A stretch of 63,911 nucleotides of DNA, filler included, from Lenisia limosa (lineage: Eukaryota > Protista > Breviatea): assembly GCA_001655205.1 (NCBI GenBank). It is 15 parts of 15 records of this genome, joined end to end, with 100 filler letters (N's around TTAATTAATTAA, not from the genome) between each part and the next. Parts side by side here need not be neighbours in the genome. Positions count along the whole stretch, not along the records: positions 22,283 to 24,422 come from LPNZ01009865.1; 14 more parts are not named here. One strand, written 5' to 3'. Positions 1 through 63,911 of the stretch are shown in pieces. How positions within the stretch are numbered: position 1 is the stretch's first letter; each line of letters starts with the position of its first letter. The notes under the pieces are model-generated. The model had not been told where the DNA came from. It saw nothing but the letters and a program-made list of their open reading frames with translations, and made no database searches. A program made the translations under genes and the position numbers.

Positions 1-83
1 GTAGAAGGATAAGGTTTTAGTTGGCTTCACTTTGTTTCGAAAAAGACCGGTATAATATCAAGTTTTCGAGGATTTGTCAAAAG

Positions 84-2100
84 TGTTTTGGAACTCATCA
101 ACAAGGTCCGAAAAAACTCAACCCTGCAAGTGATGAAGGAACGCACTATTATGGCTAAAGCAACTGCTGATTTCGTTGTGAAACTGTACTACGCTTTTCA
201 GACCAAGGTACAGCTGGTGCAAGTGCAGTTATTGTTTTGCTGTAGAAGATGCCTCTTGTCTATTTGGTAGTTGTCTTTATTGAAATTACCATGTGACGTT
301 TGGTTTGAGGGTTTTCAACCATCATCAAACCCTCCCCCATTATCTTTCTATTATTTTCAAACGCTCGTGTGTTGTCTTAGGCCCAGGATTTTCTTTTCCT
401 TGTTAGTGATGAGATGCAGTGGCGACTGGCCTTGACTTTTTTTGTTATCAACGCTCGTGTGTTGTCAGTCCGCAGAGTTGATTTGGGATTTTTTGTTTCA
501 TAAATTTTCCAAATTTACCCCCCCCCCCCCNNNNNNNNNNNNNNNNNNNNNNNNNNNNNNNNNNNNNNNNNNNNNNNNNNNNNNNNNNNNNNNNNNNNNN
601 NNNNNNNNNNNNNNNNNNNNNNNNNNNNNNNNNNNNNNNNNNNNNNNNNNNNNNNNNNNNNNNNNNNNNNNNNNNNNNNNNNNNNNNNNNNNNNNNNNNN
701 NNNNNNNNNNNNNNNNNNNNNNNNNNNNNNNNNNNNNNNNNNNNNNNNNNNNNNNNNNNNNNNNNNNNNNNNNNNNCACCGAGACCTCAAAGTGGGGGAT
801 TGATGAGTACCTTCACGCACTTATTCTTAAACGATTCTTTGCCTCTCTCTTATGGTCGTAACTGTTCAGACATTGTGTGTTCCCACATCTAAAACAGTAT
901 TTTACCCTCTCCAGCCTGACAACTTGCTTTTGGACGCCAAAGGGCATGTCAAACTCACAGACTTCGGGCTCTCCTCGTAAGTTCTTTTCTTTTCCAATAA
1001 CGGACCTGATAACGGATATATACTATACTGTATATCATAGTACATTTGATATAAAATAGTATATGATATAGTACGTTTTTTTTTGAAAACCCCAATTTTC
1101 AATAAGTTTCAATTCACAAACAAAGTGCTAAATTAAAAAAAGCCTCAAGTCAGTTTGGCTAACTTCGAGAACCACTTTATCCATAGTCACATTACTCCAA
1201 TTTCTCCAATGGAAATCCCAATTCTTCTGAAGAGGATGTGGCGTATATATGTATATACTATATGTATAGTCAAAGCTCCGGACATCATTCAAAATTCCCG
1301 GACACATCAAAANNNNNNNNNNGGGTCAAAACCAAATTAAGTCCCTAAGCTCTCTATTTACGGTCCAAAAACGGTCAAAAACAAGTAAAAACCGTTAAAA
1401 GGCCATTCAAGGAATAAATGGCAACTATCCGGGAAAGTTTACCCTTGTAGACAGTGCTATTTTTAGCATTTTTTCCTCAAAATTCACCATTACATAGCCA
1501 AAGCAAATGGGAACCCGGAACCAATTACTCCGAGGGGTACAAATTTTTGTTTCTTAACACTAAAAGAGGGTAAGATTCAGAAAAAATCCTGTGAAAAGGC
1601 AAAAGGGGGACCCCCGGGAGACCAAATTCACGGATTTTTGACACTTGCTCAAAATTGAAAAACAAAGTTAGGGAACATTAGGAGGTCCATTTCTCTGTAT
1701 CTGTCGAAGCATTTTTTCAAAAAACACTAGCATTGGCCAATACAAGGTGTCAACTTCAAGCTATCCGGGAGTTGTGATGTGTCCGGGAATTTTGAACGAT
1801 GTCCGGACTTTGAGGACCGACATATACATGTATATAGTTATATGATATATATATATCTAGATACATGTATATATATATACTATATATATATATCACGACC
1901 CCCAAAGACGTATCATCGGTTATATCATATTATATCATATACGATATAACTAGGGCTTCTCCAAGGTCCATAGGGAATTGACGATATAACATAATACCAG
2001 ATTATTTTTATGAATGTAACATGTAGTAATTTTTGTTTTACTTTTTGTTCACCCCCCAGAATTGGACTGATGGAAGGTCAACAAGCTTGGGAGGAGGAAG
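84..2100 (+). CDS. AGC-family Ser/Thr kinase, MAST/Greatwall/Rim15-like (partial, multi-exon)
   Basis: Exon 84-207 gives ...KERTIMAKATADFVVKLYYAFQTK; 777-791 gives HRDLK; 915-976 gives PDNLLLDAKGHVKLTDFGLS; exon from 2060 continues SIGLMEGQQAW. GT-AG junctions keep the frame. DFGLSxIGL is typical of MAST/Greatwall kinases. Middle exons fall in an N gap. Confidence 0.85.
405..530 (+). repeat. Family B repeat (~130 bp), sense within a kinase intron, ends in a C-run
   Basis: AGTGATGAGATGCAGTGGCGACTGGCC...CTCGTGTGTTGTCAG...AGAGTTGATTTGGG...TTTCATAAATTTTCCAAATTTACCCCCC matches copies at 4899, 23489, 27046, 28488 and 40567. Confidence 0.9.
1270..1813. mobile_element. Candidate non-autonomous DNA transposon with ~40-bp inverted ends, in a kinase intron
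   Basis: 1270-1309 TCAAAGCTCCGGACATCATTCAAAATTCCCGGACACATCA is the near-perfect reverse complement of 1775-1813; AT/TA-rich flanks; no internal ORF recognised. Confidence 0.6.
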
Positions 2101-2444
2101 TAGATGTTAGTGGTGGTGGTGAACATTATGTGAACATTATATTGAACAGTTTGCTGAACAGTTTTTTGAACATGGTGATAGTAACAATGCCTTTTTCGTC
2201 AATACACCCACACACTACAGCCACACCTTTATTAATATCAATGATATCTATCCCCATCCCTCTCACCCTAAAGTGATATTATGCCCCCTTTGGATAGTTA
2301 TGACAATGTTCCCCAAAACTCTTAAATTAGGATACTATTCTGTTCATAACACTTCTTGTTCATTATTATGTCACCATCAATTTGCTTTGACTGTACACAA
2401 ACTAAGAAAGGTGCTACTGAATAGCTGGACTCTGGTAAATACGA

Positions 2445-2829
2445 CGCCCCACGTTTAGGGTCTTGCTTGACAATGAAGCGGCCTCTGCGCGACTAACACC
2501 TGTGTGGGCGCCGTCGCTGTTGAACTGAAACGCGCCGCGGAGGAGGACTGCACGCAAGGCCTCGTCGAGCTGCTTACTGCGGCCGGTGGCGACGACCTCG
2601 GTTCAGGCGGTGTTGGCGGCCTGGTTGCGGTCCTGGAGGTCCTTAGAGCTTGGTAGTCCAGTTCGGCTGGGTTACGCCGGCAAGGTCGAAGACCTACATC
2701 TGGGGCATGTACTCGCGAATGAAGTCGGTGACACAGTCGCCGTAGGTGGCCGCCATGGCCTCGGCGACCACACTGGATATTCCAGGCGCCGGGGCACTTG
2801 CCGGAGATGGACGATCCGTTGCAGTCGGT
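2445..2829 (-). pseudogene. GC-rich disrupted coding-like segment
   Basis: Minus strand reads TDCNGSSISGKCPGAWNIQC, then after frameshifts AEAMAATYGDCVTDFIREYMPQM*VFDL... and KDLQDRNQAANTA*TEVV...; GC-ending codons, with in-frame TAG, TAA and TGA. Confidence 0.35.
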
Positions 2830-2929
2830 NNNNNNNNNNNNNNNNNNNNNNNNNNNNNNNNNNNNNNNNNNNNTTAATTAATTAANNNNNNNNNNNNNNN
2901 NNNNNNNNNNNNNNNNNNNNNNNNNNNNN
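2830..2929. other. Artificial scaffold-joining spacer (N44-TTAATTAATTAA-N44), first of 14
   Basis: Identical 12-mer at 2874, 14110, 18026, 22227, 24467, 28864, 46251, 49079, 51628, 52737, 54903, 58682, 60577 and 62561, each inside N padding; it carries stops in all six frames. Confidence 0.98.
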
Positions 2930-3452
2930 GGGGGGGGGGGGGGGTGAAACATGAAGGAATTGTTGATGAAGTGAAAAGAGAGTATGCCGGATTGACACGT
3001 GGAATAAAGGCTTGATAGGTGCTAAAGGCTTGAAGGCTTGATAGGATTGTGCGGAATCGCCAGTGGCCTTAACCCCCCCTCCCACAGCAGGTACAGAATG
3101 TGGCTGGCTTCTTACAGGTGCCCCATTTGCATGTGGGACAGGTGTCAATGTCAAGCCACTACAATGAGGTAATACAGATGTCAAAATGGCTCCACTATAA
3201 CGCGGATGATAAGGGTTTATCTAATCGTATCATGCCTATGCGTCACACTATGACATATCACGACAACTTTTTTCAACTACAACTTAAATCACTCTACACT
3301 GAATTGTGAAACTTTCTTTTTTTCAAAAAATGGCCTCACCTATTGAAAATGTCCAAAAGCTTCTAGAATGTTTGAAAAAAATGGCAATAGAATATCTTCC
3401 ATTTGAGGTAGCCATTATTAGTCTACTGTATCGATTTAGCAAGTAGAGTTAC

Positions 3453-6400
3453 ATTAAAAATCCGTTATTTGACTTATTCGAAGACTGGTTTCTCAAACCC
3501 CAGTGCAATACCTTCTGGACGGTTTCTTTAACGTAAAGCTCGAGGCTTTGCTGGGACGTAAGACAAGGCAACAATAGAAAATGAGGAAACAAGGATAATG
3601 GGACTCACTTCGAAGATAGATCTGATGGCTGCGTCTCCGACCAGGGCAGAAATATCGGCCAATGTGAAGGTGATGGCCACTGGGTTGTGCTGGATGCTCT
3701 CCTTCCACTTGGTCGTGTTCGTCTGGAGTGAGTCAGGAATTCTTCTTTTGAGAATGGAAAGGAATCCCTTCAATGGACTGGTTTGACGAGTGTTGCATAA
3801 TGTGGACAATAAGTTAAGGGTAGTTGAAATAAACATTGCATCCCTTCATTCTGCATTGGTCCCATTGATATTTCCTCGTTACCCCCCCCCCNNNNNNNNN
3901 NNNNNNNNNNNNNNNNNNNNNNNNNNNNNNNNNNNNNNNNNNNNNNNNNNNNNNNNNNNNNNNNNNNNNNNNNNNNNNNNNNNNNNNNNNNNNNNNNNNN
4001 NNNNNNNNNNNNNNNNNNNNNCTCCCCCACGAAGCAGTCAGGACCCGGCATGCCGCCGTCACAGGAGTTTCCGGCATTTTTTGCATGAGAAGTCCATGAT
4101 GCGGTGTGCGGCATTTTCTGGCCTGTCGTCACCTGGATGAAGTCGTTTTTCGCCTCGGTCTCAATTTGCTTGATCTACAGTTATGAAAAATGAGAACTTA
4201 TGAATGTATACTTGGGTTAGAAAACAAAGAGCGAACAGCGCGAAGGAAATTAAATAACCAAGAAGTTAAATCGTTATTAGTCCTTCCGACTACTCATGCT
4301 ATCTGAGTGAAACCTGGCAACATATAAGCACCCCCCAGTTTCACATATTCCACATGTATGTGAGCTTTACTGTAACACAAACCGCAATCCATTCCCCACG
4401 TTGAAAGGCTTAGAGCCAGGCCCAACGGGGCTGTGCATGATGTCGGTGTTGAACTTAGTCAGGTCCTCCATTACGCCGCCGTCCATCGTCGTGGCTGCGA
4501 AGGCCGTGCCCCAGTACTTGGGAGGTGAAGAGATTGTAATGTAATACTCATCAAGAATGTAAGTGTTCAATATATCATATCGATTATTTCTACATCCGAT
4601 TAAATGAGGACTGAAATTAGGATTCTTTTCACCCGAATGAGCATCAGTTTTTCGTTTTTTGGGAGTGTAGAGAGTCTGTGTATGAGCAAAGCGCAAAAAG
4701 AGAACATACATTACATATCATATCTATTATATCATATTTATGTATTCACACTTTCAATTTGGATCCCGATGCTTCAGCAGAGGTTTACCTTACCTTGATA
4801 AACCGCGCATAGATTATCTTGTTCTCATCGGAGTCGTAAGAGGGAGGAAGACTGAGAAGCGCCTGTTTACAGAATCGATCAAGCTTGAAGTTCCAATCCT
4901 GAGGGGGGGGGGTAAAATTGGAAAATTTATGAAACAAAAAAAACCCAAATCAACTCTGTTGGCTGACAACCCACAACGGTTGATAACACAGCCCAGGCCA
5001 GTCGCTTTTGTAGCACCGCATCCTACCGTCAAGATAATGACACATTGCTTTTTGAAGCCCCCAGAATCACAATTCACGTAACGAGAGTTTCAAAGAATTA
5101 AACTCATTTCTTCAAAATAACAAGGCACGCAGCATCGTTTGCCCTCTCAAACATCCAACATGGATTACCTTGGTGTCAGGGTCTCTTTGAAGTTCGAGTT
5201 GATAGAGTTTATGGTGGTTCTGAATGGATCAATGAAGGGTAAAAATAATAAAAACAAATATTCTACTCAGAAACTAGTTATTCAGAATTATGCAAAAAGA
5301 ATTGGTGTCATGACCCCAAAGGAAAGTACGACGTTATCATGCTGTATCAAGGCCTTAAGCAAGAAGGCCACCACTGACTCCGTAGGCTGTTTATATCATT
5401 GTTTTGTGTTCCATGTGGGCATCAAACACCCGCCACCTGTGCAACAGTCAGGCCATTTCCTCCATCAAAGAACTTGGTGCTGACTGCCTCGAACGAAGGC
5501 TGGTTCACAAACACACCTGCCATCCCTACAATCATGACTGATTATAGTGGCATTTTACCGTCAATAAATAGGATTACCAGTTCAATTCACTTCATATCAT
5601 TATACATAATCGGTCCTATATCATGTTGCTAATAAAAACATATTGCAACTAGCTGTTAATACCCAATGGGAATAAAAATGACCATCCAATTAGTTGACTT
5701 ACAACTCCGTGCGCACAACACCCCCCTATACCTATACCGTATGCTGGGGAGGCAGCAGAAGCTGTGTGCACAGAGTTGTAAGGCAAATGATTGGGTGAAT
5801 TAATATTATTCTACAATCCAGTACCTCTTATAAGCGTGATGGTGTGGATGGCTTCGGCCAGATACATCCTTATTTATTATTTCTCATTGCTATATGATAT
5901 ATACCGCAAACCAAGGCCGTTCTGTCCCCAAGTCAGGACCTCCTTGACGTAGTGGCTGATGCTCTCGAAGCCCAAAACCGCCATTTCAGGCATGTCAATT
6001 CCGGTTGAGGAGGGTTCGAAGGTAGCCTGAGGAATAAGAACTTCCCGTTTGCAGCATTAGTCTCGTTTGAAAATAGGATCAAAAACGACAAGAATGGCCC
6101 CAAATAATCCCTAGCAGCGACTTCGCTGAGAACAAACAACGTCTTGCACGGCATACCTGGTCCGGCAGCCTAAACACCTCTCCCTTGATGTTGGTCCAAG
6201 TGCGGTTGTTTTCGAAGGTCAACTCAACAACTGAAGGGTTAAATGAGTTCAGTAGAGGGAATAAAAACATATAAAGCTGTAATCAATACTGCTATTTCTT
6301 ATATGATATATTATACATAATTATATTAATACATTCAGGTTTTATAAAAAAAGGCGATACCACCTAGCCAAAGCCGTACACCATCTAGATATTAATTCAC

Positions 6401-9400
6401 CCAATCATTTGCCTTAAAACATAATTAATCAAAGTTAATCTCTTAATATACTATATGATAGTATCCAATAATAAAATATACTGCAAGACCATCTGTATCT
6501 TCGGCCTCCTCTGGTTTTAGGTTTTTAAGTGATCCACCATTTGCTAAGAAGCAAAAACTGTATCGGGGCAAAAAAAAAGTATCAAAAAAAAAAAGGGGGA
6601 GGGAGAGACTATTCACAATTTGATCATTTTGCTGAGATACCTGCTACCCTTTAACTTGAAGCAATTTTCAAAAAATCCAAACTCTCAAAATAGCAGTTTT
6701 TTTTAAAAAAATATGCATTGATTCGAGACGAGGGGAATAAATACACATTAGGACCACATGATTTAAGGCGTCTGGAGGGTCTTGGTCTCTTCATCTCGGG
6801 GATGACACAGGACTTTGCAGTTTCAAAGTGTGGAGCGCTGTAGTCCTCTTCATTGGCAACGCCTCAATGGACACTTAACCGTGCCAAATGTACTGGACCA
6901 ATTACCTCTCATTAATCTGAAAAGAAGAGCTGAAAAAGGAGCAGTTTTTAAGAAATAAAGATGGCCATGGGCGGAGTCGAACCGCGACAGAGTGTATACC
7001 CAAGCGGTCACCTAACTACTTGAGGATCGATCAGTAAATAGAAAAACAAGTTTGAAAGAACAAGCTAGTGTCTTCTGAAAAACATTCAATACATTGTTTT
7101 TTTTCTGCAAGTGTAGAAACGTTTATTTATAAAGGAGAGGAAACAAACTAGTACACAAAATTTTAAAAGGACAAAATGTATTTATCGTAAAAACATTCAG
7201 TGAAACAAAGATAAAAGAGCCATAGGAGAGCGGCGGCGGAGTTGCAAATGAAGAAAAAACTATGATCGGCAATGAATCTGCTTCATCTTTATTTAAGACA
7301 ATTTGGCCGAGTTGGTCTAAGGCGTCACGTTAAGGTCGTGATCTCTCCGGAGGCGTGAGTTCGAATCTCACAGTTGTCAATTTTTTTCCTCGTTCAATTT
7401 TTTGCCGATTGTTTGTATCTTTTCTTTTGTTGTGGATTTTTTCCCTTTATTTTCCAAAAAAATTGAATAAAATTGTGAAAGCAGTAAAAATGACCCTTCG
7501 GGATAATTCCTCAGGATAGTTTTCATATTAATCCAGGCATAAAATTCTGAAAATAGGTAAAGTTGACCTAGAATGTATTGTAATAAGGCTAAAATGGCAA
7601 TATATAGACAATATGACAATGTTGGTTGTGCGTGGTTACAATGGTCTTTAAATTTGGTAAAAAAAAAGCGAAAACCCAAAAACCTCCAAAAGTGGAACAC
7701 CCCCCTGAGTCGGAAAAATGGGCATTTAAAAATGTTAACTCGAAGATGTTTCATATTGGAAAAGTACCTACCCAAATATCACGAAGGGTCATTTAGATTA
7801 CTTACTCATGACTTTGAGCAAAAAGCGGCAATTTGTAACTCGTCGGCGGAAAACGTAAAAATGCGACGCCGTACGAAAATCCGACTAAAAAGAGCTTTAC
7901 ATAATCCACCTATATTCGGATCTCCGTGACAATTTTCCTTCTGCTTTAAGGCCGCCCTCGGGGTAAAAGTTGTTACGGAAATTAGTTAATATTTAATCTT
8001 AAATATTTTTGATAATGATAGGTAAAATTAAGGATGTAGCAAGCCAAAGACAGCTTCAAAGAACAAAAAAGCTCTTTAAAATCCTCAGATTTTGTGCAAA
8101 GGTTGCTGGATGGGTACAAAAATAACAATGGTGCAAATGTACGTAATACATCAAAGCTTAAGCGAAATGGATGAGAAATAGGAGTGGAAAGAGACGAGAA
8201 CCGAGCCAAAAATTATAAGTAATTTGATTTGCTTGTTTTTTTTTGTTGAAGGAACAAATTTAAAGTAAGCTAAATCTACGTAAAAACTTTAACCCCTAAG
8301 CCAATGTTAAAATACTATTCTGCAAAAAAACAAAATAAAGTACAGACCAGAGAAACAAAGAAAAAACTTGCAAATCCAACCCCACCTGGGAGTTTGATAT
8401 TGCCAGATGAAATGTCGACTCCCATTCCCACCATTGCTGGCAGGGGCTAAGGAATGAGGAGGGATGGCAACAGGAATTTATGGGATAACCAAATGGTTTT
8501 TTTTTGAACAAGAGAAATAATAACATAAATCTAGGGGAAACAAATAAATACATGGGGGTACCATAAACATAAGATTAATATTAATATTAGAAGCCAACTC
8601 AGATAATTGTCGCAGATACTCCCAATAATTTTTGTGGGTATCCCAATAAATGGTAATAATTTCATTAGAAATTTCAAGTTTACAAATTTACGGTTCGTTC
8701 TGTATGCCCACGTTAAAAACTCCACCCCTCCCACGTTAAAAACTCCACCCCTCCCACGTTAATTTTCTTTTTGAGCTCCTTCTGATACTCTGTACTGTTA
8801 CTAGCAAAGTAGTCAAGCTGTTTGAGAAGCTTAGCTGTCGGTCCTGATACCCATTGGTCACAGAACTTTCCTAAAAAGGTAAGATGGAACTAAATTGACA
8901 AAAAGGGAACCAAATCCAACTCATCAAAAAATGGCCCACCTCCCCATCCGAGGTAGCAGTTGGTGCATTCAGTACACTGTTTGTTGGGGTCCCCACCATG
9001 TTTGCAAAGCTCGGCTNNNNNNNNNNNNNNNNNNNNNNNNNNNNNNNNNNNNNNNNNNNNNNNNNNNNNNNNNNNNNNNNNNNNNNNNNNNNNNNNNNNN
9101 NNNNNNNNNNNNNNNNNNNNNNAAGCTTGGGGAACATATGTGAGGAAAGCCACAAAAAAAAGTGATCATTTTTCATAACATTTGAAACAGAATGTGTAAA
9201 CTATATCGATCAATATTATGTAATACAGTACATTTGAATATAATATCATATAAATACGTATATGATATATAATATTATACATAAAAAACAATGTTACACA
9301 ATCTTAATATAGACACCGAGTCTGAACCGAATTACGCTCACACCCCAAATCGTAGGATGGTTGCGAGTTCATGGAGTCCAACCAAATAGACTGAATCCGC

Positions 9401-10361
9401 CAAAGTCCTCGGATATATATGTATATATCGGTAAATTCGGGGGATAATTTGTACTCATGTTGAGTAAAACCAAATACCCGCCAAGGCAAGCACCCCATGC
9501 GCCTACGGCAGTCAGGGGGGGTCAACATGTCTTCCATGATATCAAAAACTGCGGTTGGCAGTCTGAGGGGTCATAATAAGAAATAATAAGAAAAAAAATA
9601 TATCATATTTATATATAATATGGTGTTCAAAAAACAACTCTGCTTGATTGATATTTGGAATGGGGGAAAAGGAAGCCACACCCGCGCACCCCAAGGCGGC
9701 CCAGGACTCGGCCGAGACGGCTCGAAGATGTGGCACATCAGAGTAGAGGTTGTTCTTAAGGGTCGTGACAATCGGGGCAATTTGCGTGGCATAGTCCCAC
9801 TTGCCCTGCTGATGAGAGACAATGTCATGCTGGCATCCGAGGTTGAACAGTCGGAATTTGACACGTTGAACGACCAAATATGGTGGTTTTGCTTAGTTCC
9901 CTTCACTTCCTCATATTAAAAAAATAATCAATGCCCAAATCACCCCTTAGTTATGTGTTACAGTATTGCCCCTTTGGTGCCACAACCAATCAGCGTAATC
10001 AGCAAACCTGTTTGGCTACTTCTTGGAAGAACTGAATAGTCAGTGCATTTCAAAAATACAATTGCAGGGATATAATAATTGTGACAACAAGTTGCATTTC
10101 ATGCAGCAATCGTTGTCCTTCATAAGTTACAAATGTTCTCAAAAAAATTCCGAAGATAACCTCAAAATCAACACATTGAGCCTCAGTTATTTGTTTATTT
10201 TTATGTTATAATAGGAGCTTTATTCCAAAGAAGCGGCAAGGGAAGCAGTAGCTTTGAATTCAAACCTGAACAAGAGTCATATGGTCATAGTCAGGGTAGG
10301 CTGAAGATATTGCGACAATAACCGCAAGCAGCAAGATAAAAGCCTTACTAAAGCTAATCAT
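3453..10361 (-). CDS. Secreted MACPF (perforin-like) protein with N-terminal EGF-like and possible CAP-like regions
   Basis: Exon 10266-10361 MISFSKAFILLLAVIVAISSA (signal peptide); ~9700-9790 ...VPHLRAVSAESWAALGCA (weak CAP-like); ~8950-9015 plus next exon CKHGGDPNKQCTECTNCYLGWGGKFC (EGF-like); 8386-8446 PLPAMVGMGVDISSGNIKLP spliced to VVELTF...FRLPDQ; HKLYQLEL; FCKQALLSLPPSYD; 4475-4516 YWGTAFAATTMDGG fits the MACPF signature (Y/W)G(T/S)H(F/Y)x6GG with H to A; later KWKESIQHNPVAITFTLADISALV. The 3' end may extend toward 2940. Confidence 0.8.
4899..5024 (-). repeat. Family B repeat forming the 3' end of a MACPF intron
   Basis: Minus strand GGATGCGGTGCTACAAAAGCGACTGGCC...TTTCCAATTTTACCCCCCCCCTCAG|GATTGG; the element runs directly into the acceptor AG at 4899-4900. 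Confidence 0.9.
5741..5891 (+). repeat. Family C dispersed repeat (~150 bp), near full length
   Basis: ATGCTGGGGAGGCAGCAGAAGCTGTGTGCACAGAGTTGTAAGGCAAATGATTGGGTGAATTAAT...GCGTGATGGTGTGGATGGCTTCGGCCAGATAC...TTTCTCATTGCT; homologous to 17835-17981, 18142-18276 and 49175-49320. Confidence 0.9.
6962..7035 (-). pseudogene. Degenerate tRNA-like sequence
   Basis: Minus strand has a T-arm/B-box GCGG-TTCGACT-CCGC (GGTTCGACTCC at 6973-6983), a CTTGGGT loop-like segment and a 3' CATGGCCA; acceptor and anticodon stems pair poorly. Confidence 0.35.
7159..7242 (+). repeat. Family I repeat (~85 bp), second copy inverted at 57099-57190
   Basis: AATTTTAAAAGGACAAAATGTATTTATCGTAAAAACATTCAGTGAAACAAAGATAAAA...CATAGGAGAGCGGCGGCGGAGT aligns colinearly with the reverse complement of 57099-57190. 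Confidence 0.75.
7297..7379 (+). tRNA. trnL-AAG: tRNA-Leu (anticodon AAG)
   Basis: Acceptor GACAATT/AGTTGTC; D arm GCCGAGTTGGTCTAAGGC; anticodon stem TCACG/CGTGA with loop TTAAGGT; long variable arm; T arm GTGAG-TTCGAAT-CTCAC. Confidence 0.96.
7381..7387 (+). terminator. RNA Pol III terminator (T7)
   Basis: Run of seven T starting 2 nt after the tRNA 3' end. Confidence 0.8.
8707..8762. repeat. Tandem repeat, 23-bp unit x~2.4 (intronic)
   Basis: CCCACGTTAAAAACTCCACCCCT repeated. Confidence 0.9.
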
Positions 10362-10811
10362 TTGCCCTCAGTGATGAAGACAGTTCTACACTCCAAGTTC
10401 TTCCAGCTGTAACTCTCAAATAAGTACTTCAAAGCCTTTAGGTACTCCTTAACAATACTACACGAAATATTTCAGCAGCAAATTCGCAAATTCGCAACAA
10501 ATTTGCAAAATCCAAGTTTAGTAGTATTTGATCGGCTCGGAGAATGGAATGTTTGTTCATGAGGTGTTTTGTGAATTATTGAAAAACATAGTGATATATT
10601 TGGGTGAAAACATAGTTAGTGTGGTTTTAAGGATTAAATAAAAAGAGAATAGCCAACGCAAGGAAAGTTCCGCTTTGTTGAGCTGCGTTTTTACTTCCGC
10701 TCGAAGCTGTGGTAGTGCTGAGTGAAATTTACAGTTAATTAAGCAGTTTGCCGAATAGGCGTCTTTTGCACTGGAAAGTAACCAGCTGTTTCAATTTCAA
10801 GTTTCTTCAAG

Positions 10812-13800
10812 ATGGGGAAAGAGGTGAAACGTCAAACTAAGCATATTCCTGAGGATAATGAGATCTCAGAAACCCCCTCCCATAAGCTGGACGGTTCTGA
10901 TTTGAGTAAGTGGGGCGTTGAAGGCTTTGCTGATCTAGACCCCCTTATATCTTCTTAATGGATATAATTGTTCTCATTGTAGAGAACGGATAGTTTTTTG
11001 GCAATTCAATTTTTTGCTTTTGTCACAGAGGTCTTATTCTGCCCAGCTTACTGCAAGGACCTTGCTGAAAAGCATGGAGGACATCTTCTCTTTGCTGCAG
11101 ACGTTGAAAAGGTCAAACATGACAAGACAGAAACTAGGTAAGCCTCTTTCTGAATTGATCCCCATGCCAAAACTGTTTAATTTCGCTAATAATCAAGATT
11201 AATCGTGGTTTCGCACTATCGGCTCTTAACCCTGAAAAGGGGAGTCATGAACCGCCTCTCTGTAAGCCGTCTCGTCTCTTCTGGGATTTTTTTTTATCAC
11301 ATTTCGACTCACCTAAGTAGATTCGGAGAGATTTCCATATTCTTGACCTTGTTGAGATCACTTCCAACGCTCCCAATCAGGTTAGAGCCCTTCTTTTCTA
11401 CCGCATTTTTCGGGCGTGGCAACTTCTTTTTTTTTCAATACACTGAGTTTTAATCACGTTTTAGCACTTGTGCACTTTTATTCTTTCAAAGCGGCCTTCC
11501 CTTTTGCAATATCTTCTATGATTGCTTTTTTTATGCCATTTGCTAAAGTTGTGATTTTCTCTGGTTGTGTCTGGCTTTTCTCAAATAGGAATGGAATTCG
11601 TGATTTCTTGACACTGACACAGGCTTCTCACCCAATGTCATTATTAAGTCAATTCTGTCATCTTTTTTTATTCCAGTTGAATTTTGTTCTGGCAACACAT
11701 GTCCCTGATTGTGCACCCCAAAATTTTTGAACATACTTTTTCTTGTACTCGACAGGCAAGTTGAGATACTGTTTTCTATTAGTTTTACTGTGGTAAACAA
11801 CATTCCCGCAAATGTTCCTCAAATGACTAATTGGAGGATTCCTTGATTTCCGTTTTTCTTACGCTTACGTTCAAGTGTCGAATTGAGTTCCAGCCCCGCG
11901 ACGGAGAAAAAGATGCTATGATTGATATCCGCTCTCCTTATGGTTTGCGGGGGGGGGGTAAAAGAATGATGATGTGGAGCGTTATTTGCCAAACAAAGCC
12001 TTCAAATCCCCTTTAACTTCCCTTCCATCTGTGTCCTGAATTCATGCTGCAATTGATCAACTTGTTTTATTTTGTTTTCACGAATAAACAGTGTTGCTTG
12101 TCAACGTTCATATATTTTCCAATTTACCCCCCTCCAGCTGACGAGATTGTTCTCTGTCTCCGCCGTTCATTTGCCCGTCTCTCCTATGGCTTCCCCATTA
12201 CCGCAAAGTACCGCTTCGACTATCCCGAGGAGAGACAGCTCCCCTTCAAGCTCCCAAGTTTGCTGGCCTACCGCTTTCGAGAAAAAGAATGATCTTGGAA
12301 TACTAAAGTCAGACTCGAGATTTCCGTTTGAGCGTTATACTTAGAAATACCCTCTTTCATTGTACGCTTTTTCGATAGTCTATCACAGTATGGTGAAAGG
12401 ATTCCCCTGCGTTCTTCACAGTATTTGTCTCAGTAGCTGGATAGCCCTTTGTTCAACACAGTATTTGTCTCAATAGCTGGATTCCCTTGCGTCACCTTTT
12501 AAATTTATGTGTGTCAGAGCTACATTTCTTGTTTTTTTTTAAAAAAGGAATTCAGAAACTCCAGTTTCTTCACCCCCTCAGAGGTAGCCAACTACAGTAA
12601 CTTCCTTCATATGTGTGACGCCGCGTGTGACAAGTTCCAAGAGCAGTGGGGGGGGGGGGGNNNNNNNNNNNNNNNNNNNNNNNNNNNNNNNNNNNNNNNN
12701 NNNNNNNNNNNNNNNNNNNNNNNNNNNNNNNNNNNNNNNNNNNNNNNNNNNNNNNNNNNNNNNNNNNNNNNNNNNNNNNNNNNNNNNNNNNNNNNNNNNN
12801 NNNNNNNNNNNNNNNNNNNNNNNNNNNNNNNNNNNNNNNNNNNNNNNNNNNNNNNNNNNNNNNNNNNNNNNNNNNNNNNNNNNNNNNNNNNNNNNNNNNN
12901 NNNNNNNNGGCACGGTTCTCGACCTCACGCTACTGCATAAGAAACTCGTGGGAGTGTACCTTCTCATGAAGTGGTTTATGAAATGTAATTAGTTTTTATA
13001 TTATTGAAATCCACTCCTTGCTTTGAAATAATCAAGATCCTCTTGTGTTCTTTTTCAGATGTTCGCTGAGGTGTTCTATTTCTCAATACTTACCAAACAG
13101 GGTGACGACCTTCCCGTTAAGGCAATTGGCATGGCCCTCAGACACAACAACTACTGGACTGAAGTGGGCTTCTTTCTATTGCTTTGTTTGGCGTTTTAGA
13201 ATTTTGTTTCGTGATTAGTACCTTGACACTGATGCTCTTCATCGAAATGACCTGAAAGGTACTCCTGCGGGAAGTATCAATTCCTTCAGCCGCCTCCGCC
13301 ATCCTTACCGGCCTTCTGCAGTACAACGTCACCGTCACCAAGGTACCAGGGCCTACGCTGTGTTAAAATGCCTTCGTAGAGTGGTTGCTTGTTTTGTTAT
13401 TTTTTCATCAGCATGCCTCACGTTCAAGGCTTACAAGCGGTCCATTTTTGTCACTCTACCTACTCATACTATCTTCATCTCTCACACATTCACTCCTGTT
13501 GATTTTTGTTTTTTGCTTCATAAATATGCCACTTTACCCCACCCCCTCACCCCAGATTGACTTCGAGCGCATTGACGCGGTGGAGGGTTGGCAGCAGGCC
13601 ATGGACGGCTTCAAAATGAACACCAAATCCGCCCTGAAGTACCTCAATGTCTCCAACAACAAGATCAAGGACAAGCCGATCACTACCCTTGCCCAAGGTC
13701 TGTTGAGAGCAAGACATTATACCATAAACTAGACTACATGGGTTTATGCGGCTGTTTTCAGTGTTCCTTTTAAACTTCTGCCGTATGTTGGGCGATGATG

Positions 13801-14065
13801 ACATGATAATCACTTTTCACCAATACTCTTCACTGAGCTTTCCTTCCGTTTAAATAAAATTGGAAAATTTATGCTGCAAAAAGCCCAAATCAACTCTGGA
13901 ATACAGATCTTAGAATAAGGAATTATGAGGTTAACCCTGAAACACAGACTGTCGGTAGTTATGGACCCAAGCGAAGAGCGTCAATAACTTCCACCCCAGC
14001 CCTGCAAGCTCAGGAGACGCCAGAGTTCCAGGACCTGCTCTTCAAGGGCATCGGCGGCGGCGCCA
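10812..14065 (+). CDS. CARMIL-like PH plus leucine-rich-repeat protein (5' part)
   Basis: ATG at 10812; exons give HLLFAADVEKVKHDKTETR-LIVVSHYRLLTLK (PH-like), IVLCLRRSFARLSYGFP, YSNFLHMCDAACD, VKAIGMALRHNNYW, LKYLNVSNNKIKDKPITTLAQG (RNI-type LRR). This order of motifs matches the CARMIL/LRRC16 N-terminus. Divergent from the MACPF gene across ~450 bp. Confidence 0.7.
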
Positions 14066-14265
14066 NNNNNNNNNNNNNNNNNNNNNNNNNNNNNNNNNNN
14101 NNNNNNNNNTTAATTAATTAANNNNNNNNNNNNNNNNNNNNNNNNNNNNNNNNNNNNNNNNNNNNGACACGTGTACCCCCTTCCTCTTCCGCCCCGCGCC
14201 TGGTTGGGGGGTTTTGTTGTTTCTACAGATATATTATAGATAAATGTATCGATATTCATTAACAT

Positions 14266-14358
14266 TAGGGTTTCACTTCAGTTCAAAAAAGACCAGTAAT
14301 AGTTTTCGAAGATTTATCAAGATATTCAGTCTTTTTTTCGAACCGAAGTGAAGCCCTA
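14266..14358. mobile_element. Family A hAT-like MITE
   Basis: TAGGGTTTCACTTCAGTTC...GAACCGAAGTGAAGCCCTA; flanks attaacat/ataatcat (6/8 match). Confidence 0.85.
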
Positions 14359-14929
14359 ATAATCATATATAGTATATATTCTACTTCAGATCTGGTATCC
14401 CCGCGACCACTACCCACTCTAGTTTTAACATGGGTTGCTCTTGTTCTGTTTTTTTTCTTGTTGTTGTTTAGAGTTTGTTTTTGTTGTTGTTTGGAGTTTC
14501 TCCCAGTGTTTTTCTTCTTTTCTTTTCTTGTTTTGTTTCATCAATTTTCCATTTTATCTCACCCCCCCCCNNNNNNNNNNNNNNNNNNNNNNNNNNNNNN
14601 NNNNNNNNNNNNNNNNNNNNNNNNNNNNNNNNNNNNNNNNNNNNNNNNNNNNNNNNNNNNNNNNNNNNNNNNNNNNNNNNNNNNNNNNNNNNNNNNNNNN
14701 NNNNNNNNNNNNNNNNNNNNNNCATCAATTTTCACTAGAGCATGGTGGGGGAGGGGGTACAAGGATATAATTTTTATTATTATTTAACTTTTTGATAGCA
14801 TGAAGAATATATATTTAGAACATTGTCAGTTTACGTTATTGATAATCTCGAGAAACAAATCGACAAACAGTGAAACAACACTATCGTTACAAACCTCTGA
14901 TTTATATCACCCTTTTCACAACCTTTATA

Positions 14930-15025
14930 TAGGGCTTCACTTCGGTTCGAAAAAAGACTAAATGTCTCGATAAATCCTCGAAATCTATCGATGTTTTACC
15001 GGTCTCGAACCGAAGTGAAGCCCTA
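14930..15025. mobile_element. Family A hAT-like MITE with perfect 8-bp TSD
   Basis: TIR TAGGGCTTCACTTCGGTTCGA...TCGAACCGAAGTGAAGCCCTA; CCTTTATA at 14922-14929 and 15026-15033. Confidence 0.92.
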
Positions 15026-15530
15026 CCTTTATAAGAGATGGTCGGTTGATTTTCAGCAGTTTTAATGAAACTAGTACCCCATTTTTAATTTTGATTCCCA
15101 GATTTTTCCGTTTCACTCTTACCCAACTTTATTTGTTTTGTTTCCCAAATGCTAGCCAACAGAGTCGATTAGAGGACTTTTTTTACAGTTTCCATTTTTC
15201 ATCCTCCCCCCCCCCTCCTCTTGGTTTTTTGTTTCATAAATCATCCATATTGACTTCCTAGCAACATCCCGAAGATTTTCTTTCTAGAGTACCCTCTCCC
15301 TTCACGAGCGTTTGTTTCTTATTATGGTATGTGTGCGATGATGATGATCATGATGTAAACGCAGGTCCGTAAACAGTAAGCCAGATTGTCACCTCGGAGT
15401 TTTGTTCATTGCATGCAGAGGCGAACGAAAGACCTCTTGTAACTAGTTCTTTGNNNNNNNNNNNNNNNNNNNNNNNNNNNNNNNNNNNNNNNNNNNNNNN
15501 NNNNNNNNNNNNNNTTTTTACATCCTTCAG

Positions 15531-17723
15531 GCCGCGAGTATTTTGCCGAACCGCATCTTCCCACCTGCTTCCCTACACTCTCCCTCATCTTCAAGTCTCT
15601 TCTAGTAGACACCGTGCTTCATAAATGTGGGGCTGTTATATATTGTAGGGCCCCGTGCAATTATTTTGTTTTTGAAGAAAATAGTTGATAAAATTTCATA
15701 AAATGTCTTTGAAATTAATTGCACGGAGCACTGTATTTAAGCTTCACTTCCGTCCGTCAAAAACTGGCAAATCGACAATTTTCGAGGATTTATCGAGAAA
15801 TTCAGTCTTTTTGGACAGATAATTGTATTATTCGTAAATGATTACAAGATTACTCGTAGTATTTCTTTTACTAATGGATTGGCTGAATGAATATTAACAA
15901 TAATCCAACATTTTAGCATGATGTTGACAGCTTCGGAAAGATACAACTTTTTTTTGTGTGTCATCTCTATGTTATCTGATATATACATATATGTTATCTG
16001 CTTTAATCTTGTAGCACTGTGCTTCCTTATCACGCTGAGAAAATTCGCCTTTGCCTTCATACCCTTGGAGGTTTATGTGGGNNNNNNNNNNNNNNNNNNN
16101 NNNNNNNNNNNNNNNNNNNNNNNNNNNNNNNNNNNNNNNNNNNNNNNNNNNNNNNNNNNNNNNNNNNNNNNNNNNNNNNNATTGATATAATTGTGTATTG
16201 ATGGCTACTATTTAGATAGCAAATATGATATGTTACAATCCCCGTCAGTATATTTTGCATACATACTACAATCCTTACAGTTCAGGTGGATGGAAAAGGC
16301 TTGCCCCAACTACTCATCGCTTCCCGCTCATTTGTCGCTTGTAAATCTCGTGGTCTTTCTCTCTCTGAGGTTGGATTGGGAGGGGGGGTCTTTCAAGACT
16401 AGGTTTTTTTGTTTCAATTTTCTATTTTTACGGCGTCGTGTGTTGTCAACCAACAAAGTTGATTTTGGGCTTTTTTGTTTCATAAATTTTCCGATTTTAC
16501 TCCCCCCNNNNNNNNNNNNNNNNNNNNNNNNNNNNNNNNNNNNNNNNNNNNNNNNNNNNNNNNNNNNNNNNNNNNNNNNNNNNNNNNNNNNNNNNNNNNN
16601 NNNNNNNNNNNNNNNNNNNNNNNNNNNNNNNNNNNNNNNNNNNNNNNNNNNNNNNNNNNNNNNNNNNNNNGGTGACTGTGAACAAAACGAAACAGTCCGG
16701 CAGCCTGCCCTTCGATCTTGATGATAAGTTGCCCGTAATTGAAAAGGGGCATCATTTGATCCAGAGGAATCCGACGTCTACCGACTTCTATGCTCTTCAT
16801 GCTTGTAAAGGGGGATGTGCTCTTCGTGCTTATAAAGGGAGGGGTCCCCATAAATCTCCATTTTTTTCAACCCCCCCCCCCCCNNNNNNNNNNNNNNNNN
16901 NNNNNNNNNNNNNNNNNNNNNNNNNNNNNNNNNNNNNNNNNNNNNNNNNNNNNNNNNNNNNNNNNNNNNNNNNNNNNNNNNNNNNNNNNAAGGTGATTCT
17001 AGGGTTTTTTTTTTTGTTTGTTTATTTGTTTATTTCGTAAATTTACCAATTTTATGTACTATATCAGCTTTTGTCACCCACTTCCCCCAGATATCAGCAG
17101 CTTCAGTGACACAGGGGCTGTAGGAGCCCTCGCAGCTGGATGGCTTCCTGAGTCCTCACGTCCATGCCTTTCCTACCACTACGCCGGGCTTGAGTTTCAA
17201 GTGGGCCGTCTTTATGTTTTCCTATTTAGTTCACATGTAGTTCGTGCGATTAATTGGAAATTATTTTGAATATTTGAAGTGCAACACATTGTAATGAGAA
17301 CGCCATCAGGCGCTTTCTGTTAAAAATTTTTGTAAATACGATTAACTGCACGGAATCTTCTGTGATGCCTTAGAATGGTGATGTGAATTCAGATAAGGGC
17401 TTCACTTCGGTCAAAAAAGACCGGTAAAATATTGATAGTTTTCGAGGATTTATTGAGAGAAATTCAGTCTTTTTTTGAACCGAAGTGAAGCCCTAATTCA
17501 AATGGATTTGGAATTCTCTCTTATCCATTGCAACCAATATGCTTCAATATCTCTTATAAACACAAGATGAACCTCATTATTTTCTATTCCATCCATTCCA
17601 ATCTGAAACCGTAAATTGTTATCTTTTCCACCAACTATTTAGACGGTTTTGGTTCAGCATCCCCTGGCGCTTCCCCCTGGTGATATCGACACGTTGTTTG
17701 GAGAATCGAAAATCCCCTTATTG
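15531..17723 (+). CDS. Hypothetical multi-exon protein (fragments)
   Basis: Open segments bounded by AG/GT: GREYFAEPHLPTCFP; VQVDGKGLPQLLIASRSFVA; VTVNKTKQSGSLPFDLDDKLP...; DISSFSDTGAVGALAAGWLPESSRPCLSYHYAGLEFQ; TVLVQHPLALPPGDIDTLFG. No family recognised. Confidence 0.4.
15646..15733. mobile_element. Family G MITE (TAG(G/A)GC...CCGTGCAATT ends)
   Basis: TAGGGCCCCGTGCAATTATT...AATTAATTGCACGGAGCAC inverted ends; related copies at 17238-17352 and 41636-41700. Confidence 0.65.
16432..16507 (+). repeat. Family B repeat, sense, ending in a C-run before a gap
   Basis: CGTCGTGTGTTGTCAACCAACAAAGTTGATTTTGGGC...CATAAATTTTCCGATTTTACTCCCCCC. Confidence 0.88.
17395..17495. mobile_element. Family A hAT-like MITE
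   Basis: Full inverted ends; flanks attcagat/attcaaat (7/8 match). Confidence 0.9.
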
Positions 17724-17834
17724 GTAAGAGGGCTGTTGTTTTGAAAATTACGATATTTTACCGGTCTTTTTCGGACCGTAGGGAAGCCCTAATTATATAT
17801 TTATCACCCTCCTTCCTATATTATACACCAACCA

Positions 17835-17981
17835 TAGGGAGGCACGCAGAAAGTTGTGTGCACATAAGACAAATGATGGGGTGAATTAATATTATACTTT
17901 AATTCAATATCTCTTATAAGCGTGATAGTGTGGGGCGGCTTCAGTCAGATACAACCTTATTTTTTTTTATTTCTCATTGCT
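17835..17981 (+). repeat. Family C repeat
   Basis: Colinear with 5741-5891. Confidence 0.88.
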
Positions 17982-18141
17982 NNNNNNNNNNNNNNNNNNN
18001 NNNNNNNNNNNNNNNNNNNNNNNNNTTAATTAATTAANNNNNNNNNNNNNNNNNNNNNNNNNNNNNNNNNNNNNNNNNNNNTCATAAATGACACGGTTTC
18101 TCATAAATGACACGGTTTCCGTGCAGCAGCATATATATATA

Positions 18142-18276
18142 GAGATAAGAAGTACAAATTGTATCTGGCTGAAGCCATCCACCATCGTCTATAACAGATA
18201 TTGGATTATAGTAATAAAATAAATCACCCAGTCATTTGCCTTACAACTCTTTGTACACAGCTTTCTGCGTACCTCC
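18142..18276 (-). repeat. Family C repeat
   Basis: Reverse-complement match to 5741-5891. Confidence 0.85.
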
Positions 18277-18380
18277 ATAATCCGTTGGCAAACCTGGTCT
18301 TTTGGGGGCTGTTGCCAGTTTGATCTACGACCAGCCTCACGACGAGGCTAATTCGGAAGTAAAAAGAAATCCACGGATAC

Positions 18381-18478
18381 TAGAGCTTCCCAACAGTCCA
18401 AAAAAGATGGGGCAAATATCGATATTTATCGAGGATTTATCGAGAAATTCCGTCTTTTTAGGACCACAGGTAAGTCCA
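18381..18478. mobile_element. Family A2 MITE (degenerate)
   Basis: TAGAGCTTCCCAACAGTCC...ATATCGATATTTATCGAGGATTTATCGAGAAATTCCGTCTTTTTAGGACC shares the family A core. Confidence 0.75.
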
Positions 18479-18711
18479 AATAATAATATTATGTGTAGTA
18501 TCGGATATGGAATAATCATGTCGGAATTTAACGATAAGATAGACCCATTAATTTCCAAATAAAATCTTGGAATGCCCTGCTCCCACCCCCACCCCTTTTC
18601 TTTCCCTTATGACAACTACCAGTCCTCCTGACCCAGAATATCGCTATTATTGGGGATTTAAGCACAGTAGCAATGCCCTTTTATGTGGTTGTGTTTTGTC
18701 AAAGAAATTAC

Positions 18712-20253
18712 AATCTCGGCCGCCCACAGTTCCAGCACTGTCATCTTCAAGTGACGGGAAAGACATTGCGGCGGCGGCGGCTCTTTCATCCGCGGAAATG
18801 TCTGCAGTGCGATTAAATTATGTCATTCTAGTTAAACGTAGAGATCAGAAATAAAAATAGGCGGTATCAGGCCGTCCACACCATCACGCTTGGTAGACGA
18901 TATGACATAATATAATTTATCTCATAGTATACATAATATTTGTACCGATTGTGTTCAAAATAATGTAAGGTCAAAATATTTCAAAGAAAGATCAAAAAAA
19001 AAAAAAAATATTAACATTTATTGATGATCTAGTGGAATGGATCTTGAACGAAATTTAAGGATATCATTATTATGCCAGTATAATATTGATTAATTGTGTT
19101 AATTCACAAATTGCTTGCAATTACAATATGATATTGCTTGAAATGCCCAGAAACACCCAGAGTAACCAGGCAATATACTGAGTTTGGCTTCATTACACAA
19201 TAAAAAAGCCTTTGCTAACCTGTTGTATCCAGCTTGGTTAAGCTGGGGAGCATTTTGACAACAAAAGGCCTGTACATCTCGCTTTGAGCGCATGGATTGT
19301 CTTGGAGAGAGAGGACTGACATGTGATTCAAGCCCTGCGGGGTTAAAATTTATCATGAGAAATTATATTGATTTTTAGATTGGAATTTAGAGATGAGAAA
19401 TATAACAAGGCGGAATCTGGCCAAAGCCGTCCACACCATCACGTTTATAACGGATATTACGAGTGCAGGTAGCCCCCTCCCCCCCTCCAAAAACTCAGCC
19501 TACTTTGAGATGGCAAATTTCCTTGAGTTCACTGACATGGTTTTTTCGTAAGTAAAGTTCCCTCAACTTGGTACCTGCGTGTTAAAGATGCAAAATGACA
19601 ATGAAATTCTCAGTACAAATGCATGACGGTAAGACTTGTCAAACAATGACTGATAATTAGGGATTTCTCACGGGCAAAAAAGCCTGGTAAAGTTGTATTA
19701 GATCTAGAAATTCAGTCTTTGGTAGGTCATTAGCACTATATTAAAAAGGTGGATCCTTTATCCCAATAAACAAATAAAACTTTCCACCAACAGGAAGCAA
19801 AATCAGCCAGGGATGAGATTTGGTTTACACTAAATTGTCACAAACATCAAAACAACAGCGATCGTGAAAAGCGTATTGCTTACCTCAGTGAAACAACTTC
19901 GACATTAGGGCAGCGGTGGATGATGGAAATCTGTCGACATGAAAACAAACAATCAATTAAAATGATAACTGAACGATTTCCTCCGAAACATTACGTGTAA
20001 AAAGGATAATGAGATATTTTGAATTCAGCTTCAACTGCAAAGATCGCTGTAAAAGGACCGGAAATCTTGATATCTATTCTAGCATGGCCTATATCCAAGA
20101 GTTTAAGTTCAACATCATTCATTTTCGTGCTGAAAGGCCACCCCCACAAACGTCAGAGAGATCGTTGCCCCAGACGTTGAGCTTCACCGTGTCTTCCAGG
20201 GTGCCGTGGTTCTTCTTCCGCATCATGATCATTTGCTCGGTTAATGGTGCCAT
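18712..20253 (-). CDS. CFAP410: Cilia- and flagella-associated protein 410 (C21orf2) homologue
   Basis: Spliced product MAPLTEQMIMMRKK...VKLNVWGNDLSD-ISIIHRCPNVEVVSLSVNQISSLADFASC-TKLRELYLRKNHVSELKEICHLK-GLNHMSVLSLQDNPC...YRPFVVKMLPSLTKLDTT-DISADER follows the CFAP410 LRR plus LRRcap pattern. Probably continues to ~18290. Confidence 0.88.
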
Positions 20254-20558
20254 TTTGAAGGGATATGGTGAGCAAAGGGGAGAAAAATGATTTTTTTAGG
20301 GGCCAAATAGTGTGTACGATATTAGAGTAGTATAAAGCTGATCGTTTTCAGACTTGTTTCAGACTTCTTCCTCTCATTCTCTAACCCCAAGCAACTTCAT
20401 ATAACATAAACAAAGAGTTTAAAAGCAGTAGGCAACACTTTTCTAAATTCTGCCTTCAATTTGCCTCTTCACTCTTCCCCTTCCTTCAAGGCTCGCTGGT
20501 TCTTTTCATAAGCAAATGAAAAGTTAAAGAGTTAAAGTACATCAAGGATACGATCAAA

Positions 20559-21992
20559 ATGGGAACGTCCGCTGTTCCCCCAAAGGTAAGAAAGGAAGGT
20601 TCATTTCTCTTTAAAAGGCTTGCTCCTCTGGTGCCTTTGGTTTTTGGACACTGTATGATGGGATCCATTCCCCTTTCGAATCCCTTTGTGTTGTATATTC
20701 ATTTTTGTGTGTTGTATATTCCTTGTTCCCATCCTGTTGTGATATTTGGTCGTTTTATCTGTGTGATGATACATATGATCATCTTTGTGTGATAGTCTGA
20801 GCGTTTTGTGATATTGGTTGTTTTATGATAGTCTTTTTATGATATTGGCCTTTATGATATTGGTCTATGGTCTTTGTGACACGTATTAGCCGCAACCGCC
20901 CCAGGCTGCCCCAACCACTAGGACTGGACTGGTTCAACCAACAGGTTTGTCGGACGTCTCAAAATGCTTTAGATTAGTCATATTTTATCAGCAGCACACT
21001 CTCAAAATGCTTTGGCAATATGATATAACATAAATTGACATAGACTGACCGTGGTGAGTCTGGTGACCGAATTTCCTGAGGAGAAATCTGATTATATAAG
21101 TCAAGACCACCACGGCTACTGTATTTCCAACTATATGTGTGTATATGTGTTTGCTGTATGTTGCGTGATGTGTGTGAGTTTTTTAATTCAATAATACTAC
21201 ATCAAAAATCTGGGGAAACAAATAAGATACATAGATACCATAAAAACAAATTAAGGAAAGGGGAAATACATAAAACATCAATAGTGACAACTAAGAAAAC
21301 CTTTCTATTGTTCTTGAAAACAGAGAACACTAAATAGAATATTTCGATATGAAATGAATCATTGATAAAAAAAGGCGACAAAAAAAAGGCTTCAATGATT
21401 TATATTTCACTAATTGTTGATTTCAGCCCTTGCCTTACCCCTTTATTAATTACCCCCCTCCAGCCCCTTCAGGCCAGTTGCCAACCCGCGGGATCCCTTT
21501 TCACAACCATTTCACCGGCAGCACCCCAGCTCCTCCCGCCGCTTTCAATCCCGCCCTGAGGTAGGCTGAAGGAGTTTTGGGCTTGTTTGGAAAACTTTAA
21601 TTTTTTGATAAAAAAAAAGGCTTATCTTACAAATATAGCACATTTCCTTAACAATGGCCATATGATTTGCTTTTTTAAAACACTTCAGCGTATCCCTCCC
21701 ATCGCAACACTCCAACGTTTCTTCATCTGGTCTGTCACGCCCACCCCCTGTCGCTAATACGTATGTTGGGTTGAGTTTTATCATCATCATCATGCTAATA
21801 TCTATGCTGAGTTTGAGTTGTATAATCATCCTGGTTCTAAAACATACGCTGACCATGGTGCTTAACCACAGTCATGTTGGTTGTTTTTGTTTTTGTTTTT
21901 TTGGAGGGAGGGGGGGAGGAGGTGCTTCATATAAATAATCTATTTTCACACTATCAGGCCGAGAAGAAGCTCACCCCCACTCCTAGCACCGT
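20559..21992 (+). CDS. Proline-rich hypothetical protein (5' exons)
   Basis: ATG 20559 MGTSAVPPK|GT; AG/GT-bounded exons PQPPQAAPTTRTGLVQPT, APSGQLPTRGIPFHNHFTGSTPAPPAAFNPAL, AEKKLTPTPST; head-to-head with CFAP410 (~305 bp). Confidence 0.45.
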
Positions 21993-22028
21993 ATGAGGAT
22001 AAGGATGGCTCATTTATTTGTACTTTTT

Positions 22029-22182
22029 TCCAACAAAGTTGATTTTTGAGGGTTTTGTTTCATCCATTTTTAATTGCTTGTTTCAGGTATTCGGTTTGTG
22101 ATTAGTAGTACCTTTACTCCACTATTCTTCATCGAAATTTTCTTCGTTTTACTTGTTATCAACCCTCGTGTGTTGTCAGCCA
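22029..22182 (+). repeat. Stacked B (3' half), D and B (middle) repeat array
   Basis: CCAACAAAGTTGATTTTTGAGGG...; then TTTCAGGTATTCGGTTTGTGATTAGTAGTACCTTTAC...CATCGAAATTTTCTTCGTTTTAC; then TTATCAACCCTCGTGTGTTGTCAGCCA. Confidence 0.8.
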
Positions 22183-22482
22183 NNNNNNNNNNNNNNNNNN
22201 NNNNNNNNNNNNNNNNNNNNNNNNNNTTAATTAATTAANNNNNNNNNNNNNNNNNNNNNNNNNNNNNNNNNNNNNNNNNNNNTTTTTTTTTTTTTACTTT
22301 GGACGGAGAAAGTGATACACCTCAAATCGACTTTGTTTAGCACATTTAATGTCATTTTTTCTTCATTTTACTATTTCATTTCCAAAGCTCTATCTTTAGG
22401 CGAGTCATAGCTGGACTCTACAACCATTTCATCTCTTTTATGACACAAATACTCTAAATAACGAAGAGCTCTCTCTTGTTAG

Positions 22483-24422
22483 TACACTATGAAATACAGT
22501 GATCTCAAAAACACCGTCAGTTATGTTGAGNNNNNNNNNNNNNNNNNNNNNNNNNNNNNNNNNNNNNNNNNNNNNNNNNNNNNNNNNNNNNNNNNNNNNN
22601 NNNNNNNNNNNNNNNNNNNNNNNNNNNNNNNNNNNNNNNNNNNNNNNNNNNNNNNNNNNNNNNNNNNNNNNNNNNNNNNNNNNNNNNNNNNNNNNNNNNN
22701 NNNNNNNNNNNNNNNNNNNNNNNNNNNNNNNNNNNNNNNNNNNNNNNNNNNNNNNNNNNNNNNNNNNNNNNNNNCCGTCTGTTTGCTCGGCGAGCGATTT
22801 TCAGAAACGTTTCTCACCTGTCCCTTGACCGTCACGTCGTTCGACTCTCTTCAGGCTGTTCTCAAGTTCAATTTCACCGTGAGAGCGATAGGCATTTTTC
22901 AATACCCCTGAAAATAACTTGTGTGGACGGCTTTGGCCTGATACTATCTTGACACACTACATTCATATAATATCAAAAAACAACAATTGAGATGAATAAT
23001 ATGGTAATAGAAGATGNNNNNNNNNNNNNNNNNNNNNNNNNNNNNNNNNNNNNNNNNNNNNNNNNNNNNNNNNNNNNNNNNNNNNNNNNNNNNNNNNNNN
23101 NNNNNNNNNNNNNNNNNNNNNNNNNNNNNNNNNNNNNNNNNNNNNNNNNNNNNNNNNNNNNNNNNNNNNNNNNNNNNNNNNNNNNNNNNNTATGCTTGGA
23201 GTGTCAGATTATTCGGTTCGTGAGTAGTGTCGATATTGTACCGGTCTTTTTCGGACCGTAGGGAAGCCCTAATGATATCCAGTCTGTTGCAGTACAATAT
23301 TCTTCATAGAAATATCCTTCGTTTTACCCCTCCCCCCAGGTTGTCGCATCAAAACAGAACACGGCACACCTGGTCACAGGGGAGGTTGAAATGCGGTCCG
23401 CAGTCAAGCTTGAGCTGGTCAGTGTACTCCCCACGTCTTTTATCTACGACCGTGCTATTACTCCGGCACTGGAAATCAAGGTATGTATGAAGCGACTGGC
23501 TTGGGTTTTTGTTTGTTTGTTGTTTTCAACCCTCGTGTGTTGTCAGCCAACAGATTTTGTCCTTTTGTTTTTGTATAAATTTTCCCATTTTACCCCCCCT
23601 CCTCAGGTATTCCAGGACTCGCCCTCAGGGTCGGTAGTGACCGCAAATGCCAAAGTTGTCGCATCTGTGCCGGGCATAGGTGGGGTGATAGGGTATAGAT
23701 TATAATTACTAATCCCTAAAGTCCCCAAAAATGACTGAATTTCTCAATAAATCCTCTTTTTATCGATATTTTCGGGGGCAAAGTGGTTGATGTAATATGA
23801 TATGTTATTAGGACTTCCCTACAATCCCAAAAAAGACTAAATTCTAAATCCTTGATAAATATCGATATTTTCCAGTCTTTTTCGGACGAGGGAAGTCCGA
23901 CATATTTTGCTTGTGGCAGTCCTTTCGCATGTGGGCAGTCCCACTTCTTTTGAGTTTCTGTTTTTCATCCCTTCCTGCAATATCTCATAGTTATCCTTCA
24001 TTACCCCCCCCCCCCNNNNNNNNNNNNNNNNNNNNNNNNNNNNNNNNNNNNNNNNNNNNNNNNNNNNNNNNNNNNNNNNNNNNNNNNNNNNNNNNNNNNN
24101 NNNNNNNNNNNNNNNNNNNNNNNNNNNNNNNATGTTTAGTGACCTGCGACTGAAGGCGCTGGCTGAATCCGTGTACCAGGTTTGATGGGTGGTTGGGGGG
24201 AGTACTCAGCATTGAATTATAGTTGACATCAACAGCCAGATCATATACAGTGTCTTGACCGATTTTCCTTCGGAAATCATCAGCAAATCGGTCAAGACTT
24301 ATCCAGGTCAATGCTCCTGTACACGGACCACTTTTACCCTTCCCCCATCCAGATTCGAGTGACGAGCGGTGAAGCGGTTCTAGATTTAGCTGGCATCCAT
24401 ACTGCTAACTGCAGCCAGCAAA
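22483..24422 (+). CDS. Hypothetical beta-strand-rich protein (internal exons)
   Basis: Exon 23340-23480 is exactly 47 codons (VVASKQ...TPALEIK) and splices in frame to VFQDSPSGSVVTANAKVVASVPG; other exons give VCLLGERFSETFLTCPLTV, MFSDLRLKALAESVYQ and IRVTSGEAVLDLAG. Confidence 0.55.
23195..23339 (+). repeat. Family D repeat interrupted by an A2 MITE half, ending at a 3' splice site
   Basis: TTGGAGTGTCAGATTATTCGGTTCGTG, then an A2 right half (to ~23271), then AATATTCTTCATAGAAATATCCTTCGTTTTACCCCTCCCCCCAG|. Confidence 0.8.
23489..23606 (+). repeat. Family B repeat occupying almost the whole intron 23481-23606
   Basis: GTATGTATG, then AAGCGACTGGC...CCCATTTTACCCCCCCTCCTCAG|. Confidence 0.9.
23809..23901. 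mobile_element. Family A2 MITE
   Basis: TAGGACTTCCCTACAATCCC...TTTTTCGGACGAGGGAAGTCCGA. Confidence 0.75.
24248..24313. mobile_element. Family E Tc1/mariner-like MITE (degenerate)
   Basis: TA|CAGTGTCTTGACCGATTT...AAATCGGTCAAGACTTATCCAGGTCAATG matches 51323-51398. Confidence 0.75.
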
Positions 24423-24594
24423 NNNNNNNNNNNNNNNNNNNNNNNNNNNNNNNNNNNNNNNNNNNNTTAATTAATTAANNNNNNNNNNNNNNNNNNNNNN
24501 NNNNNNNNNNNNNNNNNNNNNNTTCTTAGCTATTAATATCATAATATCTTAATGTCATAATGTCATAATATCATATGATATAATATGACATACG

Positions 24595-24692
24595 TAGGGC
24601 TTCACTTCGGTTCGAAAAAAGAATAAATTCTTGAAAAATCCACGAAAGCTACCGATATTTTACTGGTCATTTTCGAACCGAAGTAAAGCCCA
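24595..24692. mobile_element. Family A MITE
   Basis: TAGGGCTTCACTTCGGTTCGAAAAAAG...TTTCGAACCGAAGTAAAGCCCA. Confidence 0.88.
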
Positions 24693-25851
24693 GTACATAT
24701 GTTCCTGACCCCCCAACGGTATTCTGGCCAACAGTTTCCATCTCATATTCCTTCTCTGCGGTCATGTTCTCCTCCTTCCTAAAGGGGAGTCAGGGGTTGA
24801 GGAGATATCGAGAAATTCAATCTTTTTTGGGACCGTAGGGAAGCCCTACGTATGGTACAATGGATCATGCTGTAGATTCAAATTGCAACAAAAAGGACTA
24901 TATCTAGATATGCGGTGGTGTTATCTGGCATCAAAAAAAGACAGAAAAGCGGTTTGACTTGAGACACAATGCTAAAATAATATCAAGAATTCTCTTCACG
25001 CACGCCAGCCCATATGTGTGTTAAAAAAACAAAATGCAAACAATAAAAGGACAACTTTTATAACTATTGATGTTCTTTAAAAAACAATCCTGACTAAAAA
25101 AAACCCCTAAAAATGAGGCAGAATTTGTTTTAGCGTCCAGTCTTTTCGCTCTTTTCGCTTTTCACTCTTTTCGAAGAGCTTTCAGGAAGTTCAGACATTT
25201 TCAGGGATGGTCAAACTACACAATGGTTGATTTGTTTTAGTAGCTGTAGTTAAAAAATACAGAGGGTTAAATGTGGTATTTATCTGAACAAAATTGAAAA
25301 AAAAAAGGGGGGGGGGTCAATTTTTGCAACTACAGACGTTTTTTTAAAATAAACAACTACGAGGTGTAACTATTGTTGATAATGTTGCAAAAATTGCCAC
25401 TCTATCTTCCAAAAAGATAACAACGTAAAGCCAAAAATATGACCGACTTTCAAGTCGAAACGATGGGCGAAGTTCACACTGGTTCCCCGTGTGTAATAGA
25501 GTTGACACAACCACAACCACCACCGCTACCATCACCTCACAATCACAATCACCACCACCACCACCATCATCATCACCATCACCATCGTCATTTTAGTATT
25601 ATTGGAATGAGAGAAGCAGAGGCCGCCTTACGAGGGGAGTGAAATCCAGTTTTGGACTGAGTTTGGAAGTAGGAAACTGCAGGTCTGATGTTGCCTTTAA
25701 GTAATTCACCTCCTCTACAGTGTAGTTCTATAACAGTAATGCCTAATAGCGCTTAGAGAGCAGAAAAGGGCCACTCACTGCTGAATAAACGACTAAAAGG
25801 CAAATCCGTGAATTGATTCTCTTTCCTTTGTTTTATCAATTTTTTCTACAG

Positions 25852-28690
25852 AAAGACCACGTCGATATGGAAACCCAATTTGTTGATTGGTAAGAGTATT
25901 ATCATTTTTGCATGGGTGACTTTGTAGGGACAACCTGTCTGACGAAGGATCCTTGGACAGTACTCCAACGGTAGGAGCCTTCTAACCCTAGCATGTGGTT
26001 GAAATGTTATAAAAATACGATTTAAGCAGGGTTTCTAGCATTAACTGACATACATACTTGTTTCTACCATCCCCTTAAAAGCGCATGCAGCGTGTTAGAA
26101 TCCCCAAAAATGAGGATTCAACAAAGCCACATGATGACCATGGTGAAAGCATATGACTTTCAGTGGTATTGTTGATTCGATTAATGTCAGAGATTCTTTG
26201 GCCTGACACCACCTTGTTTTATTTCTCATATAATAAGAAATACGAGCAGTAAAACCCTAACCGCAAGTCCTGACACGGATCTTGAGTTGTATCTTTGGTT
26301 CTGAGAATCTTTTTGCTTGACCGTTTTCAAAAATTCTTCATTCATCGTAATGGTGATAAATCGAAACTACTTGTCACAGAGATTTGAAGTTGTGTGTTCT
26401 GTAAAGTCTTTATTGTAACTGTTTATGATATGAGTTTTAGATCGGGAATTCGTATGAGATTTACCTGACTGTTTTAGATCGGGGAATTTGTGGTGTATTC
26501 TGAAGGCAAAGTCATTGAGGTCCACACGTTGGAAGCAAAGGATTACGTCATCGGCAAAAACCCCCAAGGTATGGATTTATTGAGGGCTTCCCTGCGCTGA
26601 ATTTCTCGATTATATCGATATTTTAACGGACTTTTTCGGACTCTAGGGAAGTATTAGCTGTTGGATATGGTATGATATATACCCCTTCATAATTCTCCCC
26701 TTTTATGCTGGAGGGATGGGCTGTGATGCTGCAGAAGCGACCGGCCTGGGCTTTGTTTGTTTTGTTCTTATCAACCCTCGTGTGTTTTCAACAGAGAGTA
26801 CAATATTGTTTTATAAATATATGAAATGATTTACTGAAGATAAAGCTCAATACTCATGTGACTAATCACAGTCAGTACATATCATAATTTCTAAGGATGA
26901 ATGTAGAAAGCTGTGCCCAGAGTTGTAAGGAAAATGATTGGATAAGTTTGTTTCATATATATCATAATCCAATATCTCCCAATGCTCTTGATGGGGCAAA
27001 AGCCTCCTATTATTGTACCATCTCAATAAATGATGTGGTACTACAGGAACCACTGGGGCTTTTTGTTTTGATCTTTTCAACCCTTGAGTGTTTCTAGTCA
27101 ACAGAGTTGATTTTGGGCTTTTTTGTTTCATAATTTTCCCAATTTTACTCCCCCCCCCCCAGGTTCAGATATTCTTATCGATGCTGCTTCGGTATCAGGC
27201 AAACATGCCACTCTATGTGGGGGGGGGGGNNNNNNNNNNNNNNNNNNNNNNNNNNNNNNNNNNNNNNNNNNNNNNNNNNNNNNNNNNNNNNNNNNNTATG
27301 ACATTGCTTATCAAAAAATACCACTTTTACTTTTTTTTGTTTTGTTTTTTTACACATATTACATTAAAAACAAAAAAAAATTACTCGCTATCCACATCGT
27401 ACTCCCCATACACACACACTATTTGCGCGCACTTTCGAGTGTAATAAAAATGATATAGTTGAAACTATACAATATTTTATCTTCACACACTATAATCACG
27501 CAATATCTTGTGCTCACGCCTCAGCTTGTACCGCGGCCGGGGTGATGATCCGAGATGAGGGCTCCTCAAATGGCACCCGCATTTATTCGTGGGGGGTGCC
27601 ATTTTACCACTTTTTGTCATTATACATACATACAGTATATTAGTACATTATATTTTTTACCATGTTTTTTTTGACATTTCCTTGTTGACATGGATACAGG
27701 GGAGCGGCACAATTTCCGCATTTGAAGAATTATCGCAAAATCACACCAAAAGAACACTACCACGTGAATTCAGGCAGCCATATTGCATTTGGTGGGATGG
27801 AGTTTGTATACTCATCCGGATGGGAGTGAAGTAGAGCTTCACGTCAGTTCAAAAAACTCGGTAAAATATCGATAGTTTTCGAGGATTTATCGAGAAATTC
27901 AGCCTTTTTTTTGAACCGAAGTGAAGCCCTGGTTGTATTATTTTTTACTATTCATTTTCTGGATGGGGGTGACGCTCTGTTGAAGTTTGGAGACTCTCAG
28001 CAGCCTCTGAAGGGCAGAATACAATGAATGAAATTCCTCACAATTTAGGACGGATAGTGTGTCGTTACTTCGATGGGGTTGGTAATGTGGCTTCTCGGAA
28101 CGTTTCCGTATCGCCTGATGCGAATCAAGTTGGATCTAATAATTCGGTACAGGGTGGGGTCTTAAGTAAATTGGCTTTTGCAATAATCTTCAAATTCTTA
28201 TTATTTTTTAACAACCTTCAAATTCTTACCACTTTGATTCAAAATTATTACTATCCTCCAGTTTTTATTACTTCCAGCAAGTATCGGAGGGGAGTGCCAC
28301 AGACGAGTCGAATGATGAGTGCGTTGTGATCCAGGAAGGTTTGGACTGAGGAGGTTAATGTTTGAACAAAGAAGAATTAAGGGGTGAGGGCTTTGGAATT
28401 AATGTTTAAACAGAGACATTTTTTGTTGTGAAGATTAGGGGTGGAGGAATATGGTGTATGTACCCCTTCATAAACCCCCGCTCTCCCTGGAGTGATTGGA
28501 TGCGGTGCTGCAGAAGTGACTGGCCTGGGCTTTGTTTGTTTTGTAACCTTCGTGTGTTGTCAGTCGATAGAGTTGATTTTGGGCCTTTTTGTTCAATCAA
28601 TCCATTTTACCCTCCCCCCTCCTCCTCTCACCCCCTAGACGAACCCGAGCCACCAAGGCCACTTCCCTCGATAGCAACCATGGCGATGCC
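25852..28690 (+). CDS. FHA-domain protein
   Basis: Spliced GKVIEVHTLEAKDYVIGKNPQ-GSDILIDAASVSGKHATL ... VMIRDEGSSNGTRI ... YHVNSGSHIAFGG shows the FHA motifs (IG, S..HA, D.GS.NGT, I.FG); low-complexity acidic exons flank it. Confidence 0.8.
27046..27162 (+). repeat. Family B repeat forming the 3' end of an FHA-gene intron
   Basis: ...GTCAACAGAGTTGATTTTGGGC...CATAATTTTCCCAATTTTACTCCCCCCCCCCCAG|GTTCAG. A second partial B copy lies at 26707-26797 in the same intron. Confidence 0.9.
27832..27931. mobile_element. Family A MITE
   Basis: TAGAGCTTCACGTCAGTTC...GAACCGAAGTGAAGCCCTG. Confidence 0.88.
28488..28638 (+). repeat. Family B repeat, full length, running to an acceptor
   Basis: TGGAGTGATTGGATGCGGTGCTGCAGAAGTGACTGGCCTGGG...CCATTTTACCCTCCCCCTCCTCCTCTCACCCCCTAG|. 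Confidence 0.9.
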
Positions 28691-29039
28691 GTATGGGGAG
28701 GAGACTTTGAACAGTTTGTTATTATTGGGCTTATTGGGTAAATTAACGATGGTGATGGTAATGATAGTGTTGATAATGATGGTGATGATGAAGATGACGT
28801 TGAAGAAGAAGAAGGTGATNNNNNNNNNNNNNNNNNNNNNNNNNNNNNNNNNNNNNNNNNNNNTTAATTAATTAANNNNNNNNNNNNNNNNNNNNNNNNN
28901 NNNNNNNNNNNNNNNNNNNCTGAAAGCAGCTGAAATGAAACCACCACTCGTGTTGGTTACGCTTCTATGGCAGTTCAAGATTTCAGAAATGTGTTCAATT
29001 GTTAATAGAATATCATGACTATTCACCCCACACACAGTG

Positions 29040-32000
29040 TGAGGAGGATGAGGTGGAAGACTTTCGGACACCACCGCTTCGAACTGGGCGTCTGTTTCAC
29101 TCGACGGCCGTGACGGCCGGACAGACATGTAGGCTTCCCGCGACAACGACGGCAGATCACACACCGATGACGTGGGCGTTGTGGATGGTGAGCCAACGGA
29201 ACTGTCGTTAAGGAAGCCGGACCGAGACCGTGGCCGTGCGAAGTCAAGAAGATCGTCAAGGCCATCGAATGACCTACCGAGGTGAGTTACAAAAGTAATG
29301 TACTGGCAAAATACGTGAAAATGAGTGCGTTGTTTCAAAAGTCCTTCACACAATTTGATAAATACAGTTTACAATATCATACTATACATGTATACATCGA
29401 GGCCAAGAAATACTATTTTACTTTAGAACGGATAAGAAACCCGGAGCACTCCTCCACCTGTATGATGTAGCTGAGCCTCGAAGAGCCGAATTGGATCTGA
29501 TAATCGGAGTGTAGCTTGGAGCAACGGAAGGGGAGTGTGATGGGGTGTCTGGAAGCATACTTTGGTATCTACGGGGAGAGGGTGACGGAAACATAAAAAC
29601 ATTCAGAGCACATGATATATTGAAATGTCAACCATTGAAAATTTCGGTGATTTTTGGACAATCGCTCTTAGCCTGCACAATCAGCCCCACTCACACAGGG
29701 TGGTTGGCGACTGATCCTCTTCGGAAGAGAGGAGTCATTGAGGTTCGGTCCTGGAGGGGTCAATGATAGTCCAAAACATGATTCGATATTGACAAATTAT
29801 CAATATCGCATGCCCACTTGTCCGTTCATAGGAACACCCCCATACACTCTACCCTTCCAACCTGATCAACATAAGCTAGGTCCATGTATCCGACTCCTTT
29901 GAGGTATTCAGGAGCGCGCGGGGTGATGGTGAGCCCGTGTGTTTTACGGGCAACATTACCGAGGACATTAGTCTGCCTGTCGGTTTGTTGGGGTGACTGT
30001 GGACGGCTATTCGGAGGACTGTGATTGGTCAGAGAAACGCATGAAATAAAAGAAATAAGGCAAATTGTTGAGTTTAATATAAATAACAATTTTCATTGAA
30101 TATCTTCCCCCTTTGACCTCCCCCTCCCCCCTCTACCTGACATAGTCCTTTTCAGACATGGCACCAATACGAGGACTCAGGAACCTGGTACTCATGGTTG
30201 GCTCCACCTTAGAGGTCAACAGTTGCTGGAAAACGATATTACAGGGGGAAAATCACATTCAAACGACTTGCCGTAAACCCATGCACGCATAAAACACTAA
30301 CTTTGGGGGTGGGTGGGAGGGATTCAAGCTCAGTTGGGGGCAGGCTGGCGCTGGAGCGAAATTGTGATGTCACAGTCTGTGTAAATTAGAAAAACCCTGG
30401 AATCGAAGCTGCAGGGTAGAAATTTAACACCAAAAAAACAGAAGAAAAACGCCGAATACCAATGGGGCTGACTGGAACTGGGGGCAAATGTCAAGGACGA
30501 GGTGAGCCGAAATACCAACACGTGACGGAGGGCTTGCCATTGCAATCTGAATGATGAAGAGATGGTTTATCACGTCTTCACTCCTCTAAACCTGGACTAA
30601 AGATGGAAAGATATGACTCGTGTTCCTAAAAGTTTGATGATATATATATTGTATTCTAATATAGAACCTAATTGCAAGATTTGATTAAATTATAAACTGA
30701 AGGCTTTCCATGTTCCACGCTCACCCTTGAGGTTGTATTGACCACATCACCGAGAATGCTGAATTGATAGGACGAAGAACCTAAAAAGAGTCATAAAAAA
30801 ATTGGGGTTAGCGAAAGTAGAAATCCGTGAACAGAGTTGTAATACTAATACTGGCATATGGTCAAAATAGTTGATATTCTTGGTTTTTCTACTTCACAAA
30901 TCTCCATTTACCTACCTACAATACCCGACACTACAGAACCCAGATGCACGCCTGCTTTACAGGGCCATAATCGTGGGGCCACGCGGACCTTCTATATTAG
31001 AGAAAACCAATCGACAGCATGTTTATGAAAACATCTTATAAATCTGAGTAGCACAATTGCCCACCATCGCCAAAGCCAAAGCAATAGCGCGTCTCGAACC
31101 ATCGGGTACGAAGTCGGGAATGCCAAAGCAGACCAGGAAACAATCGGCCAGATGTTCAACCTGCTTGGTGAACCAGAAAACAAAACCGATAACTGCAACA
31201 TATTGTGGGATAAAGCTGGGATCGACACAGAGCTCTCCTCCATCCTCTAAGTCCAACTTTGAAGGCCGGGGCGTGGGCCTCAATGAGATTGTCCCACCGC
31301 CTGAACAGCTGGTTCAACGCCACCGACACAATTGAGGCGGGCTAAGGTGTCAGAGTGAGTGTTTAGTTCATAATCGCGTGCAATGTCGAATTGACGAATC
31401 ACAAATAGTTCATGTTTCGAATCCGTCAGCATTTAACGTCAAAAAAGGCGGAATTTTTCGACAAATGTCGATACTTTAATGGTCTTTTTTTTTCTGATTG
31501 GAGTGAAGCTTTTGCGTGCCTCCCCAGAATGACATCGACTGAGCTTTTGAGGCCCCAGAATAACTAACCTGGTTTGAGGACAGCATGACAAAGTCGTCCA
31601 AATAGGCGAAAATAACGGACACATGCTCGTGCTAAAGCAGTCACTAATCCACAGTTGATATTATAGTACTGTATGATAAATAATATTTTCACTATCTTTC
31701 TCAGATCAAAAAAAACCATCAAAGGTTCAATATTATCGAGATTTCTGTTTCAAACTATGGTATTCATCTAAGGTTTGTAATTATTTTAGAACACGATGAA
31801 ACTTTTTCATATCTCCCCTTACCGCCACCCCTACCTTCTCAGTCGCAGCCCATACGTTCCCACCACCATCATGAAGGATGGATATGACGTGTTTTGGCAG
31901 GGCTGACCGGATGAAGAGGTCCATTCGCCGCTGGAGAGTGAGGGGAGAATGGAGGAATGGAGGTTGTATAAATGAGTAAAGGGACGTTGTAAACATGAGC

Positions 32001-33677
32001 GTGGTCACCCCTTCTCCATTGTGACAGTGCTGCACCCGCTCAAAAAACATACTGTCAGGTTTTCACCTCCCTTTTCAAAATGGCTTTTGTCGAAAAATGT
32101 AGTTTTCATTTGTATGAGCAGAATAGAAAAAGCCCCCCCAACCTGCTCGACTGAGACTCGGTTATGCTCCATAGCAGTAGCACACGCAACGGCAGCGCGC
32201 ATTCGGAGAAACCAACGGCCATGTGACCAGTTGACCATAACGTGCACAAGGACAATGAATGGGTAGAGGAAGGATGCTATGGGGTCAAAGGGTGATCATG
32301 TAACCGAAGTGAAAATATACTGTGTCGTGATATAACTACTTTTATTTGATTATTTAAGTTGCTGGGATAAAGAGAAACTGGGATTAGGAGAAAAGGCTGT
32401 TTTACTTTGTGAATATTGATACCAGTCTATATGACCCCCCCCCCCCACGTTGACGCTGGTCTTTGAAGAATACTGGGACAAACACGAATCCAGACAAGCA
32501 GACAAAAAATACCATGGCTGTCTGAGCAAACTGCGAAGGTTAGGCTAATAACTGAAATTCAGGAGGATAGCGTTCTTGTTTCTGAATATTCTATGTTAAT
32601 GGGGTCTTCAAAACACGAAATGTTAAAAATATTAGAGTTTCATCGTTGGAAGCGTGGTATTTAGAGGCCTGACATCTCTGTAACAAAGGAATAAAACCAA
32701 CCCAAACCTGTGCGTGTTTGAACGTCAACCCAGAAGACGAGAAAATAGTGACCATAAGAACGCCGAGAAGTCCAATGGACATGTCTCCCCAAAAGTCCTC
32801 ATTATACCCTGGTTCAGTTATCCTAGCCTTTTGGAACTATCAGAGAAAGGGCATTACTTCAATTCAAAGTTATTTATTGGGAAATTCACCCACAACAGCT
32901 TACTGAATAAGAGGCAAAGAATGTAGAGCAATGAATAGATCACCCAGTGGTACATGATTAGACCCTAAAAGTAAATAAGATGATACAAGAATTGTGTATT
33001 GTCGCAAAAGCCACAAGACAAAAACAAATTAAGTTTTGACTTGAAGAGCATATACAAAACAATCCTCCAACCTGGTAAAATGAAGCTTCGGGCTTGGAGG
33101 AGACAAGGCTCTTTAGGGACACCATAACAAAAATGGCGACAAGGCGCAGCAAAATCGAGATTAAGAGATCCCATGATGAAATCGCGTCATCTGGGGGGTG
33201 AGGTAATTGTTGTTTTGATACGATTGAAATCAAAGATCAAAGAAGGACAAAATAATACTGTGGGAGCAAATAAGAATACAAAGAGGCAGCACCACACACA
33301 CAATACAAATAACACACAACATACACAAACTAAGTCAGGGGAGAAATGACGTACCCATTTCAACGACATTGGATCCAGAGCCGCATGAATTGACCCAAAA
33401 ATTGTACGCCACAACAAACAACCACAAAAAGTTTCGAATTCCAGACAAATTTCAATCCTTTTACTTATACCCCCCGATGAAATGACAAGGCTCAAACACC
33501 GCCTCACCTTCATACGCAAGGCTCACATCGCAGAGAAGCTACACACAATTAAACTGATAAAACAACAGGATTTGCTATCCTTTCTAAAATGCTTACAACA
33601 ATCACGTTTAACACTAAGTGGATGGCTGCTGTTGTACTTGCAAATCTCATATTCTCTTCGTGGCTGACCTCGTCCAT
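29040..33677 (-). CDS. Transmembrane class III adenylyl/guanylyl cyclase-like protein with degenerate active site and FHA-like C-terminal region
   Basis: ATG 33677; several hydrophobic exons; then RWFLRMR...EQ-RRMDLFIRSALPKHVISILHDG...ATEK-HVSVIFAYLDDFVMLSS-ALNQLFRRWDNLIEAH...FK-VEHLADCFLVCFGIP...RRAIALALAM-CKAGVHLGSVVSGIVG-SSSYQFSILGDVVNTTSR, colinear with the cyclase homology domain; later VARKTH...LHSDYQIQFGSSRLSYII (FHA-like). Confidence 0.82.
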
Positions 33678-34490
33678 ATCAATCTGAAAAGGTGAATCAC
33701 GACATAAAGATCAAAATTCATCATTATATTAGATTATTTATATAAAGAGCGTTAGAAGAGGCTTAAAGAGAGAGTGGCTCACCTCAGTAACAACGCCCGT
33801 TGAATAGAGGCTGTGGCTGTCATTCTCGGTCGTACTAAACGAACAGTAAAATAATAAATTAGCGTTATGACTACCTGACAGTGGCCTGTGAAGCGTGTGA
33901 GGTGCCTCTAGAGCGAGTAAACGACACTGAACTATCGGATGACTTATCAGACGCCTTGTCATCCTCTTTTAAACGTTGTGATATTCGATAATTCGAAGAA
34001 GTGCTCTGTGCTGAGCGAAGGCGGGCAGAGTGCATCGTGATGAAACTCAGAGACTAAACTGCATTTCTTTCATTGTATTCACTCACAGCAATAATAGAGA
34101 TTATAAAACATTGACATATTATTACTTACAGATAGTTAAGGACTGGACGGAGGAAGAGGATTTTATCCGTCTCCGAGCCAGAGCCGTTACTAATTCTTTT
34201 CAGTTTCACAGATTTTTTTAAAAATATTACTTTGCTGATTGGGTTATTGGGTTCACTGCATTTGCACTGCATGCGGTGAAAATAGTTATATGTGGCAAAC
34301 TTCGAACTCATACCTCCAGATTACCAAGCAAACCTGTATCAATACACAGTATCTAGTATACAAAATAGAAACTTAGATAAACCTAAAAAAAACAAAGTCC
34401 TGTTGTCAGTCCATTCGGAGTAATGCAGTCTGAATAATCAACAACATTCACACAATAGAATTTGATCATAAGATATAGATGGAAGATACA

Positions 34491-34559
34491 TATATGTAAG
34501 TCCTTCATATGTCCTGGAAGGGTATATGTAAGTCCTTCATATGTCCTGGAAGGGTATAT
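34491..34559. repeat. Exact 32-bp tandem duplication
   Basis: TATATGTAAGTCCTTCATATGTCCTGGAAGGG x2. Confidence 0.92.
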
Positions 34560-34599
34560 ATTGCCCAATCGTTTTTAGGCAGCGAAGCTCCCATTACCC

Positions 34600-37500
34600 A
34601 TACCACGTCCCCAGTTACGTCATCACTTGAGGCGTCTGACAGGATCGGGAGGCGAATCCGAGGCACGTGGCTCCAGTCTTCTGCGTGTGACGTGGCGCTC
34701 TGAACCGAACGGCTCGGAGAGAGCAGTAGGGACCCGGGCGACTTTCTGTTGTCAGCTCGGAGCATTGATCCGGTACGAGGTGGGGAGAGTGGAGGGTGTG
34801 CAGGTGATGGTTGTGATGAAAATGCGGAAAGGCGAGGCTTTGGGGAGGAACGCTGAGGGGCAGGGGATATGGCTGGGATAGTGATGATGGCGGAGGGTGA
34901 TGTTTGTGACGTTTGCTGACGTTTTGTTGGCGTAAATGCCTGGGAAGTGAGTGGAATAACAGAAAGAGGACAGATCATCTGTTGAAACTTACATCATCGC
35001 ATCAACCAAGAATACGGATTGTAGTTTTTCATTTCATCATCATCTTTTTTCAGAACACTTTCTATTTTTAGTTTCAAGGGGTTTGGGTAGAACAGAAATA
35101 AGCCCCCAATCCCACAGAGGGTCGTGAAGGCGATAATAGTTGTTCCGGACTATCAGGTACTCCAAAGCCGACAAATGTGCGCCCGGGTAACACCGGGGTA
35201 CCTTGAGGTACTGGTTTGGGCGAGGCTGGGGGAAGGGTGAAATGGAACTGTGATACTGTCTTATTTTAGTATTACCTGAGTTGATTTTTGAAATAGCTGA
35301 TGCTCATGAAACGGTGGAACGTGTTGAAATGCCCTCTTTATTCTAACACAAGCTTACAGGGAGGAGAGAAGAAGGCTGTGGGGGAAAGAGGGCTGACAGG
35401 GGAGCTTCCAGAGCTGAAAATACAAATAAATGATAAATATAGTGCATGGTCTCAGTATTAAAAGAACCGCTAGTTCAATGAAAATAGATCAACATTCCGA
35501 TTCCGTTTGAAAAAAAAAAAGAAAAGTAATCAGTAACTGTTTTGTCAAGATAACCAAAATACTCAATCGATTCCTTAAAAAGAAGCAATATTTCCTCTTT
35601 ACCCACCTCGTTGATACCGACATCGGGACTGGTGTTGGTGGTGATGGGGGTCTAGCACTAACATCTTCGGAAGAATAGGGCGGGATTTCGGAGGAATATG
35701 ACGTCATGCCAGGTGAATAGGGGTGGACTTCAGGGGAATACGGGGATGTGACAGGAATGTACTTTGGGGAGGTGGAGGAGAGATAGGCCGAATAATCAGC
35801 GGATGTTTCGAGTGAGTCGTTTTGTTTGTGTCGTGACAGCGGTGATCGGGTTCGATGAGGTGGGGATGCTATAGTCGTTGGTTAACGCAAATACAATTAT
35901 AATATCAATGAGTGTACCTTTCTAACAACAGGTTATTATTCAACACTTGGTATTGTAGAAGTAGTTTCTGGCCACACGTTTTTCGCTTGGATACAATTAT
36001 CCATATCATATGATATGTATGATATAGTATTCAAACATTACACCCGTTTCAAGTGCCAACCTGGGGATGGAATTGAACTTGAAGGCGCGATATTTGGGCT
36101 TTGCGACGCTATCCGAGCGGACGGAATTGAAGAAAGCGCCGCTGGTGACGTGGCATTCAGAGGGGACTGGAATATTAGGGCCTTTATATTCATCTTGTCT
36201 TTGGTTAATGAGAAATATCCTTTCTTTTCAAGTTACTAAACTAAATAGCGAAATTATAATTTGAAAGAGTGAGCTTTCTTGATAGCATTTATTTGCTTCA
36301 ACTCTGTGCATAGCCCAAAGAACAGCCAGAAGCAGAAACATACAGAGAGATTCGGTCTTGGGAGGGAGGGTTTGGAGGGCGAGGTATAAGACATGGGGGG
36401 TGCGGACTGGGAGTGGCGTTGTCGTTGCATCTGAAATGGGGTTGGAAAAACAAAAAAAAAACAAGTCAAGATGTGTACTAAGTAAGACGGTTTAAAGTAA
36501 ACTATTAAAAATTTAAGAGAGTGTTTCAGTAGCATAGTCTTCTCTTTGTTAAGGTTTTCGAATTGTATCTCGAAGAAAACTATTTGAAACCAAGTGCAAC
36601 GATTCCCTCCCTCAACCTCAGCGTGAAGTTCTGACACTTCTGTCCGAAGCTTACGAAGCTCAACAACAAGTTCGTCGGATGATGTGGCCGAGAACAGCGA
36701 CACGTCATTATGGGCGGGGCTCAATACAGGCACTGTGGACCGGACCGGACCGGGTGACTGAGATGTAAGGTGCTCTGATTGCTGACAGGAAATCGTGTAT
36801 TATGACAGGGTATTCTCTCTGAAAAAAAAACGAGGAGGATTTCGATTGGAAAACACTTGAGTCGGGACTTTTCCACTTGTACAGTAGTTTTCCTGAAAAA
36901 ATACAGTAAATTTTCTGGGAAAAGTTTTTTCCATGGGAAATCACATAGCAAATCGGTCAAGACTTATCCCGCTCACTGTGTATATATTATATATTTATTA
37001 CTATACATCAAGAGAGAGAGATCATCATATTTATTCAAGTATGATATAATATTAAAATTATAAAAGCTATATAAAAGTCCTACTTGTGGAGTAGATACTG
37101 TAAGATCTTTAGCTGGGGTCGCTGGAGCAGAAATGGACTCATTGACTCCATGGTGATGGTGCTGAAGAAATAATTGTGACTTCTAATGATTGTATCATAT
37201 AGCTCAGCATGAAATTTAAAAAACAAACACTAACTGATATGATATCACATTAAAACCCCACTCCACGAGTCTCAAGACCTCTGAAATAATGGGTAACCGC
37301 TTACCACATGCACATTATCAATGGTGATGGATAACGACGGTCTAACATGACAGAACGCTGTAATTCTTAGAACATGCATGCGGTCATTTATGTTCACATT
37401 ATATTTCCCTTCTCTATTATAAAGAGCCAAGATCAGGCAATCAAAGAATTCGTGAAGGAAAGAGAAGGAGGGTGGTAAACTCAATAGAAAGGGAACACTA

Positions 37501-37660
37501 TTAATTCAAAATTTGCATGAAAACGTTGTTACAAGACGATGTAAACTGGTGCAAGACAAATAATTAAATGGCGGTTACCTTTGACTAGGGATGGGCGAAG
37601 GAGTTGGATTGAAGACTCAACGTCCGTCCCAATTTCCATTATTCTACAATTAGTAGACGT
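34600..37660 (-). CDS. Ser/Pro-rich protein with a short coiled coil (multi-exon)
   Basis: Open minus-strand exons, e.g. DELVVELRKLRTEVSELHAEVE, PASPKPVPQGTPVLPGRTFVGFG, TSYSSEIPPYSSEDVSARPPSP, and a ~115-codon S/P-rich exon at ~34600-34950. Confidence 0.5.
36904..36978. mobile_element. Family E MITE (right TIR intact)
   Basis: TA|CAGT...AAATCGGTCAAGACTTATCCCGCTCACTG, 75 bp. Confidence 0.65.
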
Positions 37661-37921
37661 GAATGGAAGCCTTACTGTTGTCCTGTGTTTAGCATAACTA
37701 TAACGGATGATTCAAAAGGTAACGTCTGACTGTTCCCATTATCACTTGTGAAAATAAATATATTAGTAGTTGTTAATTAATTATATATAGTAGAAAGCAT
37801 GGATGTAGTTGCTGTGTGAAAAATTTGGATTTAATATTGTTTTTAGCTAGGGATGCACATATCCTATTCTTAACCCCACCAAACCACCAAAAACTGCAAA
37901 CACCCCAAAACCGGCCACAAG

Positions 37922-40900
37922 ATGATGTTCCGCTTGATAATAGTCTTGTTATTGGCCTCGGTAACATGGTGCTATACCATTAACAAAGAAGGTGCGGGAT
38001 ATTTCACCCTTCGTCCCCTCCTGTCCCATCTGGATTCATTTTGAACATAAATTATTATTATCATATGAGAAATTACACGCGGAAGGATGCAAAATTCACT
38101 CTCAGTAATCAAAATCTTCGAGTTTATGTTGACCATGTTTGCTGTAATGGATATAGCTTTATAAGTTACACTAACCTCGTTTGATATATAAGGATGACTT
38201 TCAATCTTGATGAAACAGATCATTGGATATGATAGGATGAAATTATATTCGAATAAATCGCAGTTTAATATTTAGGTATTGCCCAAATCGATACATTAGA
38301 GGCAGTCACGCTGAGAGCAGACACTGGTAGGTGGGTTTTGAGGTTGTGAGTAAACATCAATTATCAGAGTTTTGTTTCCCATAATTATGAGAAAGTAAAT
38401 TTCACTTAAACATTTTCTGAACATTCCCCAGATCTTTTTGTTTCAATAAACCTACTACAGTTCAAACCGCATCCCTTGAGGTTGAGGGACGTGTTCTTGG
38501 CTTTGCTCCAGATTACATCAGAACAGTAACCCTCACCAACTCCTCTATTGACCTTGGCATCCAGCTTGCTGATGAAAGTGAGGCAGCCTTGGTATTTATA
38601 TTGTTTTGTGGTGATTGATTGTCTTTGATACTAGTATTAACAGCTTCTTTCCACTAATTATTTCCCATTGCTACATTTCAGTGCATTTTTGGGCAGGTTC
38701 TTATAATCGTCATTTCTAATCCCTCTCAGTTGCCAAGTCACAGCATGCACTCACAGTTGGGAAGTGGATGGTATTTTGTATCATTGAGCTTTTTCATAGT
38801 CATATCTTCTTTGAAATATATCAGGGTATCCAATTATTTTAAGGTGCAATGCTAAACGACGCAGATTAATTATGTACTTGATGTACTGAGTAGTCGGTCG
38901 CATGGAAGAATTCTATGTTATATTATGTACTATGTATGTTCAAATCAATACGGTGTCTCGTACATAATTACATATCGTATATTTATCCCTATTAAACTTC
39001 ATTTTTCTGTGGTACCCTCCATTAAAAATTTAGGTGCGTTTGGAGTGTCATATGGACTGGTTCTGGAGACAAGATGTCAGTGTACCGGCACGCTTCACGC
39101 TCCTTCTCTATTCAACATGCAGCACCCTTTCTGACATCCCATCTGGCATGGTCAATCTCTATGAAAAGCACGTACGTGGAATTTCTGCAACAATTACCCC
39201 TTTTTTCAACTGCCAATATCCTTCACTTTGATTTTTCTAGCCTACATAACCTGAGAAGCTATTAATAAATGTGAATACATTTCTTATCAATCACAGTACG
39301 AAACCACGCAAAGTTATGCCAAAATGAGACTCTATGACTACGCAAGTGTCAGGTTTGTTCTTTTAAACACGAAACCAGAAGACTGCAACTGGCCTACTCA
39401 TTCATCTATTTGTCATTTTTGTTGTTGAGCTTTTTCTTTCATATTTCGTTGAGTGTGTGAGTTTATTCATAGAGATCTTACTTTGTTAGGTTGTATAGAA
39501 TCACTTTCTTTGATCACTCTAATGTCACGAGTAGGTGGGAGTGATTATTGAGGGGAATAATGCTCCATTGCTTTAACTTCTCGTTTCTTACAAAAGGTGT
39601 TTTTTTGTAAAATGGCCAAATAAACGTAACTGATATATGTAGCTCGCGACCCTGGTTTCAATGATCATGCTTTATTCGTATCAGCGTAAGTCGCCGTCAT
39701 GGAAACGTCATTATTTTGAAGTGAAGGAGTTCAGTTTCTCATTATTAACCAGGGCGGTCCACACATACATTTTCTTTGACAACTGCCGTCTATATGTCCA
39801 TTCCCCTGTGGTCAACATGCAAGGATTGGGCAACGTGGTGCAGGTGTGTTGGGTTTTAAAAACTATCTTTTGATTTAATAGCACCCTGGTGCTATTGGCC
39901 ACCTTGGATACTTAAATGCAATTTTCCTCTTCTTTCTGTATCATATCTGCCAAATTTACTTTCCGCTTTGACTTTTTTCACCGATTAGTTTGGTTATGTA
40001 CATGCTCGAAACAATTTGGACGGATCAGCCCGTGTGGATCTTGTGGCATACTTCCCACGTGGGGGGTGGGGGTATTGCAGTTGAAGAACTTCACTCAGTG
40101 ATCAAGCGGTTTTGAATATGAACTGCATGATATGCTTATATTGTTACTACGAATATGGTCAACAAAGGAACAAAGGTTATCGTATTTGATCACTTTAGAA
40201 TGGACGTATTACGGACTGGATGTGACAGTTGCTGTGTCGCATATGTACGTATGTGGGGTGTTGTAGGTTCAACCCACCTTGCACGTGGTTTTTTTTATAT
40301 TGATTTGCAACAACAATAACCATATGATATCATTGCGCTNNNNNNNNNNNNNNNNNNNNNNNNNNNNNNNNNNNNNNNNNNNNNNNNNNNNNNNNNNNNN
40401 NNNNNNNNNNNNNNNNNNNNNNNNNNNNNNNNNNNNNNNNNNNNNNNNNNNNNNNNNNNNNNNNNNNNNNNNNNNNNNNNNNNNNNNNNNNNNNNNNNNN
40501 NNNNNNNNNNNNNNNNNNNNNNNNNNNNNNNNNNNNNNNNNNNNNNNNNNNNNATATTGTACTCTGTGGAATGCGGTGATGCAAAAGCGACCGACATGGG
40601 CCATGTTTGTTTTGTTGTTGTCAACCCTTGTGTGTTGTCAGCCAATAGAGTTGATTTGGTTTTGTTTCATAAATTTTCCAATTTTACTNNNNNNNNNNNN
40701 NNNNNNNNNNNNNNNNNNNNNNNNNNNNNNNNNNNNNNNNNNNNNNNNNNNNNNNNNNNNNNNNNNNNNNNNNNNNNNNNNNNNNNNNNNNNNNNNNNNN
40801 NNNNNNNNNNNNNNNNNNNNNNNNNNNNNNNTCCTACAACCTACTCTGAAGGAGAGTATCGGCCAGCTGATACCAGTGCATTTGCAAAGTTCAGTCAGTC

Positions 40901-41095
40901 TACGCGGTCTATGGAAGGTAAGAGCGTCATTCTTGGGGCTTTTGTTCCCCGCAACCTTTGTTTCTCTACGAATTAGGATTTAGAATTTTGGGTATATTTT
41001 TTTCCCCCTTTAATCTACCACATCTTTACCCTGCAGGATTGGTCTTCATTGCTGATGTGAGCGGTATCAGCCTTGTTGGCGAGCTGGGTGTATAA
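37922..41095 (+). CDS. Putative secreted hypothetical protein
   Basis: MMFRLIIVLLLASVTWCYT signal-peptide-like start; exons VQTASLEVEGRVLGFAPDYIRTVTLTNSSIDLG, DVSVPARFTLLLYS, PTTYSEGEYRPAD; last exon GLVFIADVSGISLVGELGV-TAA. Confidence 0.5.
40567..40688 (+). repeat. Family B repeat, sense, ending at a gap before the next exon
   Basis: TGGAATGCGGTGATGCAAAAGCGACC...CATAAATTTTCCAATTTTACT. Confidence 0.9.
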
Positions 41096-41351
41096 ATTAC
41101 CGTGCTGAACCTTGTCCCTGCCTGCTTTTATGTATTATATCTTATTTTCAGCTTCACGAAGCTACAAATGAGTATAGTACTAGACAGTGGTGGAAAACAA
41201 AAATTGAAGACGGGGGTCTTTAAAACGCAAATGAGCATGGAGAGTTGTTCAGATAATACTGGTTCACAATTCCTCCAATTGATGAAAAGCAATGATATCA
41301 TATATGATATATATAAGATCAGAAATAAAGGACGGGCTCAACTTATACAAT

Positions 41352-43474
41352 CTAAAGACGGGATAACACGGTCATGGTGTCTTTTGTCATTGCGCTGCAA
41401 GCAATAAACGAAGTCTAAATGGTTAGATTTCCACTCTATGATTCGCAAAATCCATACAAATCAAAATCATCACTGAGATGAATGCGACATAACTTACCTC
41501 AAGAGGACACATATTGAAATTGAACTTGGAAGTAGACAAGATGGCCCCTGAAGCGCTCCGGCCCTGAGTAGTCAGATAAGATTTAAAAAATAGTATATCA
41601 TTGTGCTAAACGTGAATGAAAAAATGGATTCTGCTTAGAGCTCCGTGCAATTAATTGAAAAAATAATTGCAAAATTTGAAGTGCACCGTATTGTAATGTA
41701 AACTCAATTTCAGACAATTAAATTTTAAATTTCTGCTGGTTCATTATTGTTTTTGACGAATCATGTTAACAGCTTTATACCCAAAGATGACCCCCCCCCC
41801 ACATCAGAAGCTAGGTTCTCCAACTGGGCTGCCTTGGTTTGGCGTACACGCGTTCTACAGGATTATCGATTTTTAAAGATTTCAATGAGATAGAAAAATA
41901 GGAACAAAGTTGATGGCTGAAGAGGCGATCTAATTACGAAAGGTCACTGGTCGAATGACATAATTAAAAGCACAAAATCCCAAATGCGAATGTCTTAAAG
42001 AACGGTTCACTGCCCTTTGTACAATTCAGCCTCAAGAAGCGCCTTAGCAGTGGAAGGTCGGACGGCTGCGGCGGATTCAGATTTGTTGAGGCAAATGATC
42101 AGTTCGGGAGCGTACGAGGGGTAGTCTTCAATATTCATAACTTCATGGAGCATACTGTGTGGTGAAGGAAACCAAAAACAAAAGACAACTGTATAATATG
42201 AGTAACTTCATTATCTCACATCAAAAAAATATTCCCAAAGCGTAGAGTGTAATCGCATTCATTCAAACCTAATAAACTCACAAAATATCCAATGGACCCA
42301 CTCTGCAACATCCAATGGACCGGAACCACTCTGCAACATCCAATGGACCCACTCTGCAACATCCAATGGACCCACTCTGCAACATCGGTCTTCTCGGCTG
42401 CGAGGGTAGACGCATCAATCACAAAAAACTGAGGAGTGAGTCATTTGGCTTATTCCCCAAAACCCAATAAAGCGTCATACAACCCCACACCCAACAAAGC
42501 ATACCACAGTCTTAGCATCGTGCGCAAGGTTGGCGAAGAGTTTGCGGAGTCTGCGATGCCCAGGACAGACAACGATCTTCTGTGTACGATCCTCCTGGGG
42601 TGGGGTCATGGCAGATTTAGTGACTATGAACAGCTTTGGCTTGATAATTCTATTGCAAGGTAATAAATCGATCGCATGTCTACCGTAACTGAAGGGGGGC
42701 AAATAACAATATGCCATACCAATTGAAGATTAATGGTATTTGCCTCCATGGAGGGGTGGGTATCGCGAGCTTGTTGACCGGATATCTGAAGTGGTAATGA
42801 AGGTATGATATATTAAATATACGATATGATGAGTAGCAACAAAACAAAACAAAAATTAGCAACAAAGTAGGGACTTTTTAACTTATGAGAGTGAAAATGA
42901 TTCAAAATGCTGGCCAAAAGAGGAAGATAGATTATACTCAAATAAAAGGACAGGATAATCTGTGGACTATTTATTTACCCAATGTAAGGCTTCCAAGGGT
43001 GAAGGCTTACGCTCATAAGCAAGGTTGTTTTGCCGCTATTAGGAAGGCCACACATGAGGACAGTTGTTCCTTTTGTCTTACTGCCGGAAAGAAGATAGAC
43101 TGAGAAGTAACGATGGGAGAAGAAGGCATACTACGTAACCATAACAGGTGTCACAAATTCAAGGAATCCATCTTTATTGAAACTAATACCTTTTAAAATT
43201 GGATAGCAAGTTCATTAGTAATAGACATAACCCAACATTAATTCTTTGCCCCCTTCCCTCTTCCCAACAAACCGATAAAGATGAAGAAAAGCGCGATCAT
43301 CAGAACGACAGAAAACCCAGCCATTCCGGCCGAGAACTGATTAACAAGAAGGAAGTCCGCGACTTCTGCAGGAAAGGATTCCAGAACAACTTCACCAAGG
43401 TCTTCAGTTTTGCAGGCTGTGAGGGCAATGAGTCCAGCATAGTCCAAGTTTTTGATATGCTCAATGAATTCCAT
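41352..43474 (-). CDS. SRPRB: Signal recognition particle receptor beta subunit
   Basis: N-terminal TM GFSVVLMIALFFIFIVYLL, then TVLMCGLPNSGKTTLL; RDTHPSMEAN; IVVCPGHRRLR; TVFFVIDAS...VADMLHEV...LIICLNKSE; EAELTRVRQTKAA; KFNF; TSFIACSA...TAG at 41352-41354. Confidence 0.85.
42288..42386. repeat. 23-bp tandem repeat x4 spanning an SRPRB exon-intron junction
   Basis: TCCAATGGACCCACTCTGCAACA x4 (one unit with a 4-nt insertion); on the gene strand each unit contains GCAGA|GTGGGT or a variant. Confidence 0.92.
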
Positions 43475-43577
43475 GATCGCTCGTCTTTGAGGTTGAGAGG
43501 AGTTTGGACGGGTTTTTTTATTTATTCCTGTAAACTTTTGAACAAACCAATAAATATTTGATAGAGAGAAAAGGAAG

Positions 43578-45532
43578 ATGGCGGCTTGGCTTGTCAACAA
43601 AAAGGTGAACATCGGTAGCCGGAGTTTCGCTTATTAGGTTTTTGCACTCCTCGCCGCCTCGCCCACCCCTGCCACCCCTCTTCGTCTTCCTCCTGTCGTT
43701 AGATTAGTAGCCTTAGAAAATCCACAACGGACTAACTTGGGACTAACCCATCTTTGGAGCAGCGGGTGTGAGCTTGCCCATACTTCAAGCTCTCAAGAAT
43801 GGATGTTCACAGTATCTCAACTGATGGTATGGTTACCATCTGTAACTCTTAGTATCAGCAATACTGTTTGGTCAAGATATTGCTTATCCACACTGACAGC
43901 GCCCATTATCATCTTCGTTAAACTGATACCTAATTCCACCAGAGCTAACAGCGCACATCCACAATGCAGCAACAGCGAAGGCTGCTCTCTCTATCTATGC
44001 CTTATTGGTATGTCTCTCTCCATACCTCATTCTATGCCTTTTGGTATGCATAACCGGTTTCGACGTGGTTTGTAGCACTCTAAATGTAATATGCCTTAAA
44101 AATTGGCTTGAGATACAGTAATCACAGTTTCAACAACATTTATGAAAGTATGGACAGCTTTATTGAGACGAGTGATTTGTAATGTTTCAGGAGGAGGCTG
44201 ACAATGACTGTGTTTCTTTGGTCCAAGACATCGTGAATTCTGATGTCGAGATCTTCAACTTCCACCTCTCTGGTATGGGGGGGGGGGGGTTGNNNNNNNN
44301 NNNNNNNNNNNNNNNNNNNNNNNNNNNNNNNNNNNNNNNNNNNNNNNNNNNNGGTCTGAAATATCTGCTTTTTGAGAATTGCAAGTTGATATTGTACAAA
44401 TTCATCCCAGGACTGCACTTGAATATAAATATTTTTTTGAATGGTAATTAATTATCCCAATTCTCTGAGATACATTACCATCTGTTGTATGTTTTTTTTT
44501 TCCCCTGTATAACTGAGCAGTTGCTACATCTCTTGGTCCGCGAATGGAAAATGGCACCGCAACCAACCTTGCAAGAAGTCTGCTGACGTATTTGGAACAG
44601 AGTAATTCGGTGGGACTTTTGTGTTTTGTGAATGTTTTCATTAGTAATATTGATATAATACCCAACCAAGTAAGCTTCCTCTCATATGTACCTACATATG
44701 GTTTCCTTTCATTATTTTTCAGAAGTGAGGGAGATGTCTATTTCATATGTATACATATCATATCATTATACATACAATACATATAGCTACATGTACATAC
44801 ATCTCCCTCACTTCTGAAAAATAGTAAAGGAAACCCATCTGTTAAGGAGTGGCTTCCATAGAATGTTCCTAACCTGAATAGTCAACTTCCACAGTCCATT
44901 GTTCAAAGGCAACATGTGAGCACGAGACCTGTCACGTGCCATGCTCGCAGTTCAGAGCCACTAAATACCTTGCACTCTTCCTGCCATCCCTTCGCCCTGT
45001 AGTCGCAGCTCTAGTCTCCACACAGTTCAGCACTGTATTAGTTACACTGGTTAACAGCACTTCAACGTTGGAGTGGATCAGAGATCTTGTTCTTTCAACT
45101 TTGGCCCCCCTCGTGGTTCCTGGTCTTTCGCAGCAATCATCGCATTTCCAACCAAACATGGCCCATATTATTACCATCGTTGATACACTCTACGACAAAG
45201 CAATGGCCCCTTTCCAGCTTCCAAAAGAGGGTCCCACTGAAGGACTTATTCCGGAGCAATTCAGCCAAGACCCTGATGTTACGATATTAGAGTCGAGTCT
45301 TGGCATCATGTGTGCTCTCTTCCCGGCGCTTTATGACGGATTTGTGTTAGCGCCACATGGATTGGACGAACCACCTAAGGAGGTCAAGAGAGCCTGGAAT
45401 CAGAAGGAGAAACGCAAGAACAAGAAAAACGCTCCTGCAACGTCTGGGCCAATTTCCAGGCAAATGACTGTTACACACCGAGATGCAAGAAAGGATGATA
45501 GGTTGGGACAAGGGCTGTTTTATTGTTGTTAA
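43578..45532 (+). CDS. Hypothetical protein
   Basis: Possible start MAAWLVNKKVNI|GT; exons EEADNDCVSLVQDIVNSDVEIFNFHLS and LLHLLVREWKMAPQPTLQE; long terminal ORF 44936-45532 (198 codons). Confidence 0.55.
44699..44837. mobile_element. Fold-back/MITE-like element with ~38-bp inverted arms
   Basis: 44699-44737 TGGTTTCCTTTCATTATTTTTCAGAAGTGAGGGAGATGT versus the reverse complement of 44799-44837; AT-rich spacer. Confidence 0.7.
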
Positions 45533-46306
45533 ACGTTCCGGATTATTCGTGTGCGGTTAATACCATAGTTGTATATCAGTAACTACATGTTTCATTTATT
45601 ATATATCATAGCTATATATATATTCTTCCAATGTTTTGTGGGGAAGCTCGCAAAAAGTTGTGCAAACTTTGTTTAAAGGCAAATTATTGAGTGTATTAAT
45701 AACAAAGTATGTTATCGCCAATTTCTAGGTCAGGTTTTTCCTTTTTCTACATATTCAATTTTCCAACTCCGCCAGGTTCTGGGCGGTACTTAGGGCTGGC
45801 CTCCTGTGCTCTGCGGCGGGTGTTACAAAACGAGCGATTTGGCTCTTAAGAGCAACAATTGACATTTCTTGGAGTCTTGGCTGGGATGAAGTCAGCCCCA
45901 CGTTTGGTCCTTATCTTGACGGTTTGTTCGACGAAAAAATGTGTCTCAATACCTTGTGCGTACATATAATATATAGTATATCATATACATGTATATAAGT
46001 GGTCGAGTTTGGCCTTGACCGCGTATTTAGCCTTGACCGCGTATTTGGCCTTGACCAGCCACTTGATTCAAAAATATTTTAAGACTTTTTGTTGGTACTT
46101 GTCATGATTAAAAATCACTGACTTTCAAAAAAACACACTATATTCAAAAAGAACAAAAATTAGACACAAACTAATTGCCACGTCTGCGCCCTAGTGTCAC
46201 CTCTTGNNNNNNNNNNNNNNNNNNNNNNNNNNNNNNNNNNNNNNNNNNNNTTAATTAATTAANNNNNNNNNNNNNNNNNNNNNNNNNNNNNNNNNNNNNN
46301 NNNNNN

Positions 46307-46365
46307 TGGGGATATCTGTGTGTATGGGGATATCTGTGTGTATGGGGATATCTGTGTGTATGGGG
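46307..46365. repeat. 18-bp tandem repeat x3
   Basis: TGGGGATATCTGTGTGTA repeated at a contig end. Confidence 0.9.
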
Positions 46366-46719
46366 AGCTTTCTGAGGGGAATAATTAATGAGGGGAGCAC
46401 TGCAATGGGAATCCAATGTTTTCAGGCCTGATTTACTGGGGCAGATACACACAGAGCCTTGACCACTTCCGTCTTCCTGGGCTCCTAGCTGTTGGCCAGG
46501 ATATTGGGGGTCCGAGCGTAACGTCATCGTGTTTGACGGGTCGAGCTGCTGCGGATCAGATCGGTTGGCGGGAGGGAATTTATTGATATGGATAGTTTAC
46601 TCTTAAACTACAACGATAGACATGGGATTCTTATGTAAAAGGGAGATTTTCCTTATTTTTCTGGGGATCCTATGTAAATATGGAAATCTGAAGCAATTGA
46701 TGGCATTCCTGTCATGCTC

Positions 46720-48925
46720 AAAATAAGCTAATTGATTTCTTCAGCCGCACGTGACATGTCTTGGCACGTGCGCAGTGATACACAAAGCGTTCTCCAGAGA
46801 ATTCTCAACTAGTGGAAAATCTCAAGTGGACCGATTTCTCAATTCACCCCCCCCCCCTCTTCCTCTCATTTTAGGTTTTTATTATTTCCCCACTGTGTGT
46901 GTCGGATTTTGTATGTTGATGTAAAGAACTACTTTTTCATTATTTGTTGTTTTGTCGAATGTTTTTAACAAGAAAATACTAAATAAATAATGCAGAAAAG
47001 TATAGGGTTCCATCAATAAATATGATTGCAAATGACCATCCATTTGCACCTTTCTCTTGGTATGCATGGACTGCCCGATTGGTAAATAAGCAAGAGTGGT
47101 GTAAACCCAATCAAGTCTGGGGCTTGGTAAACAAAATGTTGAATAAAGGTAATGGATGGAAGGGACATGGGGAAGGTTATGGAAGTGGAAGAAGGGTGAC
47201 AGGAATGATTCAGCACTGAAACCAAAATTCACTCAAATTACCAAAGTTCTATTCAACCAACCACAGAACCAGAGGAGAGGGGGCTCAATGGAATATCATG
47301 TTTTGCAGAGGGTGTGTCCGCAGGTGTTGGTGACGGGATCGACAAAGATGTCGAAGCAAATCGGACACTCAATGTCGGCAACGGTCATGTTGCGAGGTGA
47401 TGGTNNNNNNNNNNNNNNNNNNNNNNNNNNNNNNNNNNNNNNNNNNNNNNNNNNNNNNNNNNNNNNNNNNNNNNNNNNNNNNNNNNNNNNNNNNNNNNNN
47501 NNNNNNNNNNNNNNNNNNNNNNNNNNNNNNNNNNNNNNNNNNNNNNNNAAGTGGGTGGTGGGAAGGAATCGACTGAGAGTGTTTTTCAGTTTTTATTTTT
47601 GTTTTTTCTCCTTTGTTTTTTATACACAACACCATGGTAAAACTGAAGGATCCCAACTGTGTGGAAATGTGTAAATATGGTCATTTGCACTCTCCAACCC
47701 ATGTCGATGTATAGTGTTGTTGACTGTGTTTTCTAGTTTGGTATTTTATATTTCCGACTCTCAAGGAATATTAAGTTCAAAGTACAATATATCACACACC
47801 TACTAATTTTAAAACCGAAAACCGACAACTTGACACCATAGGCAGCTGTCTAATGATAACAGTTTCGTCGAATAAGAATACTAGTGGGGGTGGGGGGCTT
47901 CCATCACCTCTTCCTAGGCCGTGGGGGCAGTCCTGAAGCTCGAGGCTAATGGGTTAATTTAATCCTTGTACCAAATGGTGCCAATCAAATATTCAAAACA
48001 AAAAAAAAACTACAACATTTTCTTAATGTTGACAATTTTATTTCCCAATTCAGTGGGATGCTTCTCTGAGCTTTCATAAGTAGTACCTAGGGCTTCCGTA
48101 CAGTCCGAAAAATACCGTCAAAATATCGATATTTATCGAGGATTTATCGAGAAATTCACTCTTGTTTTTGTGACCAGAGGGAAGCCCCAGTAGTACCCCC
48201 CCCCTCTCACAAACTGGCATAATTATATTTGTATTTACGAAGATACAAGAGGGTATATTGGCCAAACAATTGTTTTATCATTATGCCCTCCCCAAAGCAA
48301 ATGTTTTCATTATACTTGGAGTTTCAGATTATTCGGTTCGTGGTTAGTGCCTTTACACCAATATTCTTCATCGAAATTTCCTTCGTTTTATTCCCCCCCC
48401 CCACCCCCAACAGACTTGATAGTTGGGGGGCGGGGGTAGCTCAACAGTTGATGACAGAAACGCGGGAATCTGTGAGTAAACGGAATTTCGACAATACTTT
48501 ATGAGGGTGATATTTAGAGCTTCACTTCGATTCCAGAAAAAAAAAAAAAAAATTNNNNNNNNNNNNNNNNNNNNNNNNNNNNNNNNNNNNNNNNNNNNNN
48601 NNNAAATATAGATTTTTTTAATTTCAGTTTTTTTTGGAACCGAAAGTGAAGCTCTCTGTCTACTCCTAGTATGCATATAAAAAGTGGCCAATAAATATAC
48701 CCAGTTACCTGGGGATTCGCCTGCCCTTGATCTTGGAAAAGGGGGAGGTCAACCGTCTCGGAAAGAAATCGTGGGGGTGCAGACACGGCTGAAGCAATTG
48801 ATGGGGGGCCTGGAGGTAAGGTCTGGGTGGAAAGAAAGCTTGTACTTGTGACACAACGGTACGATTTTCAAGATTGGTGTGAGCGGACTTTTCTATTATC
48901 AGTAGGAGCTCTGCTCTAACCTCCT
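46720..48925 (-). CDS. C3HC4 RING-finger protein (multi-exon, partial)
   Basis: Exon 47297-47404 MTVADIECPICFDIFVDPVTNTCGHTLCKT, followed by TG|A where the seventh Cys is expected; upstream Pro-rich exons PPRFLSETVDLP and IPAFLSSTVELPPPP. Confidence 0.7.
48088..48189. mobile_element. Family A2 MITE with perfect 8-bp TSD
   Basis: TAGGGCTTCCGTACAGTCC...GAGGGAAGCCCCA; GTAGTACC at 48080-48087 and 48190-48197. Confidence 0.9.
48316..48408 (+). repeat. Family D repeat, antisense to the host gene, abutting a 5' splice site
   Basis: TTGGAGTTTCAGATTATTCGGTTCGTGGTTAGTGCCTTTACACCAATATTCTTCATCGAAATTTCCTTCGTTTTATTCCCCCC; the minus-strand donor GT is at 48414-48415. Confidence 0.88.
48515..48655. mobile_element. 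Family A MITE (gapped)
   Basis: TAGAGCTTCACTTCGATTCC...GGAACCGAAAGTGAAGCTCT. Confidence 0.75.
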
Positions 48926-49174
48926 GGAAAAAAGGAAGAAAGTGGCATATATTCATCATACAATAATGCATTTCCCCTCATCACCACCATTTCACTTCTC
49001 CATATCCTCACCACCATTTCACTTCTCCATATCANNNNNNNNNNNNNNNNNNNNNNNNNNNNNNNNNNNNNNNNNNNNTTAATTAATTAANNNNNNNNNN
49101 NNNNNNNNNNNNNNNNNNNNNNNNNNNNNNNNNNGCACTGTGAATGGTATGATAAAAAGAGTACTATATACAGT

Positions 49175-49320
49175 AATGAGAGAAAAAAAAATAACGTTGT
49201 ATCTGGCCGAAGCCGTCAACACCATCACGATTAGAAGAAATGCTGGATTATAATTAATTCCCCCGATCATTTGCCTTACAACTCTGTGCACACAGCTTTC
49301 TGCGTGCCTCCCCAGCATAG
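49175..49320 (-). repeat. Family C repeat, near full length
   Basis: Reverse-complement match to 5741-5891. Confidence 0.9.
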
Positions 49321-49389
49321 ATAATTAGTATATATACATACATGTATTATATTTTTATCCTAGGTCTACTATTATCATGATTTGTCTTG

Positions 49390-51080
49390 TTTATAAAGCC
49401 ATACCCACCATCCTCCTCCTCCTCCTGTGCTGCAACTTCAGCAGGAATTGCTAAGTCCTTAAACGGACAATCACAATGAACACCGTCCTCTAAAGTCGAC
49501 TCCTCGCTGTCTGTTGGGTCTTCGGTTACAAAAAAAAACAATTCCCCAATTTTTTTTCGATAAATATCAATATTTTCACTGGCCTTTAATGTTATTATTA
49601 AGCTGAGTAATCATCCCCCCCTCCCCTCTCCTCCCTTATGAATTTCAATGGCGTGAGAATAAGACCCTTATTGTAATACGAAATACCCTTATAGAATACC
49701 AAAATACCAGATTCTGGAGACTTTGGTTTTGGAGATAAGATGTTGACTGTTTCTTCAGGCATCGTATATTCTCTACAAAGACATTATCAAATTTACATAT
49801 CAAAGGTATTATCAAAACAGGCTGTTGTTATTGATGATAAAACAGACAAAGTTACGCTTTATAGCACTTAAGCAATCCACAGCTCTAGGCATAAAACTGT
49901 TGGAATCTATGATATCATCATAATAAAAGTATGACCAATATTTCTAGATTTCCCTTCAATGAGACGCACCCCCCACTTTTGATGGGGGTATGCCTTCAGC
50001 AGCTGTATGCGAAGACTCTTCATTTCAGCGGCTGTGAAGCTACAGAATTAATTACTGAAAAGAAGCACCGATGACAAGAGGGTTGGAGGAATGCAGTAGC
50101 ATTTCAAGGGCAGATTAAGAAAAAAAAACAATAACAAAAATCAAGAAAGTCATTTCACACTGCAGAAATATCTTGGTAGGAAATCGATCGATGAAGATTG
50201 ATCGAGAAATTCAGAATTTTTCGAACCGAAGTGAAGCCCCAACTGGTTAAGAAATCGAGGCTTGGCGCACTGTCATGTGCATTGAGCTTGGAAAGGAAGT
50301 TGTCTGACGATAGGAGTTCTTGCTTATCCGAATCGTAACACCGAACAGATTGACTCACCAATTCGAAAGGCTTTATTATGTGGTGACTCGGAGGACTTGG
50401 TGTGTCATCACTGGTTCTGAGGAAGCAATTGGTTTGTTGGGAGAGTTCCAGCTTTGCTATGTCAAATTTTACGTGTGCTCATTATTGAATAGGAATAGGG
50501 CCACTCTTCCCCAGTTCAACTGCTAAAAATTTGATAAAATTTCGCCTTGAAACGCCTGGGATTTGCGATCAGTCCCAAAGATCTGGATCAACATTTTCGA
50601 TTTTCGATTGTTCATTTGAGCATCATGTTTATGTCTGCTGGTAAAAATATGTTGAATCAAAAGAAGTTTTCAAGTACATTTGGTTCCAGCTGCTTTCTTC
50701 CTCTTCCTCCTCCCTACATGACTCATCAACTAAGGTCAGTGACTGCGTAATTATATTTATGAATATATATTGTGATATTGTTAAAGAAAGGCCTCATGTT
50801 TATAATTTTATTATTTTGCATTTTTAAATCATATTAGAAACCAATAAACAAGTTCAGAAGGTGTCAAGCAGCACTACAAAGACTTTTGGCCAAAAGGGCT
50901 GGGATCTGATCTGATCCCGTGCAACCAAACTGGCATCTTCGAAGTGCGTTGTCTTTTGAAGTATTTACGTCTCCGAGTCGACTACACTGGGCCGCTTAAC
51001 ATCTGCGCTGGGCCACCCTTGGCAGCGATCATGTCGATCATTACAAACTACAACACCGAAAGCCGTCGCAACAGGGATGC
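49390..51080 (-). CDS. Hypothetical multi-exon protein (fragments)
   Basis: AG/GT-bounded open segments DPTDSEESTLEDG..., EYTMPEETVNILSPKPKSPES, FTAAEMKSLRIQLLKAYP; exon chain not resolved. Confidence 0.3.
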
Positions 51081-51322
51081 ACGGTCAGTAATTTTTGTAA
51101 TTGCTCACAATGAGAAACAGCAATGTCTTAGCTCTGTATTTTACAGCTGTGTGCTTACCCATAAAAAATAAACAATTAAGACCACCACTACATTATAACC
51201 ACTACATTATAATATACTGTAAAAATGGATATCGCTCACCCCCCCCCTCCCCAAGTGTGACATGACAAATATGCTCTAAGAGATTCGGTTCCAAAAGACG
51301 GATACAGTAACGATGTTATATA

Positions 51323-51398
51323 CAGTGACCGATACGTCATGACCGATTTTCCTTGCGAAATCCCAGAGCAAATTGGTCAAGACTTATCCCGGTAACTG
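51323..51398. mobile_element. Family E Tc1/mariner-like MITE (76 bp) with TA TSD
   Basis: TA|CAGTGACCGATACGTCATGACCGATTT...AAATTGGTCAAGACTTATCCCGGTAACTG|TA. Confidence 0.85.
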
Positions 51399-51720
51399 TA
51401 TTCTTCGAGGGTTTTCCAACAATTCCGTCATTTTTGAGACCGAAAATGCAGCTCAAATGCTAGCCCACTCCCACTCACCCTCGGGAATTGTTGACACAGA
51501 CATGATGTGACACCACTCCAGCCAGCCGAATGAGGGGCTGAACGGTGAGTAATACATAGCAATCGGAAATAAAAAAAACAAGGNNNNNNNNNNNNNNNNN
51601 NNNNNNNNNNNNNNNNNNNNNNNNNNNTTAATTAATTAANNNNNNNNNNNNNNNNNNNNNNNNNNNNNNNNNNNNNNNNNNNNACAATAGGTAAGCACTC
51701 AAACGTGAGTACCCCCCTAC

Positions 51721-52676
51721 AGTTTGTAAACATTTCCTCCTCGCTGGCTTGGTTCTCCTTCACTAGCAACACACCGAATTTGTAGTTCCGCACAGCCTAA
51801 AAGGGGAATCAACGGGACTTTTTTTTTTGGTATACATTAGAACTTTAAAGCAAATAAATATGTACATAGGGGAGTCTATCATATCATATTATATAATATA
51901 AGATATGTAATAATGGTACCAATCTGACCCCCCCACAAACCTGGCGATCTTCCATATTAAAGAGGTGTTTGTCGAGAGCGACGTTCTTGCAGATTGGTAC
52001 CTTATCCACTGGAGGGAGGGGGGTGGTAAAAATGTGTGAAACAAAAAACCAAATCAACTCTGTTGGTTGACAACAAGAGTTGGTAAAAACATAGCCTTGA
52101 CGACGTTCCTTGGGAAATCATCGATCAAGACTGGTTAGGAAATCTCTCAACTTACGAGTAAGGAGGGGGTCAACAAGCTTCAGAATTTCCTTGCCGTTTT
52201 TGCCCTTCTTCTTCTTCAGCTCGGACGCTGGGAACTTGGCATGGGTGTTTCCCTATAAGGTAAGTTAATAACGGTTATGGAAAGTTAATGACGGTTATGG
52301 TAAGTTATGGTAAGTTAATGACGGTTATGGTAAGCTAATGATGGTTATGATAAATTTATGATGTTTTTGAGTGTGTTCCCTATATGGAAGGTTGATGTTG
52401 TATGACCGAGTGCTTCACTTCGGTTCAAAAAGACCGGTAACATATCGATAATTTTCGAAGGTTTATCGAGAAATTTAACCGAAGTGAAGCCATAAGTTAC
52501 TCTATATGGTAGGATGATGATGGTTTTGTGTGGGTGTTTCACCAAATGGTTACCTCCTCCTACATCCTTTGTGCGATAAATGGTGTGTAAGGTGCCCTCC
52601 TTCTTGTCTCCGAGCCAGACCGCTGATATCACCACCGGCTGGCCACGAGGATCTGTGCCAACAAAGTTCGAGTGTT
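51721..52676 (-). CDS. Rap/Ran-GAP domain protein (internal exons)
   Basis: EHSNFVGTDPRGQPVVISAV...IYRTKD; ILKLVDPLLT-LDKVP...LFNMEDRQ-AVRNYKFGVLLVKENQASEEEMFTN; the YKFGV...Q..EEEMF.N motif is characteristic of RapGAP domains. Confidence 0.88.
52009..52075 (-). repeat. Family B (3' part) forming the 3' end of a RapGAP intron
   Basis: Minus strand GTTGTCAACCAACAGAGTTGATTTGG...TTTTTACCACCCCCCTCCCTCCAG|TGGATAAG. Confidence 0.85.
52262..52350. repeat. Degenerate ~20-bp tandem repeat (intronic)
   Basis: GTAAGTTAATGACGGTTATG-like units x4-5. Confidence 0.85.
52409..52492. mobile_element. Family A MITE (degenerate ends)
   Basis: GCTTCACTTCGGTTCAAAAAGACCGG...AACCGAAGTGAAGCC. Confidence 0.82.
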
Positions 52677-54159
52677 CTGGGGGGGGGGGGGGNNNNNNNN
52701 NNNNNNNNNNNNNNNNNNNNNNNNNNNNNNNNNNNNTTAATTAATTAANNNNNNNNNNNNNNNNNNNNNNNNNNNNNNNNNNNNNNNNNNNNTGCAGCAC
52801 CGCATCCCATCACTCCGAAAAATTTTAGCCCATATCAACGCGATGTGAATATTTGATGGGGGAGGGGGATCCATAAGTGAAAACAATGAGGTGGCATTTT
52901 GTTTGTCATCGTCAAAGCATAAACATCAAATGTAATTCAATTGAATTAGTGTAAAATACTTTATTGCTACCAGTTGGATTCGATACAATACTCCTCTATG
53001 AATACCCTCAATACCCTTTGGAAAATGGTCACGTTTCGAGGGTCTTTATTACAAAACAAAACTCAGGAAAACAAAAGTAAGGTACTAAGCTAGCAAATGG
53101 GCAAGAAAAAAACAAAACAATACTAATCAAATCTATGTTTCAAACAATATTTAAGAGGCTATTCTAGACATTGCAAAAAAATCAAATTTTTAAAAAACGC
53201 TTTCCCAGTGTTAATTATTGAATATTGTGTGGTCAAAGATTATGAGACAAATTTGATCCGGTTGAATAGTATCTACAGAATAAAGAGAGATGTAACTCCA
53301 GAGCTCCCATCGTCCCACAAACCCTCCTTTTTATACTTTATCCCTTATGAGTTATACTATGCAACTATTACGTTTATATCACGGTTATGCTCTGCTTATT
53401 ACGTAATAATAAAATATTATAGTATTCTCAATTACAGGTAAATCTTTTATTCAAATTCTTCACAAAAGAAAATACATTGACCATTGGAGCGCAATAAATA
53501 TCTTGATCTTTGCCTGAGAGAAAATCACAGCTTTGAGGACCTTTTACTTGAGGTACTTCTCAAACCAATGCCTAAAAAGTCATATTTTTGTAAAAAAGGG
53601 CAATTAGATTGAGTTGCCGCTAAGGAAAAAGAAAAATAATCAAAATTGTAAAAAGCGTAGCAAGAGAAGTAATTTAGTTTTTTGGATGTGGGTGTTTTTT
53701 CTTGATGCAGAGATAAAACAAAGGTAATAAAAGGCAGAGAGGATAAGGGTTTTTCCCAAGCCCAAGCGCAGGACAAGGCGTCGGTAGTGGGTCATAGTCG
53801 TAATCACTCATATCTCGGGATCTTGGTATTGTATCAATCAATCTTTGCAAAATGTTAAACTCTCCGCAGTGTTTGTAATTAATCGGAAACAGTTTACTGG
53901 TGTAGTTTTGGAAGTTGCAAATATTAGTAGACTGCAAAACAAATGAATTGCTCTGTTTTCAAACAGTTTGAAACAGTTTATGTTGCAAAACTTCGTAAGA
54001 GACACGTTAAGCCGAACAGTAGACTACACACCGTCAGATATAATCTTAGATTTGCCATACTTTAATTTTCGGAGTATACATTTATTAATCAAGCTGAAGC
54101 TGTTAAAGGAATTGTTTGATTATTTTAGGGTTAGATTATTGTAAAAAAAATAACACATA

Positions 54160-54550
54160 CTCAGTGATTCGAAAGCATTTGCCTACTCCGCCAATTCCGA
54201 GGGTTTTCACTTTTGAAGTTTTTGTCCAACCAGAGGAGCTGAGAGATAAAGAACTCTTTGGTGTGTTAAAGTTCTTCAATCAGTGTGTTGCAGAGTTTCG
54301 AGTGGCGATGGTCTTTCTAGATGAGGTTCACTTGGTGCTGGAATGGTGGCTTACGGCGTTTTTGTTTTACTGTTACCTCGGTCCAGTTTCGGGTATAACC
54401 GTTCTCGTTTGTTGTTTTGTAATTGTATTTTAGTGGCAGAGAAAGACCCTTCACAATTTGATGGAGTTTTTCGCAAAGTAAAGCGACAAAACAATAAACA
54501 GGCTTGCGAGGATGATGTTTGCAGCGGAGCTATTTCAGTTGGACGGTTTT
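54160..54550 (-). pseudogene. Stop-interrupted B-box/coiled-coil-like frame
   Basis: One frame reads QLK*LRCKHHPRKPVYCFVALLCEK...VNLI*KDHRHSKLCNTLIEEL*HTKEFFISQLLWLDKNF; the internal stops are TAG, TAG and TAA. Confidence 0.3.
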
Positions 54551-55121
54551 ACTTTTTTTTTCTATCTATTATATGTTTTTTTTTGTGTGTGTNNNNNNNN
54601 NNNNNNNNNNNNNNNNNNNNNNNNNNNNNNNNGTCTGTACAATACTGATCAATAAAGGCAAATGAAGATGAGGAAAACCTCCTCCTCCCAGAGCTGATTT
54701 TTAGCTATATTTTGTTTGTGAATTTACAGTTTCCTCACCCCCCCTATGCCAAATTCTCCATTTCTAATCCCCCCATACACGATCTCAACCACTGCGTCTG
54801 ACATCGCCTGAGAGGAGTCTATGGCATGAGGGCAGTCCGGATACTGGACGCATCTGGGNNNNNNNNNNNNNNNNNNNNNNNNNNNNNNNNNNNNNNNNNN
54901 NNTTAATTAATTAANNNNNNNNNNNNNNNNNNNNNNNNNNNNNNNNNNNNNNNNNNNNTATATATATATATATATATATATTTCCATATTTCTGTGGAAG
55001 GTTTTTCTTGTCTCTCCCGAGGTTCCCTCATTTCAACGGTTTTAACTTCCTTCGGGGCAATCTTCTCAATTACTATTGGATACACTGCTCTCATGTGCTG
55101 TTTAAATCCCTAACCATGTAG

Positions 55122-56039
55122 ATCGTCTCAAGCGAATTGAAGCAGAGTACCAACATATTGTTGATGAGATTGAGCGGCTACAGAAAGACGGGTCGCGGGG
55201 CCAGGCCGACGTGGATGCCGCCAACACCCTGCTCAACACGGCAGTGAAGCGTAAGGCGTTTCTGGAGGAGGAGCTTGTCAAACTGCGAAACGAGTATCAG
55301 AGACAGTCGGAGGCAATTGAGAACCTCAAACAGAGTTTGGGGCGACACTCTTTTTGTGATATTCCCGAATTGAATATCAGATCGAAACCATTTCGTTAAC
55401 CAGTTGTACTTATTTCTTAGACATGATCCAGGCCCAACACTCCAGTGAACATCAGGAACAAGAGCTTTATGAGTCAGTCACAATGTACAAAAATCGACTT
55501 GGCTTGTCTTTTGAGAGAGTTGGTTGTAGGCGGGCATGAGGGTGTCATGTATTGAAGGCAGGAAACATGTGGAGACTGTTAGTATGGAAGGCATTTGACG
55601 ATGCAGCAAGCAGTCTTCGTCTGGTCATGACGTGCATTGACCCCCAACAACCAAACAGAGAGTTCTTCTTCTGCGTGGCTGTTGACGGCTCGGGTATGTA
55701 TAATGGTGAGTGTGGTTGTGCATAATGAATGGTAAGCACTAAAAACGTGGGTCTTGGATTATTACTTACCGCCCTCTCAAAAAGTTGGGACACGCAGTGG
55801 CACACGTTATCCATGTAGTTACTGAGTGCATGCCCCCTGTTTCCGGTGTTCGCCTTCTCCTTCAACGCCTCAATAGGGTGTCTGGTGGGATAGGGTCGTC
55901 GTTTGAGGTATCAATTGTTGTTTATTTTTCATTTCTGAAATTTTCGAGGATATTGACATTTAACCCCGCAGGCGAGCCACTAACGTTCTCGCAGTTCGTG
56001 AGGGAAATGAGGAAGAAGTTTGTTTCTGTTTGCCATTAA
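55122..56039 (+). CDS. SPC25: Kinetochore Ndc80-complex subunit Spc25 (3' part)
   Basis: Coiled coil, then YKNRLGLSFERV-SSLRLVMTCIDPQQPNREFFFCVAV...Y-VTECMPPVSGVRLLLQRLN-TFSQFVREMRKKF-TAA, matching the Spc25 RWD-like C-terminus. Confidence 0.87.
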
Positions 56040-57205
56040 TTATTCTGTATTTATAGGTTGTGTGTGTTATTGTAATTTAGCTGATTTCATGAGAGAATCG
56101 TCGGACTTTAATAATAATAACACATGATACAATACAAACCTTAGAACCATAGACAATACACCCCAAAAAGCCATTAGATATCCTCAATTTTGCGCCTCAT
56201 TCGATTAGATGCTACATCGTGAGAATGGTAGAGGATGTAGTCCAGTATGTCTGAATGCTCTCTGAAACATACCCCTCGCTTGACTTGCGGTAGTTTTCAG
56301 AGTTTGTGGCAGCGATGACGGAGGATAGTGCCTTGACACCGGGTTGATGTGCAGGCCCAAGCTATCCTTCACTAAAGGGGTGAAAACTGGTAATCAATAT
56401 TTGAGAGACATGCGGGTGAAACAAAAAAAAAACAAAGGTGCTCTACGGGAACTATCTAGCTTGAAAATGGTCATGTTCCAAACAAATAAAAGCTGAAGAA
56501 TACTGCAGTAAACAGGCAGTAGTAGACCCCCCCCCCCNNNNNNNNNNNNNNNNNNNNNNNNNNNNNNNNNNNNNNNNNNNNNNNNNNNNNNNNNNNNNNN
56601 NNNNNNNNNNNNNNNNNNNNNNNNNAAAAAAAAGATAAAAATAGAAGAGAGATAGATACATAATCCCTCCCACCACACTAGAAAACAAAGAAGAAAAAAA
56701 AAACTACAGTACCCTGCCTTCCCAACTCGTCTCAGTACTACCAAGGCCTGCTGGGGCTTGCGTTCGCAGAGCGGACGGATGCGCGATGACCCCCAGAGTA
56801 TGACCGTAGCCGAATGCTAAACCACCTATTTCACTCAAATATCGAAAATTGTACCACACCACCTTTCAAAAATTCATGTCTGTCGTTCCGGGAGTACCTG
56901 GCGTACCTCACCTCCCACTACCTCACAAACCTCACCTTTGTCTTCCAACCTCACCCCTAACCACCCTCCCAACTTTACCCCTTCTTTCCCTCATACCTCC
57001 ACCTATTCGATTTACAACAAATGAATATCATCCCTATTACATTATTATGTGATAGGTGAAACCCATAAAACGGTTTCTCTCCCAGTCCGTCCCCGTCTAC
57101 TCCGCGGCCGCTCTCCTATGCATCTTTTTTTTTATCTTTGTTTTACTGACTGTTTTTCCGATTAATACATTTTTGTCATTTCAAAAATTCAATTTTTTTT
57201 TTTTG

Positions 57206-57257
57206 AGCGCTGGGTCATGTAAAGGGGGCTAGACGCCCCTTTACATGACCCAGCGCT
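57206..57257. other. Strong hairpin (23-bp stem, one bulge, 5-nt loop)
   Basis: AGCGCTGGGTCATGTAAAGGGGGC-TAGAC-GCCCCTTTACATGACCCAGCGCT, preceded by a T12 run. Confidence 0.9.
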
Positions 57258-57259
57258 TG

Positions 57260-58637
57260 TCTCTGTCCTCACCAACACTCCGCATATATTCGGCGACGTC
57301 ATTTCTCAGACCATACCTCGCCAATCCTTGTTCCAGAGCCCATCCCTGCTACCATGGTTACTAGGCATCTTACCGAGTCCTCATATGTCGTCCTTTGGCG
57401 CAGTTTTGCCCGCGGAAAAGCTAAAATTCCTTCCAAGACTTCTCCTAGCACAATCCATGCAACTACGGAAACTAAGAATTAAGCTGGTCCCGGAGGGAGC
57501 TGGCCCACCTGTTTCTTAACCTGCCTCCACCTCTCTCGCCACCACGCCTGGCCGTTCCTCCCCCCACTACACCTCCTCGGCGCCCCCGAGGAACTACTCT
57601 TCATACTCAGGAATTAAACCACCTGTTCTCTGAAGAGAGCCTGTCAAAGGGCAAGCAGCAGGAGTTGGCTACATGCACCCATCACTTTGCATTTTTCGTC
57701 TTTGTCAGCACTAGCCATGTTCCTTTTCGGATTCACAACTACTCTTCTTAACCCATGCCGCCGGACCCGCCGCACTTATGCCAGAAACCCGCCGCTGGAT
57801 TTTCGCCGCGGAGGCAAAGATCAACACGCAGTTCACTCACTTCCTCTCCGGTAAGGACATAGCCTCCTGCCTGCGAGCATTATCGCCGGCACAACATACC
57901 GAGAAGAAGCCATCCCGCCACTCGCGCCACAAGCAGCGCAACCGCCACAGTGACCCGCGCGACAGACCGCCGTCGAAAAGCGCAACGATCGTCCCTCAGA
58001 TCGCCTTCAAATCGAGCTCCGTCCCTCCAAGCCTGGAACGCAATGAAGCCGCTTTCCGCCGCCGCCGCGCCCTACTGAACACACCGACTGATATCCCCCG
58101 CTGCCCCGCCAACCCTCGAGCGCAATGAAAACGCATTCCTCCGCCGTCGCGCCCTGCANNNNNNNNNNNNNNNNNNNNNNNNNNNNNNNNNNNNNNNNNN
58201 NNNNNNNNNNNNNNNNCCTAACGTTGCTGCCGCCGTGAAACACGCTGAGAAGTCGGATAACCATCCGCTGTTACCTGCCAGGAAACCGAAGTCTTATAGT
58301 CATCGCCAGGGCCACACCTCCGAAACCGACCATGAGGAGACCTCCCCCAAGGGCCCCCACTCCCGAAGCGAGGGCCTCGCTGAGGTTGACGTCTCCCCCA
58401 GGTCCCCAGGTCCACACATCAAGGTCGCTACCCTCCCTTCATCCCCTGGTATCACCAAACGCTCCTCAGTCCCCCCAAACTCGCCTCCTCAGAGCAAATC
58501 CCCAGCTGCTGCTCTCTCCTCTTTAAGAAGTGAAACACCCGCCGCCCTGACGCTATCACTCCACCAACCCCAACCTTCCCTATTAAAGAGAAGAAGGCAA
58601 CCCCAACCTCCCCTATTAAAGAGAAGAAGGCAACCCC
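57260..58637 (+). mobile_element. GC-rich, apparently intronless, disrupted ORF region; possible retroelement/TE ORF1 remnant
   Basis: C-rich, no evident introns, successive partial ORFs (57778-58128, 58235-58637), an internal duplication (GAACGCAATGAA.../GAGCGCAATGAA...) and a 33-bp in-frame tandem repeat at the end. No RT or transposase motif is visible. Confidence 0.3.
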
Positions 58638-58901
58638 NNNNNNNNNNNNNNNNNNNNNNNNNNNNNNNNNNNNNNNNNNNNTTAATTAATTAANNNNNNN
58701 NNNNNNNNNNNNNNNNNNNNNNNNNNNNNNNNNNNNNGTATGAAACAAAAAATGCGGAGGCCAACCTCCCCCTTCCCCCCATACACACACATAATATAAT
58801 ATAGCAATGAAAAAATATAATACAAAAGGTTGTATCTGACACGCACACTCCTACACACAATAGAAGAGGATACACCCCTCCCTATATTATATCATAACAA
58901 C

Positions 58902-58988
58902 TGGGGCTTTACTTCGGTTCAATAAAAGACTGAATTTTTCGATAAATCCTAGAAAACTAGGTATTTTTCGAACCGAAGTGAAGCCCTA
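58902..58988. mobile_element. Family A MITE
   Basis: TGGGGCTTTACTTCGGTTC...TTCGAACCGAAGTGAAGCCCTA; flanks ataacaac/gtaacatc (6/8 match). Confidence 0.85.
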
Positions 58989-58999
58989 GTAACATCCCC

Positions 59000-60461
59000 C
59001 CTCCCACGTTGCCTCTGTGGAAGGAATCCCTCGGAGGGCCCGGTGCAGGGCCATGGCTGCGGCCGACCTGGGGGGCAAACCCGGCGCTAAGGCCCTTGGG
59101 ACGTGCCCACTCTCTGGGGGGGGGGGGNNNNNNNNNNNNNNNNNNNNNNNNNNNNNNNNNNNNNNNNNNNNNNNNNNNNNNNNNNNNNNNNNNNNNNNNN
59201 NNNNNATCACAAGCTGATGAACAGGATGACAATCATAAACACAAACACAGAGGCCAAGCAGAGAAACAATGCTGTATAAGATTGAAGTTTTGTGGCCCCA
59301 TTAAAAGATCTAAAAACCACCCCGCTAACACGACAACGATGTTGCCGTTGACTGTGGTGGTACTGAGCTTCTTAAGGGCCATAAAAGCGTCCTTCTGGTT
59401 CTAAAATCGTAATTGCAAGAGGGCAACGAAAGCCAGAACGGAGGAAATCGTATAGCTCTGGTCCGAATACCGAGGTACTCGCACAACCTATGTTGTTCGC
59501 ATTGGCCCGGATGATCCGTCTCAACATCCGTCGGTCCCCAGCGGCTGCTGCAGAACACCAAAAAACGCGCCCTCCGGGCCCAAAACAGAGCCAATTCAAG
59601 AACTGAACTCCGAGATGAACCCGCGGACGACCAAGGGGGCTATTCCTGAAATTGACCCCTGATAAGAGCGTAGGCGTAGCAAGAACAAAAGTGGTAATTT
59701 TGCTCTCACATAGCACCGACGAAGCCATATCAGGCGAAAACTCAAGGGGGAAACCCCCGGGCTCTGGTACCCCGCGCTGCCAGCTGGAACCCGAGAATGG
59801 AGCCGGGCAGAGCCGGGCCTCGGGGCAAGGATAAGACTCATCATTGCTATATAAGGAAGGTGGGAGCGAAGTCCCGCCCTGGGTACCTTGAAGGTCACGA
59901 AGGCGAAGGACTTGGACTTTCCGTTGCGGTCGCAGATCACTTCAGCATCCATAACGTTTCCTGGGGGAGTAAAACGGAAATTTCGATGAATATTGGCGTA
60001 AAGGTACTAATCACGAACCGAATAATCTGAAACTCCAAACAAACAAAAGGGGGGGGGGGGTAAAATATACAGCCCTTGGTGATGAAATATTGTTTGGAAA
60101 TGGGGTGAGTACAAGTCAATGCATGTCTCATAGATTTGGCTTCCCTACGGTCCGAAAAAGACCGTCTAAATATCGATATTTATCGAGAAATTCCGTCATT
60201 TTTGGGAACGTAGCGAAGCCCAAATAATAGAGTATATCATGCGACTTAATTAATCCAGACAATTATCATTTTCTGTAAAAAGGGTTTTTCATCCCTAACT
60301 TAATAAAATATCAATCTATTATTGTAAAAAAAACAAAAAAAAAATTGTTCCTCAAAACTATGCTTACCGTAGTGGACGAAGACTTCCCTGATTTGCTCGG
60401 AGGTGAAAGAGGGGTCAAGACGGGTCACGAAGAGGGTCTTGGCGTCCGGGTTGGGAGGGGG
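59000..60461 (-). CDS. RRM-domain RNA-binding protein
   Basis: KTLFVTRLDPSFTSEQIREVFVHYG (RNP2) splices to NVMDAEVICDRNGKSKSFAFVTFK (RNP1, exon 59887-59960); Gly/Pro-rich downstream exon. Confidence 0.82.
59961..60038 (-). repeat. Family D repeat, intact, forming the 3' end of an RRM-gene intron
   Basis: Minus strand TTGGAGTTTCAGATTATTCGGTTCGTGATTAGTACCTTTACGCCAATATTCATCGAAATTTCCGTTTTACTCCCCCAG|GAAACG. Confidence 0.9.
60136..60222. mobile_element. Family A2 MITE
   Basis: GGCTTCCCTACGGTCCGAAAAAGACC...GGGAACGTAGCGAAGCCCA. Confidence 0.82.
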
Positions 60462-60741
60462 CTGAGGCGTAAACCGAAGGAAATTTCGATAAAATAAAAT
60501 AATAAAACAAAAAAAAGGTAGCTGCTACGGGGNNNNNNNNNNNNNNNNNNNNNNNNNNNNNNNNNNNNNNNNNNNNTTAATTAATTAANNNNNNNNNNNN
60601 NNNNNNNNNNNNNNNNNNNNNNNNNNNNNNNNGTTCGTGATGGTGTAGACGGCTTCGGCCAGATACTACCTTTTTTATTTCTCATTGATATATAGTATAA
60701 TGTATGTTTTTAACATTCCAAAAAACTCACAAAACTCACAC

Positions 60742-60831
60742 CCCAGGACGTTTCCCCAGTTGCATCTCCCGAAGAGGATCCCTCGCAGATGCCCCAGGTT
60801 CGTTTTGATCACCATCATACCGTCTTTATCT

Positions 60832-60878
<47 letters not shown>

Positions 60879-61990
60879 CATCACATCACCATCATCTCCC
60901 CCCCCCCCAACNNNNNNNNNNNNNNNNNNNNNNNNNNNNNNNNNNNNNNNNNNNNNNNNNNNNNNNNNNNNNNNNNNNNNNNNNNNNNNNNNNNNNNNNN
61001 NNAAATTCATAGCCGCCCCTGCACCAAAATCATCGCGGTCACCTCGCGTGGCCCCAGCTGCAGGTCGGTATATATCGATATAAAATAGAGAGGCGAAATA
61101 AAACAAGATTGTATCTGGCCGAAGACGTCTAAACCATAACTCTTTTCAGAGATATTGGATTATAGGCCTAAAATGAATGGTGAACGGTGCTTAAAAAGTC
61201 TACTTATGATAGCGTATTAATGCATTATCTCTTTTATATATCATATGTACAATATGCATATGGTAGTATATAGTACTGTATATAAAGCTATGAGATAAAA
61301 ATCGTGACCCTTTTTAACATAACAACAAACATTCTTGACCCCCCAGGAGGCTACACACAGTCCTATGCAAAACAGTACCAAGCTGGCAAGGCAGGCCGAG
61401 GCCCCCCAGTCTCTGACCATGATACTGTGGACCATTACAATGATCGTTTCAAGGAGGAAAATCATGTGAGATGCCGGGTTTGTAATGCTCTTTCGATGTT
61501 ACTTTTATCTCGTGTTAGTCTTCTCTTGAATATTAAGAGCATATACTATACTATTACATATACTATTTTAAAGTATATTAAAAATATTATTCATGTAATA
61601 TAATTATGCCAACAACTCCTCAAAGTTCTTTTCTTTCACTTTTTTTAGGTCACGCCCAAAGCGTCAAAGTTCACAATCGACCTCAACGCTTCTAAGGAAA
61701 AACCTGTAGGCAGTGATTCTTCCTTCCTATGCAAAAATAACGTTCCTCTTCATAATCACGATTTAGTCTGATCGACAGCGAAGGGCAGAACTCCTAGCAC
61801 TAAAGGTAATATGGGGGAGGGTTTGACGGATTCTATCGTTCTTTGAATGTGATTTTTCATGACTTCCCCTTTTTTTATTTGTTTAGCAACACCAGAAGGC
61901 AGAGGAGGAAGAGTTGAGAAAGCGAAAAGCGGAGCAAAAGAAGGCTCAGAAACAGTATGCATCTTCTCTGATACTCTCACCCAATTGCAC
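60742..61990 (+). CDS. Low-complexity hypothetical protein (internal exons)
   Basis: AG/GT-bounded exons GGYTQSYAKQYQAGKAGRGPP...RFKEENH, VTPKASKFTIDLNASKEKP, QHQKAEEEELRKRKAEQKKAQK. Confidence 0.45.
60834..60875. repeat. (CAT)n microsatellite
   Basis: About 13 CAT units within an intron. Confidence 0.9.
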
Positions 61991-62332
61991 TGAATATCCT
62001 GTAAATCATAACTTTCCAGGTTTAATCCGATATTTTCCTATTTTTCATTGTTTCCCTTTTTTTTCTTGTAATCTCGATGAATATCTGGACTGCGCAGATA
62101 AACACATGAGACTGTCATACTAGACACAACTTCTGATTTTGAAACCTTCTCACCATGCAGTGTTTCCCCGTACATGCCCAACCCCTACCCTGATGTGTCT
62201 CCTCCCTATGAACGCGAACCTTCCCATTATGGTGGGGGCTATTGGGGGGAGGGGCTGTAATAAAGGCCCATTTTGGTGGGAGCTATGGGGCTGTAATAGA
62301 GCCCATTACGGTCATTATGGGCTGTTTTGGGA

Positions 62333-62422
62333 ATCACTTCGGTTCAAAACAAGGCCGAATGTCTCGATAAAGCCCTAAAAACTCTCGATTTACCGATCTT
62401 TTTCATACCGGAGTGAAGCCTC
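62333..62422. mobile_element. Family A MITE (degenerate)
   Basis: TCACTTCGGTTCAAAAC...CCGGAGTGAAGCCTC. Confidence 0.7.
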
Positions 62423-62616
62423 AGTTGTAATTCACATTATTATGGGGGACAACAATGTCTCATTATATATAATGAGAGCTGTGACCATCCCCCTCTTTAT
62501 GTTGAGGCAATCTCAGNNNNNNNNNNNNNNNNNNNNNNNNNNNNNNNNNNNNNNNNNNNNTTAATTAATTAANNNNNNNNNNNNNNNNNNNNNNNNNNNN
62601 NNNNNNNNNNNNNNNN

Positions 62617-63800
62617 CAGGCCATTTGGGTTCTGATATTGTAGAGTGTTTGCTCGCGGCTGGACTTGCTACCAACAAACACAGCTACAAAGAAGTGGTCA
62701 CCCATGTTCTTGGAAAGGTGGCGGCAAAGTTGCTGCTTCTATGTCAGGTATTTTTACATTTCACATTACTACTTTCAATGTCAAATGCATTGTTGGTTTT
62801 CTTTTACCCCTTCAGGTTATTTCCATGGTTGGCGTGACGATTGCGTACATTATCCTCATCGGAGACTTTGGTAAGGTGGTGGAACAATGGGTATAAGGTG
62901 CTTTTCGACTATATTCCATCCGACACCACATCTAACTTTCAAAGAAGTTTGGTGGTGGTGGTGGGGGGGTAGCCAAGCATAAGCAGGCTTTTGATTTGTA
63001 AACGGGGTATGTATTCCTTTGCTATGCATGTATTGTTCTGCAACTCTTATAAGCACTAGGAAGGAACATTCTGCATGATTTTGGTGTGTCGATGGACCGA
63101 CGGATCATTATGCTTGTCTTGGACTTAACAATGTGTTACCCCCTGAGTCTCATTAAGTTGGATTTGGCTTGTCTTTTTGTACCCTGGTTTGACTTATTAA
63201 CCCAAAAGGTCCGTCAATGCACTTCGCTTCACATCTCTCATTGCAATTGGCTGTATTTCCCTCTACGCTGCTTCTTCCCTCTTCGATTCTTCTTACCAGG
63301 TATCCAGTAATAGTAGATTCTGCCTTTGCCTCATCAAAATTTACTATTTAGGCCGTTGTGTACGGTCCCGCCAATGTCAAGCCATTCAGCTTTTCTGACA
63401 CCTTCTTCCGCACAATCCCCATTGCCCTAGTTTCATACCAATGTCACGTCATGGTTTTCCCCATCTTCTCTGAACTCAAAAGTGAGATTATTCTCGATGT
63501 CGTCACACCATTTCACCATATTCTTATTTTACAGCTTCTTCTCCCGGCGCCCCTAAAACAGGACCAATGAAAACTGTTCTTCGTGTGTCTTTTGGATTCT
63601 GTACCTTCTGTGTATGCTTGAGAGCGGTCAACAATCTTTGAACGAGTGTTGCGATCCACAGCTCACCCTTTAGTACATCATCGCGGGGCTTTCTGGCTAC
63701 CTTCGTTGGGGTGACCGTATTGACAGCGGCAACATTCTCAACACGTATTCAGACTACTCCGTATGGGGCGTTTCATCTCTTTTTCTTCATCATCCCCCTT
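62617..63800 (+). CDS. Amino acid transporter, SLC38/AVT (Aa_trans) family (internal exons)
   Basis: HSYKEVVTHVLGKVAAKLL; GVTIAYIILIGDF; CYPLSLIK-SVNALRFTSLIAI; FRTIPIALVSYQCHVMVFPIFSELK fits the AIPII.F.F.CH.N..PI..EL motif. Confidence 0.85.
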
Positions 63801-63911
63801 AGGTTTGTCGTCCTATTTTGCGAATTATAATTTTGTTCAAACATGATGACATAATCATACATAATCGATGCCTTAGTGTCATTACATCACTAACAAGGGA
63901 GGGGGGGGGGG

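Follow-up and report, generated by a model that had tools for sequence, protein, structure and literature searches.

The predicted intron at positions 23481-23606 of the window, the 63,911-nucleotide stretch of Lenisia limosa DNA analysed here, is probably spliceosomal, with a body formed by a 5'-truncated copy of a dispersed repeat, family B. Judged from its sequence, B would be an introner-like cassette for 3' splice regions that spreads by copy-in anchored at its 3' end. Compared with known introners, elements that generate introns, it is an unusual variant, set apart by truncation anchored at the 3' end, by a C-tail and by stacks built at acceptors. As is characteristic of introners, similar introns are found at non-homologous positions of unrelated genes. 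The original prediction of a repeat at these coordinates that runs into a C-tract and an acceptor AG is borne out by the boundaries listed in Table 1 and by 1,553 matching contigs of X1, the run that contains the stretch. Its description as an undescribed system was too strong, since introners carrying the 3' splice site have already been published (Symbiodinium, Polarella).

Table 1 Features of the intron at 23481-23606 and its neighborhood (positions along the window)
Feature	Position	Strand	Remarks
Family A copy ending in TTTTAC + C-tract + CAG, abuts the exon at 23340	23198..23339	+	summed depth 15,000-37,000
Host-gene upstream exon, 47 codons, phase 0 at both ends	23340..23480	+	open frame
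Predicted intron, complete GT..AG, 126 nt, phase 0	23481..23606	+	GTATGT donor, CAG acceptor
Donor GTATGTAT, not family B	23481..23488	+	other copies carry a different 5' arm before 23489
Family B copy, 5'-truncated, HMM positions 32-139	23489..23593	+	nhmmer E = 1e-18
Family B core, best conserved and highest copy	23516..23554	+	summed depth, loose ends
TTTTAC at the invariant 3' end shared by families A and B, presumed to hold the branch site (A at 23592)	23588..23593	+	
C-tract (CCCCCCTCCTC) and predicted acceptor AG	23594..23606	+	family similarity stops here
Host-gene downstream exon, 24 codons + 1 nt	23607..23679	+	in-frame join
Next intron, 338 nt on contig L002, end inside a window N-gap	23680..24015	+	
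Following intron, 173 nt, third high-copy repeat, ends in TTTTAC + C-rich + CAG	24180..24352	+	

The frame that joins the two flanking exons continues across the following two exons on contig L002. The donor begins with the G at 23481 and the acceptor finishes with the G at 23606. The intron and the downstream exon both open with GTAT, and AGGTAT spans each border; this match of intron +1..+4 to exon +1..+4 is not seen in any of the contig's four other introns. The upstream exon has no match in Pfam, and the exhaustive HMMER protein search returned no homologues of the host exons. Because the intron is a multiple of three in length and free of in-frame stops, it may be retained in the mRNA; the gene caller reads straight across it as ORF P0001. 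ORFs at ENA that are called with TGA as Trp were regarded as a gene-caller artefact and not as evidence of a variant genetic code.

To delimit the repeat, X1 contigs (taken as DNA) were aligned to the window at 80% likeness. Summed depth is ~30 over the flanking exon, which is single copy, 1,200-3,900 across 23490-23510 and 23560-23601, and 160,000-307,000 across the core at 23518-23552. It drops to single copy within 23602-23615, i.e. at the AG, and family similarity runs from 23489 to ~23604. Both core ends (23516 and 23554) are marked by the loose ends of 156-172 contigs. Core depth relative to single copy gives ~10^4 copy-equivalents of B, a figure of summed contig depth and not a true count. 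No intron-less joint for 23481-23606 was found among the X1 contigs. Searches of sequencing runs returned X1 and one RNA run of that study, apparently unrelated; no spliced joint and no RNA run containing the gene was found.

The family B unit, a non-autonomous repeat, measures ~140 nt and fills the whole intron except for the first 8 nt (GTATGTAT). At this locus B is effectively the entire intron, and the contrast drawn earlier with introners that are repeated as whole introns fails here. On the 5' side of 23489, 31 X1 contigs carry on into the arm proper to the family (..ATGGGATGCGGTGCTGCA), which shows that the copy in the window intron is 5'-truncated; its donor is not derived from B, in line with the proposal of a host donor. 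This copy is 89% identical to the consensus (84% with gaps counted) and is without GTTGA after 23554. The 3' end of the family reads ..AAATTTTCCAATTTTAC, followed by a C-run of variable length and AG; the 3' end also includes ..AAATTTCC..TTTTAC + C-run. The consensus quoted in the original prediction agrees with the HMM consensus built independently from other contigs.

No inverted repeat was found inside the copy and the ends of the consensus are not complementary, in agreement with the predicted lack of a long TIR. The copy folds no better than shuffled sequences (RNA z = -0.15, DNA z = +0.55). An Rfam E-value scan of 23191-24015 returned a chance miRNA match only, and an 18-mer scan of viral contigs returned one chance match in a phage coding region. 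A 22-mer of the core had no match in JGI metagenome contigs, and when the translated repeat was used in word-indexed protein searches, only the window's own ORF, if anything, was returned.

In the exhaustive HMMER search, 33 other ORFs match solely the translation of the intron; the contigs of seven of these were fetched, and all seven belong to the same assembly, ENA ERZ3820729. Across 80 kb of this assembly, 29 nhmmer matches correspond to ~27 B copies, other than the ~14 cited originally, with 84-99% identity to the consensus. Nine of these are index copies, biased to sense and exon-adjacent positions because their loci were found via ORFs reading through sense B beside exons, and ~18 copies form an unbiased sample. 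The 5' ends are scattered, with HMM starts from 1 to 99, and 22 copies stop at 135-139. The 3' end is constant: TTTTAC leads into a C-run (7-14 nt by one count and 4-18 nt by another, homopolymer lengths being uncertain in short-read assemblies), then AG and exon-like sequence. B's own 3' end forms the predicted acceptor in ~16 of the 22 copies with an intact 3' end. The branch-like TTTAC and C-tract originally ascribed to B appear to be carried by it, in the form TTTTAC + C-tract. In 4-5 further copies, a family A unit stacked after B forms the predicted acceptor instead.

B-bearing introns are found in the window gene and in genes for a ULK-like kinase, an SNF2 helicase and a metallophosphoesterase, among others. 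As had been claimed, B is sense to the gene in every homology-checked copy, the strand being fixed by homology for 4-5 genes only. From its first residue on, the exon after B's AG on contig L006 matches Pfam Helicase_C positions 70-101 (E = 5e-7), that on L005 matches Metallophos 167-190, and kinase exons lie on both sides of a stacked intron. No reverse-transcriptase-like ORF was noticed in the 80 kb, where ORFs were viewed without a Pfam scan, and neither a Pol III-type head nor a partner LINE with B's 3' end was found.

Families A and B have ~18 nt of their 3' terminus in common and differ in their bodies. Family A behaves like B in that it sits at 3' intron ends. Repeats related to family A lie in the intron at 23680-24015, whose end is a degenerate branch-like motif, CATTAC, followed by C12 and AG; the third high-copy repeat at 24180-24352 contains a 14-nt perfect palindrome. 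Some G-runs are an expanded internal GGG of B. The idea that G-rich 5' ends are inverted repeats of the C-rich 3' ends was rejected, as sequence after GT is also G/T-rich in repeat-free kinase introns.

The motif is not specific to B: family A and several other intron ends have the same TTTTAC + C-tract + AG. On the 2.4-kb contig, TTAC + pyrimidine run + AG occurs five times on the plus strand and never on the minus strand (mean 0.15 in 2,000 shuffles). The motif is present at all five intron 3' ends of this contig, whatever repeat lies inside, and ~20 of the 45 TTTTAC + C-tract + AG motifs in the 80 kb are without A or B upstream. Such a distribution would be expected of a generic host 3' splice signal, with B an ordinary repeat that happens to sit in introns. 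This explanation is nevertheless very improbable. Nine of the ten introns of the kinase gene (31-93 nt) have no C-run, which rules out the C-run as the general pyrimidine tract of the organism and argues that the C-tract belongs to the element. Moreover, B's end stands in a fixed register to C-run and AG, every B copy of the 80-kb sample faces an acceptor, and in the window intron B extends to 8 nt from the donor, so that no space is left for a pre-existing intron. An artefact of sequencing or assembly, in the form of collapsed repeats, chimeric contigs or poly-G/C errors in the reads, might be suspected from the fragmented short-read assembly, the N-gaps in the window and error-prone homopolymers. 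Its probability is negligible, given that the scaffold equals the ENA contig L002 base for base outside the gaps, that X1 contigs cover 23528-23756 with 0 differences, and that the same motif register precedes in-frame, homology-supported exons on many contigs.

B units form head-to-tail stacks, both among themselves and with units of the unrelated family A; ~17 of 27 B 5' junctions directly follow the TTTTAC or C-run of an upstream unit. The acceptor-proximal unit is closer to the consensus in five of five two-B stacks, and the youngest unit of a stack adjoins the exon. In the SNF2 intron the old acceptor is preserved upstream of the B units, and kinase intron 9 consists of an old B, then A, then a young B. 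Both cases support the earlier proposal that B targets or replaces 3' splice regions, and they suggest that B was added to pre-existing introns of these genes and did not create them. Similarity at the 5' border of B is variable, ending 8 nt short of the donor in the window intron and following other units or unique sequence elsewhere. At 4-5 loci, full-length units start with GTAC.. right after a TTTTAC-like motif, one junction being TTTTTA/GTAC. A processed circular intron is not supported as the origin of the TTTTAC/GTAC junction, as the tails of published circles measure at least 14 nt and most junctions are heterologous.

Under the preferred reading of B as a 3' splice-region cassette, its invariant 3' end would supply the branch site, pyrimidine tract and acceptor for the next exon. 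With the AG following 14 nt downstream, as compared with 8-11 nt in ordinary introns, the A at 23592 is presumed from its position to be the branch site; we infer that TTTTAC acts as branch site in vivo and that the AG is used. B copies would be laid down in sense only, with the 3' end anchored and the 5' end variably truncated. Their landing site would be an exon start or the bases just ahead of it, as a rule the 3' end of an intron already present, where a new unit would displace the older branch site and acceptor upstream and give rise to head-to-tail stacks. Family A would follow the same mode. At the window locus, B may have been inserted at an AG/GTAT proto-splice site, producing a new intron with a donor from the target, or it may have replaced nearly all of a tiny older intron and left its 8-nt canonical donor.

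We infer that the copying route is a 3'-anchored copy-in and not cut-and-paste. It could proceed by reverse transcription primed at the C-tail or by repair synthesis primed from C-runs. A constant 3' end and variable 5' truncation are retroposon-type traits present in B; the tail after TTTTAC is poly-C of 4-18 nt, not poly-A, and could equally be target sequence or slippage. A TPRT route predicts variable TSDs, of which none were detected in a test weakened by stacking.

B might also be a MITE-like DNA-transposon introner of the Symbiodinium/Polarella class 4-5, with a 4-nt GHNN TSD whose 5' copy becomes the donor (GTAT...AG/GTAT). Such a pattern is already published, and it would account for the GTAT that starts both the intron and the downstream exon, with AGGTAT at both borders. 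We consider it quite unlikely, as B is without terminal inverted repeats or self-complementarity, and the 31 nt missing from the 5' arm and the widely variable 5' ends are unexpected for cut-and-paste. Direct repeats across 16 copies are no longer than in controls: the mean longest common substring is 3.19 for upstream/downstream pairs and 3.46 for mismatched pairs, a comparison that stacking weakens. The 6-nt border repeat is seen in the window copy only, and 3.3% of mismatched control pairs reach 6 nt.

Spliceosome-mediated transposition, in which excised B-intron RNA is reverse-spliced into or joined to other transcripts at or near acceptors, often incompletely reverse-transcribed, and recombined into the genome, is likewise unlikely. 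Ares et al. and work on fungal introner-like elements have considered this idea, and it would fit sense-only copies, a 3' boundary exactly at AG and insertion points in 3' splice regions; the TTTTTA/GTAC junction, with GTAC.. after a TTTTAC-like motif at 4-5 loci, resembles a join of branch to 5' splice site. From full reverse splicing, however, one would expect complete GT..AG copies without 5' truncation; the stacks mix families (A then B then A) and start at internal positions; and true intron circles keep tails of at least 14 nt and so have no branch+1 junction. A bolder form of the cassette reading, which we regard as conceivable though doubtful, holds that families A and B are not conventional transposons but self-propagating 3' splice-site cassettes that spread via a sense RNA intermediate aimed at acceptors. 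Reverse spliceosomal chemistry could join excised intron RNA at or near 3' splice sites, with incomplete reverse transcription to follow, or C-tail-primed reverse transcription could take place at the C-tracts of existing introns. If true, RNA-mediated spliceosomal intron transposition would have its first large-scale genomic footprint here, and the ~10^4 truncated, stacked, sense-only copies would also record a continual renewal of acceptors.

Among known systems, the introners of Symbiodinium and Polarella carry the 3' splice site on the element and recruit the 5' splice site from a TSD or exon (Roy et al., 10.1101/2020.10.14.339549; Gozashti et al. 2022, PMC9860276, Fig. 2B). Like classes 4/5 of Symbiodinium and Polarella glacialis, B is present in high copy (thousands), and it would use the element end as 3' splice site and form introns in one orientation; the window copy even has the GTAT/GTAT border repeat. 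In contrast to those elements, which have terminal inverted repeats, a consistent 4-nt duplication and approximately full length (10.1101/2020.10.14.339549; PMC9860276), B has no inverted repeats or family-wide duplication, is 5'-truncated, carries a C homopolymer and stacks on existing introns. The introners of Micromonas pusilla and Aureococcus (Worden 2009; Huff et al. 2016; PMC11282704) are likewise short and non-autonomous; in unrelated genes they form entire introns, with one splice site from the element and the other co-opted. The Micromonas IE1 element itself provides the 5' GT/GC, with the AG derived from a 3-nt duplication (PMC11282704); B is the mirror image of this arrangement, without DNA-transposon hallmarks.

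Introners derived from non-LTR retrotransposons account for ~5% of classified families (Gozashti et al. 2025, PMC12130899). B resembles them in its constant 3' end, 5' truncation, a 3' terminus common to two families and, perhaps, a variable homopolymer tail, but no LINE, reverse transcriptase, TSD or Pol III head was found for B, and its tail is poly-C instead of poly-A. The pipeline of that study needs similarity up to both intron borders (PMC12130899), so most B copies would be filtered out. Fungal introner-like elements (van der Burgt 2012; PMC3609843) are also sense-only and lack inverted repeats and duplications, and an RNA-mediated spread has been proposed for them; they are full-length introns with stable predicted folds, whereas B has no such fold (z = -0.15). 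In [D1,2] stwintrons, new introns land within a splice signal of an older intron (PMC12403724). Stwintrons nest in the donor, whereas B units join at the acceptor side. Primate antisense Alu elements supply a pyrimidine tract and 3' splice site. B would likewise be a transposable element that gives a pyrimidine tract and AG; in Alu this is accidental and creates exons, whereas in B it would be systematic and define intron ends. C-rich tracts, bound by poly(C)-binding proteins, can function as pyrimidine tracts (PMC4797308).

The origin of new spliceosomal introns is a long-standing question, for which introners are the best-supported source. To our knowledge, nearly all well-characterised introner families resemble cut-and-paste DNA transposons and are copied whole. 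Family B reaches ~10^4 copies in a small genome with tiny native introns (31-93 nt), and its acceptor anchoring, 5' truncation, C-tract and piling at 3' splice sites point to copying other than transposase-mediated insertion. Families of this kind would largely be missed by introner pipelines that require similarity at both borders. The system would lend itself to studies of C-rich pyrimidine tracts and of short distances between branch and AG, and suggests that elements can renew or replace the splice signals of existing introns besides creating introns.

The original prediction held that a dispersed repeat, here family B (about 140 nt, high-copy), supplies the 3' end of a predicted intron at 23481-23606, and the sequence confirms this observation. 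The interval opens at 23481 with a GTATGT donor and closes at 23606 with the G of a CAG acceptor. The same sequence is present as an ENA metagenome-assembly contig (ERZ3820729 NODE_5834, 2,400 nt; L002), which has real bases where the window shows N and on which the frame carries on across two further exons only with the GT..AG borders. Since the flanking exons join in frame and frame continuity needs these borders, 23481-23606 is exactly one predicted phase-0 intron of 126 nt. Being divisible by three in length and stop-free in the exon frame, it was read through by the gene caller (ORF P0001). Its retention would add 42 residues, most of them hydrophobic. In the same frame the family consensus is likewise open, except for TGA codons in the 5' arm.

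Coordinates of features in the window and on the related assembly contigs (L002-L005)
Feature	Location	Strand	Description
Analysed piece	window 22283-24422	+	part of a multi-exon eukaryotic gene
Upstream exon	window 23340-23480	+	stop-free translation; in-frame join to 23607-23679
Downstream exon	window 23607-23679	+	stop-free translation; in-frame join to 23340-23480
Scaffold gap (N-run)	window 22531-22774		121 nt of real sequence on L002
Scaffold gap (N-run)	window 23017-23190		95 nt of real sequence on L002
Scaffold gap (N-run)	window 24016-24131		46 nt of real sequence on L002
Poly-T run	window 22283-22295 (L002 240-275)		about 35 nt
Inverted repeat	window 24252-24298		perfect, 14 nt (GTCTTGACCGATTT / AAATCGGTCAAGAC), 19-nt loop; within the third high-copy repeat
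ULK-like protein kinase gene	L003 8739-10661		ten introns; conserved gene, internal control
Repeat stack	L003 about 11965-12185		A, truncated B, truncated A, C12, TAG, exon
Stop-free ORF	L004 7049-8635		529 residues; Ala/Glu-rich, coiled-coil-like protein; longest uninterrupted coding stretch within 80 kb
G-run/C-run pairs	L005 about 3270-3320; L004 about 6325-6385		intronic; G-runs of 12-13 nt, C-runs of 13-14 nt 10-30 nt later; could form hairpins

Offsets between the window and L002 vary by segment, because the gaps of the window's assembly differ in length from the real, shorter L002 sequence. Near window 22283, the poly-T run and some 750 nt of AT-rich sequence that looks non-coding separate two same-strand exons that are in frame. 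L002 220-1117 may be a single 898-nt intron with a unit of family A, a second repeat, at its end; the apparent small exon 23191-23219 would then be part of the repeat.

Contigs of X1, the run that includes the stretch and was treated as a DNA library, were placed on the piece at 90% likeness and again at 80% likeness with 7-nt bins. At 90%, the four introns of the piece each show a high-copy segment of their own, and the exons are at a single-copy depth of about 15-30. The next-but-one intron after 23481-23606 carries a third high-copy repeat (summed depth about 10,000). At 80%, 1,553 contigs matched the intron, and the summed depth was 0-30 in exons, 1,600-3,900 at 23490-23510, 160,000-307,000 at 23518-23552, 1,200-2,400 at 23560-23601 and 30 from 23609. 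Family similarity therefore starts at 23489 and breaks off at the acceptor. By its depth, the core amounts to roughly 10^4 copy-equivalents, a figure that comes from summed contig depth and is not a true count. Upstream of 23489, 31 contigs share a conserved arm (..ATGGGATGCGGTGCTGCA). This arm is absent from the window copy and the first 8 nt of the intron (GTATGTAT) are non-family sequence, so the window copy is 5'-truncated.

For the translated intron, word-indexed protein searches gave no match. With the exon-intron-exon stretch (window 23340-23702) as query, an exhaustive HMMER search returned 33 ORFs (P0002-P0034) that match the intron translation only; all seven that were looked up are located on contigs of the same assembly as L002. 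On these eukaryotic contigs the metagenome gene caller used TGA as Trp, which produced long artificial ORFs running through introns; this is an artefact of the caller and gives no evidence for a variant code. The sample comprised L002 and the contigs L003-L009 (80.3 kb). A B profile of 139 positions, beginning GTACGCTGGAGTGATGGGATGCGG.. and finishing ..CATAAATTTTCCAATTTTAC, was built from nine near-full copies; its consensus agrees with the one quoted originally. Searching the 80.3 kb with this profile gave 29 hits, equal to about 27 copies or fragments. The nine index copies among them were chosen through sense ORFs, which biases them towards sense, exon-adjacent positions.

The 3' end of B is uniform, with 22 copies finishing at model positions 135-139 (TTTTAC). 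Model starts include 1, 3, 5, 8, 11, 13-15, 18, 22, 24 and 26, as well as 32 (the window copy), 36, 53, 55, 61, 74, 86 and 99. TTTTAC is followed by a C-run, often preceded by T and usually 7-14 nt long (homopolymer lengths are uncertain in these assemblies), and then by an AG within 13-34 nt. Of the 22 intact 3' ends, about 16 are immediately followed by C-run, AG and exon-like sequence; in four to five, a family A unit comes next that bears TTTTAC, C-run and AG itself. Family A (about 16 copies in 80 kb) has a body unlike that of B, resembles it in the last ~18 nt (AAATTTCC..TTTTAC) and behaves in the same way. In about 17 of 27 cases, a TTTTAC-like motif or C-run belonging to the preceding unit immediately adjoins the 5' junction of B, and the units thus form head-to-tail stacks. 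Identity to the B consensus is 84-99% (window copy, 89%), and in all five stacks with two B units the acceptor-proximal one is less diverged. Some long intronic G-runs resemble expansions of the internal GGG of B. An Rfam search matched no family.

The window's contig has five + strand instances of TTAC followed by a pyrimidine run and AG, all ahead of an in-frame exon, and none on the - strand (shuffle mean, 0.15). Of the 45 motifs of this kind in the 80 kb, about 15 follow B and about 8 follow A; other sequence precedes the remainder. Nine of the ten introns of the kinase gene are unique, 31-93 nt long (two just 31 and 37 nt) and without a C-run, which marks the C-tract as element-borne. In these nine, the branch-like motif (TTTAC, CTTAC or CTAAC) is just 8-11 nt away from the AG, a short native spacing that the element imitates. 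Native introns of this organism are tiny, with G/T-rich sequence after the donor GT. The tenth intron of the kinase gene, of 433 nt, opens with 37 nt of unique sequence at its 5' end; then come, in order, a B that is old and diverged, an A, a 9-nt remnant of A, a B 99% identical to the consensus, and C10 AG ahead of the exon.

Homology to known proteins places exons directly behind B. In the SNF2-type helicase gene on L006, a tiny old intron is kept with its own acceptor-like end (..CTTTAATCCATCGCAG), and behind it come two B units, C9 and ACAG. The exon after these matches Pfam Helicase_C positions 70-101, the match beginning at the exon's first residue (E = 5e-7). On L005, the exon behind a B-derived AG matches Metallophos 167-190 (E = 0.0045). 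L008 has a minus-strand B copy ahead of a minus-strand exon reading ..LIWLHGLGD.., which resembles a thioesterase motif. All B copies for which the strand of the host gene could be established are in sense orientation.

Families B and A consist of abundant young units that occur in sense orientation only, are 5'-truncated and stack at 3' splice regions. For the exon downstream, their 3' end provides the predicted module of branch site, tract and acceptor, and the youngest unit of a stack adjoins the exon. New units would be copied in starting from the 3' end, with reverse transcription primed at the C-tail and repair synthesis primed from C-runs as candidate routes. Cut-and-paste transposition is not favoured. 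B has no terminal inverted repeats, no significant fold and no family-wide target-site duplication (longest common substring, mean 3.19 for real versus 3.46 for mismatched pairs). No mobilising enzyme was found for B or A. In the window intron, nothing but a canonical 8-nt donor stands before the truncated B unit. Possibly the unit was inserted at an AAG|GTAT proto-splice site and the donor stems from the duplicated target; GTAT and AGGTAT are repeated at both intron borders, which chance would produce in about 3% of cases. Alternatively, B may have replaced nearly all of a tiny older intron. Under copying from the 3' end, every added unit would replace the working branch site and acceptor, and the C-tract would act as the pyrimidine tract. 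In mammals, C-rich tracts are known to work via poly(C)-binding proteins (PMC4797308).

The proposal of a candidate undescribed system holds in part: the 3' end of B forms an acceptor module, but the principle is already published, since introners with an element-borne 3' splice site and a recruited 5' splice site have been described. Those of Symbiodinium and Polarella carry the 3' splice site and obtain the 5' splice site from duplication or exon sequence (10.1101/2020.10.14.339549; PMC9860276), those of Micromonas show the reverse arrangement (PMC11282704), and introners of non-LTR retroelement origin have been reported (PMC12130899). B and A stand apart in combining several features: they are without inverted repeats or duplications, show 3'-anchored truncation and a C-homopolymer tract, have a 3' end common to two families and are systematically stacked on the acceptor side of existing introns. 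No description of this combination was found in the literature searched. Judged from sequence, B and A would belong with introner-like elements, their novelty being the combination of features. Most copies of this type would be lost in published pipelines for which similarity has to extend to the two borders of an intron (PMC9860276, PMC12130899).

Follow-up and report, generated by a model that had tools for sequence, protein, structure and literature searches.

The minus-strand gene at 58738-60532 of the Lenisia limosa DNA analyzed here (63,911 nucleotides at full length, referred to as the window) raises the question what kind of repeat can end, time and again, exactly at a splice acceptor. 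An earlier note had described a repeat family, D, that ends at acceptors and shares its termini with an otherwise unrelated family, B, and had proposed that both are moved by one machinery recognizing an inverted GGAGT/ACTCC end. The gene is eukaryotic, and its spliced peptide matches the RNA-recognition motif of Pfam (RRM_1, E 5e-18). An RNA contig of 1,266 nt (run X2, record 9) joins exactly the three exons that encode this peptide, all on the minus strand: exon A (60461-60368), exon B (59960-59887) and exon C (59400-59330). Absent from the contig are 59961-60367 (intron 1, 407 nt; joint 60368 to 59960) and 59401-59886 (intron 2, 486 nt; joint 59887 to 59400), both with GT..AG limits on the minus strand, and the contig continues from 59330 into 59113 across a gap of N's, its loose end at 59330 being followed by 59084-59113. 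The introns and acceptors cited by the earlier note are real. Intron 3 ends with C12 and AG (59114-59127, minus strand, the AG at 59115-59114), as read from the sequence and from the continuation of the RNA contig; this acceptor abuts the gap, and its C12 is probably the tail of another unit hidden inside. Intron 2 is as rich in G+C as the exons (53-60%), the other introns having about 35-40%, and homology to D, to B or to a hairpin MITE family (H, see below) was found nowhere within it (59401-59886).

Intron 1 contains, from 5' to 3': 145 nt of unique sequence, a copy of MITE H, a degenerate unit that ends with TATATTTTAC and C12, and a copy of D, so that the intron finishes, on the minus strand, as ...C12 TTTTGTTTGTTTGGAGTTTCAG...ATCGAAATTTCCGTTTTAC T CCCCC AG before exon B, which lies directly downstream of D. 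The D copy (59963-60048, minus strand) was delimited by nhmmer with a model of the full-length element, by read depth and by its identity to a further copy (91%, contig L001 2202-2292). It is truncated at the 5' side and covers model positions 139 to about 220-224 of 224. It reads TTTTGTTTGTTTGGAGTTTCAG...CCGTTTTACTCCCCC and consists of a T-rich start, TTTGGAGTTTCAG... and a 3' module, ATCGAAATTTCC(-TTC)G; its end is made up of TTTTAC (59974-59969), a T (59968) and a C5 tail (59967-59963). The AG that follows (59962-59961, 8 nt past TTTTAC) is the acceptor used in RNA (joint 59960|60368, CT..AC on the plus strand), and since the RNA joins 60368 to 59960, D ends exactly at an acceptor in use, as the earlier note had claimed. 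The stretch is matched by 2,685 contigs of DNA run X1, and over 59971-60060 their summed depth is 97,000-127,000 vs about 30 on the unique flanks, a ratio of roughly 3,000-4,000 that is not a copy number and indicates a very abundant repeat. Directly in front of D lies the tail of the older, degenerate unit (60049-60070, minus strand; TATATTTTAC plus C12), and D begins immediately behind its C-run, as was also recovered in the survey of stacked units described below. The joints 60043 to 60326 had suggested that D carries the 5' end of intron 1 (GTAAGCATAG...) along with it, a candidate that was rejected because this end is shared with other loci only through a T-run.

The second D copy that had been named, at acceptor 60462, is real too, in reduced form. 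The segment 60462-60490 (minus strand) holds an exact ATCGAAATTTCCTTCG (60490-60475) followed by GTTTACGCCTCAG, i.e. GTTTAC, GCCTC and AG, and then by exon A, with which the RNA contig begins at 60461, so that the acceptor is that of the upstream intron. What is present there is the 16-nt 3' module, stripped of everything 5' of it, and not a whole copy; it was recognized by 16-mer counting, by the RNA and as a direct repeat (D2). Allowing at most 2 mismatches, the 16-mer ATCGAAATTTCCTTCG has 18 matches in the 151 kb described below vs 0.15 expected by chance, 14 of them within D copies and 4 alone.

Further copies were then gathered. Exact-pattern scans with a 25-mer of D and with its 22-nt 3' module gave no match in JGI metagenomes, IMG/VR or GTDB genomes, and D was present only in the source runs X1 and X2. 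The single open reading frame of D was then translated and used as a query. A word-indexed protein search with this 64-aa ORF returned one match, a profile of the frame retrieved 95 representative read-through ORFs at E<=1e-3, and a protein search for an ortholog of the window's own ORF found none. The D ORFs that were looked up (P0001 and 20 others) all came from one independent ENA metagenome assembly, ERZ3820729. From these look-ups ten contigs were drawn (L001-L010, 149.7 kb in total; counts are given over 151 kb), which yielded 20 copies of D and 24 of B. Eight of the ten contigs were reached via an ORF that runs through D, which biases the sample towards copies that precede open exon sequence, and the copies outside this selection were therefore counted separately. 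The ENA gene calls on L002-L004 and L006-L010 used genetic code 4 (TGA = Trp), which accounts for the long false ORFs through intronic repeats, and P0080 matches under table 4 only. For annotation this means that the one open frame of D yields many false ORFs in metagenome gene calls. The C-runs matter for assembly as well: the gap in the window (59128-59205) begins right past G12 (C12 as read along the gene), and L001 and L009 have contig ends at such runs too, so the homopolymer tails seem to break assemblies.

The alignment of these copies defined the true ends of both families. Full-length D measures 224 nt, starts with (G)TAYGTTTGGGTGATCAAGCGG or (G)TAYGTTTGGGTGATCAAGCGGTGGTGGGACTC and ends with ATCGAAATTTCCTTCGTTTTAC(T) followed by C4-16, in short GTAYGTTTGGG... 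and ...TTTTAC(T)Cn. Nearly all matches (19 of the 20) terminate at model positions 218-223, so that the 3' end is fixed, and the 5' end is a graded ladder with starts at positions 2, 2, 2, 19, 20, 27, 42, 54, 71, 99, 106, 117, 133, 134, 136, 139, 139, 152, 162 and 176. Family B, of about 150 nt (GTACGCTGGAGTGATGGGATGCGG ... GTCAGCCAACAGAGTTGATTTGGGC ... AAATTTTCCAATTTTAC(T) plus Cn), has a fixed 3' end and a 5' truncation ladder of the same kind in its 24 matches, and graded 5' truncation with a constant 3' end, a property by which SINEs and non-LTR retroposons are recognized, is thus found in D and in B alike. The common 3' end of the two families is ...AAATTTCC..TTTTAC(T) plus C4-16, and the likeness extends beyond TTTTAC (D ...AAATTTCCTTCGTTTTAC, B ...AAATTTTCCAATTTTAC, each followed by a variable C-run): it includes the last ~25 nt, an internal GGC..GGGCTTGTTT block and the full-length 5' ends (D GTAYGTTTGGGTGAT..., B GTACGCTGGAGTGAT...), which have the pattern GTAYG.T.G.GTGAT in common. 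No tRNA, 7SL, 5S or other match was obtained with Rfam and ARAGORN for D, B or their full-length forms, and the predicted RNA folds were no more stable than those of shuffled sequences (z +1.27 for full-length D, +1.12 for full-length B and -1.30 for the window copy).

These data uphold the central point of the earlier note, i.e. two dispersed, non-autonomous families anchored at acceptors, and revise its description of their ends. That B and D share termini holds for the real 5' and 3' ends; it does not hold for a GGAGT start, as TGGAGT lies internally in D, at about position 150 of the full-length model, nor for a constant T in ACTCC, as TTTTACT is about as frequent as TTTTACC and the T is found in about half of the copies. 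The GGAGT/ACTCC inverted terminus is in consequence best read as a coincidence for D, and inverted termini were absent from the true ends of both families. The flanks of all 44 copies were inspected for a target-site duplication, which the note had hoped to define, and no duplication of fixed length or other consistent form emerged; the sole recurrent flank was a C-run of variable length. Several copies (the window copy and L006 1411 among them) have such a C-run at either side, where it is inseparable from a tail, and the same applies to duplications. The search for a longer, autonomous element with the same ends was likewise negative within the 151 kb reached, as was that for a transposon-type ORF or a reverse transcriptase; a long ORF beside the full-length D of L010, considered as a reverse transcriptase, encodes an E/K-rich low-complexity protein instead. 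That D and B are moved by one machinery is a reasonable inference from their common ends and their head-to-tail stacking.

We then inspected where the copies lie. For 13 of the 18 matches to the first D model in the 151 kb, a C-run is followed by an AG within 7-36 nt and then by GC-rich open sequence, a test that is passed by a fraction of 0.21 of random AGs. Among the nine D copies outside the ORF selection, five are clearly at acceptor-like sites and two more are so less clearly or via a following B unit; the four minus-strand B copies of L005, also unselected, all end with Cn-AG directly ahead of exon-like sequence. Use of the 3' splice site behind an element is documented twice, by RNA for the window AG and by homology for L003, where the acceptor 1341|1342 follows a B tail (...CTTTACTC11TTATCCACTAG) and precedes an exon encoding GIVKPNVVFFGEDLP, and where the spliced peptide matches positions 100-160 of Pfam SIR2 without a break (E 1e-10). 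D and B were found within the introns of several genes: the RRM gene, this sirtuin gene and others. What separates the C-run from the AG ranges from nothing through T, GT or TTTC to as many as 25 nt. In many cases the AG thus belongs to the host, and some copies end in ..CTAG solely by way of the host acceptor. The few copies off acceptors are L003 838-895, an antisense fragment (L002 15588-15663) and a B copy that apparently does not precede an exon and is flanked by C14 upstream and C13 downstream (L006 1411-1539).

Strand and stacking were equally regular. The elements lie on the sense strand at all loci where this is determinable (the window by RNA, L003 by SIR2 homology, L008 and L005 by reading frames), and the L002 fragment is the only antisense one among 44 copies. 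Of D, 11 of 20 copies, and of B, 8 of 24, start directly behind the TTTTAC or C-run of another unit, with the junction falling anywhere from within TTTT to past 12 C. The window copy is one of these, behind TATATTTTAC and C12; B-D or D-B pairs are frequent, and the 616-nt intron of the sirtuin gene carries four sense units in a row (a D fragment, a repeat X, D and B).

Most D and B copies fill only the 3' part of an intron, and in most host introns 36-300 nt of unrelated sequence separate the 5' splice site from the element. A candidate for a whole intron was found in L008 (668-878), where an exon with a single open frame extends to 667 and is followed from 668 by D, starting at its internal GTGGAGGG: unspliced reading meets a stop inside D, and joining 667 to 879 restores the open frame, which would leave a 211-nt intron that is almost all D. 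By its reading frame this is the one case that points to a 5' splice site supplied by the element. For the B copy L005 4490-4346, the frame is kept from a GT at 4531 or at 4480 but not from the first GT of the element (4490); in L002, the reading frame likewise does not discriminate between alternative GT sites. Most copies thus sit in existing introns, of which they need not be the origin. At L009 and L010 a full-length D lies directly after a complete ...TTTAACGC..CAG acceptor-like motif, the upstream sequence of which belongs to repeat family X.

With moderate confidence we regard D and B as non-autonomous introner-type elements that are copied from their 3' end, probably via RNA, into the C-tracts at the ends of introns. 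The 3' module ends with TTTTAC, a putative branch point by its fit to the yUnAy consensus; the variable C-run behind it would form the polypyrimidine tract and an AG 0-25 nt further on the acceptor. For the acceptor of the host, use of which is given by RNA in the window, the D 3' module serves both as a branch-point-like motif and as a pyrimidine tract. New copies would be made from C-tailed RNA in the 3' to 5' direction, by target-primed reverse transcription or a similar process, and would integrate into C-tracts, in most cases either the tail of a unit already in place or a C-rich pyrimidine tract that immediately precedes an acceptor; such integration would explain the pile-up of sense-oriented copies at acceptors. 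Full-length units begin with GTAYG, which resembles a 5' splice site, and a unit whose truncation leaves an internal GT at its start could form a whole intron. Copying primed from the 3' end, we infer, best accounts for a 3' end that stays constant while the 5' ends form a ladder, for homopolymer tails that differ in length and for units stacked on tails, and the case for it is weakened because no partner element was found and because the fixed 3' end could stem from selection on a working splice signal rather than from the copying mechanism. Possible, albeit doubtful, is a more far-reaching version, according to which D and B would represent a class of retroposons with an excised-intron-like template (GTAYG...TTTTAC-Cn) and a C-tail that doubles as polypyrimidine tract: priming on C-tracts would aim the copies at the last nucleotides of an intron, where they would replace the host branch point and pyrimidine tract without disrupting the gene, and truncated copies that start with GT could found introns.

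The arrangement at acceptors might also be produced by selection alone, if a repeat inserted anywhere and by any mechanism, and sense copies were purged except just before real acceptors. The 3' module does resemble a complete 3' splice signal and a few copies lie off acceptors (see above), but perhaps fifty times more insertions than survivors would be demanded. Left without explanation would be the units that start at variable points within the tail ahead of them and the all but complete lack of antisense copies in introns, where these are expected to be harmless; we consider this reading unlikely. Reverse splicing would return excised introns of the family to transcripts at AG|G-like sites, after which reverse transcription and recombination would carry them into the genome. 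This reading agrees with the sense-only copies, with the lack of inverted termini and target-site duplications, with full-length units that start with GTAYG and end with a C-run and AG, and with the full-length D directly behind ...TTTAACGC..CAG in L009 and L010. It predicts full-length copies with exact GT...AG limits and not a 5' truncation ladder, nor does it predict junctions inside C-runs without AG, and as the sequence upstream of D in L009 and L010 is itself repeat family X, the junction there may have been inherited and need not mark an insertion site. Reverse splicing is in our opinion quite improbable.

Two further readings bear on the ends themselves. The earlier note had conceded that the likeness between the ends of B and D might be chance or simply the host branch point and C-tract, in which case no mobility signal would be shared and the two families would have converged on what the host prefers. 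TTTAC or TTAC does occur ahead of acceptors that lack homology to either family (e.g. window 59401, CAATTACGATTTTAG). However, the 20 copies of D are homologous across 224 nt, the likeness of B and D continues past TTTTAC (AAATTTCC.. at the 3' side, GTAYG.T.G.GTGAT at the 5' side and GGC..GGGCTTGTTT inside), and introns that lack D and B have T-rich tracts, not C-runs; convergence is very improbable. We give the least credence, and hardly any, to B and D being non-autonomous DNA transposons of a MITE-like type, with GGAGT...ACTCC as their limits and one transposase that mobilizes both. The window copy and L001 do have GGAGT close to their 5' end and ACTCC at the opposite end, TGGAGT is found near the 5' end of B as well, and among introners whose source has been classified with confidence, DNA transposons with inverted repeats are the most frequent origin (PMC12130899), but in full-length D the TGGAGT lies some 150 nt inside and about half of the copies miss the T of ACTCC. 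The absence of target-site duplications weighs against this reading too, and cut-and-paste transposition does not predict the graded ladder and the stacking on tails; the ladder and the fixed 3' end speak instead for priming from the 3' end. Helitron features (5' TC, 3' hairpin plus CTRR, A/T insertion) are absent from the ends of D and B.

The reading of D and B as introner-type elements can be set against the known systems. Introners are intron-generating transposable elements, reported from Micromonas, Aureococcus, Symbiodinium, Polarella and others (PMC9860276, PMC12130899). Some of their families supply the 3' splice site while the 5' site comes from other sequence, as in an example from Symbiodinium (PMC9860276), families that lack inverted repeats or target-site duplications are on record (PMC9860276, PMC12130899), and about 72% of the known families have no assigned mechanism (PMC12130899). 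D and B are like introners in being high-copy, non-autonomous, located within genes, on the sense strand and a source of splice signals, and because they supply such signals they are grouped functionally with them; they differ in that introners are homologous across the whole intron, whereas most D and B copies fill its 3' part, are 5'-truncated, carry a variable C-run and are stacked. The introner-like elements of fungi (Dothideomycetes), cited in the introner literature, are comparable in lacking inverted repeats and target-site duplications and in forming whole introns that bring both splice signals themselves, but these reportedly fold more stably than ordinary introns, whereas the folds of D and B are no better than those of shuffled sequence. 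MITEs, such as H in intron 1 of the RRM gene, are equally short, abundant, non-autonomous and intronic; the inverted arms of H (27-44 nt) have no counterpart in D and B.

With SINEs and LINEs, which move by target-primed retroposition, D and B share the fixed 3' end, the 5' ladder, the homopolymer tail of variable length, the stacking on tails and the dimer-like B-D arrangement. Alu elements insert into the A-tails of older Alus and leave same-strand, head-to-tail stacks, a pattern that D and B repeat with C instead of A. The tail of SINE/LINE pairs is A-rich or a microsatellite, whereas that of D and B is poly-C (C4-C16), and unlike SINEs, D and B have no head of the Pol III type (tRNA, 7SL or 5S), no partner LINE was seen in the 151 kb and their orientation is strictly sense to genes. 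An introner-like mobile element is a known kind; the poly-C tail and the stacking at acceptors are unusual. Most introner families have no assigned mechanism; the trail left by D and B (3' module, C-tail, ladder and stacking) is unusually readable and points to copying from the 3' end with an inherent preference for the 3' ends of introns. If confirmed, it would describe a mobile element that spreads through genes cheaply, by usurping the acceptor signals of introns already present, and that occasionally creates introns.

Various other repeats were recovered around the copies of D and B. The hairpin MITE H of intron 1 (60138-60221, no strand assigned; depth ~61,800 in run X1) is separate from D and was recognized through an inverted repeat (I1) with 58904-58947. 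The arms of this family read GGGCTTCACTTCGGTTCGAAAAA..., a further copy in the window lies at 58900-58990 and six copies were found in L001 (e.g. 4283-4381 and 7732-7824); as H is a hairpin, it accounts for the weak matches of Rfam to miRNA-like precursors at 58894-58996. Repeat family X (L003 897-1095, L010 2855-3156, L009 ~8100-8162) ends with the acceptor-like TTTAACGC..CAG and abuts the GTAYGT start of a full-length D in three separate loci (L003, L009 and L010). A repeat with the core GTGATGGTGTGGACGGCTT(C/T)GG(C/T)CAGATAC is arranged in tandem at L001 7880-8059 and dispersed in introns of L005 (~1800-1860 and ~2600-2650, minus strand), and an intron of L005 contains an interstitial telomere-like (CCCTAA)3 run (~3570-3600, minus strand). 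Runs of G12-G14 occur at or just past candidate 5' splice sites, in L005 (4519-4530, GT G12) and L001 (5059-5072, GTT G14); these may be intronic or coding for Gly runs and may be related to C-tails on the opposite strand. Finally, L001 carries a tandem array with a unit of ~27 nt (CAGACCAATTTGTTGTTGCCTGATTTT) at 6480-6660, just downstream of the last exon of a gene.
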